A stretch of 64,000 bases of DNA from Glaucostegus cemiculus (taxonomy: Eukaryota), in the NCBI GenBank assembly GCA_976551045.1, contig CDPCPM010000106.1, positions 21,886,001 through 21,950,000 on the forward strand, written 5' to 3'. Position 1 is the stretch's first letter. Each line of letters starts with the position of its first letter. The notes under the pieces were generated by a model, which saw only the letters and a program-made list of their open reading frames with translations, had not been told where the DNA came from and searched no databases. Positions 1 to 64,000 of the stretch are shown here, piece after piece. A program made the translations under genes and the position numbers.

Positions 1-976
1 AGTTTGAGATCAGTAGAGAGGGTGAGAAAGCATTATTATACCTCATTAATACTGAATATGTTTGTTGAAAAATAAATTATGGTCAACTGAAACTAGTGCA
101 TTAAAATTGTCAGTGGAAGTTCTGGTAATGCTCCTGAAAATTTATAATGTCAGCAGTTTTTGGCTTCTGGAGATGGGAATTAGTCATAATGCCTCAAATC
201 ATTAACTCTCCAGCAGGGGAATGATATTCCCATCCACAAAGTATATCTTGTCAAAATCAGAATGTTGATATTAATGTACACAATGAAGTGGCTCATGAAG
301 GAGAAGTATTTTGGACGGAAGAGGCATGTTGATTCTCTGCGCTGTGATGGAATAAACAGGAAGGAGGTCAGTGCAGTTAGTCCCCAGTGAATACATTGAA
401 CAGAAGGGTAGCTGAGATTAGAGAGTGGGTCATTGGAGTTCCTGCTCCAATAAAAGCAATAAAGGGCACCAGAGAGAGCCTGTTGGAGAATACCAAGAGG
501 GTACACAATGAATCCATTGACTTCTAAAAGCATCTCACACCTCTGAAGAGAAGGTGGCTCTTAGCTTGCAATGGGTTGCAGTAGGATTCGAAAGGACCAT
601 GATGAAAAAGCAGTGATGTGTGAAAAGAGAAGCAACAAATTTGGACCTTAGAGGGCTGAAATGGATTGGAATAGTGGATCTGACAAAATGTTGTGGTTTA
701 ACTTTCAGAGGCAGAGAGGAGACAATAGGAAACAATTTTGGATTTAAAATACGTGAACCAGCTGCCTGTAATTCACTTGTAGACAAAGAGGTGGCAGTAG
801 TGAAGAGATTTCCTTGTACCTGAAATGGGCTCCTTATTTTTAATGATTAGTTTTTTTGAGGAACCAGTGACTAATTTGTTTGTCTGGTTTCCCTGGAATC
901 AAAGATAAGTGAGGATTTCCTGGATATCCCAGGAACTAACAGGTCAAAGGTCTCTGTTTCCATGGTGCATCCAAAT

Positions 977-1247
977 AAGACAAGATTTCTTTCTTACTCA
1001 CATGTACATCGAAACACACAGTGGAATGTTCTGCTCATGAGTGTCGCCACTCTTCCTGTGCCAACATAGCATGCCACAACTTCCTAACCTGTATGTCTTT
1101 GAAATGTGGGAGGAAACTGGAGCATCCGGAGGAAACCCACACAGACACACGCGGAGAACATACAAACTCCTTACAGACAGCAGCTGGAATTGAACCTAAG
1201 TCACTGGTTCTCTAATAGCGCCACGCTAACCACTACACTACCATGCC
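977..1247 (-). mobile_element. tRNA-derived V-SINE/HE1-like SINE
   Basis: Core GGAGTTTGTATGTTCTCC..GTGTCTGTGTGGGTTTCCTCCGG..GCTCCAGTTTCCTCCCACA shared with the copies at 16057 and 39659. Confidence 0.85.
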
Positions 1248-2228
1248 TGCCCCACTACCATGTTACTGTACTTATTAAATGTGATGAAGACTTCCTCCTC
1301 TACCACCCTTTCAGTTAGAATTCCAGATCCATATCATGCCCTGGATAAAAATCCTCACCTCCTCTTTAAACTTTTTACCAGTTACTTTAACTCAATGGTC
1401 CCTGGTTTTCATCCTAAAGGAAATTAATCCTTCCTATTTACTTTCTTCATTGTAATTTTATTCACCTCAATTAAGACCGCAGCCAGCTTCTGCTAGCCCA
1501 AAGAAAGCCATTCTACCCAACCCAATCTTTCTTTGCAGATAAAATTTTCCATCCCTGACATACTCCTCGAATCCAAAGGAAGCAATCCTGGCCTGTGCAA
1601 TCTCTTTTCATAACTAAAATTTTCCAGTCCTGATGCATCCTTCAAAGTCAACTAAGTTCTTCCATGTGATTCTTCTCGGGCTGAAAATCCTGTTTCTACA
1701 TCCAGTGTAGTGAGTGATCAGTGCAGGAGCTTGGAATCACTCCACATATACACATTTATAAACTACCAACACAGTGATTATAATATTTTGAAGCCCTTTG
1801 CCATAAGTTACTGGTGTGTTAGCTGTTCATGTGGGGAAAACATACAGGAAGCAAACAGTCCAAAGAAACAGATTATTCTCCTTTCTAATTGATGATTTTT
1901 TTCCAATCAGCTTCTGCTGTGTCTTTTGGTTCTGTTCACGTGGCTGTAATCAAAATATCCAAGTTTTTTTTCTTTGGTACTGCAATGATTATCAGGGAGA
2001 TGGGTGCCCATTTCAGGGCTGGTGCCTTTTTTGACATTGCAGCTAGCAGTGTTCCCATAGGCATGCTATCCTTCTCCTCAGTGGTACAGACTGCCATTTT
2101 GGGAAGTGCTGTTGGAGCAGTCTGGGTGAGTATCTGCAGAGCATTTTGCAAATGTTATACCTCACAGCCGTTGTCTGCTGGAGCTGGAGTGAATACTTAG
2201 GTTGGTGAATGAGGTGCAAATCAAGTGA

Positions 2229-3120
2229 GAATTGGAATTGGTTTATTGTTGTCACTTGTACCAAGATACAGTGGAAAAACTTGTCCTGCATACCATTCAT
2301 ACAGATTAATTCATTACACAGTGCATTGAGGTAGCACAAGGTAAAACAATACAGAATGCAGAGTAAAGTGTCACAGCTACAGAGAAAGTGTAGTGAGGGT
2401 AGACAATAAGGTGCAAGGTCATAATGAGGTAGATTGTGAGGTCAAGAGCCAATCTTAACGTACAAACAAAGCATTCAACAGTCTTATAACAGTGGGATAG
2501 AAGCTGCCCTTGATCCTGGTGGTATGTGCTTTTGGGTTCTTGTATCTTCTACCCAATGGGAGAGGGGAGAAGAGAGAATGTCTCGGGTGGGTGGTGTATT
2601 TGATTATGCTGGCTGCTTTACTGAGGCAGTGAGAAGTATAGACTGGGTCCATGTAAGGGAGGCTGGTTTCTGTGATGTGCTGAGCTGTGTCTACAACTCT
2701 CTGCAGTTTCTTGCGGTTCTGGGCAGAGCAGTTGCCATGCCAAGCCATTATGCATCCAGATAGGATGCTTTCTATGGTGCATCAATAAAAGTTGGTGAGT
2801 GTCAAAAGGGACATGCCAAATTTCCTTAGCCTCCTGAGGAAGTGGAGGCACTAGTGAACTTTCTTGCCTGTGGCATCTACGTGGTTGGACCAGGACAGGC
2901 TATTGGTGATGTTCACTCCTTGGAACATGAAGCTCTCAATCCTCTTGACCTCAGCACTAGTGATGTAGATGGGTGTATGTGTACTGTCTTAACCATTTCC
3001 CCCCCCCCCCACCCCCCTGCACTTTGCTAATTCAGTGACCAGTTCTTTTGTTTTGCTGACATTGAGGGAAAGGTTGTTGTCATTATACCATGTCACTATG
3101 CTCTTTATCTCCTTCCTGTA
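2229..3120 (-). mobile_element. Rex1/Babar-like non-LTR retrotransposon 3' fragment
   Basis: ORF 2455-2748 AWHGNCSAQNRKKLQRVV...HPRHSLFSPLPLGRRY...SFYPTVIRLLN, typical of the RT C-terminal tail of this clade. The same 3' UTR recurs at ~11720-11875. Confidence 0.8.
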
Positions 3121-4835
3121 TCTCTACTTCTGGAATTTATTCCATTGATGTTAATGGAATGAATTACAGAGGTATAGTGGAATGCACTGTATGATCTTAT
3201 AAATGTTAAGTAAATTCAAGTGTTTCTTTAACCAGTTTAAATTCAGTAAAAATTGGCTGATTAGTGATCAACTGCCCTTTCAATCTAGTATAAAGAAAAT
3301 CAGCCACACACACAGATAACCCCTTCCAACACTCAACACACTGATGAACAAGGTTTTTACCCAGCTATTATTGTTTCCAATTTAATGAAATTTAACCTTC
3401 ATGGAAAATATTTCCACTGGCTGATAAGCCACAACAGTGGGCTGCTTTGTTCCGGAAGTTGTTCTATTTCTTGGATCCATGCTCAGCCAGACAAATGGAG
3501 TTTTGGGTGTCAGGAGGTGAATCTTTGCTGCAGGTTACTCAGCCTCTAACTTGCTGTTATAGCCATGCTATGTGGAGCTGGTGCATTTGAATTTCTAATC
3601 AATGGTATTCCCAGGTTGTTGATGGTGGGGGCCCCAGCCATGCTATTGCCATTGAATGTCAAGAATAAGGGGCTAGATTCTCTGTCAATGGAGGAAATCA
3701 TTGCCTGATTGATTATTTTTTTGCCATAAAACTAGTGGCTGGAAGAACACTGGGTCCAGCAGCACCTCTGGAGGCAAAGGGATGGTTGACATTTTGGGTT
3801 GAGACCAGGCATCAGGACATTTTGTGGCACTAATGTTACTTGCAACTTATCATCCCATACCTGAATGATATCTAGTAGTGCTAGCATGGGCTGATTCAGT
3901 TGTTGAGTAGTTGCAAATAGAATTGCACATTGTACAATCATCAGCAATGTTCCCACTTATGATCTTTTATGATGGAAGTAAGGTCTTTGAAGCAATTGAA
4001 AATACTTGAGCCTAGGATGCTGCCCAGAGAAACTCCTGCAGTGAAGTCCTGGGCTGGGATGATTAACCTTCAACAACCATCTTTCTTTGCTATATTGACT
4101 CTAACCATTGGAGTGTTTTCCTTTCACCATTTTTACTATTGTTCCCTAACGTCACACAGGGTAGGTCAAATGCTGTCTTGCTGTCATCTTACCATGCCTC
4201 GAGAGTTCAGTTAATTGTCCATGTGTGGACCAAGACTGTGCTGAGGGCTGGAGCTCTAGTCCTGGTGAAACCCAAATGTGGCATCAGTTGGCAGGTTCAT
4301 AGTGAATAAGTGCCACTTGATAGCACTGTTGATAACATTATCCATCACTTTGAGAGTAGACCAATGGGGCAGTAACTAGCTAGATTAGATTTTTTTTTGT
4401 GGGCAGAACCTCATTGGGTACATGCCAGAACACTATAACTAGAGGGAGGATAGTTCTGGAGCACAGGTCTTCAGTTGGGATGTCGTTTGGCCAATAGCCT
4501 TTGCTGTAACCAGTTCTTTTACCGGGCTGAAAAGTACCCCACCTAAATATGGAAACCTGTGCTTGTGATGTATGCTCTCTGAAGTATGATGCCTCACTGA
4601 ATTATCTTCTGCTGCATGGAGGCTTCTCAGCCACAGTACTACAAACAAGTTTAGTCACTCTGAGCTTCTCAATGTGGATGGGGTGGACTATATCATTGTA
4701 TTTGTTGAAACAGCTGGCATACCATCATGAACAGAACATAATTGCTTATTCTCTATTAGAGAATGAATTAACAATTTCTGAACAAGGTGAATACAAGAGT
4801 AAAGAACAAATGACATGTTTTCAGTACAACTGCAG

Positions 4836-4841
4836 TTTATT
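4836..4841 (-). terminator. Candidate poly(A) signal (AATAAA) of FUCA1
   Basis: TTTATT on the + strand about 715 nt downstream of the FUCA1 stop. No transcript evidence. Confidence 0.35.
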
Positions 4842-5555
4842 TACTGTGATTACATCAGTAACAATCAAACTGCAGTATTTGCATAAATCAACAGCCCCAT
4901 TAAAATAGATTAAAACAGTTATACACCTTGTTCCCAAAGAAAGTCTGTAATATTGGAGTGAAGTTGGTAGAGGCTTCCTCCATGACTGGCACCAATGTTG
5001 TTGTATATCCTATGAAGCACGAGGGACTTGTTGTAGGATCGGGTTCTGGGCATGGACCGATACTGATTTTTGGAAAGCAGTAACTAAAGTGTTAATTATC
5101 AAATCCCAAACAAACTTGCTTTCAACAAGCATCTATTAGTTTAGTTTCTTATTAGCAAAAATATTTGACCTAACCATTGTTGTAAAAATTTGTACATCAA
5201 GTTCACCTTCAATTAAAAACAGACTACTAGTATTACTTAAGAGTATTGCTCTAAATCAACCTTTGAAAACTCATGTTTTGATCATTAATCTTCCCCAGGC
5301 AGCACAATTGTTTTAAATCACAAGTAATGCAAAGAAGTATGAAGTTATCAGTTTACAAATCTCATAACACTTAACCACAACATCTGCAATTTGTGGTCAA
5401 TAATTCAAACTTTGGTCATGTTTTTATCATTTCACATCCACTATATAATCTTCGTACAAAAAATGATCAAAAAACTTAACTTATGATTTTAAGTGAATAA
5501 ACATGATTAAAATGTTTCCTTTCTTATTCTCAGTGGAATTAACAGTTTTTGCTGA

Positions 5556-5696
5556 TTATGAAACTCCTTCCATTTTCACTGTCCAACCATTTTTTGAGGG
5601 GACAGTAAATGGAGAAAGAGGGGACAAGAAGATGATAATGCCTTTGGTGGGAGAAGTCTTCCATTTCAGCGGCTGTGGGATTCCCAGCATTGTTAC
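5556..5696 (-). CDS. FUCA1: Alpha-L-fucosidase exon 8, terminal coding part (141 nt including TAA)
   Basis: ctttctccag|GTA ACA ATG..., encodes VTMLGIPQPLKWKTSPTKGIIIFLSPLSPFTVPSKNGWTVKMEGVS*, matching the FUCA1 C-terminal pattern. Confidence 0.94.
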   Translation of the reverse strand, partial: VTMLGIPQPLKWKTSPTKGIIIFLSPLSPFTVPSKNGWTVKMEGVS

Positions 5697-6459
5697 CTGG
5701 AGAAAGGAAAAGAACATGAAACAAGGGGACACTCAATCCATCAAGCCTGTCTCTCTTCCCCACCCAAGCAGGGACAATCCACTCTACTATTGAGACTGTG
5801 CCATCATTTAAATCTCTTCAGGAAACTTCTCACTAATAAATCAAGGCAAATTCCAATATCCATCTTACCCCATGCTCCACATTACTGCACAGTTATACAT
5901 GCCTCAGGGAGATTCAACAAGGAAGGATGCCAATCCCAAGGTGATTTAACTCTTAAAGAAAGCATCGTTTCATGCAGTATTTAGTCTGCTAAACCAGAAA
6001 AACAGACAGAAGCAAGAGTGGATGATTTGGTCACTTGCACCATTCTGCCGTTCAATAAGATGGCTTGTCTTTTCCCACAGCACTAATTTTCCAGCATTAA
6101 CCCCTATCCCTTGATTCCCTTAACTTCTAGAAATCTATCAATCTGTCTTAAATACACTCAGCAAATGAGCCTCTGCAGTCTTGGGTACAAAAATCCTAAG
6201 GTTCACTACCCATTGTGTGAAGACATTCCTGAATGGTCAACCTCTTATTCTGAGACTATGTACTTGTACTTTAGTCTAAGGTTATAGCTGGAAACATCCC
6301 AATACCTACCTTTGGAGAAAATGTTATTTGGCCAAGCTTTAAATGCACAAACTTAATGAATTGCATGAACAGATCTATTAAATCACATACAACTGTGGAA
6401 CGGTTTCATTGACACTGTTTTAATACTGCAATCTAACATGAGCAGGAGCAAAGATGCAG

Positions 6460-6594
6460 ATGAGCAAGAGGTGGAAGAAAACAAAATAGTCACTGAAGCC
6501 TGGCTGAAGAGCCGGAACACAGAATAATGAGCAAGAGGTGGAAGAAAACAAAATAGTCACTGAAGCCTGGCTGAAGAGCCGGAACACAGAATAA
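6460..6594. repeat. Exact 67-bp tandem duplication in FUCA1 intron 7
   Basis: TGAGCAAGAGGTGGAAG...GGAACACAGAATAA begins at 6461 and again at 6528. Confidence 0.95.
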
Positions 6595-6824
6595 ATATGC
6601 AGGTTTGTGTGTGCTTCAGGGAGATTCAAGGAGGAAGGATGCCACTATATCAAAAAGATTACTGAAAGAAAAGAGCTGGAAACTGACTCAAGGTCCTCTT
6701 GGATGGATCTGGATCTGGCATGACGAGCATCACAGATGTTAACAAATGTGGATGTACTATTAATGTGGCTTCAGCTGAAATAGTAAATGTCAATACCTAA
6801 TTATCAGCTGGAACTTGGGGACAA

Positions 6825-6896
6825 AGTATTTGTGAGGTTATTTATTTCAAGGTTCTCTTCTTAAAGGGCCTTGAAATAAATTACCCCACAAATACT
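6825..6896. other. Inverted repeat with 28-bp arms (hairpin)
   Basis: AGTATTTGTGAGGTTATTTATTTCAAGG (6825-6852) vs CCTTGAAATAAATTACCCCACAAATACT (6869-6896). Confidence 0.85.
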
Positions 6897-8044
6897 ACTC
6901 TGGGGAAAAAAGGTGAGGAAAGCCCAAGGGGAGAACACTACTTACTTCATTCATAGCTAGTAAGGAAATAATAATAAACCAAGTTTACTGAGGAGCAAAT
7001 TATCACAACAATATGTTTTAACTACAAATTATTTGTAGAAGGATAAAGCCAAGTGAGAAAACAGCAAAATAAAAGGATAAATAACTGAATTGCTGCAAAA
7101 AAAAAGCCAGAAGGACTATTGATTTGGAGGCAAGTGGAAAGTAAATAGGGGACTTTTACAAATTTCTTTTATACACAAAAACAGTGCTATATCCCAGGAA
7201 CGTCAAGCATGCAACATGAAAACAAAGGATTACCTCAGATATTCTGAATTATCCAAAGAATAGAAAGAATGAAACAAGAAACTTCAGAACGTACTGAGGG
7301 GAAAACAAGGGGTAAAAAGTGAATACAGCAAAAATAATAGCTGGTGGCCACAAAACATTAAGTATGTCAGCAGCAAGAAATGATTCAAGAGGGATATTGG
7401 ATCACTTTCAGTAGTGTGGGGTGAGTACAAGTAGGTCATAGCTGAGGATACAGAAGTGGAGGAATGACTACACCATACCTGTGGTTCTGTTACCAGTCTA
7501 GGTGTGAATGGGGAGAGGATGTCCAAGTACAGAAAGTATGAGGGAAGCTATCAGACTGGGATATCCTTAGAATCACAGGAGAGATATTATTTCCTCAAAC
7601 AAAATAAATTATTTTTTTGGCATTTACCAAACATGCAAGTTCCAAAAGATATTCAGTACCCAGAGGGTTAATACAGAATCAGACTACTGCAGACAAAAAA
7701 TGCAGGGTGGATTCAGTTTTCTTTCTGTGTTCCTCGTCAATCTATCAGAAGTGACAAAGAAATAAACAAGAAAGAAGCAAACAATGAATTGAACAAGGAG
7801 GGAAAAGGATTAGATGGGGAAAATGGAGTATAAATCTTACTCAATTTTAGGATAACAATTATAGAACTTGAGTAATGTCTGCATAATTCACAACTCCATG
7901 ACTACCAGGGCAAAAGCAAAATCAGCAATGGAATTGTCATGATCAATCTGTCCATCAGAACTGACTGAAATCATTGCGAAACAATGAAAGGCTAGGTAAA
8001 AGCCAAGAAGCTGGCATGGAACAAAACAAATCTGAAATACTTAC

Positions 8045-8144
8045 AGTGGTGTTCAGCGATGTCTTTGGTGAATCCAGCTGAAGGGTATTGTCAGTGGGCC
8101 ATTTTGTGAACACTGCATAAACTGAGGATCCCTTACTGGTGTAC
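8045..8144 (-). CDS. FUCA1: Alpha-L-fucosidase exon 7 (100 nt)
   Basis: tcttatag|G TAC ACC..., encodes YTSKGSSVYAVFTKWPTDNTLQLDSPKTSLNTT. Donor ACT|GTAAGT. Confidence 0.95.
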
Positions 8145-9319
8145 CTATAAGAAAAAGCACAGTTCAAAGGTGAGCACTGAAATAAAACCACAGCTTTAAA
8201 CAGCATGTGAATATGGTTATTGTCAAGTGCTATCTGACTGATTAATTCAAGTGGGGTATATATGCTGACATGGTCTAGTTCAGTCCTCTAATATACCAAG
8301 TCATTCTAAGATTTGAGTATTCATTCCAAATGAAACTATCTGAAGAAATCAATGTGAGCATTGAACATTAAATTGACTTTTCTCCCCACTTTTTCACTAA
8401 TTACAATAAATTCAATTCTGACAGTCACAGACCTGAAACATTGACCATTTCTCCTTCCACAGATGCAGCTTGACCTGCTGAATTTTTCCAGAATTGTTTT
8501 TATTTACAATAAGTTCACTACCCAGCACAATCACTGTTGGATTCAGATTTTATGCATCTACTAACATACCAGCATTGAATATTGCTAACTCCCCATGCAG
8601 TTCTAACAATGGCATGGTCTCCTGCAATATACAAAAGTTAGATTGCACAAGGACATGTCCTGAAACTAAGAAAAATAATGAAACAGAGACCCCCTGACAT
8701 CAATAACTTTGATGGTTCATAACTGCACACATTGGTGATTAACTGAAGAATAAAATACCCTGACTCAGACAGTACCCTGACTCAATCACTCCTCAGGCAG
8801 TAATATGTGGGTCTTCGAGTGTTCATCCAGTAGAACCAAAGCAGATTTTATAATTAACATTTACCTCAAAAGGGACTGATAAATGTGAAAAGATGAACAA
8901 AAACCACCACACAATCTGCTGCTACACACATGGCTACAAGTAGGAAAGGCTACATTGCAAACCTGCTTGATGGCTGTCAGTAACCATGGCACGTGGTGTG
9001 AAATACTACAAGAACAAAGTACCATGATTGGCATTCCAATGATGCCTAAATGAATTCATGACAATGGCACCACCAGATAGTAAATTAAAAATGTTTAGAG
9101 TTTTCTTCTAAATACCTGTTTTTATACTTTTGTTGCTCAAGATCTTTATTTTTGTTTAAACCCTGCAAGGCTCGACCATCATCAAAACTGTCACTTCTCT
9201 TTGCTCCTTTCTGCCTTCTGCATGGTACATACCCCATTCCCATGGGCCCTATACACACTAGCAGTGTTGATGAAAAGCACACTTTAAATTTACTTATTCC
9301 AACACTGCAGGAGACCATT

Positions 9320-9598
9320 CAGTTCACTGGGTCCATGCTGGCTCCCAGTAGAGCAATCTCATCAGTTCCATTCCCCCTCTCGTATTTTCCTGTAGCTTAA
9401 AACTTGAGCTCGCTCACATGCCCCTTTAATTCTTTTGCCACTTACCGACACTAGGGGGCAATTTACAGTAACCAATTAAACTACCAGCACAACTTTGGAA
9501 TGTGGGAGAAAACAAAGATGTCACAGGGAGGACATGCAAACTCCACACAGACAGCACCCAAGGTCACGACTGGTCCCTGGAGTTGAGGCAGCAGCACT
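9320..9598 (-). mobile_element. V-SINE-like SINE (older subfamily)
   Basis: GCAAACTCCACACAGACAGCACC core, also present at 16575-16875 and 31600-31930. Confidence 0.7.
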
Positions 9599-9687
9599 AG
9601 TGAATGTGAAGACAGGAATAAAGGATGGTGCTACTAAGTGAGAAGAAATGAAACAGTTGCACTGCCTTTCATCCTGATAGATATTAC

Positions 9688-9878
9688 CATATTATGTTGG
9701 TGGCGTTCTCTTTCTGAACTCGCCACGGTGTTGATGCATATATCGCTTCACCATTAACACGCAGCCACTGTCCCATGCCACGCAACCTTTCCTCAAAGAT
9801 TGGAGGGATGACACCATCTTTAGTTGGACCAATGTTGAGCAGGAAGTTGCCACCATAAGCAATGGTGTCCAGAAAACT
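9688..9878 (-). CDS. FUCA1: Alpha-L-fucosidase exon 6 (191 nt; ORF track shows a different frame)
   Basis: ctggcag|AGT TTT CTG..., encodes [63 protein letters not shown]. Donor TG|GTAATA. Confidence 0.95.
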
Positions 9879-10633
9879 CTGCCAGAAAAAAGGGAGATAT
9901 TGCTATTGTCTACAATATCCACAGTTTCTGTTCTAATTCAAGGCCCGTAAAAACTGTGGAACATCATCTATTTACACAATTTCTCAACACCAGAGAACCT
10001 ACCAATTTGCTATTGTCCACATCACCCCCATTTTGCTAAATATACAGTAGTAATTGCATATGATTAACTAGTTTTAAATGTCAACACCACGACCTAAAAA
10101 TAGTTAGCAAAACATTTCCAATGATTTGCAAAACCATATGCACGAATGTAACTCAAGGCAAAGCACATCGCAACATCATTTAATGGCACTTTTGGGAAAC
10201 TGACTTCTTTTCACGCTTGGATCTGTGTTCTCTCCGTGAATAATATCTGTTCGAAAGACACTGATTCCATACAAACCAACCAACTAAAGTGTACAGAACT
10301 GGATTGAAGACATTTTACTGTGCCCTAATTAAATATTAATATTCATGGATATTTACCAGTAGGCTTCACAGCTGAACCCAACATCCCTGCATTTTCTATA
10401 ATGATTGGAAACGTCTTATCCAAAGTCAGTGGCACAATGATGAATTGTAATGTCTACCACAGACTGAGAAACAAACAGGAAACTACCTGATCTGAGTGGC
10501 TTAGCTTCCCACAAGTTAAATTCTTTGATCTGCTTGTCTGTGAACAAAGGTCATCCCAGGAGGCCAATGCTCAATTGCCTGGATTCATTTTCATTCTACT
10601 GACGTACAATATTGATTAACCTGGACTACATAC

Positions 10634-10834
10634 TATGATAATGGATGGTAGATCTTCCACATCACTCATCCGCATATCTCTGCGATATCCCCATGACCAT
10701 TTGTCGAGCGTGGTACACTTCTCCCATTTATGGTTCTGCAGTTTGGTGGGGCTGTATTTGTCTGCACAGTTGAAGAAGCCGCCATGTTTACAAGAACAGC
10801 CAGCTCCCCAGCGGTCATTAGTTGCCACGGTATC
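10634..10834 (-). CDS. FUCA1: Alpha-L-fucosidase exon 5 (201 nt)
   Basis: cactag|GAT ACC GTG..., encodes [29 protein letters not shown]...[19 protein letters not shown]. Donor ATA|GTATGT. Confidence 0.96.
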
Positions 10835-11719
10835 CTAGTGGCAAAATGATAAATACAAGATTTTTCTAATAGCATTTTCACAACCTCAGTGTTATCAAAT
10901 ACATTACAGCATTTTATTTTAAACTGGATAAATGTAAGAAACATGCTAACCAGTTATCACAAAGCAAGGTCTCAGTACAGTAAAGAAAAACTAATGTTGG
11001 GCAAGGGATTTTGTTTTTTATATATATAACACACTATATAACACACACACACATAAAAAAGGAAATATCATTTTTGTTTTTACAAGTAGAATCAATATGC
11101 AGGGGGCTGGAATGGTTTCAATAAATTTCCTCTGCATACCATAAAATGTGATGGAAAGCATCCTCACGGAGAAATAAAATTCAGTGGTATAAAATGGCAA
11201 GAACACAAAATGGCAGAACTCTACATGTCAAAGACACCTAGGAGGTAAATAAAATTAATGCTGCAAGAAATGAAAAAAGCACAAAATGAAACGGAAACAA
11301 AAACAAGCAAACCCAAAAAGTACTTGCTCAATTAGATTACTGTAGGTACAAAAGGAAGTTGAAGAAATATGCATGAAAACATACATTATAATAAGACATT
11401 TCCATCAATTTAAAACAATTTTTTAAAATGCAAACAATTTAGAGTTGGTAAACAGATGAATGCTCCATCATCCATTACAGTCGTAAAATGCAGTGATGTT
11501 GTGTTGCTATTTGCAAATGACCCAAAGTGTGCAAACAAAGTGAAGCTGCAGCAGCATCAAGGACAATGACCACAGAGCTTGACACGACCTACAGGCTCTC
11601 CCAAGACCAAACTCCAAATGCAGGATACCAACACTGCTAAATTCATCATACTGTAGGGGAAAAACAAAGCTAGGGAGGGGAATTGTTTAATTAAACTTGT
11701 TCATTGCAGATCCAATACC

Positions 11720-11875
11720 TTTATTGGTATTGGTTTATTATTGTCACTTGTACAGAGGTACAGTGAAAAACTTGTCTTGCATACCAATCATATAGGTCAG
11801 TTCATTAAATATTAGGTTAGTACAGAGAGAGACTCTGAAAAACAATAACAGTGCAGAGTAAAGTGTCACAGAGTA
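11720..11875 (-). mobile_element. Short 3' tail of the same Rex1/Babar-like family
   Basis: ATTGGTTTATTATTGTCACTTGTAC...GAGTAAAGTGTCACAG shared with 2237-2377. Confidence 0.7.
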
Positions 11876-12141
11876 ATAGTTAGTGACATGGAGTTTAAAT
11901 TTAAAAGTATAGAACAATTATAGTAAGGGTAACGAGTAGATCTGTAGAGAGCAGCTTGCAAAAAGTCACCACACTCCAGAATCATCTTGTCTATTGATGT
12001 CATATTGCGAAACACAAAATTAGCTTGGCTAAATAACCCTGATCCTAAATGGGCTAAGAAGGAAATTAAAACTGTGATAACAATGGTCATTGTTAATTTA
12101 TATTCATCTGTACTAATCCTGTGAATATTGTTAATATGTAC

Positions 12142-12247
12142 CTTGACAGGGCTATCATTGTAAAGCCAGGCCAGAAATTCAGTGGAATTCCAATAAGTGT
12201 CTGGTGCTTCCCAGGCACCGTCTGACCAGATTATATCTGGCTTATAC
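12142..12247 (-). CDS. FUCA1: Alpha-L-fucosidase exon 4 (106 nt), includes the catalytic nucleophile Asp (WSDG)
   Basis: ctgatag|G TAT AAG..., encodes [35 protein letters not shown]. Donor AAG|GTACAT. Confidence 0.96.
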
Positions 12248-13010
12248 CTATCAGAATAAAAGAAAACAATTCCCAATTATTTCCAGACATCCATAATGTA
12301 AAACCCAACCTTATTTACCAAGGACTAACAGTCTTATTTAAAAATAGCTCAGACTATTAATTCTTTTGGAATTCAACTGTAGGGAACTATAGCAACTCAA
12401 TTAGCTTTAGAGCAACATTAAAGACACACAAGATATTTTAAGTATTGGTACTAGGATTACCAACATCATGAAGCTCAGAAATAAAGCTGCAAAATATCAT
12501 GCAGATGAATTGTGAATCTGAAATTATTATTAATTATTTTGTCTTTTTACCCAATATAGCTGTTAAACCACAAGGGAAAAAAATAATTCATCATATTATA
12601 CTGCAATATAACTTTTTAATAATTGGAGCAATATGACAGCCTTTCAGATGAAGTGGTGAAATGAATGATTCCTGCTAATATTTTCTGCCTGGAAGATTCT
12701 ACAATGCTCAAGGCATCCCCTCGTCTCTGTCCTGCCATCAACTCCATAAATGAAATAGTAACTCCTCCTACAAATGCAGCCTGATCTGATGAGTATTTCC
12801 AGCATTTTCTGTTTTTATTTTGGATTTCCAGCATCTGTAGTTTTTGAGAGTGATCCTTGGCATAAAGCAAAAGTGCCATCTACTGGTCTAACTGATAAAG
12901 GGATAACATTTGACACATGGTACATACACATCAATGTGTTAGCTAGTCGTGATGATCATTCACAGACAATATTTCAAAGCTCTGTCATTGAAACTATCAT
13001 ATTGCATTAC

Positions 13011-13148
13011 CTTAAGACCAGATCGTACAGTTCTGGTAACGTTTTTTCCATAACAAATTTCTGGGTCTTGAATTTGTTTTGCTTATCATACAAGTAGAGA
13101 GGGTTAAACCACTCAAAGAGGGAATGGTACACTCCATAATGTAACTTC
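13011..13148 (-). CDS. FUCA1: Alpha-L-fucosidase exon 3 (138 nt; not in the ORF track)
   Basis: caacag|G AAG TTA CAT TAT GGA..., encodes [45 protein letters not shown]. Donor AG|GTAATG. Confidence 0.95.
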
Positions 13149-13429
13149 CTGTTGCAACAGAAGAACAAGTTTCAAATATTAATTTCAGTTGGCCTTTCAG
13201 CTTCTTTTACATAACCTTAATATATGGTTGAAAAAAGACCCTGAAAAGCAGTGCAAGATCAATAATGAAACTGATATTGGTCATAAATGATCACAGAGTT
13301 AAGCTTATTATTCCTTTGACAAGAGGAGTGATTCCACTGGAGAGGCCACTGGAGTCCACAGTGCATTTGAGAATCCATGAGGAGAATGAACTGTGCCTCA
13401 AATTACTTAGATGGGACCAAATGAGACAT

Positions 13430-13885
13430 GTTTAATAAAAAGGCATTGCAATGGACATAGACCAAGACAAATATCAAGTGCTGCTGTAAGATCATCAGTG
13501 AAAAATGCACTTTGGTCTGCTCAGTACTTGGTTTTCCAGCGCAACAAAGTGTCTGTAAGTGAATGCTACCGACTGGCACATTCCAAACTGCAGCAGTATG
13601 TGTCATGGGACACCCTGAAGCTTTGTGAAGCCAATGCAAAGGTTTTGTTGAGAAAGGACAGAAATCTAAGGTCCTGCCTCCACTAGACATTGAGGAGCTG
13701 AATCCTGTGTAACATCCCCTCAGACACTTGAAGGGTGTATTCAAGGAGGCTATGAGTGGCATTGGTGTCTTGTAAATAGTATTGACTTGATGATACTATG
13801 AATGTAAAGAAAGACATATACTGTTTATGTTGTATATCTTGTATATATTTTAAAGAATAAAGTTTATTTCTGAAATAAAAATAAT
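13430..13885 (+). mobile_element. Tx1-like (L1 clade) retrotransposon 3' fragment in FUCA1 intron 2
   Basis: SSVKNALWSAQYLVFQRNKVSVSECYRLAHSKLQQYV...LKL resembles the Tx1 ORF2 C-terminus, followed by AATAAA and an A-rich end. Confidence 0.7.
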
Positions 13886-14199
13886 TGTGAAGTATACAAC
13901 TCACTTTACAAAGTGCCCAATCATTGCCCTCAGCAATGTATTTCAATGGAGAAGATTCAGGTTCAATCTTTACATAAAGAAACCGTAGCTTCTCACAGCA
14001 GTCCTTGCTTTCAGGCACACTTCAGCCCTTAATTAGCAAAATGGATTTGCTGTATGAATTTCCAAGAGCTGTAAACAAAAATAACCTTGGCATCTTTGTC
14101 AAGATGTTTCCCATTATAACTATATCTAGAGGAAAACATCCCTGTTCAATTCAGAAATATTACAAAAATACACTAAAGGTCTAGTTGAAATAAAGATCA

Positions 14200-14790
14200 A
14201 CATACCATTTACCTTCCCATTTGCTTCCTGTCCTCACATATTAACTTCTGCCGTTTATAATACAAGGACACCCAGGTCCCTCTGAGTAGAGACACTTTTC
14301 AATCTCTCACAATTGAAATAATAATCTAATTTTCCATTTGTTCTACCAGACCTTTCATGTTTCTTCACATAATATTCAATCTGTCATGTCTTTGCCTATT
14401 CACTTAGCCTGACTACATTCTCTGAAGTCTCTCTGCATCCTTCTCACAAGACACACTGCCACCAAACTGTGCATCATCAGCAAACTTGGATGTGTTACAT
14501 CTGGACCCCTTTTGATACAGACTGTGAATAATTAGGGCCACAGCACTGAATCCTGTAGCATCCCAATAGGTACAGACTCCTACTCTATATGTTCTGCCTG
14601 TTAACTACACTTCCATCCATGTAGTGTATTACCCCAATCCCAAAGGGATTCAATAAGGTGCTTTCTGCACCTTATTGAAGACCTTCTGAAAGTCTAAATA
14701 AACTCTATGTGCTGTGATCCTTTATTTATATTGATAGTTACAACCTCAAAAATATTCAATGGATTTAACATAATCCCTTTAATAAATCCT
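14200..14790 (-). mobile_element. Old CR1 RT remnant (antisense)
   Basis: CATCATCAGCAAACTT is FADD on the minus strand; other RT motifs are decayed. Confidence 0.6.
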
Positions 14791-15383
14791 TTATTATGAA
14801 ATTCATAATTACTTTTTAAGCAGCCATGTGTTAAGAGGCAGCAAGAAAGATTGTCCAGAATCTATTAATACAGAGGCACCAGTCTTCAACCTATTTCTAT
14901 TGTTACCTATATTGACATTATGGATCCTCAGTCTAACCCCATTGAACTGACACAGATCACACTGAAATCATTCATAGACTCCTACTGAGCATAGCAGAAA
15001 TATAGCTGGGGAAATCTCAAAATATACAGAAAAACAATATTAATCTGGAAGGATCAGGGCTATGATATTTTTTTCAGTTAATTTGGGGAAGCAATACATG
15101 TGACATGACTATGAGGCAATATGGGATACTTGGCCAAATGTCGCAGAGACATCACTGCCAAGCTGGGCAACACAAAGAGCTCGAATATATAAAAGCACGT
15201 TAACAAGGGCACATCAAAACTCTGAGCCAGGAACATTGAAAAATGGATGGATACCCATGGTATTTACGAGATTGACAGCCATCAACAGCAGACTGGTGTC
15301 AATGGGCCAAACACCAAAGGAACAACACGTGCAAAACTAAAGCCATCAGGACCTTCCCCAAATACGTAATATTAAATACAGAC

Positions 15384-15518
15384 CGCTTACGAACTGCAGC
15401 TGCCAGGTCACCCACTAGATCTCGATGTGGACCTGTGTCAATTGAGTTCCAGTTCCAGGACACAGGCGATCCCCAATTTGTGAACCCTTCATGGTGCTTT
15501 GTTGTCAGCACCACATAT
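15384..15518 (-). CDS. FUCA1: Alpha-L-fucosidase exon 2 (135 nt)
   Basis: ttttaatttcag|A TAT GTG..., encodes [25 protein letters not shown]...AVRKR. Donor CG|GTCTGT keeps the frame with exon 3. Confidence 0.93.
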
Positions 15519-16056
15519 CTGAAATTAAAAACCACAGGAACACATTTAAATACAAACAATCAATGCTAATAGGCAAATAATTCTTGGATAGATCCAAGAG
15601 CTTTATTTCAGAAAAAATACAGACCAATGCCTACAACACAGCTTACAATTCGAGCTGTGTTCTTGGCATTTTAAGAGAGTTCTATAAATTAGAATGACGT
15701 GTTTGAAATTTTTAGTGCTCTTGATTTAGAGGTACTGTAAAGATTTCCTTTTCACCAATTTTTAAGGATACACAAGTATTATTAAGAAATACCATTCCTG
15801 GAACAAATCTGCATGCATTTAACAAAGATAAATAAACTGCCAAATTGCAGTACAAGTTACTCCACTGGTTTTACAAACAGACTCTTATCACAGAAGCCCT
15901 CACTAGGAAATGCCAGTCATCACATCTGAAGTACTGCAATCCTATTTATCTGTAACCCACTGCAATTTATCTTTGTAGTGACTACCTCAAATGGTTAAAT
16001 ACATTAACTAAATGGAACCTTTATCCATCAAGATAAAGTACATTAATGAAACAGAT

Positions 16057-16358
16057 GGCACGGTAGTATGGCGGTTAGCACAATGCTTTACAGCGCCAGC
16101 GACCCAGGTTCAAATCCGGCCACTGTCCGGCCAAACTCTGGGGAGTTTGTATGTTCTCCCCGTGTCTGTGTGGGTTTCCTCCGGGTGCTCCAGTTTCCTC
16201 CCACATTCCAAAGACATACAGGTTAGGAAGTTATAGGCATACTATGTTGGCACCGGAAGCATGGTGACACTTGTGGGCTGCTCCCCAAAAATCACTACAC
16301 AAAAGATGTATTTCACTGTGTTTTGATGTACATGTGACTAATAAAAATCTTATCTTCT
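16057..16358 (+). mobile_element. tRNA-derived V-SINE/HE1-like SINE
   Basis: A/B-box head (GGCACGGTAG...GGTTCAAATCC), conserved core and AATAAA tail. Confidence 0.85.
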
Positions 16359-16574
16359 TAAACAATATATCAAATGCAAAGATTATAAAGAAATCAATGT
16401 AGCCTCATCTCTGGTTTCAGATGCAATACTACCACAGAATCCTCAAGTAGTACTTCCCCATTTTGCTCCACCCATCCACCATCAATATTGTCTACCAATT
16501 ACCAATGAAACCAGATGGATTTGATTATATAAATCTCACCTGGGACGAAACTTATGGGAAAATATACTTTGAGT

Positions 16575-16875
16575 TATACAGCACAGAAGTAGGCCCTTCA
16601 GCACACCAAGTCAGCTATATATGACAATCACCCCATTTTATTCTCCCTACATCCTCCCCACCAACTTCTCCAGATTCAATCACTCACTTAAGCACTAACA
16701 GTAACCTTCAGTGGCCAATTAATTTACTAATCTGCACATCTTTGGGATGTGGGATAAAACCCATGCAGACACAGGGAGAACACGCAATATACACAGATAG
16801 CACCAGAAGTTGGGATTGAATTTGCATCCTCAGAGCTATGATGCAGCAGCTCCAATAGCTGTGCACTGTGCTACC
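16575..16875 (-). mobile_element. V-SINE-like SINE (older subfamily)
   Basis: Core shared with the copies at 9320 and 31600. Confidence 0.7.
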
Positions 16876-17283
16876 CATATGTGTTGGGATGAGCAATCAC
16901 AAATGCTTTTACACTCTTGAGAAATCTCTGCAAGAAGCTTTTGTATTTTCAGGTGCCACTAAACTGGAATGTTTCTGCTATTTTCTCTTTATATTTCAGG
17001 TTTTCAATTTTGATTATTACAGAAGAAATAATTGCTGATTTGCTTCGATTTTTACAGTGGAGACAAAAATCAATGAAGGGAAGCAAGTTAAAACACCACG
17101 CCTATCACAAGTCTGCAAGCCGTAAATCTCATGGAATGGGAGGACGACACTACTACGCCCTTCTGAGAGGAACTGGTGTGAAATTAGTCAGTATCGAGTT
17201 CAACACACTCCTTTCTAGAGTTGGGGAAAGGGAGTCACCAGCACCAAGCTTGCAATAACCGGTTCCAGGAGTCTTATGAGCGT

Positions 17284-17322
17284 GTCAGCTGATCATATCT
17301 CACGTGACCTGAGCGTCATGTG
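17284..17322. promoter_or_regulatory. E-box cluster including a CLEAR-like GTCACGTGA motif in FUCA1 intron 1
   Basis: GTCAGCTGAT (17284), TCACGTGAC (17300-17308) and GTCATGTG (17315-17322) within 40 bp. Confidence 0.5.
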
Positions 17323-17594
17323 GTTTAATAATGGAACTGGGAACGATGTTTCAAACCCAGCAATAAATGTGACAAAGGCGGTATTCCCCAGACTAAATAA
17401 AATGAATTAAACCCCTGAATTCCTCCAGCAGATTCGAGTGCTGTAAGGTCATATTTGTATTGATGATCACGTTATTGTGGCTTCTTTTAATATTTGCCTT
17501 TTGTCAACGTGGTAAATAGTAAAACAGGTTTGCAATCTCGACCTCTCGCTGAATGCTGACAGTCGCTAGGTTCTGACTGCATTTTTCACTGTAC

Positions 17595-17959
17595 CTGGCT
17601 CCCGATTCCTGGAACAGTTCCGCCCATTGATCCGGATTGAAAAAGGTTGCGGTGAATTCTGGAGCGAACTCGCTGTACTCGAAGCCCGGTGGGTAGTTCT
17701 TTGCCATAAACTCCACATATTTAAGTGAATGCGCCCCTTTCCAGTTCCACCAGAACCACTCGCTCCCGAAACTGGGCACAGAAAACACTCCCCAGTGGAT
17801 GAAAATCCCAAATTTACTCTCGTCGTACCAGCCGGGTAAAGGCCTGCTGTCAAGACTCTTCCAGTTCGGTTGGTAACGCCGATTGGAAGGATGCCCGGTA
17901 CATAAACAGCCAGTAAGGCAAATTAAACTAAAGAAAGTCTTCCACCCCATGATCTGCAT
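17595..17959 (-). CDS. FUCA1: Tissue alpha-L-fucosidase (GH29), coding exon 1. Full CDS join(17959-17595,15518-15384,13148-13011,12247-12142,10834-10634,9878-9688,8144-8045,5696-5556) = 1377 nt, 458 aa
   Basis: Signal-peptide-like N-terminus followed by [46 protein letters not shown], the GH29 N-terminal motif. Donor AG|GTACAG at 17595/17594. All 8 exons join in frame. Confidence 0.97.
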
Positions 17960-18707
17960 CCTTTGCGAATAAAGCAGGAAATGAACGTGCCTGTTACGTC
18001 ACTCCAAGTATCAGCTTTCAATAGAGCAGCAAGTGTTGCGATTAACTATGAAGACGGCAATGACCTCTCAAAAGTGGAATTTTTTAAGATGTCGTTTTTA
18101 TTCTAAATGCTATCGCTTAACACACGACGTGCTCGATTTGGATAAACATAGTTGCTTTGTATGTGAATTGTAATCGGGAACATGATCATTACTGACGTGC
18201 TAGCTTTGATGGGAATGGCACGACTTGATATGAAAACGTTGACTTGAATGATCTATTAAAATATTGGAATATTTTATTAATAAAGCATATTTAATAATTA
18301 CAAAAGTTTTCACATAAAGGCTGAATGGTTTGCCATATATATATATAGAAAGGACATCTTGGAATTTACTGCTGGAAACCAAATCATCCAAAATTATATT
18401 TCCTTATGTCAATTTAACCAATGTCTTTGCACAATACATGCAAATTTCTACTAACCTTATTAACAGGAATGTAAAGAGCCAATTAAATAATCACCATCAA
18501 AAGTTGAGCGCCCACTCTAAATTTCCTTTTCAAATATGAAAATCATGGTGAGGTCAAAGTTCATAATTGGTGGTTTGTGTGTTGTGCACCACTTGCAAAA
18601 CTGGATTCTGTTGAAGTCAATGCCCAGAATTTGCAGTCAATGACAATGGTTTCTGTTCTTCCTGACGTGGAGAAAAGAAAATATAACAAAAGATCATTAC
18701 TAGTGCT

Positions 18708-19120
18708 CCCTTCTATAACTTTTTTTTTAATTTAGAGAAACGGAGCTGACGACATTATATTGTTCTATTTCTATTGAAAATTTTAGCCCAGTTTTTTTTT
18801 CCTTGTTTTGTTTTTTTTTTCTTCTTTTTTTTAAATTCATTTTTGGTTTAATTTACTCTATATTATTATGATTTTTGTTTAATTGATTTGGTTTTTTTGG
18901 GTTTTTTTCTTATAACAAATCTTTTTCTTTTCTATCTTTCACATTACACTTATGAACCGAGAGATTGTTGGAACTATTTATTTTATATATATCATATTTT
19001 ATTGCTTTTTTTTAATGATTACCTATGATTTACTTGATATTTCTATAATACATGTGTAAACATTGTTGTTATATATTTTAACCTGTAATGATTTGTTATC
19101 AATAAAAAAGATTGAAAAAG
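18708..19120 (+). mobile_element. 5'-truncated L1-like 3' UTR insertion with TSD
   Basis: T-rich body ending AATAAAAAAGATTGAAAAAG, flanked by the direct repeat AAAGA(T/C)CATTACTAGTGCT at 18689-18707 and 19121-19139. Confidence 0.8.
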
Positions 19121-20922
19121 AAAGACCATTACTAGTGCTGATCAATGTCAGTTCAAGGGTTCTGCAGCCTTAATGATATTAAGCTGAATGAATTAAAAGA
19201 ATTTTCACAGACAAGAAATCAGGAAGCAATTTTTAATTAAATTTCTAAACATTACAAAGTGTGCCAAAGACCCGAAGGTCTTGATGTTGAGTGAAGCTGA
19301 AATATCATTAACTTAATTATTTTTAATAATATTTTTAAATCACATTTTGAAATATTCTTGAAAAACAAGGAAATTGCAGTATAATTTAATATTTAGAGCT
19401 ATACATTCCCTTCCTGAGCATTAAGGCCCTAATGACAGTCAGTTGATTCCATTGCATTCTTGATACCAGGCTCCCAAAACAGACACTCTATTCTGAGTTC
19501 TATGGGGGAAGAGATTACCAGGCAGCAATTGGAAAAGATTTAAGGATGCATTTAAAGCATCCTTGAAAACATCTGCAAGATTCCCACTGACTTTCGAAAA
19601 TCCTTCACACATGACCACTCAAAGTGGAGAAGGACCCACTGTTGTTGCTGAGAACTTTGAGTCAATGCATCAGGAGCATACAGAAGCCCTGCATAAATGG
19701 CAGGAAGAGCAGACCACCTCACAAACCACTCACCCTTCAGGCACCTCCTGCCTCATCAATGGAAGAGTCTGCAGCCTCCACAAAGGCTTTAATCAGTCAT
19801 CCCAGAACCCACAAAACCAGAATGAAGGCAAGTCATCTTCAATCCCAAGGGATAACCGAAGAAGAAGCAGTAATTATGGTGTTTAATATCATTAAAAACT
19901 TGCTTAGACTTCATGCAATTTTGCACAAGATTTTCAGGGTATTTTGTAATAGGATTAGTTCATAAATACCTTAAATCCACATCAAATTCAAATGATTGCA
20001 GTGCAGAAAGCTGCAAGCAGGCATGCTGAAACAGAGCAACTTCAGGATTTCCATTTTAAGCTATATGTGTGTGAAATAGTATAAAATGCATTAAAAAAAA
20101 GGAGCATAGGTCTTTGGAAGTGCAATGTAGAATATTGTTCTTGTATGAACTGAGCGCTAGTTGAATTGTGGAGCTGGTTTATTGGGCTGAATGACCTGCT
20201 CCTGTCCTTTAAATCTGAATGCACTTTAAACCATCAGTGCACATTGACAAAGCAATGAAAGTAACTTTGTTCACAAAACCCATAGGGCTGTTTATGATCC
20301 TGCATTGTAACTATAATCCACAGTAACACAGCCTAAAGGTTAAAGATGTTCTGCAAATGGTTTTGCTTGGAAAATTAACTAATTAAAAATATGTACATAA
20401 ATAGTACAAAATTCACCCCAGGTATGCACCTTCTGCCAGATCTGTCATTTATCACCTGTTATTTTTCAACATTGCTAGAGTTTAATTTCTACTGAACACT
20501 GTAAAATGTAGGTTTATTTTACAAATAATTACATCAGTCAAAATTTAAACCCAACAACTCTGATGAGTTAGGCAGCTTGTCTGACATTGATTATTAGATG
20601 AACAGAAATGTCCCTCCATGAAGTATTGAAAAACAACAAACCTTTAGTCTCTACCATGAATCCCCAGTTGCTGACTCTGTCCCTCTCTCTGGCAACTTTC
20701 TGAAGCAAAATAAAACTGCAAAATAAGGCTAAGTTTTTGACTCCTTGTATGCTCCTGCATCAAGAGTGCTCAAAACCATTTCCATAACATTGCTTCACTC
20801 CATCCCTGTCTCTCACCTGCTGCTAAGACCTTTATCCATGCCTTTGTTACCTCTGGATTTGATTATTACAAAAGGAACAGAAAATGCTGTTTTGGTTAAA
20901 TTAGCTTTTGATTAGTCAGTAC

Positions 20923-21830
20923 GTTTGAAGATGACACCAAAATTGCTGGCATAGTGGGCAGTGAAGAAGGTCATCGAAAATTACAGCAGGATCTAAATCA
21001 ACTAGAAAATGAGCTAAGGAACAGCAGATGGAATTTAACTTGGACTAGTGCAAAGTGTTGCACTTTGGTAAGCCAAATCTGTATAGGACTTGCACAGTAA
21101 ATGGAAGGGCCCTGGAGAGTGTTGTAGAACAAAGAGACCTAGGAGTACAAGCACACAGTTCCCTGCAAGTGGTGACACAGATAGACAGGGTGGTGAAGAA
21201 GGCATTTAGTAAACTTGCCTTTATCAATCAGGGCAGTGAGTACAAGAGTTGGGACATCATGTTACAACTGTACAAGACATTGGTGAGATCACACTTCTGA
21301 GTATTTTGTGCAATTCTAGTTACTGAGCTATAAAAAGGACATCATTAAGCTGGATGACCAGATTTGATTCACAAGGACGTTATCAGCTCTGGAGGGCACA
21401 AGGTATACGGAGAGACTGGATAGGCTGGGGCTCTTTTCCCTAGAGCATAGGAAGCTGAGGAGTGAACTTATTGAGGTTTATAAAATCATGGGAGGCATAG
21501 ATGAGGTGCATGGTCACAGTCTTTCTCCCAAGGCAGGGTTGTCTAAAACTAGAGGACACAGATTTATGGTGAGAGGGGAGAAATTTAAAGGGGTTTGAGG
21601 GGCAACTTCTTCACACAAAGGGTGGTGGGTATGTGGAACAAGCTGCCAGAGGAAGTGGTAGAGTTGGGTAGGATTGCAATGTTTTGAAGACGTTTGGACA
21701 GGTACATAGATGGGAAAGGTTTAGAGTGATAATAGGCGAAACTCCAGCAAATGGGACTAGCTCAGGAAGGCAATTTGGTCAGCATGGATGAGTTGGGCTG
21801 AAGGGCCTGTTTTCATGCTGTTTCATGCTC
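20923..21830 (+). mobile_element. CR1 LINE 3' fragment
   Basis: Starts FEDDTKI (decayed FADD); KCKVLHFG...QRDLGV...VVKKAF...LQLYKTLVR; CR1-type 3' end GGGCTGAAGGGCCTGTTT. Confidence 0.9.
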
Positions 21831-24574
21831 GGACTCAATTCAGCCTGGGTCAATGAGGACTTCTGGTCAGAAGAGTATAGATGGCCCTTTAATAAGGGCA
21901 TTGCAGCATTCTTTGTCATTTTCATTGTTAAAACTTGCCCTTACATAGTACCTTCAACATAAAACACCTCCAGGAATTTCTCAGCGATGCAATTAAGCAA
22001 AAGTTAGAATATGTTAACTTGGTCAAAGAACTGGATTCTCAAATGACTTAAAGGAGGAAGTTAGTGAGTGCAGGAGTTGGGGGGGGGGCACTGTGGCAGA
22101 GAAAGGAAGATGTCAGAAAATTTGAAGTTGAAATTACAGAATGGCAATAGTGGGGCAAAAGAAAATGGAGATGAGAAACATACCAAGAAGTCAGAGCAAC
22201 AGAATTTCCTCAAAGAGGGGCTTGAGGAAGGTATAAAAAGTGTTGAGAGTGGTACAAAGTGATATTTACAAAGTTATGGTACAAAGATAGTGATATTTTT
22301 GGTGAAGCTTCATTGTTTATTAATGTTATTTATAATCAGATTACAGCTTTATAATTGGTTTCATCTCACCAGAGTATTAGCCTCCTTTGAGAAGACTGCA
22401 GAAGTACACAATAAAGCCACGAGTCAAAATACAGCATCAAATTCATACAACAATGAAGTCTGTAACCTTTATACCTGGGATACTTTTATAGCATTAATAC
22501 TGTGCAATGGAAAATATCTCTGTCACAAGGATGTGACATCTTGTGGGAGACCCTGAAACTAGCAGGGTATCTATTGAAGCTTCAAAATATATTACAACTT
22601 GCCCAGGATACGATATGGGTAATCAATCAACAATAGTCGATTCTGCTATATTGAAAATACCATCACCAAGCACATAGTTCCAGTAACTGAAGCAGTTTGT
22701 GGGAAAAATGTGTATTTTCATTTCTCGGTTAATTATTCACATTTTTAAGTAAATGTATTCAATTCTATTCAATTTACATACAAACAAAAATCAATCTGGA
22801 CCGCCAACTTGGGCATGATGTAAAATCATTATTGGTTTAAAGCATTACAGGTACAATTATCAAAATCATATATAATCATTTAGAATACAACAGTTATTCA
22901 AGCCTAAAAATAAATAATTAGGCTGACGGCAATTCTCAAAGCAATCACCTCAGAACAAACACAGTCAGAATATAAAACAGATGTTACAATAGAACAAGCT
23001 TAACAATTTTGGCAAGATCAAAATCCAGTGAACATTAAAATATATAAAATGTATTTATGTATATTGCAATATCATAATCTTGACCTGTACATTTTAAAAC
23101 CATGATCACTTAAAGCATATCTATTCATCCTCCTTTCCCATGTAGCTCAATGATTTGGGTCCTCTTTGTATAAAGAATATTTAATAAGTAATACAAAACA
23201 TATATCCAGCAGTGCCCATGGTCATGGAAGGATCCAGTGAATTCGTAGGCATCCTACATGTGTGTTCAAAATGTCACCTGATTACTCACTAAGTTTCAAA
23301 GCAAAGGCATAAAGTCAGAGAAACAATTTCTAACAATGTTCTATACCTAGACAAGGAAATGGTGGGAATATGATCTGACAATAACTTAAACGTGAAGAAG
23401 AATTGTGAATGTGGGAATATATCAGTTGATGAATATCTCTGTAGTAATTAATGAGGCAAACAGAATATCAATGCTGTGAATATAAATGCAAGTTATTAGG
23501 GTATGAGTACGAGTAATATATTTGTTTATTCAAAGAACATTTTATAAATATCCAGATACCTTAACATGAGCCAACAAAGGTTTCTTCACTGAAGGTCAAT
23601 GAGCCGTAGAATGGAAGATATTTACCTTAACAAACTGAGGAGCAAAAGTAGATAATAATGCAGGACATTAATTTCCTTAACCAAGAAACAAATAATATTG
23701 TTTCATGCTAAGTGAAAATACCTGCAGATATGCTGCAAACAAATGATGATTCGACAATAATAAGCAACTAAAATGAGAAATGTTCTATCTCCTGCAAATA
23801 CCTGAATTCTTAATAGCAAACCAGGTAAACATATTGATGGATAAATAGATTGGTTCTGCCTGCAGCACCATTTCCCAAGTTGGAATTAATATGATAATAA
23901 AATTCTCCCTTCTCTTACCACAGACTTCTACATTTCTATAACAATCCAAACATATGGGCTCCACATTTTTGTTCATATCTGGTTCTGTGACATCTGGTTA
24001 TAAACATACAATTTGAAGTCTATTTTGAGGATAAGCATTTGTTGTGTATAAAAGGTATGTTGAACAGAATCATAGACTGGTTCCAGCACAAGGCCACTGG
24101 ACCCATCATGCCCATGTTGGCTCTCTACCACAGCAACATGATGGTGAACATCCAGAATTACAAATAATTTTTAATATTATACCATGACAGAAACCTAGAT
24201 ATTTCTTCAAATCTAATCCTGCGGATCCATTTTCTCTTTAACAAACGTGTTGTACAAGTTCTTCACCATAAGACTTAGTGCCTTGTAGTTTTAAATACAT
24301 ACAATATTCATCATGTAACACCTTAAAATAAACTTTTGCAATAGTAACTCAATACTTTGAAGAAATACCATCTCACCTTTCCTACTAAACAGAAATGAGA
24401 AACAACTAACAAATTGTTGGCATTAACATTTTGAGAGGTAAATAAATGTACAAATTGATGGAACCTCTATTTAGAACCCCTCAGTTACTCTTATACTTTT
24501 CTTCCTTTAACAGAAATGTTCCAGCACAGAATGTTTCCTCAGACACCCTTCTCAATTTTATCATGAACTTACAC

Positions 24575-24901
24575 TTACTCATCTGCATCATCCAGGATTT
24601 CTTCTACTGCATGAACTTTGTTGCTCCCTGGATCTTCTCCCCCTGAACTCAGGATCTGAGTGTCACCGTCAGGCTCTGTAGAAATCCAGCCAGATTCTTT
24701 GTCACTTTCCTGAAATTCCATGTCATTGTCTGGATGTGCATCCAAGTCGATAGGCTCATCATCAAGACCAGAATTCATTAGATTTATGCAGTTATTGCAG
24801 AGCCCAAAGGATCTGCCATCATGTTGTACAATTTTGGCTGCAATGCCAGTGAATGGCTTCCTGCAAATTTTGCAAATAATGACCTTTCTGGACTTGTGGA
24901 T
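24575..24901 (-). CDS. ZBTB8A: ZBTB8A last coding exon
   Basis: ttttcccag|ATC CAC AAG supplies the last His of finger 2, then CKIC...CNNC and an acidic tail ending EEILDDADE*. Confidence 0.92.
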   Translation of the reverse strand: MHKSRKVIICKICRKPFTGIAAKIVQHDGRSFGLCNNCINLMNSGLDDEPIDLDAHPDNDMEFQESDKESGWISTEPDGDTQILSSGGEDPGSNKVHAVEEILDDADE

Positions 24902-25764
24902 CTGGGAAAAGTTCAAACAACATAAAGACATGAATGAAACAAAAAAGGAATGCACAATTTCATTACGAACTGAAATAGAGTTATTGCTCTTGATCCTATA
25001 CTAACTGCTGGAGGAACTCACTGGGTCAGGCAGCATCTGTGGAAGGAAAGAGACAGTCGACATTTTGGGTTAAGATCCTTCATCTAGTTTATTGCTGTTG
25101 ATAATTTACATGGTGGGCCGAAGGGCCTGTATTGTGCTGTATTGTATTGTTCTATAATCACAGAGATAATAAGACGTTGTAAATGTTGAAAAGGAGGATT
25201 AAGTGATGATTTTAAGAAAAAATGAAAGCAAAGTCACGTTGTAATGCAAGCAAACAGCATCAGCTAAGAAAATCAAGACTCATCAATAATTCAAGTCCAA
25301 TTGCACCACTGGTAAATCAGAACGGTTCACTATTTACAATATATAGAAACACAATTGTGACAGTTAATAGCAGGATTCTCAGAGGCTGAGGAGAAAGGCA
25401 GAGCTTTAATAGTTTTAGAAGATTTTATGTCATAAATTGTTTGTGATTTAATGGATTTTGATGTTAGGTAGAACTGTTTATTCAACTTTCCCCTTACTTT
25501 GTCAATATCAACGAGAAAACCAGAAAAATTAGATTATGAGGCAGAAAAAGTGTTCCACAGATTAGTATTTGATGTTGTCCAAGTGACAATGCCAGTGTGG
25601 ACCAGCTGATGTTTCTGCCAGTTGCACCTTATTATTTACATTATTGTCCAACAGGTGCTTTTTTATTTAAGAAGATAATAGCATAAGTAAGGGGTTGAAT
25701 TCCTATGTCTATTGCCAAAAAAAAAGATTGTCAACTTTAGTAAACATTGAGACTTCACACTCAC

Positions 25765-25943
25765 AGTCAGGAGGTGACTGCGGAGATGCTCAAGTCGTGT
25801 GAATCTCTTTCCACAAGAATCACAAGGATATGGTCTCTCCCCTGTGTGTGATCGAAGATGTCGCTTCAAGTCAGATTTCCGCTTCACTGTATGTGTGCAG
25901 AAAGGGCACTTGAATTTCATCTTCGGTAATATATTGCAGTCTC
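25765..25943 (-). CDS. ZBTB8A: ZBTB8A second coding exon (179 nt), two C2H2 zinc fingers
   Basis: ttcctaag|GA GAC..., encodes [51 protein letters not shown]. Donor ACT|GTGAGT. Confidence 0.95.
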
Positions 25944-26561
25944 CTTAGGAAAAAATGCAGATGTTTAAATTAAATTGAAGATACTAGCAATTCTAAATCT
26001 GCATATAACTAGACCAGACAATGCAATACAAAAATGTGAATTATAACAATAGAACATTACTAATAGATTTTAAGCAGCTGAAAATCTAAGGAGGCTGATA
26101 ATATCTGACAATGAAAGTTGTATTCTTGTCAAAATCTATCTTACTTATTCAAAGTATTGATATACTCAAACCTATTGTTTTCCCTCTGTATACCTGACAT
26201 TTGCGCTTTACAACTTAATATTGGGCAAGTGTTTATATTTCCTGTCCTAATTTCTCCTCACAAAGCTGTCTATTTGATAACTTCCCTCCAAGACACATTG
26301 GAATGTTTACGTGCTTATATAAATGGAATCAGTTACAGTTGTAACCAAAAGGCAATTGGAATGGACAACAGTGCCTTTCAAACAAATTAATGGACTTTTG
26401 AAATGACTATGTACAATTAGACATGTATGCATTTGAACTGTATATTCATGGTTAAATGCCTTCAGATTAGTAAGGCAAAGGATAAAACAGATTTACATTA
26501 AGATGATGAGATACGCAAACACTAAAGACCAACACTTTGCCTCCACCTTTGCCATGCTTAC

Positions 26562-27477
26562 CTGCACTTTCTCCATTCCAGTCACCTACAACTTCCACAA
26601 TGGTAGGCAATGGAGGATACCAGTCTTCTGCCTTTCTACCTCTACCTCGAGAAGGTTGCTGTACTGAGTTACTGTTCCTTTGTGGCAGAGACAGCACACC
26701 TGCCTGATGCCTGAAATGATAACTCACTGGCAGGCCAACTGGCTCACAATCCGGTCTTCTCTTCTCATCACCCTGGGGAACATTGTTTATGTGTTCAGAT
26801 GTTCTTGTATTTGCACCCGAACCACACAAGCTATTGGCTTTGTAAACAGCAAGTTCAGATAGTTCCTGACAAGCTTGATTATCGGCAAAAGAGATTGGCA
26901 ACTGGTCCCTGGAGCAGGGAAGGTTTGAAACTGCCTGATGAAAGTTGAAATTCCTCCAGGAATGTCTGACAGTACCTCCCAGGTCGGAGTTCTGTGCATG
27001 ACAGGAGTTGGTCTCCAGACCACGGCTGCTGGTGTACAAGGGTGCTGCTTCCTCACATTTAATCTCACCATTACTGGATTGCGTTAAGTATCTCTCTTTT
27101 TCACTTATGTCTAGGGATGATTTGATGAAGCTCTTGCAGACACTGATCACATCTGTCATCTGCAAGTAGCTGGCAGCTGACATCACATCAATCACATTTT
27201 GGCTTGTGAGGAGCAATTGCCCTGAATATATGAAATCTAAAATAATTGTAAATGCATCTGCAGAAAAGACGTCAAACGTGGCTACAGTGGGCTGTCCCAC
27301 ATCCTGGGCATTATGCAGAAGCAGCATACGGAAGTAGCCACTGCTGGCAAACAAAACATTACGGTGACCCTTAAAGACTCTTCCCTCCACAATGATACTA
27401 CAGTCACAAAAGATTTCCTGTTTGCGCTGTTCATCTAACTGTTGAAATAATCGGGCTTGGTATGAGGAGATCTCCAT
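26562..27477 (-). CDS. ZBTB8A: Zinc finger and BTB domain protein 8A, first coding exon (BTB/POZ). CDS join(27477-26562,25943-25765,24901-24575) = 1422 nt, 473 aa
   Basis: [49 protein letters not shown]...[17 protein letters not shown], a ZBTB8A-type BTB domain. Acceptor ttgcag|ACTG at 27505; donor GCAG|GTAAGC at 26562. Confidence 0.94.
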
Positions 27478-28304
27478 TTTGAGGGCTGCTCGAGGTTACA
27501 TCAGTCTGCAAAGGACATGAAGAATATTATTTTGCTAAGATTAGAAGAAAATCCAGATCCATTCCATATACCAGTTCATCCCAGACAGTTCAATGTAGTG
27601 GAACTTAAAATGACTTTGTGTGTTTTTCTACAACTTTTAATCAACTCATGGAAGAAGATGACCATCCACAGATCATAAGTTTAAAACACATGTCAAAACA
27701 ATCAAAGGGCAAATAAGGAGATTACACTCACTCCAATCCCACACTAAGATCTAAATACTATCACCCTGATGGAAGCAGATTCCATTGAGATTTCAAATGA
27801 AAATTGAACATGTATTTGAAGACCAAACATTTATAGGTTTATGGTGGGGCGGGAGGAGCTTGAGATGCAGCCCAAGACTGAATAAATGAGCAGAATGAGC
27901 CTAAATTTAGAAAAGTAAGAGGTGGATGCATTGAAATTTATCAGGTTGGCAATGAGGGGTTATAGGAATCAGACAGGAAAACAGAGAGGAGGCCAAAGTT
28001 CAAATCAGTCATGGTTTTACTGAATGACACAGCAAGCTCAAGAGGCTGTATATGCCACATCTTCTGTTTATGTTCTAATTGTACAGAAATAATAATTTTA
28101 AACAGTATGTCCATAACAATGGAATTGGCACAGATGTGATAGGCTAAATGGTGGCCTTTGTCATAAAATTTATTCATCCTCTAATTTTAGCTCATAAGTT
28201 GCAGGAATCCTTCATTCTTGGGAATTTAGATAGAAAGAAAATTGTACACTTGGAACATAAAATTCAATAATATCACAGCCAATTTGATGAAAATCAAAAT
28301 AAAC

Positions 28305-28505
28305 CTGAAGATACTAGAAATCTGAAATAAAATCAGAAAATTCTGGGGGGAAATCTCAGCAAGTCAGGCAGCATCTGTGGAAAAAGAAACAGACAACATT
28401 ACAGATCTGTGACCATTCGTGAGACCAAAATGGTTGACAGTTTTTCTTTTCACAGATGCTGCCTGACCTGATGAGTTTCTCCACCAGCATTTTCTGTTTT
28501 TATTA
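28305..28505. repeat. Palindromic short interspersed repeat (CAGATGCTGCCTGACCTG family, probably Penelope-derived)
   Basis: TCAGGCAGCATCTGTG ... CACAGATGCTGCCTGAC inverted pair. Related units at ~8430-8500, 12770-12845, 25003-25085, 29290-29450 and 39085-39115. Confidence 0.6.
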
Positions 28506-30005
28506 TGGCTGTTTTGATCTTTGGCCTCAACTCCATTTCCCTCCCTGATCCCCCATCTGATATAGTTCAATGGTGTCACCTCTCATTTTCCTGAAGTCCA
28601 GGGAACATAGGCTCAGTCCATTCAATTATCTCCAAAAGGTTGTCCCAAGATAGAATTTGTATTTTAAAAATAAAGCACGGCTTAAGCAAGTGAAAGCTTT
28701 CAGGTCAACTTATAAATGTCCTAGTTCACTGCAATTCATTATTGGCCAATTGAAAACTAAACCTTTCACATATAGTTGGGCTTTGCCATTCCCTGGCTCT
28801 TCCAGCCCTACCACTCTTCAGGAATACCTCAACTTCTAACCCATGCCAACACACATTCAAGTTATGTATAGTTTATGTTAATTTAGAACATATAACAGTA
28901 CAGCGCTGGACAGGCCATTCGCCTCACGATGTTGTGCCGATCATGATGCCAATTTATGCTAAATGTCCTCTTCCTGTGTATCATCCATATCTCCTCATTC
29001 CCTTCATATTCATGTGTCAAATTTAAGTTTACATTAACTCATCTTGTACTGTACCGCTGCTGCAAAAAGCAAATTTTCATAGCATTCTTACTCTGTATAT
29101 GTATGCCTGACAGTAAATTTGAACTATTCTTTGCTTTTTCATGAGCGACTATGCTTTCACCTGTCTCCGACACACCCTGGCTCTCTCTCCGAAAACCTTA
29201 CCAACCAGTGACTGTTGATGCCAGCTTTCTACCACTTCCTTAAAACCCACTTCCTTTGGCCAAATCAATCCTTTTTTTAAATGATAAAAAACCAAAAGAA
29301 ATTCTGGAAACAGACAGCTTCTGTGAAAGAGAAACAGTTAACGTTTCAAATCAAAGACCCCCCTCGCCAGACACTGCCTGACCTGCTGAGTGTTTCCAGG
29401 ATTTTCTAGTTTGATTTCACATTTCCAGCAACTGCAGTTTTTATTTTGATTTTCAATTTATGAAATCTTTTAATGTGTCTTGGTATGATCTGGGAATCAC
29501 ACTTGACCCATTCAACAGTGTGAGAGGCGCTGTACAACTCCAAGTTGGTGCCGGACGACCAGGCTGCTGCTGCCGTCCAGGGTGCGGGTGTCCGTAGGGG
29601 GGAAGGGACGACTTCACGGGGTTCTAAATCCCAACTTTCGTTTTTAAATCCTTGCTGGAAAATGCACCACCAGTGATTCGCTGAAGTTGAGCAGAAAGAG
29701 CCTCCACACTTCCCTTGATGTTGAGTGGTCCAACTGGTGGCTGTAACGTGACGAAGTTGGACGTAGAATAGGTGAGGTGGGGTGGGGGGGGAATAAGATT
29801 TACTTTAATATGCAGAAAGGGATTGCACTGCATGGCTGCGGCTGGAGCAGAGCGCGGTCGCCTCAGGCCGTGCAGACCTGGCTCGTCCGGAGTCCGCCCG
29901 ATCCCGACTGGTTGCCTCGAGTGCTAATCAAATGGGCGCTGTGCAAAGGGCAGCAGGAAAGGAGAACGCCCGGGCTCGACATCAGCCCCGGGCGGGTGGA
30001 GAGCC

Positions 30006-30229
30006 CGCGCGCAGCCCGGGGAGGGGAACCGCGCGCGAGACCCGGTGCCGCGCGCAGCCCGGGGAGGGGGGGAACCGCGCGCGAGACCCGGTGCCGCGCG
30101 CAGCCCGGGGAGGGGAACCGCGCGCGAGACCCGGTGCCGCGCGCAGCCCGGGGAGGGGAACCGCGCGCGAGACCCGGTGCCGCGCGCAGCCCGGGGAGGG
30201 GGGGGGGGGGGGGGAACCGCGCGCGAGAC
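30006..30229. repeat. GC-rich minisatellite, ~43-bp unit x ~5, with a variable poly-G tract
   Basis: Unit CGCGCGCAGCCCGGGGAGGGG(G)nAACCGCGCGCGAGACCCGGTGC read directly from the sequence. Confidence 0.95.
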
Positions 30230-30241
30230 AGATAGTTCTGA

Positions 30242-30381
30242 GCGGTCCCGGGCGGAGAGCCCGCGGTCGAGACCAGGGCGGTCCCGGGCGGAGAGCCCGC
30301 GGTCGAGACCAGGGCGGTCCCGGGCGGAGAGCCCGCGGTCGAGACCAGGGCGGACCCGGGCGGAGAGCCCGCGGTCGAGAC
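30242..30381. repeat. GC-rich minisatellite, 36-bp unit x ~4
   Basis: Unit GCGGTCCCGGGCGGAGAGCCCGCGGTCGAGACCAGG, near-identical copies. Confidence 0.95.
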
Positions 30382-31599
30382 GAAAGCCCGCTCGCCATAA
30401 ACGCCCCAGTCCCGGCTGCATCCTCTGCGGGCGGCGGCACCGCCGGGGTGGTAACCGCCCAGTCACCCGGTGTCCCTTACCCCGCCCTTCGGTGGGCGCG
30501 CTGCTGTTCCCGCCGTCTGGGAACCCCAGCCCGTTACAGTCGATCACAGCAGAAAGCCCCGAATCCCCTTACCCGGGACAGATGTCGCTCTCCACCCGGT
30601 CCGACCCGGACGTGCTTTTAACGCCCGGATTTACACCCGGAGGCACTTAAAAGCGAAGTATATAGCAGACCAGTAAAGCGCAATGGTCGTCCCCAGCACC
30701 GTGGTTCTACCTGTATTGGGCACTCTCCAGCTACCCGGTTTGATGTCAGCATTTGCCTCGGAAGATCAGCGGGCATCGGCCGTGGGGTCGCCGGAGACGG
30801 CGGGGCAGCGGGCTGTTCCCCCCACAGAACCGGCGCCCTGGGGCAGGGCTGCGGAGGAACAGCGACCGCAGCCAGAGAATGGCCAGAGCGAAAACTAACA
30901 GGCGGAGACACAAGAAGTTCATTCCTAATCACACTCTGAACAGTTTATAAATGGTACACAGTGGTAGAAGGATTGAATGTTTAGGGCGATGGATTGGATA
31001 GCAGGCTGTAGAGAAATGGCTGTGAGTACTGGTTATAGCAAAGACTTTGTCCCGGACACATCTGATCACTCCAGTTTCAGAAGTGCTCTTGCAACTGCAC
31101 CATGACTCCTCGATGCCACACTGGGCCATGTGCTGCCTTAATGTCAACAGCAGTTACTCGCACCTTACCTTACCTTTGGAGTTCAACTCTCATCCACATT
31201 TGGACCAAAGGTGTGCTGAGCTCTGGAGTCATGCGGTCCTGGCAAAGCCCAAACAGGGCATCTGTGAGCAGGTTAGTGTTCAGTGCTGCTTGCTAACACT
31301 GTCAATGCCTCTGCCACTGGCGGGGCAGTAATTGATCAGCCTGGATTTGTCCTGTTCTTTCTTTGCGAACATAACGCATCTGACCAATTTCCCATATTGT
31401 CCAATAGATGCCAGTGTTGTAACTTCTGAAACAGTTTGGTGGCTGCGTGACTGGAGCTGGAGCTCGGGGTTTTCGGAACGACAGATAGGATCTTACTGGA
31501 TTACAAAACCTTTGCTATAACCAGTATTCAGAACCATTTCTCTACAGTACAGGGAGTCAATAGAATTAACTGAAGATTGGCTTTTGTGATGGTGGGAGA

Positions 31600-31930
31600 A
31601 AGTGTTGCAACGTGGAAGCAGGTCCTTCAGCCCAAGTTCACACCCACCATCAAGTAATTAAAACCAATCTTACACTATTCCCATTTTATTCTCCACTCGT
31701 TCCCATAACTTCTTCCCAGATTCAACCCTTCACCTGCATACTTGGGGCAATTTACAGTGGCCAATTTACAACTTGCACAAGTTTGGGATGTAGGAAGAAA
31801 CCGAAGCACCGGGAGGCAACCCACACCGTCACAGGGATAACGTGCAAACTCCACACAGACAGCACCAAAGGTCAAGCTTGAACCCAGGTTGCTGGAGCTG
31901 CAAGGCAGGAGCTCTACTAGCTGTGTCACC
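31600..31930 (-). mobile_element. V-SINE-like SINE (older subfamily)
   Basis: Core shared with the copies at 9320 and 16575. Confidence 0.75.
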
Positions 31931-34900
31931 CCATCCAGTCAGGAACACTTCTTCCACTTCGTAAGAATACCTGGGTGAGAAGAGAGATGCAAGGGTTGTC
32001 AATCATTTTAAAAAAATTAAAGTGGGAAGCCTGCATGTCACTTTCTGCAGTTAGTCATTTAGAGTGAACAATATAGCCAAAAGCCAGCTCACTAAAACAA
32101 AGCCACTAGCTTTTTCTTTAAAAACACTTATTTTCAAAGGATAGAAGTTGAGCAAAGAAAATGCGCTTAATGTTGACTTGGGTCTGTAAAATAAAATAAC
32201 TCGACAATTCAGACCAGAGTTCATCTCACTAAAGAGTTAAGTTCATCAATTAGATTAGAGAATTTCAAATGAGGACAAATGTAAAATACATTATACCCAT
32301 TGTGATCTTCACTAGATATGATTGTTACATCTACGGATTACATGAACATACATTAGATAATTGGACAAGGTACTCAAACCATTTGAGAAAGTGACCAAAG
32401 TTTGTAGCAAAATGTTGAAAACAAAAACTGCTTACTACCTCCAAATGGGACTAGCTTAGATGGGAATCTTAGTCAGCATGGACCAGTTGGGCTGAAGGGC
32501 CCATTTCCATGCTGAATGATTCTATGTCCTCCAGTGAGTTTACTTCAATTTCCCATGATCCAGAATTGGCTGCATCACATCTGAATAATACAAAATATGT
32601 TAACTACATACAATATGAAAATGTATTTTAATAATCGTAATAGAGATACATGGCTACAATGTAGCTAACCTTTTAAGCACTAGATCACATTTGTTTTGTT
32701 GAGATTATGGTGATTATGCGAACAATTAAAGATATCACATTCCACAAAAGATACCAGCTTTTTTTCATCTGATATTTGCAATATAGTTAACAGATATTAA
32801 ATTATCAATTTAGAAAAAGTCAAAAACTGCCAATATTGTTGAATGATCATAAAATACTCGAATTTACAATTCCATTGCACCTACTGGCACACTGACATCA
32901 ACAATGTCCACAATCTATGAAATTCAATGCTGAAGCACCAAAACAGATGGTTCACTAAAATGTGAAGGGTGGAAAAAGAAACGTCCTTTGAAGGAAATAG
33001 GATAACATACTCAAAACAACAGGTTCACATCGAAAAAAGTGTCCACCAAGTCACATTAGCATTTAACATCCTATACATTGCAGAGTTGCAACCAGGATTA
33101 GTTTGCCCTGCAGCATTAAATGTCATTGTGGAAATGTATTGCAGCTGAAAGCGGATATAAACTCCAGATTTAAACCTACAATGTGGAATAAACGTTTGTG
33201 CCGGCAAGGTTGTTAATGGGCATCATAAATTTTCTTATCAGTATGGAGTTAAAAATGTAATCCTATTTAAATGCACTTTTCCTTTTGGGGGGAAAAAAAA
33301 TCTTTCCTGGCCAGTGCAGTGATACAGGATTTTGGATGGAACAGTTTTGCCAAAAGAGAACAGTGGAATAGGGAGTTGCTGAACTGTTGTGGGAAGAGAC
33401 ACAAAATAAAAAGGAATGGACACCACAAGTTGTGCATGCAAACATCCTCATAGCTACCGCAGAACAGCAACAGTGGAAAGAAGCTGGGAAGTTGGCTGCT
33501 GAGAACTCTAGTCAAACAATATGAAACATTGTGGTACTTGATCCTAAGGTGGAAAACAAGGGGCTCAAAAGTGGCCAATATATTTTAAAATTGAACCAAA
33601 AGAAAATCCAGTCGGATGTGCATCAGTTACGAAGTCTCAGAGTCTAATGCAGGGGAGCTAATTATTATTTCACCTGATAGGCTTCAAAATGACCATAATC
33701 ATATACAGTTATAAATTCTATTCCTTCGCCAGAAGAAAGACTGTAACATGGGAGGTTGAGGAAAACAAATCCACTCTTTGTTCATTTAAAAATATTTCTA
33801 CTTGTTGTCAGCAATAATATTGCAATCCCAACAACAACTCTGCTGTAAAGAAATACGCCTCTACAATAATTCTGCACTTGGAACTTGTACAAATTGTACA
33901 AGATTTTTTTTTGATTATTATTTTTTTAAGACAGCCCACTTTTAATAGGATGTTAAAGGTACACCTTAAAATTTAAAGAGCATTCAAAAAAGACTTAGTT
34001 ATTTTATATCTCTAAATATTATGGCATCATCCAATGGGATTGAAAGTGCTTGAATTGTAAAGTGGGGGCCATGTCCTTTTTATTGTACCTGTAGTAACTG
34101 AAACATCCAAGTTCAAACACAATTCGCTGTGTTAAAGGTAATATAACTACAAAGTATACAAAGGTAAAATTTGACACCAAGCCACAAAAGGAGATACTCG
34201 GGCCTATGATTGAAAACATAGGTTTTAAGGAAGAAACAGAAGCAGTATGATTTAGGGTTGGAATTCATTAATGTTTTGATAGTTGAATGTGAGGTTCAAG
34301 AACTCAAAAGTGGAAGTATAAAGATTTCTTAATGGTTATAGACCTGAAGAACTTTATGAAAATTAAAGACAAGGCCATGTAAAGATTTGAAAACACGTGA
34401 GATTTTTAAAAACCAAGGCATTGCTTAACAAGGAGCCAGTGTTGGTCATCAAGCACAGAGGTGATGGGTGCGATAAACTTGGGTATACCTACCTTCTTTA
34501 CAGTATGCTGTCCCTCATCTCATGATTGTTGTGTTATATACAAAATAAAAATATTACCTACTTTTATAGATTTCACTGTAAGGGATTTTATTGATTATAA
34601 TGTATTTTTAAGCTGTGACATATTTCCTCCTACTTGGAGAGACTGGGGAGAGTTGAGAATTACAATCAGATCAGCCATAATCTTATTAAAATATCAGCAA
34701 AGGCCTACTCTTGTTCCTAATTCATATGCACCCTGTTCTCCCCATTTATCCTTTATTCCTTGCCCTCGGCCACTAGAAAAGTAATCTAATTGTTACATCT
34801 ATGTTAATAGCACTATTACTGCATAGTATTATGTATCATTCTGCACTTCAAACTGAAAACATTCTGAAAATTTGCAAAGGAGATCGAAATTTGTTATAAA

Positions 34901-37564
34901 ACAACAATTTTAGAAAGTTTCATTTCAATGAATAAAAAAAATGCAAGAAGCTTTCAATTGCATTGGATCCAAGCATGAATAGGAATACTTGGATACTCCA
35001 TGCCATCATCAAATAGGGTGCTACATATGGATTCATTACTGGTAAAGGTTTCTCTCCAGATCTACAAAGTCTACCATTTTCACTGATTGCTAGTAGTTGA
35101 GCTACTTTGCATCTCTTTGCTGCACCGGTAATATTGTTATACCCAGTGTAGCTGTAGATTAGAAATTCCTTTTCATCCACACACTCAAGTTTCCACCTGA
35201 CCCTGCCCAACAGAGTGGGCAATTTAATTGATTGCATATGTTAGTGGTTTTAATTCCAAATTTGGTTAGATAACCAATGCAATAGCAGTTTCCCTCAAAT
35301 CATCTGTACTCCAAATAAAACTGCATAAATGATTCATAATTTATTGGCAATGGAGTCACATTTACCATCAATGGAAACATTTAGATGAGATCCATACTCT
35401 ATTACTCTAGGCCAGATTTAATATCCAGGTGCCTGAATTAAGAGTACTAACTTGCTCACTTGATCTGTTTTACTCTCAACTCTAATCAGATCAAAAAAAA
35501 AGTTTAACTTATTGAATTGATTATTATATCACTGGAGTCCATCCGAACCATCCCATCCATTCTAGCTTCAAGCAAAGCTATCCCATCAGTCCCATTCCCA
35601 CCACCCACCCATCCCCAAACTAGCTTCCAGATCAAATACTAGAATCATTCCACAACTGTTGGTTATAACTTCAGCTCATGGCCCTAGGCTCAGGAATTCT
35701 ATCCTTAAACCTCTCCATTCTTCTACTTATTTTCTTCTTAAACAAGGAAAATACTGAGCAAGTTAAGTTATTTTGCCTAATATCTCATTACACAACCTGG
35801 TGTCAAATTTTGTTTGTTAATATTACCATGATGCTTGTTGGGATCTTTTGGTACATCAGAAGTCTTACAGGTACAATTTTGTGTTGCAAATAAGTTTGTG
35901 CAGATAAATGACAAGTAAACATTCACAAAATTGGTTTCCTCACATGAACTATGGGAAGGGAATATATCTGAACCCAAAGTAATGGGATGGGGACAAAGGA
36001 ACATACAATCATTTTTTTGTTCATATTCCAAGATTAGTGCAGCATGATTCTGGCCTTAAGCTTAAAGGATTCTCTGTACCTAGTCAAAGAACATTAGACT
36101 CATTACAACTGAGAAACAAACTTTATAACATGCACATATACATTAAAATCACATCCAATCAGTAATTATTAAAAAGATGAGCTTTAAAATGGTGCCAGAA
36201 CTAACGGCAAACACCTTGACACCAAGGGAATGATGCATCAATCACAGGGTCTTTGTTTCCACCCTATTATTATGTGGACAATACAAACAGTGACAGCTTA
36301 TTGATTTAGAGCTATCAAACAGCAATATAACCTGTCAGAGTGACAATGGTGAGCATTCCTTTCAGACAAGCATTTTGGTCTTCTACTTGTTCCCTTTAGG
36401 AGGTTAAATGTGAATTAAGAAGTAATTATTGCTGTTTAAAGCAGTTCTGATACATCAGAACAGTATCTTACATGGAACAAGTTTTAGCTTCTTTTCCAAG
36501 TTGCTTTTAAATACTATTTCCTAGCCCTTGAATTTTATCTTCTGAAGTGAAGAATAGGGTTCATCAAGCTCTCATCATTACAGCAATTCATTTTCCACTA
36601 CCGTTTAACCAAACCTGCAGGTTTCCAGGAACGGGGACAATTTTTTCCCCACATACAATAAAAAAAAAGACAAGACAAACAGAAAAAGACAATAATGAGA
36701 ATGGTTACAATTTTCATAAATATATAGTCAAGTGCTGAAGAACTTTCTTCAGTTGTTTGAAGTCCACCCTGCCTCCCTCCATTTGTGCCAGATCCTGGTT
36801 AAATAATGTTCAGTATCACACCCAGGACTAGGCAATCCAGTGGCTCTGGCTATTGGCCCCTAAATAAGAGTTTCAGAGAACTGACTTTTTACTCGACCAA
36901 AGGAACGCCAACACAATGTTCACTATGTACAAGTTAGAAAACATCCACATAAAATTCAAAGGAGATCTGAATGCACTAACACCACCATTTTAGTGCTTTT
37001 TTAAAAAAAATCTTTGTCCACATATCTAGTCAATGCAGAACATTTCAAGCTGTTTGATCTTGAACTAAGTAATTAATTAGCCAATGGCACCAGTCAACCA
37101 ATATTTATTTGCCCAGAACAAGTCACTAAGTAGAATTAGCACAGTTCCATTGTATTTGTGGAGATTCTTTTGGGAAAAGATATTCACAAGCAGTAATAAT
37201 CAGCAAAGGCTGAAAGGGAATTGGCTCTGGATTTTACTTTGGTTGTACCAGCAGATATTTGGCTCTTTCCATTTAAGAATTTGTCACAGAAAGAGGCTTC
37301 CCAGCTTCTTCCATTCGGGTTGGCAACCATTCTGTAATATTTTTCTGTCCAGTTTACCAACTTCTTATTGGACTCCTTGGGCAGGGGTCCATTGCAACTG
37401 TTGATACCCCATTTGAAAATCAATAAGGGATCCATATTGACTGGAGTTTCTTTGGCCTTGAAGTTTCCAACATTGTATAATGGTAAGTAACTGCATTTGC
37501 TCACCATGATGCTTCGGGAAGAACATTTGCAACCCATCTGGAGCCAGAGGAGTAAAGTATAGCA

Positions 37565-37873
37565 CTAAATAAATCCTTCACTATCTGTCAAACTTCTCTG
37601 AATCTGTTGCTTGTCATCCACATTGTCTCCAGCAGACTCATTCTCTTCACTTGATTCTATGTACACAGGCCAGTTCGCATCTTTGTCCTCCTTCTCCTGG
37701 GTTTCCAAAACCTGCTCAGTCTGACTTAGATTGACTGGAGATGTTTCCTCATTTGTCGTCATCACACACGTACAGCTATCACAGAGGCCAAATCGCCTTG
37801 CACCATGCTGCAGGTTGCTGGTAAACGTTCTCCTGCATCCTTTGCAGACAATCGGTCTGTTAGAACGGTGCAC
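37565..37873 (-). CDS. ZBTB8B: ZBTB8B last coding exon
   Basis: ttccctcag|GTG CAC CGT..., encodes VHRSNRPIVCKGCRRTFTSNLQHGARRFGLCDSCTC...DSEGFI*. Confidence 0.93.
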   Translation of the reverse strand: MHRSNRPIVCKGCRRTFTSNLQHGARRFGLCDSCTCVMTTNEETSPVNLSQTEQVLETQEKEDKDANWPVYIESSEENESAGDNVDDKQQIQRSLTDSEGFI

Positions 37874-39116
37874 CTGAGGGAAGTGGAAGTCAACATGTGT
37901 ACTTCAATCTTTGATGAAACACAGATGTTCAGATTGAATGGTACACTTCAGCATTTTAAAAAGTTAAAACAAGTCCACTATCACTACAGTCTTTTACTAT
38001 TTTTGTTTCATATTTTAAAAACTATTTCTATCTTTGTGTCATCTGAAAACATGGGTATCTTTCTATCCTATCATATTATGAACTTCAGCAAGGTATTTCA
38101 AACGTCATTCCCCATTCCATTTTGTGCTGGCTTTTTCCAACCAGCTGAGAATTTTTTTTCATGCCATGCTACTTATACATGCATGACCTGGCACACAAAA
38201 TATTAAAAAGCCTGCCACAAACAGACACTTCCTTTTGACTGAAAAATACAGCCATTTGTTTTCCATTTTCTATGATCCTCACAAATCAGAACTTAAATTG
38301 AAGGGTATTCTCTTCAATTTTCTGTTATCCTTGCTACTTGATAGCCTTATGTCGGGCATCACAACTGTGAAAAGAAAAATTGCTGCTTTGATCACAAAAA
38401 TCACTTGAGCAATCACCTACTGGATTCTAAAAGATGCAGAACTGCAATCAAAAACAGTGCACAGGCAAGTCTAATTAATAAATATCACAGATTGAAAGCT
38501 GAGTCAAAAAAAAAACAGCCTTGCACAAGTAATCATTGACCAAACTTGCAGCATTGTTTGAAAGAGCACAAGGTGTCCAAGTGTCACAGATGGTAAAGAC
38601 CTAAATGTTTAACTGATCCATAATAAAAATCTGTAACAATCCAGATTTGGATTATATCATACTTGTTTATCTTAGTTGGAACGGCAGATTGGTTGTTCCA
38701 GATTTTAGATAATCTCTTGTGTACAAATAGCAATGATCACTTTTATGATGGTCCAACTATGTTAAATTCAGCTGTGCATCTAAACAGCCCAATATATACA
38801 TTTACAACTGCATTACAAATTGGTGTAGCAATAGGAACTACTTGCATCTGAGCGAGAGTATTGTCTTTCACATGCACTACCTTATTCAAAGGAAGACAAG
38901 ACTGAAATATTTCAGTGAAATGAGGCCAGCTATAAATTGTTACGCTATTTTACAGGCAGCAATTCTGTAAAGACCAGCATTGGCCATGGATTGGTTGATG
39001 AAACCCTTGCCTCAAGGAATCAAAAGGTGGATTATCTAAATGCAGAGACTGCAAATGAGAGAAGTTCAGAGCAATTCAGAGCAGAAAACACAAACTGCTG
39101 GAGGAACTCAGCGGGA

Positions 39117-40032
39117 GCAAAGTGTTCTGGTGCACAAGTCACCAAAAGTTAGCAGGTCCAACAAGTAGTAAAAGCAGCAAATGGCACACTGCCCTTTATT
39201 GCAAAGAGGGTTGAGTTTAAGAATAGGGACATCTTATTACAGTTGTACAGGGTGCTGGTGAGGCCAACTGGAATATTGTGCAGTTTTGGTCTCCTTACCA
39301 GAAAAAGAATATAGTAGCATTACAGGCAGTCCAAAGGAGATTTACCATGATAGAACAACAGGATTGTCCTATCAAGAGGGGCTGGATGGTTTGAGTTGGT
39401 GTTTCTTGAAATGATCTTATTCAAACACATAATATCCTTGGAAAGCTTGACAGGGAGATTGTTGTGATATTTTTACTAGTGGGAGAGTCGCAAAAAAAGG
39501 GACATAGCCACAAAACAAGGGGCCAGTCATTTAAAAGTGAAATGGGTAGAAATTTCTTCTCTCAGTGGGTAGTGAATCTCTGGAACTCTTTGCCCGCTGA
39601 GACTGGTGGAAGCAGTTTAAGGTGGAGATAGATGGAGATTTAGATAGGTGGAAATTTAGGGGCGGCACGATAGCATAGCGGTTAGCATGACGCTGTTACA
39701 GAGCCAGCGATCAGGTTTCGATTCCTGTCACTGACTGTAAGGAGTTTGTATGTTCTCCCGTGTCTGCATGGGTTTCCTCTGGGTTCTCCGGTTTCCTCCC
39801 ACATTCTCAAAGACGCACGGGTAGGTTAATTTGGGGGTTTAAAATGGGCGGCATGGACTCATTGGACCAAAAGGGCCTGTTACCACGCTGTAAATGAATT
39901 AAAAAAGATAAATATTTGAAAGATCAGGAATTGAGGATTATAGGGAACTGGAGGAGTTGAGGTCATTTTAGATCAGCCAAGGTCACACTGAATGGCAGGA
40001 CTGGCTTAAGGGGCCTGGTTGTCTACTCCTGC
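39117..40032 (+). mobile_element. CR1 LINE 3' fragment interrupted by a SINE
   Basis: Decayed LQLYRVLVR..LEYCVQFWSP-like coding sequence and CR1 3' UTR ending CTACTCCTGCTCCTAGTTTCTTG. Confidence 0.75.
39659..39895 (+). mobile_element. tRNA-derived V-SINE/HE1-like SINE nested in CR1
   Basis: Same head and core as the copy at 16057, with a CR1-like tail. Confidence 0.8.
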
Positions 40033-40061
40033 TCCTAGTTTCTTGTATTCTTGTAGGGGTT

Positions 40062-40270
40062 ACATTTGTGTGGATTCAAATCTCAGTCCAGAAACTGAGC
40101 ACAAAAATCTAGACTGCTATTCCAGTACAATATTGAGAGAGTGCTGCACTGTTGAATGTACTGTCTTTTAAATGAGATACTAAACCAACCCCGTCTAACC
40201 AGGTGGACATAATCAGGCACTTATATAGCACCAAGAACAACAAAATCCTGGCTTATCCTCACTGTCCTGG
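40062..40270 (+). mobile_element. Deu-domain SINE (AmnSINE1/SacSINE1-like) remnant
   Basis: GCACAAAAATCTAG...CCAGTACAATATTGAGAGAGTGCTGCACTGTTG...ATGAGATACTAAACC. An inverted, decayed relative lies at ~46380-46680. Confidence 0.55.
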
Positions 40271-43259
40271 TAAACTTGTATTTCAATGAAAAAGTTAAAT
40301 AGATCTGCATAAAAACTCTTAGGAATGGTAATCATGAGATACCAGAATTTGTGAAAACCTATTTGATTCACTAATATCATTCAAGGAAAGGAGATCTGCC
40401 TCCTTACCTACACGTGACACCAGACCGACCAACAGACAGATTGCCTCAGCTTGGAGTAATAAATGGTGGATAATAAAAGCTGGCCTTGACAGTAACATCC
40501 ATATCCCATAAAATTAAAACTCTCTTTTAAGTAACGAAAGTAGACCCACTTTCCTAACATTTTCTTTCCTGACTGGCTGCCTGATTCTGACTGGATCTAG
40601 ATTTTGAATACCAGATTTTCTTTCAGGCACAGCAGGCAAATTTGCATGTCTGCCTAATATTTTACTTTGTCCTTTCCTCTATGTTCCCAACCAGAGTGCA
40701 GTTCCTCTAATATATCTATTCCATAAATTACTAATAAATATATTAAAAGAATTGGTTTCTTTTGGGCTCCAGGTTTAAAATATTATCCTACTCTCAAAAT
40801 TATTGTAAAAAATCTACTCTATAGGCTACTTCCCCTTTTCAGCAAAGCTGCTTTCTTGAACAATTTCCAGCATCTTTGCACAAATCTGTTCTTTATCAAA
40901 ATGACTGACAGTTGCTCACTCATAACAATACACAGCACAGAATATGGACAACCTTGTTAGCCAGATCACAAGGTTCAAAAAGCAAAGTTCGAAATGTATC
41001 CCTTCACCTGCAGCCTGTCTAGTTCAGTTGAACAGGCAAGAATCATGGTCTTTCACCATTAAGACCATGGGAGCAGGGCGGCTGCCCAGCAACAGACAGG
41101 TGGAAATCTGATGTTCCGGGTAACATGGCAGAATGAATGTAGCCCTAGCTGATGCCACAACCTGCAGTCTGAAAAGACCATCAAAAACACCACTGTATAT
41201 GTTGCCTACCAATCCCATCTTTATGGTTCATTCAAAGATTTCCAAGAAAATTCATCTTGCACACTGAATTTTACAATAATATGGTGGAGATATATTATCT
41301 ATTATAGGGCAGTGAACCACAATAATCTACAAACTGGATCAGCTAAGCATAATTAGAATTTCCAAAGCCACAGAGATTAATATGTTCAGATGGAGGAGGG
41401 GTATTTAGTAGCAAAAGTATTAAAGCAATAACAGCAACATTAAGAGACATTTAGACAAGCACATGAACATGCAGGAATTGAAGGATAAAGATCATATGGA
41501 GGCAGATATGCAGTTTAAATTGGCATGGTGGTCAACACAGACAACATGGCCCAGAGGGCCTGTTCTTGTGCTGTACTATTCTGTGTTCTAGGTTCATTGA
41601 AATTTTTGTTTATTTCAGTACTACTCAATTGAAAATAAACTTTTCACAAAGCGAATAACAATTCTGGGTTATCTCGCTATACTCCAAAAGTTCAACTGGG
41701 CACTTCCTGCTGTGGGCCATATGATGTGGGTCTTATGCGATTGACAAGATGTCCGTATCAAACATGCATCAAAGTGACTTGATTCTCCAAGCAGCAGCTT
41801 TGGAGAGGAAAATAGCTCATGTTGTTCTGAGTGTATCTGTCATTAGGCACTCTGATTTTAATGATGCTGCACCATGCTGACACCCCATCATAAAAGACCC
41901 ATTACTTACCACTATCTTATGGACATTTCCACTGACGGTACCATTCAGTGCACAACAAATCCCACATTCAACTGCACCCCCTCCCCTTCCACCCCACAAA
42001 AATCAGCTGAGGCCTAAATACTCTGATCACCTATGCTCCTGGATCTCTCCAAGTGTCTCCAAATGACATTGATCTTCAATCTACATTATTCCTCTTTCCT
42101 CTCCCAATCCATCGCAATCAGTTCTCGAACAGCAAAACCATCCCACCAGGGCCTAACCTGGTCCTCCATCCCAGGCACAGTACATTTGGAGTACATGAAG
42201 GAAAATGTGTAACAGCTATTCACTGATCCCCTAAACCTTGGGCCTTGAGTGCTACTGAAACCTACCTGCGGCAGGCCAGAAATGATTCTTGGTGTACCAG
42301 ACAATTGACCACATAGCATTTTCAACATACTACTATCTCTAGGCCTATTTTTAAAAAATGTTAGAAACAAACAGAATTGAAAACAATGACTGTACAGCAA
42401 AGACTGCTAAGCAATCAAAATAAATTGATGGCAACATCTGTAGACAAACCCAAACAGTTTGCTCAAAAGTTAACATTATCGAGTTAAACTTTCTCAAACG
42501 TAGATTTTTTTTTAAAAATGAGTCTGTGGTGAAAGCAGATTTTTTTTGTTAAATAGTATGCCCATCATGGTTTCCTTGGTCAATAAACTGCTACCTGTAG
42601 AAGCATGCAGTACCAGACATGGTGACAGGGTAAAATGTAGATCATTTGAGAAACTATGGCCACATTACAATGAGATTCAGTGTTGACTGGAAAAAACAAA
42701 CTACAACAGGATGAGACATTTTGTCAAAATAAATGGAAGGCAAAATTGAACAGAACTGTAAAACAGAAACAAGAAATGCAGAGTCTAGTAAAGGTAAAAT
42801 AGCAGTGTGAAGAAATCCATGATTCATGAGTATATCAGGTGGAGCTCAAATCTTAAACTACAGTTCTCTAAAGGACAGCTTTTGTTTCAACCACTTCTTG
42901 GAATTTTTTGGATATGTAACAGAATAGTGAAGAAAAATTCAGAGGACGTGATATAAAATGGACTTTAGAAAAAGAATTCAATAAAATGCAAAGGAAATAC
43001 AGCAAGGATATTAGGAAGGAACATGATGATAGATTCTAATAATTTTCTGGCAATCAAATGACAGGTCTTCAGTTACTTTTTTTTTCCTTCTTAAAAAAAT
43101 GAGAGACATTGGCAATTTCCCAATTTAGGCACAATTCCTGAATCTACAGCACTTTGGAAAATTATGACTAATGCATATACAATTTCCTAACCATTTTTTT
43201 TTAATGCACAGGAACAGAAAACATCTTAAGATCTGTGCACCTTGTATTTTTCCCCCATA

Positions 43260-43572
43260 TAGCCATCCCTAAGTAATGAATGGGTTCCGTTTTACAGGCA
43301 TAAGTTGATTTTCTCTGCAAGTCGGAAAATGCACAAAAGTCGCTCTATATGGTAACCCATACCACCACAATATTGTAATGAATGGCATCAAAAAAATCAC
43401 ACAAAACTGGTAAGAAAGAACAATTACTAAAAATGGAGAGGGGGGAAACTAGTTCTGCCATTCGTAGGAATGAACACATGTACGTACATCAGACTTTTGA
43501 ATTTAATAATATTATGGGAGCTCATATGTAGGGGTGTCCATAAATCAGTGTTCTTAGCCCAGGGACAGCCTG
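43260..43572. mobile_element. Tc1/mariner (Tigger-like) MITE remnant
   Basis: TA-flanked; right end GGGACAGCCTG|TA, degenerate left end TA|TAGCCATCCCT. Confidence 0.45.
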
Positions 43573-46500
43573 TAATTTATTTTTGAATTTTTTTATACAC
43601 TGTCCTCTTCCTCAACTGCAAAAAATAGATACAAATTTCAGGTTTTAATAAATCTGACAATGTATTATTCTTTACAGACTCACTGGCATCCATCTGGAAT
43701 GCAGCAACATTCCTCTCCACCACTGTCTTTCTCTCATTATAATGACAAGAGATCTTTGCTGTTTACTAACTTTTTTTATAAAGATATTAATTCCCTTTAT
43801 TACTCTCAACATTCTTGATATTGGTTTATTTTTATATTTCCCTAAATCCATTGGATCCCCTAGTTTGCAAGTGTTTTCTCTTTGCTTGATACAGCCTCTC
43901 TTATTTTTCCTTCAATGGTTGTTTTTAACAAAAGTGAAGTCTTTGACTTTTAGCAAAATGTACTGGTTTTGCATTATACCAAGGATCTCCTTGAATACTT
44001 CCAACTGTCTGTAAGATTACCCATTGGCATTTCAACCCGGTTTACAGTGATTAATTCATTCCTCAGCCATTCAAAGACGGTGTCTCTCAAATTTAAACTC
44101 CTGGTTTAAGTTTCTCCTCTCTCTCACTCAAACCTGGTCTTATATTCAATATCACATTATGGCCACTATTTGGAAAATATTTCCTTACTAAGAGTTTGCA
44201 TGCAAATTCTGAAATCCATTATCCAAGACAGAGTGGTTATGCACTTGTATAAGCAACATAAAACTAAATAAAGCCAGTATCGATTTGTGAAGAATAGGTC
44301 ATTTTGATAAATCTAGCTGATTTTTTTTGTAGATGCCTTTAACATGGTGGATGGGGACCAAATTCCAGAAGGAATTCAACAACTTTCTGCATGAAATGTT
44401 ATTAGCAAAATTGAGTGTGCAAGAAATTGCGGGGTAACCTCGGGACATGGGTCAGTAACTTATTGGAAGATAGTCAATAAGAGAGTGCTACATTTTTGGT
44501 GCAAAACCTACTGTGAAAAATGATTGTCGCTTCCATGCATATATTATGTGTAAGATTAAAGTGAACTGCTGGGCTCCATGTGCATGACATACCAAGGCAA
44601 TGGGATTGCTAGGAGTAACTCTAATCAATATGTAATAGATGTTCGAAGTGGAATACATGTGCTGAAACTAAGCTACCAAAGGACCAAAGGTTAACAATAG
44701 AATGGCCTGCCTGAGCACAAGTCCTTATCTGAACTGCTGTTGGGGAGTCCACCACTGAGGCTGCTCAGAAATAAACAATTTAATTCCTTAAATTCTGATA
44801 AAGTTAAATGTATAAATGTAGCTTGTATGGCTCAATATATAAGATTGAGGGACAGTCATTTCATTAAATGAAAAATGGATTTAATAGGGTTTATATAATT
44901 TCCTTTAGTGGGATAGCCAGGAAAGGAGAGATAGTCTTAAAACTAGAGATGAACTATTTAGGAGTGAAATCAGAAAATACTTTTTATATAAATGTTAAAT
45001 GAACTCTAAAACACTCTGCTCAAAAGACTGAAAATTGGGTGAAGTGAAATTGAAGATTGCTATCAATAGATTTTTGTTGGATTTAGATATCAAGAAATAT
45101 TAAATAAAGGTGGGTTAATGGAACTAGGTACTGATCAGCCATGACCTTAAAGAACAGTGGGACAGTGTTGAGTGTCAAATAACCCACTTAGGTGTTCCTA
45201 ATGCAGCCATAAATGGTGAGTTGGCTAGAAGTTAGAAAACATTTGATGCAAAATGTTTCTCAGAACAGAAATGTTTCAGAGGTGTTGAGAGAATTTCAAA
45301 CAATGGACCAAAAACACAACTAATCCTCATAAAAATGAAGGTCAAATTTGCAAATTGTGACAAGAGCTATTGATAATCTCCTGAGGGATCAAGAGAAGTG
45401 ACGACATGGTCAGCATTAATTCAATGCATCTAATCCATTTAAAATTTTGCTACTTAAGGTATAGTTATTTCTTCTGGAGGAACCTTATGCAAATGCACAG
45501 ATTAATAGCAGTTTAGATGTGGGTGTATATATGATACAAGTAACTGAAGAGAATCCTTGATTTTATATCTAAATTCACATATTACAAAAGGATTCAATAT
45601 CAAACATTCAAGTTGGGAATAACGTGTTCAGTTTTGCGCATCTCATTTTATGACCCATAAAAAGTAATGAAAAAGGCATAACAATTATTCACAAGTTACT
45701 AAGGATAAGCAATTATACTTACATACAGAGATTTAAGAACATTACTTTCAGGGGTGTTATGATTAAAAGGCTGTCATATTTATAAAATATTATGGAAAAG
45801 TAAATGGTAATGATTGTTTCTATTAACTGACATATTTCTAATGTCATAATACAAATTTAAAATAAGTCATAACTAAAGAGAAAAATTAGAAAATTTTGCT
45901 TTAACCAATAGAGTTAAAATTTGCTCTCTGCCAGATTTTGTTATAGCAAGCCTCAAGTTAAAATTTTAAAATCAAATTGGTTTCTTTAAAAAAAATCATT
46001 GTCACCCATGGGGAACAATCACAAGAGTGGGATTTGACTAGCTAATGAAAAATATCACCAATGAAGCAAAAGTATTGGTTCAATGATCCTTTACTGTGAC
46101 GCAACTTTCTAAAGGCTCAAAGATTGCCATGAAGTAGTGGAAGTCAGCCAGCGCTACTGGGATCCTACTCAGAATTAATCAGATCAGAGAAGGGAAAACA
46201 CATTAAAAAGTGGAAGACAATGAAGACTGAACATCTGAATGATTGACAGATATTGCCTTGTGAAATATTTGCTCACATTATTTAAGATAGTAAGTCACCA
46301 GCATTTTTCATATATAAAAGACCTCTAATTCACAGTATTAATACTCTATAAAGTATCTTTCATAACTTTAAGATGTCTCAAAGATCTTTATAGCCAATTA
46401 AAGATGTCCAAACAGTATTGATTATTGTATTATAGAAAATATGCTCACCACTTTACATATAGCAAGGTCCAAAAGGAGCAAAGCACTAACAATTGGATCA

Positions 46501-46817
46501 CATTTTAAGTATTGCTTCGGTATCAAAGTACTGCCATAGAATCTTTTAAATCTCCCCATGAGGGCAAACTAAACCTTGATCTAACTTCTCATCCTAGTCA
46601 CCATCTCCAACAGATCAGCATTCCCTCATTACTGCAGTAGGGCAGCCACCTGGATTTTGTGCCCAAATCCATGGAGTGGCTCTTGATGACTAAATTATAA
46701 TTTTCATTGTTAAAACTGGTCAGGAAAACAACTGTAGCAATGAGGAGGTTTTAAATCATGTCGAACAATTGTTGGGGAGGGGGAAGAAGTTGGTCCAATC
46801 ATGAGATCTTTACTCAC

Positions 46818-46996
46818 ACTTAAAGCATGACTTCGAAGATGCTCAAGTCTGGTGAATCTCTTTCCACAGGTCTCGCAAGGATATGGGCGCTCTCCTGTGT
46901 GGGAACGCATGTGTCGTTTCAAGATTCCTTTCTGCTTTGCTGTGTAGGTGCAAAATGGACACTTGTAGATCTTTTTTGGCACAATTATTCCATTCC
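46818..46996 (-). CDS. ZBTB8B: ZBTB8B second coding exon (179 nt), two C2H2 zinc fingers
   Basis: ctctag|GG AAT GGA..., encodes [50 protein letters not shown]. Donor AGT|GTGAGT. Confidence 0.95.
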
Positions 46997-48199
46997 CTAG
47001 AGATATAAATCATCACATGTTATCACATAAAACAATTCAAAGGAACTTATGGTCAGAAATGCAAATTAATAATTGAAACATGATATTGTATATAAAGCAT
47101 AAGAATAAATCAACCTACTTCTTTCCTAGGATCCATAGATCAAAGGAATCTAATATATCAAAGAGATACAACTGAGAGCTGATATTCCAGTGTCTGTTTA
47201 GCAATGGCAACCAAGAATGGTTTCTATCCCACTACCCTCACCTTGAATGTAACAGACAATAATCCAATGCAAGCAATCTTCTGTCAACCTGCACAATTCC
47301 ATTTAAATATCTGCCGTTTAAAATACTGAATTGTGATCTCAGATATTTAACCTGGTAAATCCCTAATCTGGTAAATCCCTAATCCAGCAATTCCAAAACT
47401 AAAGCCAATAAGAAGAGGTTTTAGTTTTCAGGCAATTTTGAAGGATGGATCTATCAAAGGCTTTCCAAAAAAAACCAAAAAGGCAATGCAAACAATCTCT
47501 TAAATGAAGAAAATACAAAAAAAAAATTTTAAAACAAAACATGGAAGAAAGCAAGAAAATACTGATCTAAATATTAATTATTCATTGTTTGTACAGACAG
47601 TGAGGGAAGGAGCTTAGCTAAATCTAGTTGTGAACAACAAAACAGGGTTAAATACATGAGCAAAACAGCAGCAGTGATACCAATTGAGTTTAAGGTCCAT
47701 GTAGAAAGCGAAAAAATATTAATATAAAGCAAACAAACTAAAAAACCAAGTCTCATGTGCCCTTGAACTGGTTTATATCTTGAAACAGCTCTCTCAGCCT
47801 TTCCCCAAAGATTTCAATTATTTGCATAGATAATTCAGGTTTTCTGTTCCAGAATTCCCTTTAAATTGTATCGTTTAATAGATGTCATTCTTTCCTTGAT
47901 ATTGCATCATATCACGCTTTGAATCATAGAATGTTGTAACACAGAAGTTATTGAGCTCATTGTGCCTTTGCAATATTCTGCATTAAATTTCCTCAATTTT
48001 TTGTCCAACAGTCAGCCATTATCCACCTCACTTTTAACTGTATTTCCAAACTTACATCATCCGCAGACTTCAAAATTATGGCCAATGCATCCCAGTCTGG
48101 GTTACTGAATCATATAAAACTTAGGGGAAATGATCTTAATTCCAGAAGAAGAGAATAGGGGGAAAAGGTCCTTGTCTAGAAATTGTATTTCCATTGATT

Positions 48200-48900
48200 G
48201 TGGCTGCATGTAAGAGAGTTGGATAATGGCCAATGTGATATCCACTTTCGGAAAGGAATATGGTGTAATTACAGCCCATGCATTTTAATATCTGCAGCAG
48301 GGAACACCTTGGAATCTTTCATTAAAGACAAACTTGCTTATTTGTGGAAAAATAATTAGAAGCAGCTAACAAATTCCTGAAAGCAAAATTATTGCTTGAC
48401 AATCCTGAGGTGGTCCTTCAAGGGAATGATATGGATAGGTGGGAAACACAGCAAATGTGGTATAAGCAAAACTTTCAAGAAGTCTTTCACAAGGCCCCAA
48501 GCAGAATACTGCTGAAGTAGATTAAAGGATTATGGAATTAAGGGAAATGTAGCAAAGTGGATTAAAAACTGATTTGAAGAGAGGATACAGAAAGTTGAAT
48601 TTAAGGACAACTTCCCCCTAGTGGACAGAAATGATTAACCACGTCTCACAGGGTTGTGCTTTGGGCCACTTCTGTTCATTGCATACTTCAAAGATTTAGA
48701 TACAGACCTACATGAAACTATGGTCAAACTTGCACATCATATTAAGATAGAAGACAATCTAAACAATGCTGAAGAGCAAAGGAAGTTGTAAGGGAATATT
48801 GCCAAGATGGTTGAGCTGTCAAATAAATGGCAGATCTAGTCAATAATAATTGAGGTGGTATACTTTGTTAAGAATAAGTACACTCTTAATGAGAGAAAGC
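48200..48900 (+). mobile_element. Old CR1 RT remnant
   Basis: Decayed W..ANV.P.F.KG and VSQG.VLGPLLF-like motifs. Confidence 0.55.
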
Positions 48901-51900
48901 TGATTACAGGGAAGGGCAGAAAGTTTTAGGAAAGCATATCCAAAAAATATTAAAATACAACATGGAGATTTTCCTCCTTGGATTAGTGGCAAATTGGAAA
49001 CTTATCCATGTTGCAATTCACTTCAGAAATACCAGAGACAATATATAATGCCCAGATGCTTCTATACCCGTTTAATGCTACCGACCTAGGCCTATATCTC
49101 CAGTAAATAATGCCATTAAGAAAAGAAATAGAATATTGTGTGTTATGGCAAAAGGTGAGAATACATAAAACATTAGGCAGCTGAAATACTGTACTCTTTC
49201 CATACCATACTGTACAAACAACATTACAGAATGACTGTGTTCTAGCATGCAGCCTGATACAAACGAAGATTAAAATAAAAATCAGTGGTGAGCACACAAA
49301 ACTGAAGTCTGTGGAACAGTTCAGGCAAATGGCATAATGGGAAGATAGACAAGTACACATGGGAGAAAAAAAATTGATATGGTTAGATAAAGAGGGTGGA
49401 GCGGGAAGGCTCATATGGAGCAGAAACCCTGGCATAGGCCTGTTGGTCCATAAGGACAGCCCATGTAGTGCAAAACTGCAAGGAATTAGTATTGTTATCA
49501 TTAGATCAGAGAAGGTTATAAAGTGATTTGATAAAATAGTTTAATATTATGAAGGGTGGATACTCTAGACCATTCCCTAAAGATATTCACCTAAAAATTC
49601 AGCCTTGGATCAGCAGCACTAACATGTGATAAGTAACACCGTGCTTTTGCTTCCAGAATTTGAAGTGGAATATAGCACACAATTTAGTATATTGCACATT
49701 CAATACCACTGATCAAGGAGATACTGCCCCTGCTTTTTAAATGTTTCTAAATGTGAATCTCCAAAGCTCTCTGCTAATCCCCATAACCCAGACTATAGTC
49801 AGAGTACACCCTATCTTTAAACAGTGATTTCTAGTGAGATCTAGACAGAGAAGATTTGGTATGAGATTAAACAAAAGATTTAGGGCAAAGAGCAGAAAAA
49901 AAATTAAAAACACAGACAGCTCTGAAATTCATTACCAGGGTTAGTATTGAAGCTTTTAATAATTGTTTATAAAGTTGCTGAAGGTAGGAGATATGGACAC
50001 CAGATGGAAGAATGGGATTAAAACTACTGCTCATGCGGACGGTAAAATCCATATGCTTCTGATTGGTCCAAATCACCCATGTCTGTGTTAATGTAAAGAT
50101 TAGAAGGTTTCTTTGAAGCTTTTATTAGCACTTTGATTGCAAGGTGTAGTACCAGCTCTCTAGACATATGGCTACTACATTAGCCATGAAACAGAAATAC
50201 ATTGTCAATTCATTCTGAGATCAACTATCTGACCTAATCTAGTTCTCTCAGCAAGATACAAACTGAAATTACTAAAGTAGCGCTCAGGCGAGATTACGAG
50301 ATCATTGAATATATCTCTGACAGTTTACTTCTCATCGATTCCTTGCCATTGACACTGCCTTTTATAACCAACTGATGTTTAAAATGATATTAATGACAGC
50401 ACACTTAAACAGTTTAAAAAGGTTCCAACCAATTTACAGTCAAGGGCTGGTTAACTTGGTACATTGCTAGCTGCATAACGGCATTAGTGAGAAACCTTTT
50501 CAAAGTCTTGGGTATCATTCCCAAGGGAAAACCATCCTGTTGTATTGTCCAGTGGTCACCAGTTAGGTATGAATCTCAACGACCAACTATTGACCAAAGG
50601 GCACCATACCTGAGAATCAGTGCTGTCCTCAATCAAAATTCATATAATTTTACAGCAGGAGTTATTGAATAATGAAGCAGAGCTGCAACCCTCTCAAACC
50701 CAGTGGCTCCAAATCCAATTGTTTCAATCTCACTGTCAGACAAGGAAATGTTCTATAGTCCTAAATGATTTATATGCACCTCATTAAATATATTTCTTTT
50801 TCTGTATCAAGTAGATCTTACATTTTAAATTCGTATAAATGACTGAATAAATTTGGGCTACTTGCCTCTTTCAGCAAAAAAAAAGTCCATGCTAACCACA
50901 TACATACAGTATGCTTAGCAGGGACTTATCAAATTCCACAACCTTAAGAAACCATTCAAGCAGCTACATTTACTGTTTATGCATTGCATTCACCAGTAGA
51001 TCCCAAGTCACAACTTACTCCATAAATATCTACCACTTCTGACTTTTTATCCTTCCTGGTTATTCCTGCTTCAACTGTGCAGTGATACCCTTGTAGTCTG
51101 ATCCAGCTCAAGAATTAGCTCCTTTACGCCACTGGAAAGCCACAGACAACCTACCACTGGTTTAGCATCATTAAAAATCAATCTGAATGATCACTAAAAG
51201 TGGAAGACTTTTCAAAACAAGGGTCATACAAGCAGAGGCAATCTAATTTGAACAGCTCTTCTGTCAAAACTTTTTTCTTTCAGTGGAAATGTTCATCATT
51301 CTGCAGAAATTTTTGACTTTATTACACTCGTGCATTTATTTTCATGCCTACCTTAGAAGATAAAAGAAAACATCAGGAAAGTGTCTGAAAAGATCTGAAA
51401 TGTTTCAAAATATCGCACTACTATGTGTGAGATTATAAATTACAGTAGCATTTCTTCACCATGAGGTTCAATTACACACAGGGCAAACTCAAACTGATCA
51501 CAGATCACGTCAATAAATGCAATTTTCATCTTCAGTTATAAATTCCTCCACTGCCTCACTCCCTTCTCTTGCTCCAATCAGCTCTGGTACTGTCACCTTC
51601 AATTATCCACACACTATTTTCTGGCCTCTTGAATATTCCTAAAATTAATTGCTTCACCAATAGCAGAAATGCCTTCAGGTGCCAAGACCCTGTGAACTGG
51701 TGTCTCCTGTCCAAAGATCTCTCTTCATCACTTATTTAAGATGCTCTTTATAACCACCCTTCTGGTCATCTGCCCTAATATATCCTTTTGTGATAGAGTG
51801 TCCAGAAGACGTTTTGTTAAGCTAAAGGCGCTATCTAAAAAATGAAAATTGTTGGTATTATAGTTCATAAGTGGTTACAAAAAAAAGGTTATGGCCAAGG

Positions 51901-52139
51901 AACTGTCTTTGGATCGTATTAATATTTGACATCAAGAGGGCAATGTCTCATACAAAAAAATTGGTTGGGGGATTGGAAGCTCAAGATTGCACCACCTATT
52001 GCTTCGGATAGGAAACAGATTTGGTGGTAGGAAACCAACTCTGATGGACTGAGTGATTTCCAACTGTGTTGAAACAAGTACAAGACAAGTCAGTATAACA
52101 AGTGCATGCTTTAATTGACAAAATATGACTGGTGATGTT

Positions 52140-52800
52140 CTCTTAGGTGTCTGGAAGGGGCTACAGCTTTTCATTACATTTGTAAATGACACGGCTAAAT
52201 GAACAGAAAATGGCAAGTCTGAGTTTATTGATGGCACCAGGTTAGTTGGAGAGTAAATAATGTAGAGGAAAGTACAAAGTTGCAAAGAATATTAAAGGTT
52301 AAGTGAGAGGGCAACATTGTGGCAGATGGGGTTCAACTTGTGAAAATAAAAGATCATATGAATCCGGCAAAGAAAGCTCAGAATATTCACCAAATACCAA
52401 GTAGTTAGAAATCATGGATGGTCAGAATTATAAGTCCAAGTTCAGAAGACCCTAAAGCATAGCACATTTTTTTATTTAAAAAAAGCTTAGAATGTTGACT
52501 TTTATCTCAAGAGGTTTGGAATACAGGGAACTGGAAGTTAGTTTACAGCTGAACTGAATTCCAATTGCATCCCATCTGGAGTACTGTGTTCAGTTTAGAG
52601 TTGTACATCTTTGGAATTCCCTTCCCCAGAGAGTTGTGGATGTTCATTAGGTGTATTCAAAACCAATTTTAATAGATTTTCAGATACTAAGAGAATCTGC
52701 GGATATAGGTGAAGTGGATAAGGCACAGCCTCAACCACGATTTTAATGAATGACAGGGTAAACTTGAGGGACAGCACAATCTATTCCTGCTTCTATTTTT
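52140..52800 (+). mobile_element. Decayed CR1 LINE fragment
   Basis: RT C-terminal remnants (CATCTGGAGTACTGTGTTCAGTTT) and a CR1-type 3' tail. Confidence 0.6.
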
Positions 52801-53359
52801 ATCTGGCAGAACAGAAACAAACTCTGTCCCCCTCATATACACTCATTTATTTGTCGATGAGAGGAAATGCACAGAATGAATTCAGCTCGTGGACTGGTGC
52901 CCAGACAACTTTACGCTGGGAAATATTATTTGGCCCAATGCACCAGACACTCTCACACAGTCACGACTATAATCTTGAAGATCTTGAGGAATTTAAAGTG
53001 TTAAATCAAACCTAATATGAGTGTGTGGGTTTTATAAAAAAAAGTGCCACATCGTGGCAATCTAAAACTAACATGGCTGATGTTTCCAAATTCACCAACA
53101 TTTTTTTCAGGACTGTAATAATTTTACTAAGGAGCATATGCTATTGAAGTAGTCAGTTACTCCCAGATTTCTTGTGGAGAACATACTTTCAATCTGAATC
53201 TTAGTATTTATGTCTAGTTTAATCATCCATTGAATCATCACAGGATCCAATGTTTTCTTATAAAAGCTCCTCCTATTTTATGATGCTGTTGTATAATTAT
53301 GATGTTGTATATTTTATGATGCTGTTGTATAATTATTTCTTAGTAAATAAAGATCTCAC

Positions 53360-54293
53360 CTGCATCTTCCCCATACCAATCACTCTGTACATCCATCATA
53401 TTCGAAAAGGTGCCCCCTCCATCCTCTGCACGCCCCCCACGTGAAAAGTGCTGCATGATGTCCTCTTTCCTCTGGACATTTCCCGTCCTCAATAAAACTT
53501 CCAGGAATTGTTTCATCTGATAATTTTCATAGGCTATTTCCATAGCTGGGGCAGACTGCAGTCTCTCCTCGGCCTGATCCGTGGCAGATGGTGTAAACTG
53601 TCGGAACCTGTCAACTGATTCTACTTCATCCTCGTCAAATTCAACTTTAGGTTCTGGAAGCTTAGGTAGCGAGGGAGGGTGCACTTTCTCTGGAGAAAGA
53701 TTCTCTTGATCCTTTTGAGCAAGATCTATGGGATGATAAGTACTGCATTCATTCCAGTTAAGTCCTTTATTATTCTCAGGGCTTGACTCCTTCTGTTGTT
53801 GAACTGATGGAACAGGGTTTGGACATTGATTCCTACAAAAAGATACCGCATCTCCAAAGGCATTTATGTTATTCCCATTCTCCACATGACTGCAGTCATC
53901 ATCCTTTTCATCTTTCACACAGATATCAAGAGAAGATCTAATGTACAACTTACAAAAGCTGACCACATCAGTCATCTGTAGATAACTAGCAGCTGACATA
54001 ACTTCAATAACATTCTTACTGCAGAGGTTCAACTTTCCAGAATAAAGGAAGTCCAGAATAATTGAAAAGGCCTCAGATGTGACAATGTCCAATGAAGCAG
54101 TGCTAGGACGTCCACTGTCATGGATATAGTGAATTAACAAGGCTCTGAAGTAGCCACTGTTAGCAAATAGAATATTCCGGTGAGCTTTGAAGATTCTTCC
54201 CTCCACAATTATACTGCAGTCACAGAAGAAGTCCTGCTTACGCTGCTCATTTAGTTCTCCCAGAAGTTTAGTGTAATACGATGTGATCTCCAT
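53360..54293 (-). CDS. ZBTB8B: Zinc finger and BTB domain protein 8B, first coding exon (BTB/POZ). CDS join(54293-53360,46996-46818,37873-37565) = 1422 nt, 473 aa
   Basis: [77 protein letters not shown]8B-type. Acceptor attttgcag|GCAA at 54332; donor GCAG|GTGAGA at 53360. Confidence 0.95.
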
Positions 54294-54422
54294 CTTTCAT
54301 GAGCAGGACTTTGTCAAAAGGTATTCCTTTGCCTGCAAAATAAACAAAAGGCAAGAACTTTCAAAAATGAACTGTGGATTCCACAATAAGGCAGCAAAAG
54401 AAAGCGTTTCCCACTTGGCCCT

Positions 54423-54868
54423 TGTGTTAAAACAGGACTTGGGTTCTTTTGGGTTCCTTTTGAACGACAGAATTGGTAATGAAGGACACCACAGAAAGTT
54501 TGAGTAACTTTACTTAACAAAACTAAAAACAACTAAACACAAAGGAAACCATAGCTCGAACCACAAACCTAACGCAAATTAAAAGAAACAAGACCAGAAA
54601 ACCAAACTCTCCCACTTAACACTTCCCTGGTAAAAATCAAGCTCACATTTGCATGCAGTTCTCAGTGACAGTCGTTGGCATCCAGTACCAGGCAACGTTG
54701 CATTCTCTGCCACTCGGTCTATCGCCAAAGGGCAGCCCCAGGTACTTCAGCAAGAGGTAAAGGGGCTTAACAGTCGTCAGGCGTTGGCTGTGAACCAACC
54801 CGTGGAGAAGCTCCGAAGGACTCTCTTGCGGGGCGCATCTTTATAGTCAAGGAGGGCTTTGTGGCCCC
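54423..54868 (-). mobile_element. ERV LTR piece A1 (3' half, ending ...TTTTAACACA and followed by AGGGC)
   Basis: Reverse complement aligns with 58824-59273 of the full LTR and directly with 61010-61300. Confidence 0.92.
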
Positions 54869-55404
54869 AGAATGCAAGCCCAGATACTGGTCTGCCAGTT
54901 TCCAGAAACTATTTTGGGAATGAATGTGCTCAAGGGCATGAGTGAAAAAACAAATGTGAGAAAATGTACGTTTGGGATTCGGAAGACCAATGCTTTTACA
55001 ATGGGGACCACTAAATGGGAGCCTTTGGATGAACTTGCACCTGATGGGGTAGTTTTCCACAAACAGTGCAGAATCCCCGGGGGACACAAAGAAATTATGG
55101 AGACCCTTAGGGAACTGGAACAATATGGGGTGGTAAGACCAGCCACATCACCGCACAATAGCCCTGTAGGGCCAGTAAGGAAATTGGATGGGAGCTGGAG
55201 CATGACAGTCGATTATCGATAACTAAACAAGCATGCTCTGTTCCTAGCCTCAGCAGTGCCAGATATTGTTAATCTGGTAATATCAGAGGGAGGACATGAG
55301 CAGTATGCAGTGATTGATCTAATGCCTTTTTCTCAATTCCTTTGGATGCAAGTTCTCAGGATCAGTTTGCTTTCACCTGGGAGGGGAGGCAGTACACATT
55401 TACC
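54869..55404 (+). pseudogene. ERV protease C-terminus / reverse transcriptase N-terminal fragment (stop and frameshifts)
   Basis: PETILGMNVL...KWEPL...KQCRIPGGHKEIMETLRELEQYGVVRPATSPHNSPVGPVRKLDGSWSMTVDYR*LNK...AVPDIV...AFFSIPL...QDQFAFTWEGRQYTFT, collinear with ERV-L-type Pol. Ends before the YxDD motif. Confidence 0.92.
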
Positions 55405-55732
55405 AGCATAACAAAGGATCCCACACCTCTGCTAAACCTTCCCATTGTTTTCAAGAGTCTGATCGGTCACTAGTGCAGAAAAATTCCACTGTTATTGAAC
55501 AGATAAAATTTCCAACCTTCTAGAGGGTGGGTGGCTCCATGAGGGTGTAGCCGAGGAAGGTTTGTGATGGACTCAAACAAAGCCCTGGGCTTTGCTCTGG
55601 GCAAAGTCTGATAGGGAAAATTAACACGCCCCATTCTCTCACCTGGCTGAAGCATACACTGATTGTGTGCAAAGCTGCCCATTCAACTGCATCCAATAAA
55701 TGCTTGGGGCTACCTGTTAAAGTCACATCTTG
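55405..55732 (-). mobile_element. ERV LTR piece A2 (middle/U3 part)
   Basis: Reverse complement aligns with ~58500-58815 of the full LTR. Confidence 0.88.
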
Positions 55733-55733
55733 T

Positions 55734-56140
55734 TGTCACGCAAAAAGTCCAGAACCAAGTTAAAAGTAACCAACAGATCTTTATTGTTTCACGCTAGCAG
55801 AGTTGGGGGGGGGGGGTTACACGGAGGAGCAAACAGACAGTGCTGCTCTTCCCTGCACACGGTCTGACTCAAAGAAATACAGGGTGCTAATTTAGCTTAA
55901 ATACGTTGTTCTCCGGTAGGTGTGCTTGGTCAGCTCGCACTGCCATTGGTCAAAACACAGCTATTGTGTGTAGCCTTACATGTTCTTTACTGTTGGTACC
56001 TTTCATTACACCCTGTACCCTGTTTCCTTCCTACACACCCTGTACCCTGTTTCCTTCGTATCATGCTACGTTCTGCAACTAGCAGATGGCTTACTATTTT
56101 ATAACCATTAACTCTTTGTTCACCAGAGTTCCCTGCCCAT
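55734..56140 (-). mobile_element. Unrelated LTR-like fragment (second family)
   Basis: Minus-strand order CCAAT (55945-55949), TATTTAA (55897-55903), AATAAA (55780-55785), terminus ...CGTGACA. Short tandem repeat at ~56007-56058. No similarity to the main LTR. Confidence 0.55.
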
Positions 56141-56152
56141 TGCCCTCTACAG

Positions 56153-56593
56153 CAGTGGTTTTCAACCTTTTTCATGCTGTGGCCCCCCAGAGCATGTCCT
56201 TGTTAGATGGTGGACCCCCAAAGCCCACAAAATCATTTAACAGTGACGTCACTGTGGTGTAACTGCATGGTAAGTAAGGAATATTATTAAGGCATACCAA
56301 CAATGGCACTCAGTCTCGCTAACACTACAGTGCACAACAGAATAGTAGTGAGTAGTGAACACTACTGACTACACAAATCGAATATTAAGCGGCAGCTTAC
56401 CAGAAGGGAACACGGTCTAAGTCTCTAAGATTGTCGCCTATAACAGATAGAATAGATATGGCCGATTTTCTGAATACTGGAAAACTGAAGCAAGCAAGTA
56501 AGCTCCGTCTTTGTAACAGGCCGCTTTTCCATTCTTTTCTTGGCTTGCTCGCGGACCCCCAGGGGTCCACGGACCACAGGTTGAAAACCTCTG
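56153..56593. mobile_element. Non-autonomous hAT-type DNA transposon (MITE), 441 bp
   Basis: TIRs CAGTGGTTTTCAACCT / AGGTTGAAAACCTCTG (15/16 match). Perfect 8-bp TSD CTCTACAG at 56145-56152 and 56594-56601. Confidence 0.93.
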
Positions 56594-57002
56594 CTCTACA
56601 GAATGGGCTGTACAAAATGGTGTGAGCTGGGTATTTCACATTCCCCATTACCCCCAAGCTTCTAGGTTAATTGAAAGGATGAATGGTCTCTTGAAACAGC
56701 AGATTCGTGTGCTGACCCCCACAGATACACTGCAGGGATGGCATTCTGTGTTATCCTTAGCACTGTATAATCTGAACAACAGACCCAGACCCCTGGGCAT
56801 CCCCATGAGTAGGATAATTCAGTCAGACCCTTCTGTCACATCTGAATCGGAGGTAGAGGAGGAGCAAACTCCCTCAGCCGGACAAAAACTATGGGTGCAT
56901 TGGCCTAACCAAGCCCTGCAACAGGGTGCAGCAATAGCAAGCAGCAATGGCGTTACCTCTTGGGTCATGTTAAGGGGGGGGCTGAAAAACCCATTCGTAT
57001 AA
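56594..57002 (+). pseudogene. ERV integrase C-terminal fragment
   Basis: EWAVQNGVSWVFHIPHYPQASRLIERMNGLLKQQI...LYNLNNRP: region of the catalytic E of the DDE triad, followed by the C-terminal domain. Confidence 0.9.
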
Positions 57003-57189
57003 ATCATGGTAAACTGACTAAAAGAGAATGAAAGGATAATGTCGAGACTGCCCTTTCTGTCATTACAGGGTAACAAATACGGATCAAAAAGCTGGAAAGA
57101 ATGTTGTGAGGAGAGCCGTGATTTTCACGTTTAAGGGGCATTATCAGACTTTGCTTGGACTGACTTTATGTACTCAAATCTTGAATAAG

Positions 57190-58300
57190 ATGCAGATTTT
57201 GCTTAGAATTAGTTTTATCGTATTGTGATGTTATATTGAGGCACCATAGAGATTTACATGTAAATACCTATTTGTATATGTCACATACTTATGCTAAAAG
57301 TGTTGACATAACAAGCTGTTGGGTGTACTGCACATTCCCATACACTCCACAGAGGGTATCCTGCTGTGCCCTGTCCCCCTTAATAGAGCTGAAGCTTTAG
57401 CTTGGTTAGCTTGTGATATAATACTCGCTCATCACTGCCGAAGACACTATCCTCTCCTAACATTACCCAAAATATAACTATCGGCATTTTGAAGGATGGT
57501 ATAATCCTCAGTATGACACTTCCCATATTCCACCATCTATGCCCTGACCAACACTTCAGGTATCAGCTGACCAATAGGCCGCTTTGTTTTCAGAAGTTTA
57601 ATGATTCCGGACCTTGGGTTGGGAATAGCTCTTGTAATGTTGATATCTTTGTGGACCACAGACATAATTTTATACCACCTCCTTTGAATGGTACCTATTT
57701 TATCTGTGGCCATCGGGCCTACTGCTGGTTACCAAATGGGTGACGAGGCTCCTGTTACACGTGTGTGTGCGCTCGCGTTGAAGGGTGCAACAAGAGAGAT
57801 CAGTCAAGTAGAGGGAGCAGTTGCAGTTGTAGTCCCTATATGTATGGTACAGTAAGGGTGATAAAGGAGTTGCAAATTTTAGCCAGATTACTGGAGGAGG
57901 TAGCAAGTGCCACTACTGAAGCTTTAAGTGAAATTAATGCTGAAATGGTAGCTTTGTGGACTGTAGCATTGCAAAACCATATGGCTTTAGATTTTATCCT
58001 CACAAAAAAGGGGGGAACATGTGCAATTGTGGGAAGTCACTGTTGTACCCATGTTCCTGACAAATCAGAAAATATTACAAACTTGGCAGCTCACATCAGG
58101 AAGTCAGTAATGTAATTCCCATCAGACAGAAACTTAAGTCCTTGTGGGCTTGAGCAGCCACCTGGATGGGTTCACTTGGGATTTCCATTACGCAGGGGAT
58201 AACTTCCTTTATGCTTGCTATAATTGCTATTTTCTTATCCTTTTGAATGCTTAAATGCTGCTTACTGTATGCAGATACTTTGTGCCAAGGTGCTGATGCA
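57190..58300 (+). pseudogene. ERV envelope gene (gamma-type), disrupted
   Basis: SU: TSCWVY/..HIPIHS (decayed CWxC) and PLNGTYFICGHRAYCWLPNG*RGSCY. TM: EALSEINAEMVALWTVALQNHMALDFILTKKGGTCAIVGSHCC (ISU + CX6CC). Acceptor-like ctttctgtcattacag at 57068. Confidence 0.9.
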
Positions 58301-58355
58301 CAGCCAACAACCCCTAATGTAAATCTTTAAGCAACAGTGAAATCAAGGGGTGGAT

Positions 58356-59273
58356 TGTGGTGAGATGAAAAACAATCAATGATTTCCCTGTGGCAACAGC
58401 TACCTATGGCTGGATTTAACTAAAGGGTTAAAAGAAGCATCTTTCTCTGTTAGGACTATTTTGTTTTTTCCGCAGGAGTTACTGAAACTGTGTGAAACAG
58501 CAAGACATCAGTGTGGAAGGTAACCCAAGCATTAATTGGATGCTGTTAAACGGGCAGCTTTGCAAAACAATCAAGATCTGCTTCAGCGAGATAATGGGGA
58601 GTGTTAATTTGCCCCATCAGACAAGATCCCAGGGTTTTGTCTGAGATTGTCACAAACTTTTCTCAGCTACACACTCATGGAGCCACCCACCTTCAAGAAG
58701 ATCAGAATTTTTATCTGTTTATTAACAGTGGAATTTTTCTGCATTAATGGCTGACGAGACTCTCAAAAACAACCGGAAGGTTTAGCAAAGGTGTGGAATC
58801 CTTTGTTAAGCTAGGACCAAACAGGGCACGAAGCCCTCCTTGACAATCAAGATATGCCCTGCAAAAGAGTCCTTCGGAGCTTCTCCACAGGTTGGTTCAC
58901 GGCCAACACCTGACGACTGTCAAGCCCCTTCACGTCTTCATGAGTACCTGGGGCTCCCCTTTGGTGATAGATTGAGTGGCAGAGAATGCAACATTGTTAA
59001 GTACTGGATGCTGATAAGTATCACTGAGAACTGCATCCAAACATGAGCTCGATTTTACCAGGGAAGTGTTAAGTGAGACAGTTTGTGTTTTTGATCTTGT
59101 TTCTTTTAATTTGGATTAGGTTTGTGGTTAGAGCTGTAGTTTCCTTAGTGTTTAGTTGTATTTAGTTGTGTTAAATAAAGTTAGTCAACCTTTATGTGAA
59201 ATTGTAATGTCTTTCATTACCGATTCTGTCGTTCATAAGCAACCCAGAAGAACCTGAGTCCTGTTTTAATTCA
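58356..59273 (+). mobile_element. Complete ERV 3' LTR B (918 bp), preceded by a PPT
   Basis: AAGGGGTGGAT (58345-58355) then TGTGG...; AATAAA at 59174-59179; ends ...TTTTAATTCA. Confidence 0.92.
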
Positions 59274-60750
59274 CTGGGGCATATGGCCTCAGGTCCCTCA
59301 CTGGGGCTTAGGAAATCCTGTACACAGACAGGGGACCCTGGCTGTCCCCCTATGGGATAAGCCAACTGGACTTCCATCCACTCTTTGACCCAGATAAAGC
59401 TGTCGCTTGCTTCTCTTGAACCCGAATAGTCTGTTTCAGACTCTCCAGGGAAGAATACAGTGATGCAACTGGGTGTGCGGAAGGCATTACCCCGTGTTCC
59501 CCTGCCCACACTTTTCCTTCCACATAGCATGCATTGTTGTGGTAGTAATGCTGTCAACCTCTTCTCTCGGTATCCTGCCTTCAACAGACGTAGAAACATT
59601 GCTTTGTGAGTAGGTCCCTGAGACAGTTTGACAACTCCTCGCTGGTCTTTCTGAACAGCCTTTGACCAGTCACCACTCCACTGTGCATGTGGAGGTGCTT
59701 CTCGAATAGATTGCAGCTTGCTACTCCCCTCTATCGTGTTTTCCAATGTTCCCATGGCAAACGCTGCCTCCCCTACCGATTTACCCAGCACAGGGGTAGT
59801 TAGTGCTATCACACCCCTATTAATGAACTAGCAGCTGACTGTCCTAGTCTCGCTTGGAGTCCTTGGGTAAAAGGGGCTTCATTTGGGCCGCTCGGCTGAT
59901 CTTCATATATTGTGCCTTTAATGTCCATTTCCCGCAGCCGCTGTACACCTTGTTCGGGTGTGCTCCACTCTGAAGGGCTTACGTGCCAGTCTATCAGGCT
60001 GGGGTAACACTGTCGAATAGCGTGCAGCACCTGGCTCAACAGGGAGCCTGTTGCCAACCCACCCCCGTAAAGCTGCATTGGCCCAGTGGTGTGGGCTGAC
60101 GGATCCCAGCACAACCACTTGGCAGTGGACAATTCAATCTCACCCCCACCTGCATCCCAGATTCGGGCTAGCCAGGCCGTGAGTGACTCTGCTCTCTGCT
60201 GACAAAATCTATCCTGCAAATCCCTCAACTCCGCTCCACTAAAATCCCGAGAAACGACCTGTCATGGCTGGGCATGCTGTTGGGGTGCCTACTGTTCTTG
60301 GTCATCCCAATCCTCATCATTCCCTACTCTCACCACCCCATTCATCCTCATGCTTATTCACTATAGTTTTGAGGGGGCGGATCTGATAAGGAGGATTGTT
60401 ATCGCCCACTCCCTCCATGGGTTGATTTACCTGTCCATCGTCAGGGTCAGACCAGATATCTCCATCCCATGCATCTAGATCCCAGCTTGTACCTTTACAG
60501 GGTCTGGGGTACACCAATCTTATCTGCTATTTCTTTTTGTTTAGCCACTGCAAGCTGGCAGGCGAGCATGGCCCCTGACTGTTTGGCTCTCTCAGCCAGT
60601 TTTAGGCTGTGTGTACCATTTCATGTGCTAAATTCAACTGCCTCCCCTCCTCCTCTAATTCATCCTCCAAGCTGGAAACAACTTCTTCCCCCAAGGCATT
60701 TATTTGTTGCTCCCTATCCTTGAGTGCATCCATAAACATCTAAAGTGCAG
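59274..60750 (-). pseudogene. ERV gag remnant (ERV-L/Fv1-related type), frameshifted, running into the start of pro
   Basis: WDLDAWDGDIWSDPDD; ELRDLQDRFCQQRAESLTAWLARIWDAGGGEIELS; ...GVQRLREM...; ends ...RDLRPYAPV at the LTR B junction. No CCHC knuckle seen. Confidence 0.85.
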
Positions 60751-60989
60751 CACCAGCGGTGCCCTTTTTAAATGGAAAGCCCGCTTCCTGTAACACCTGG
60801 GATACCTCCGATGAGCTATCTTCTCTGGCCCTTGCAACAACTGAGTTCCCCAAGTCTTTGGCTCATGTTTACGTGCTACTAAATTAGCCAGGAGTACCAA
60901 AACCCTCAGAATTATCCAACCAGCTAGGAATAAAACATTCTTCTGGCTTATCTCTGTCTTTCTTTCCCCGAAACATCGTTTAGAAATTA

Positions 60990-61007
60990 ACCCTGCTCGC
61001 AGCGCCA
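60990..61007 (-). promoter_or_regulatory. Retroviral primer-binding site, tRNA-Ser-like
   Basis: TGGCGCTGCGAGCAGGGT 2 nt after the LTR end ...ATACA. Its complement ACCCTGCTCGCAGCGCCA resembles the 3' ends of vertebrate tRNA-Ser(UGA/CGA) as recalled, not searched. Confidence 0.75.
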
Positions 61008-61009
61008 AA

Positions 61010-61300
61010 TGTATTAAAACAGGACTCAAGTTCCTTTGGGTTCCTTTTGAACGACAGAATCGGTAATGAAAGACACCACAATTTCACGAAAAGTTTGAGT
61101 AACTTTATTTAACACAACTAAAAGCAACTGAACACAAAAGAAACTACAGCTCGAACCACAAATCTAATTGAACCCAAATTAAAAGAAACAAGACCAAAGA
61201 CTCAAACTCTCTCACTTAACAGTTCCCTGGTTAAATCAAGCTTACGTTTGCATGCAGTTCTCAGTGATACTTATCGGCATCCAGTACCTAGCAATGTTGC
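61010..61300 (-). mobile_element. ERV 5' LTR piece C (3' portion), directly followed by PBS and gag
   Basis: Aligns with 54423-54700 directly and with 58990-59273 inverted. Confidence 0.9.
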
Positions 61301-61505
61301 GTGAATTGGTATGGAAACCTAAAGTGGGAAGGGAATGCACTCTGACATAATGGTTTAAATGAATTTTGTGACTAAACAAATGAACCTTTTTTTTCTCCTT
61401 GATTATTGTGATACCTAAGAGCTTTTCCATCATTAGCACTATACTCTCAACAAAAAAAGCTTTACTAAACTTGGTCTGGGACTGTATGATGTTGACACCA
61501 AGGGC

Positions 61506-61660
61506 TGTGGTAAGATGAAAAATATTCAATGATTTCCCTGTTGCAACAGCTACCAATGGCTGGATGTAACTGAAAGGGTTAAAAGAAGCATCTTTCTCTT
61601 TAGGACTATTCATTTTTTCCCAGGAGTTACTGAAACAGTGTGAAACAGCAAGACATCACT
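61506..61660 (+). mobile_element. ERV LTR piece D (first ~155 bp), preceded by AGGGC
   Basis: TGTGGTAAGATGAAAAATATTCAATGATTTCCCTG... matches 58356-58512. Confidence 0.9.
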
Positions 61661-62759
61661 GCCTACTTAGGAAGAACATTGTGCTGTGAAATCATGCTTA
61701 TTTGATTTCCTCAGATCAGCATTAATGAACTTAAAGATTACCAGTAAAAGTACAGGCAGTATCAAACCATTGCTGATTTCAGCTCAGAACCCATCAAGGT
61801 TTTCAATCAGGCTCTGAACAAAATAATTTCTAATTAAATTCTAATTCCGGACAAGAAACCTACAAATGCCCACTTAGCACCAGATAAACTAGATGTTTGG
61901 CTTTCATTTTTAGAGTGCTTGAACTGCATGGATAGGTAAAAGTAAAATAAATACATAATCCAATCTTGTAACTCCAGATACAGGATTAAGTAGCATTAAA
62001 TATTGAGTAAACAGATTAAAAATCATTGTTATTGTGTAGCAGTAGTATGTACCGTTAACAAAGTCACTCATAACACTACTACTTTAAATAGTAATATTTT
62101 CATTCATAAATGCCAATCTTACACAATATTGTTTTCAGAAAATGCATTGCTATCTTAAAAAACTGCATTGGCTTTACATGAAGCTATTAGGTGCCATTAA
62201 TTGTGTTATCTCAGTTTCAGATTAAAAACTGATTCAGAAAATATCAGACATCAACAATAACTTAATACTTTTTAACAAATGAACGTCTAGAATTTGAATA
62301 CTATTCATTAGCAGACCTCAGGAAGCTCAACTGGGCTATTGTTTCAGGTTCTGATTTGATGGGCTAATTTTTTTCAAAATAATTGGTTCAAGGCTCTTTT
62401 TATGACGTCACAAATTTTAATAGCGCCGCAAGAACCCTTCAAGAAAAAAAATAAGCTCCCTATAAAATAGCAGGCACATAAAAATAAATTATGCTAAGAA
62501 TTAGACGTTAAACCATTTCAGTGGTTATAACTGTTCTGCTGCAACACAGCACTTAACAGTTCCCAATGAATACTCCAAGAGGTCAGAGCTTAGGGTTACA
62601 ATCTCTAATTCTCTGTAACAGACATCTCTTACAGCTCAATTGTTATCTCATTACCTCGTTAAAAGCCAGAATTACCCATTTGTTTCTGTATTTACCTTTC
62701 CTCCCTTTAGTCAAGGCAGAGATCAAACCGATGCCCACACGTCTTGCCAACCTAATTTT

Positions 62760-63260
62760 ACACCGGAAATCGCGGCGGTGCTTATTGATTGACAAAGGCA
62801 TGTAACCACTTAGAAACCTCGCCTCATGCCTCAGCGAATGGGGAGCAAGATAGTGGGCGGGACAATCGGGCTGCCAAGCTAGGTTACACGGGCCGGCGGC
62901 CTATGCGCCTGCGCATCACACGACATCTGGGAGTTGGAGTTTTTCGAAGAGTCAGCTACCAGGGCGAACCGCCGGGGAGGAACTACATGTCCCAGAGTGC
63001 AGTGCGCCGAATCTCCCCCCCTGGTCCACGTCAATGGAATGGCAAGTGGCCGGCGTCCGCTGATGGTTTCCGCTCTCCTCGTTGACATCGACGAGGGCAG
63101 CCGGCCTAACGTTCACCCTGCAGCGGCTGGTGCCCGGGAGGGAACCAGGATTGACAGGAGCCACCGTCCTCCCTGGTCCCGGTCAGCGCGGTCCTGGATT
63201 GTCATCCCGCCCGGAGGCTGCAGCTGCGCCAGATTCACCCGCTGTCCCTCAGCTGCGCCC
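62760..63260. promoter_or_regulatory. CpG-island promoter (probable ZBTB8B promoter/exon 1) with NRF1, GC-box and ZNF143-type motifs
   Basis: GGGCGGG ~62855; TGCGCCTGCGCA 62904-62915 (NRF1-like); AACTACATGTCCCAGAGTGCA from 62981 (ZNF143/THAP11 SBS-like). Minus-strand donor-like AAG|GTAAAT at 62695 and GAG|GTAATG at 62654. Confidence 0.7.
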
Positions 63261-63479
63261 TCTGTTATGTTGAGGTGTGTTCGGTGTTGTTCTGGTGTTT
63301 GTGCCAGTGATAGCAACACTTTACCTCCCACCGTGTTGGTGCCATTACCCCTTCTGTGTTGAGAGGTTGCATTCCACTCCATGACATCTCTATACAGCCG
63401 CGTGGTAAATGAACCTAACCGTTGGCTATCAACTTTAAAAGTTAAAGGTCCTCGGATATTTTCTTATTGGCGGGGTTAT

Positions 63480-63950
63480 TTACCACATTAGGGTCAGGAG
63501 CAGGCTAGTTGGCCCTTCCTGCCCCGCCATTCAATGAGGTAATGGCGAATCCAATCTTGGCTTCAGCTCAACTTTCCCAGTATCTTCGATACCCCTTGAC
63601 TCACTTCTGTTGTTAAATGTCTTGGTAATTTTTGCCTTAAAAATATTCAATGACTCTGCCTCTACTGATCTGGGGTAGAGAATGCAAAAGAATCAAAACC
63701 CTCTGCGAGAAGAAATTCCTCCTCATCTTCATCTGAAATGAAATGATTCTTTATTCTGAAACATTGCTCGCTAGTTCTAGATATCTCTAGAAGGGGAAAA
63801 CATCTACTTAACATCCACTCTGTCAATTCCCCCTCAGAATCTTATGTGTCCAATGAGTTCAGCTCTTATTCTTCTCTTGTCCAATGGGTTTAGGTCAACC
63901 ACCTCAACCTTCCTTCATATGTCAACTTCCTCATCCTATGGAGCAAACCA
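63480..63950 (-). mobile_element. CR1 3' fragment (antisense)
   Basis: GGAGCAGG...GGCCCTTC...CCATTCAATGAG and GAGAAGAAATTCCTCCTCATCT, inverse of the CR1 tails seen elsewhere in the window. Confidence 0.6.
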
Positions 63951-64000
63951 GTAGGTAGTGATGCAGAAGATTAAAATGCATCGAACGATTCCGATCATCT

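What the first reader, a model, noticed from the sequence alone, without database searches (positions are those of the whole stretch)
54423..61660. ERV-S/ERV-L-like (class III, non-foamy) retrovirus with a gamma-type env and tRNA-Ser PBS in an apparent cartilaginous fish
Seen: ERV-L-type Gag motifs (WDxxxWDGDIW; LxxWLxRIWDxG), Pol collinear with ERV-L (RIPGG..EI...SPxNSP..PV.K.DGSW.MTVDYR), PPT AAGGGGTGGA, 5-bp TSD, PBS TGGCGCTGCGAGCAGGGT, env with ISU and CX6CC, and no dUTPase between IN and env. Established: class III pol plus Ser PBS plus gamma-type env is the HERV-S/ERV-S organisation, best known from amniotes; fish ERVs are mostly described as epsilon-, foamy- or snakehead-like. Inference: this could be a poorly described chondrichthyan ERV-S-like lineage, implying deep ancestry or cross-class transmission. 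Almost the whole genome can be reconstructed except the core of RT/RNase H.
Basis: partly seen in the sequence, partly recalled or inferred. Interest (0 to 1): 0.8.

Follow-up and report, generated by a model that had tools for sequence, protein, structure and literature searches.

The report
Scrambled ray class III retrovirus fossil
This is an old, broken and scrambled retrovirus fossil in a ray genome, from a so-far ray-only branch of the ERV-L/ERV-S-type group with a gamma-type envelope; that kind is already reported in frogs and cartilaginous fish, so it likely adds a lineage rather than a new kind of virus.

Summary
The motifs are real. The host is a batoid ray (ZBTB8B exon 97% to a stingray protein). 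The PBS is a perfect 19-nt match to host tRNA-Ser, the family makes 5-bp TSDs, env is gamma-type and there is no dUTPase. The locus is dead and scrambled: gag lies on one strand, pol-env on the other, there are three equally old LTR copies, and the protease, RT, RNase H and integrase-zinc-finger motifs are deleted. It is likely a composite of two integrations. Pol trees place it in a clade of ray ERVs (100/100) inside the MuERV-L/XtERV-S group, not Gypsy or class I. Grouping with XtERV-S or with a mammal/bird ERV-S proxy is rejected; no named HERV-S was available. Novelty is modest: a whale-shark ERV sits beside HERV-L/HERV-S in Xu 2018, clade III ERVs dominate chondrichthyan genomes (Genome Biol 2024), and class III Pol with gamma Env is known (XtERV-S, ERV-SA.a-Ppe). 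What seems undescribed is the ray clade itself, with old and young families (267 LTR-PBS sites in this genome). The scan's earlier notes concern other shark class III ERVs with a different envelope, none on this genome.

The parts
54418..54422 (+). left half of 5-bp target-site duplication
   Evidence: 5-bp TSD is the family rule
54423..54866 (-). LTR piece A (positions 469-918 of the 918-bp LTR), 3' end of the minus-strand provirus
   Evidence: 84% to LTR B; K2P 0.152
54862..55406 (+). protease C-terminal part and RT N-terminal part; lacks DTG and YIDD
55405..55708 (-). LTR piece M (positions 169-457)
   Evidence: 79% to LTR B
55715..56151 (-). foreign insertion: solo-LTR-like repeat of another family
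   Evidence: 40 of 210 candidates scored, all matching; TG...CA ends in 2 of 2 other copies looked at
56153..56593 (.). foreign insertion: hAT-type MITE with 14-bp terminal inverted repeats and an 8-bp TSD
   Evidence: very high depth in 4 of 4 runs; the label hAT is from my own knowledge
56600..57002 (+). integrase C-terminal part; HHCC finger and first half of the core are missing; no dUTPase follows
57030..58340 (+). env, broken by stops and frameshifts; gamma-type TM with ISD and CX6CC; limits approximate
   Evidence: (TLV_coat E 5.8e-5, just under the cut-off)
58345..58354 (+). polypurine tract
58356..59273 (+). LTR B, complete 918-bp LTR; its terminal CA abuts protease N-terminal codons of the opposite strand
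59274..60976 (-). gag (ERV-L type, broken) and first codons of protease
60989..61007 (-). primer-binding site, 19-nt complement of host tRNA-Ser(CGA/TGA) 3' end
61010..61300 (-). LTR piece C2 (positions 633-918), 5' LTR next to the PBS
   Evidence: 87% to LTR B
61301..61505 (+). inverted host flank ending in the other half of the TSD (61501-61505)
   Evidence: no match to viral loci; opposite orientation in 4 of 4 runs laid
61506..61661 (+). LTR piece C1 (positions 1-158), inverted together with the host flank
   Evidence: 91% to LTR B

Best explanation
This is a defective, scrambled class III (HERV-S/L-like, clade Huo) provirus in a ray genome, with a tRNA-Ser primer site, a gamma-type env and no dUTPase, and it likely arose from two integrations of one virus family followed by deletions and inversions. 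The ancestral virus would have worked as a simple retrovirus: priming on host tRNA-Ser, plus-strand priming at the PPT, integration with a 5-bp duplication, and entry through a disulfide-linked SU/TM envelope (inferred from motifs). At this site a first provirus went in on the minus strand just upstream of the ZBTB8B BTB exon (both TSD halves shown). A second copy, or a self-integrated copy, likely went in antisense in its protease region, leaving LTR B's CA end joined to protease codons. The resulting long inverted repeat would then have collapsed, deleting most of one arm (inferred). Later came two foreign insertions and a small inversion at the right end. The locus cannot encode a working protease, RT or integrase (catalytic motifs absent, shown).
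For: Host: ZBTB8B exon 97% to Hypanus, 83% to Callorhinchus, at most 63% to the other named hits among 120 listed. PBS: 19 of 19 nt in 12 of 12 loci called tRNA-Ser. Trees: window family 100/98 and 100/100; all ray rows one clade 98/93 (RT, 17 rows) and 100/100 (RT-IN, 15 rows), inside a 100/100 group with MuERV-L and XtERV-S, which were identified by motif offsets. dUTPase: 0 hits in the window; controls hit. TSD: 5 of 12 solo LTRs match 5/5, 2 match 4/5. Sister loci are collinear, so the window copy is the rearranged one. LTR B ends exactly at CA against protease codons in comparison with 5 sisters. The three LTR ends are equally diverged (K2P 0.12-0.16) and star-like among 20 copies. Contigs from other organism codes share the insertion site and inner junctions.
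Against: No named HERV-S, SnRV or foamy sequence was in the trees, so the position against these rests on proxies and anatomy. Deep branches within the class III group are unresolved. The window row fills only 28% of the RT-IN columns. The two-integration model is not unique: both halves are closest to the same sister loci, A and C2 share 3 rare letters, which 10 of 136 control pairs reach, and the one contig that crosses the LTR B/gag junction has only 26 letters on the LTR side, under the tool's 31-letter rule.
Confidence: 0.78

Rival explanations
1. It is a true member of the ERV-S (HERV-S) lineage that reached rays by cross-class transmission or was inherited from the jawed-vertebrate ancestor.
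For: Ser PBS, gamma-type env and no dUTPase match the ERV-S description in PMC8278194. In the RT-only tree the ray clade is sister to a group holding MuERV-L, XtERV-S and bird/turtle rows, at 92/89, not starred.
Against: AU test rejects ray plus Talpa/Dasypus/galliform rows (p 2.9e-5; group chosen after seeing the tree, and its identity as ERV-S is inferred from tip order). dUTPase is present and absent across several branches, so its absence is a weak marker. No ray row nests in a tetrapod clade.
Confidence: 0.12
2. Same family, but the scramble comes from one provirus: an inversion of pro-to-3'LTR with an LTR duplicated by template switching at or soon after integration.
For: The two inner breakpoints lie only about 180 bp apart in the viral map; pieces C1, M and A tile one LTR with gaps of about 10 bp.
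Against: A and B are no closer than unrelated copies (K2P 0.16, 2 rare letters shared), so a late duplication is excluded; a break exactly at the LTR's CA is the mark of integrase (established knowledge).
Confidence: 0.3
3. The arrangement is an assembly artefact of a repeat-rich region.
For: The 61301-61660 block has the opposite orientation in 4 of 4 other runs, and I have no read of the source species across it.
Against: Duplicated LTR pieces are only 79-91% identical. One contig of organism B spans both the A/pro and RT/M junctions (54820-55450, 41 differences in 637); a contig of organism A spans RT/M with 0 differences, though A may be the source.
Confidence: 0.05
4. It is a Gypsy retrotransposon, an epsilon/gamma (class I) ERV or a foamy virus.
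For: TM is gamma-type; the short pro-RT piece has its best PDB hits to foamy RT at E about 1e-3.
Against: Gypsy and class I rows fall outside the 100/100 group (labels). The pro-RT piece scores 96-115 bits against the nearest class III rows (XtERV-S 97, MuERV-L 96) and 32-40 against class I and Gypsy rows. Ser PBS and gamma TM are unlike foamy viruses (recalled).
Confidence: 0.02

Closest known systems
XtERV-S of Xenopus tropicalis (PMC8278194)
   Same: ERV-L-type gag-pol, Ser PBS, 5-bp TSD, gamma-type TM with ISD and CX6CC; integrase piece 60% identical to its Pol.
   Different: XtERV-S has a dUTPase-like segment after IN (395 aa from HHCC to end against 246-261 in ray Pols); monophyly with the ray clade rejected (p 2.7e-4); XtERV-S is intact and recent.
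Rh_ty_ERV3 of whale shark (Xu et al. 2018, PMC6001957, S2 Fig and S2 Data)
   Same: Cartilaginous-fish ERV listed next to No_fu_ERV1, HERV-L, MuERV-L and HERV-S in clade Huo (tip order read from PDF text); its Gag shows the same motifs in the same order by eye.
   Different: Shark, not ray; its PBS, env and dUTPase status were not visible to me and it was not in my tree.
ERV-SA.a-Ppe (Chen et al., bioRxiv 10.1101/2021.11.23.469661)
   Same: Class III Pol with gamma-type Env in an anamniote. 'Ppe' is probably the sawfish Pristis pectinata, a ray (my inference); a P. pectinata gene model holds a TM piece 70% identical to the sister-family Env.
   Different: Called SnRV-related there; host name and sequence are in supplements I could not see, so identity with this clade is untested.
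HERV-S / ERV-S
   Same: Env present and no dUTPase (as described in PMC8278194); Ser PBS (recalled).
   Different: No named sequence available; the proxy group is rejected as sister-plus-ray clade.
MuERV-L / HERV-L
   Same: Gag type, Pol group, 5-bp TSD.
   Different: ERV-L has a dUTPase after IN and no env.

Membership tests
Class III ERV, HERV-S/L-like group (clade Huo) | Pol groups with ERV-L/XtERV-S, apart from class I and Gypsy | tested here: met
   100/100; references identified
Class III ERV, HERV-S/L-like group (clade Huo) | ERV-L-type Gag without a Cys-His box | tested here: met
   Gag motifs in window; no CCHC in open frames of 18 related loci; the window's own broken gag was not scanned for CCHC
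Class III ERV, HERV-S/L-like group (clade Huo) | 5-bp target-site duplication | tested here: met
   window; 7 of 12 solo LTRs at 4/5 or 5/5
ERV-S / HERV-S | tRNA-Ser primer-binding site | tested here: met
   19/19 nt, 12 of 12 loci tRNA-Ser
ERV-S / HERV-S | no dUTPase | tested here: met
   (window and 31 loci: no hit in the dUTPase part of 7 queries; controls hit)
ERV-S / HERV-S | env present, gamma-type TM | tested here: met
ERV-S / HERV-S | Pol monophyletic with HERV-S | tested here: inconclusive
   no named HERV-S obtainable; proxy group rejected, p 2.9e-5
XtERV-S lineage | Pol monophyletic with XtERV-S | tested here: not met
   AU p 2.7e-4
XtERV-S lineage | dUTPase-like segment after integrase | tested here: not met
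ERV-L | dUTPase after IN and no env | tested here: not met
Snakehead-retrovirus-like ERVs | Pol groups with SnRV | not testable with these tools
   no named SnRV sequence returned
Foamy viruses | Pol groups with foamy viruses | not tested
   no foamy row in the trees; sister Pol scores 146 bits to foamy and 188 to MLV RT in PDB, both distant
Foamy viruses | foamy-type env and pol expressed apart from gag | tested here: not met
   gamma-type TM; gag and pro-pol in one frame in related ray loci
Catalogued Dfam/Repbase family | exact match to a library entry | not testable with these tools
   no such library on hand

The most novel reading that the evidence does not exclude
Rays carry their own deep branch of HERV-S/L-like retroviruses, separate from ERV-L, ERV-S and XtERV-S, that has stayed within batoids, reinvaded the germ line in several waves from more than 100 million years ago to very recently, and may still be spreading; it would be the cartilaginous-fish arm of a lineage as old as jawed vertebrates.
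Probability: 0.25. Interest if true: 0.6.

Novelty: new member of a known kind. Interest (0 to 1): 0.3.

Why it matters
The window copy itself is a dead fossil. Its value is as a marker: it is shared at the same site by several ray-type genomes, so it can date the family, and it points to an apparently unnamed ray clade of class III, gamma-env ERVs with both old and young families. If that clade proves to be the chondrichthyan sister of ERV-L/ERV-S/XtERV-S, it would support the view that class III gag-pol with a gamma-type env is an ancient arrangement rather than a recent recombinant.

Tried and rejected
Viral-contig scan with the sister RT found no relative, so no named SnRV or foamy reference was obtained; cluster look-ups gave no such names either. 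ARAGORN found no tRNA in the window. No RNA holder listed among 13 runs; this says nothing on expression. The J. Virol. version of Chen et al. and Hayward et al. 2015 are not held. A model in which pieces C1, M and A were one solo LTR was considered; it is not needed, since C1 sits with its host flank in the ancestral orientation in other organisms, but it is not excluded. The LTR tree could not pair the three window LTR ends (0 of 17 branches starred). Weak tblastn hits of the after-integrase queries in sister loci lie at query positions 97-150, the integrase C-terminal end, not the dUTPase. P0290 was left out of the IQ-TREE runs as a long branch with odd domains. Literature searches returned nothing on ray ERVs.
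Full report
Observation. LTR B (58356-59273, 918 bp) has four partial copies nearby: 54423-54866 and 55405-55708 on the minus strand, 61010-61300 on the minus strand and 61506-61661 on the plus strand, 79-91% identical. Gag and the PBS lie on the minus strand; the pro-RT piece, integrase piece, env, PPT and LTR B lie on the plus strand. Against a natural frame of a related family the window covers pro-pol residues 523-731 and 1334-1400 only; the protease DTG (478), YIDD (740), RNase H and HHCC (1197) are missing. Two foreign elements sit between the RT and integrase pieces: a solo-LTR-like repeat and a MITE with an 8-bp TSD.

Host. The BTB exon at 53340-54296 is ZBTB8B, 97% identical to a Hypanus stingray protein, 83% to Callorhinchus and at most 63% to the other named proteins among the 120 listed of 602 hits. 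The host is therefore a batoid ray. The element starts 127 bp upstream of that exon.

Family in this genome. LTR B matches 40 of 40 scored candidates (179 found) at 80-86%. Gag and IN-env searches each had 15 candidates. Thirteen loci were fetched; where they hold several parts these are collinear and 66-91% identical to window pieces. Twelve full-length LTR hits had neither PPT nor PBS beside them; 5 had a perfect 5-bp TSD, 2 had 4/5, 4 had 3/5 and 1 had 2/5. A protein search with the pro-RT piece found 3028 candidates, 150 scored, most about 50% identical. Eighteen of these were fetched: they include a younger family with YIDD, CWIC, ISD and CX6CC, with LTR pairs about 99% identical in 4 of 18. 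The LTR-end plus Ser-PBS pattern occurs 267 times, control 0.

PBS and dUTPase. A tRNA 3'-end pattern matched 125 places, control 0. Twelve of 12 fetched were called tRNA-Ser(CGA or TGA) and the PBS pairs with them over 19 contiguous bases. Seven dUTPase-region queries gave no hit in the window and none in the dUTPase part for 31 loci, while 3 of 10 control proteins, those with a Pfam dUTPase, were hit. Ray Pols have 246-261 residues after HHCC against 395-412 in dUTPase-bearing Pols and XtERV-S.

Env. The unbroken TM piece is 57% identical to a catshark Env-like protein, 47% to the sister family, 45% to Hypanus and Pristis proteins and 36% to a Xenopus Env. The sister TM search returned only these 4 proteins of 426 candidates.

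Phylogeny. Of 265 proteins, 195 covered the RT and 99 remained after thinning at 75%. P0146 was identified as XtERV-S Pol and P0141 as MuERV-L Pol by constant offsets of three motifs from Table 2 of PMC8278194 (mouse cluster). Outgroups were labelled by Pfam and PDB. Broken copies entered with X at each break. A FastTree run on 123 rows and an IQ-TREE run on 66 selected rows (P0290 dropped) gave the window family 100/98 and all 17 ray rows, including two Hemitrygon proteins, 98/93. A longer RT-IN tree of 52 rows gave 15 ray rows, now including Narcine, 100/100, within a 100/100 group holding MuERV-L, XtERV-S and amphibian, lungfish, bichir, teleost, turtle, bird and mammal rows; branches among these subgroups are open. 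AU tests reject ray plus XtERV-S (p 2.7e-4) and ray plus the dUTPase-less Talpa/Dasypus/galliform group (p 2.9e-5). That group is only my proxy for ERV-S, was chosen after seeing the tree, and the simple LG+G4 model rejects some true clades. No named HERV-S, SnRV or foamy sequence was in any tree.

How the locus was scrambled. LTR B's terminal CA is joined directly to the first protease codons of the opposite strand, as 5 sister loci show; the plus-strand piece resumes about 180 bp further on. The three copies of the LTR 3' end differ by K2P 0.12-0.16, like LTR pairs of two sister proviruses (0.137, 0.143), and form a star among 20 copies. LTR B is therefore not a late duplicate. The simplest reading is a second, antisense integration, or self-integration, near the time of the family's burst, then collapse of the inverted repeat; this step is inferred, and I put it at about 0.55 against a one-provirus template-switch model. 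Contigs from other organism codes help: one from organism B spans both inner junctions at 54862 and 55405 (41 differences in 637); contigs from D and E bridge the host/LTR junction at 61505 by 38-39 letters, B by 27; C and D reach 27 letters into LTR A from the host side, under the 31-letter rule. In 4 of 4 runs laid the 61301-61660 block has the opposite orientation, which restores a direct TSD. That inversion is late, or a local assembly error; I have no source-species read across it.

Age. With d about 0.14, t = d/2u gives about 140 My at 0.5e-9 per site per year (rate assumed for catshark in PMC10699275), about 320 My at 2.2e-10 (assumed in PMC4422223) and about 32 My at the mammalian 2.2e-9 quoted there. 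A shark pedigree rate of 7e-10 per generation (PMC10587355) favours the slow end. No ray rate was found; tens of millions to over 100 My is the safe statement.

What is known. [quoted passage not shown] PMC11089739 (passages) counts 2843 clade III against 2018 clade I RT loci in 6 chondrichthyan genomes. The bioRxiv paper 10.1101/2021.11.23.469661 (parts 1-2 of 6, section 8, passages) reports gamma-type Env ERVs in 6 cartilaginous fish and ERV-SA.a-Ppe with class III Pol; its supplements, which would name the host and give the sequence, were not seen and may show this very clade. PMC8278194 (passages, part 3 of 8) describes XtERV-S and notes that ERV-S lacks dUTPase. PMC10536682 and PMC12690878 were seen as passages. 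Searches found no paper that names a ray clade of HERV-S/L-like ERVs; subscription journals, Dfam and Repbase were not searchable.

Verdict. The observation largely holds, the strict ERV-S label is unproven, and the kind is known. The new element is an apparently unnamed ray clade with old and young families, of which this locus is an old, scrambled, orthologously shared member. Interest 0.3.

Noticed in passing
G000, loci L014-L020, L031 (family level): A younger sister family with the same Ser PBS, about 670-bp LTRs (pairs 90-99% identical) and gamma-type env. Gag and pro-pol run in one open frame in 5 of 6 loci L014-L019, unlike XtERV-S, which has a stop between them.
   Followed up: partly
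L015-L019: A subfamily with an in-frame internal deletion of RT connection and RNase H (108 residues from YIDD to HHCC against 457); likely non-autonomous yet recently amplified.
   Followed up: partly
L025, L026, L028: A further old ray family, sister to the window family; the site after its apparent LTR end differs from the Ser PBS, not identified.
   Followed up: no
window 56153-56593: hAT-type MITE with 8-bp TSD, very abundant in all four runs laid.
   Followed up: partly
window 55715-56151: Solo-LTR-like repeat of another family at the M/IN junction, without a visible TSD.
   Followed up: partly
window 53340-54296 and 27095-27437: ZBTB8B BTB exon and a 69% identical paralogous BTB exon further along the window, probably ZBTB8A (the second name is recalled).
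   Followed up: no
protein P0290 (unnamed Logan record): One 1374-aa frame with retroviral protease, RT, thymidylate kinase, RNase H, thymidine kinase and dUTPase, without integrase.
   Followed up: no
protein P0429: A sawfish gene model named TBX22-like begins with a retroviral TM piece related to this clade, probably a chimeric annotation.
   Followed up: no
protein P0132: A barn-owl-labelled Pol falls inside the amphibian/lungfish/teleost group and clusters above 75% with a lungfish protein; contamination or transfer, untested.
   Followed up: no
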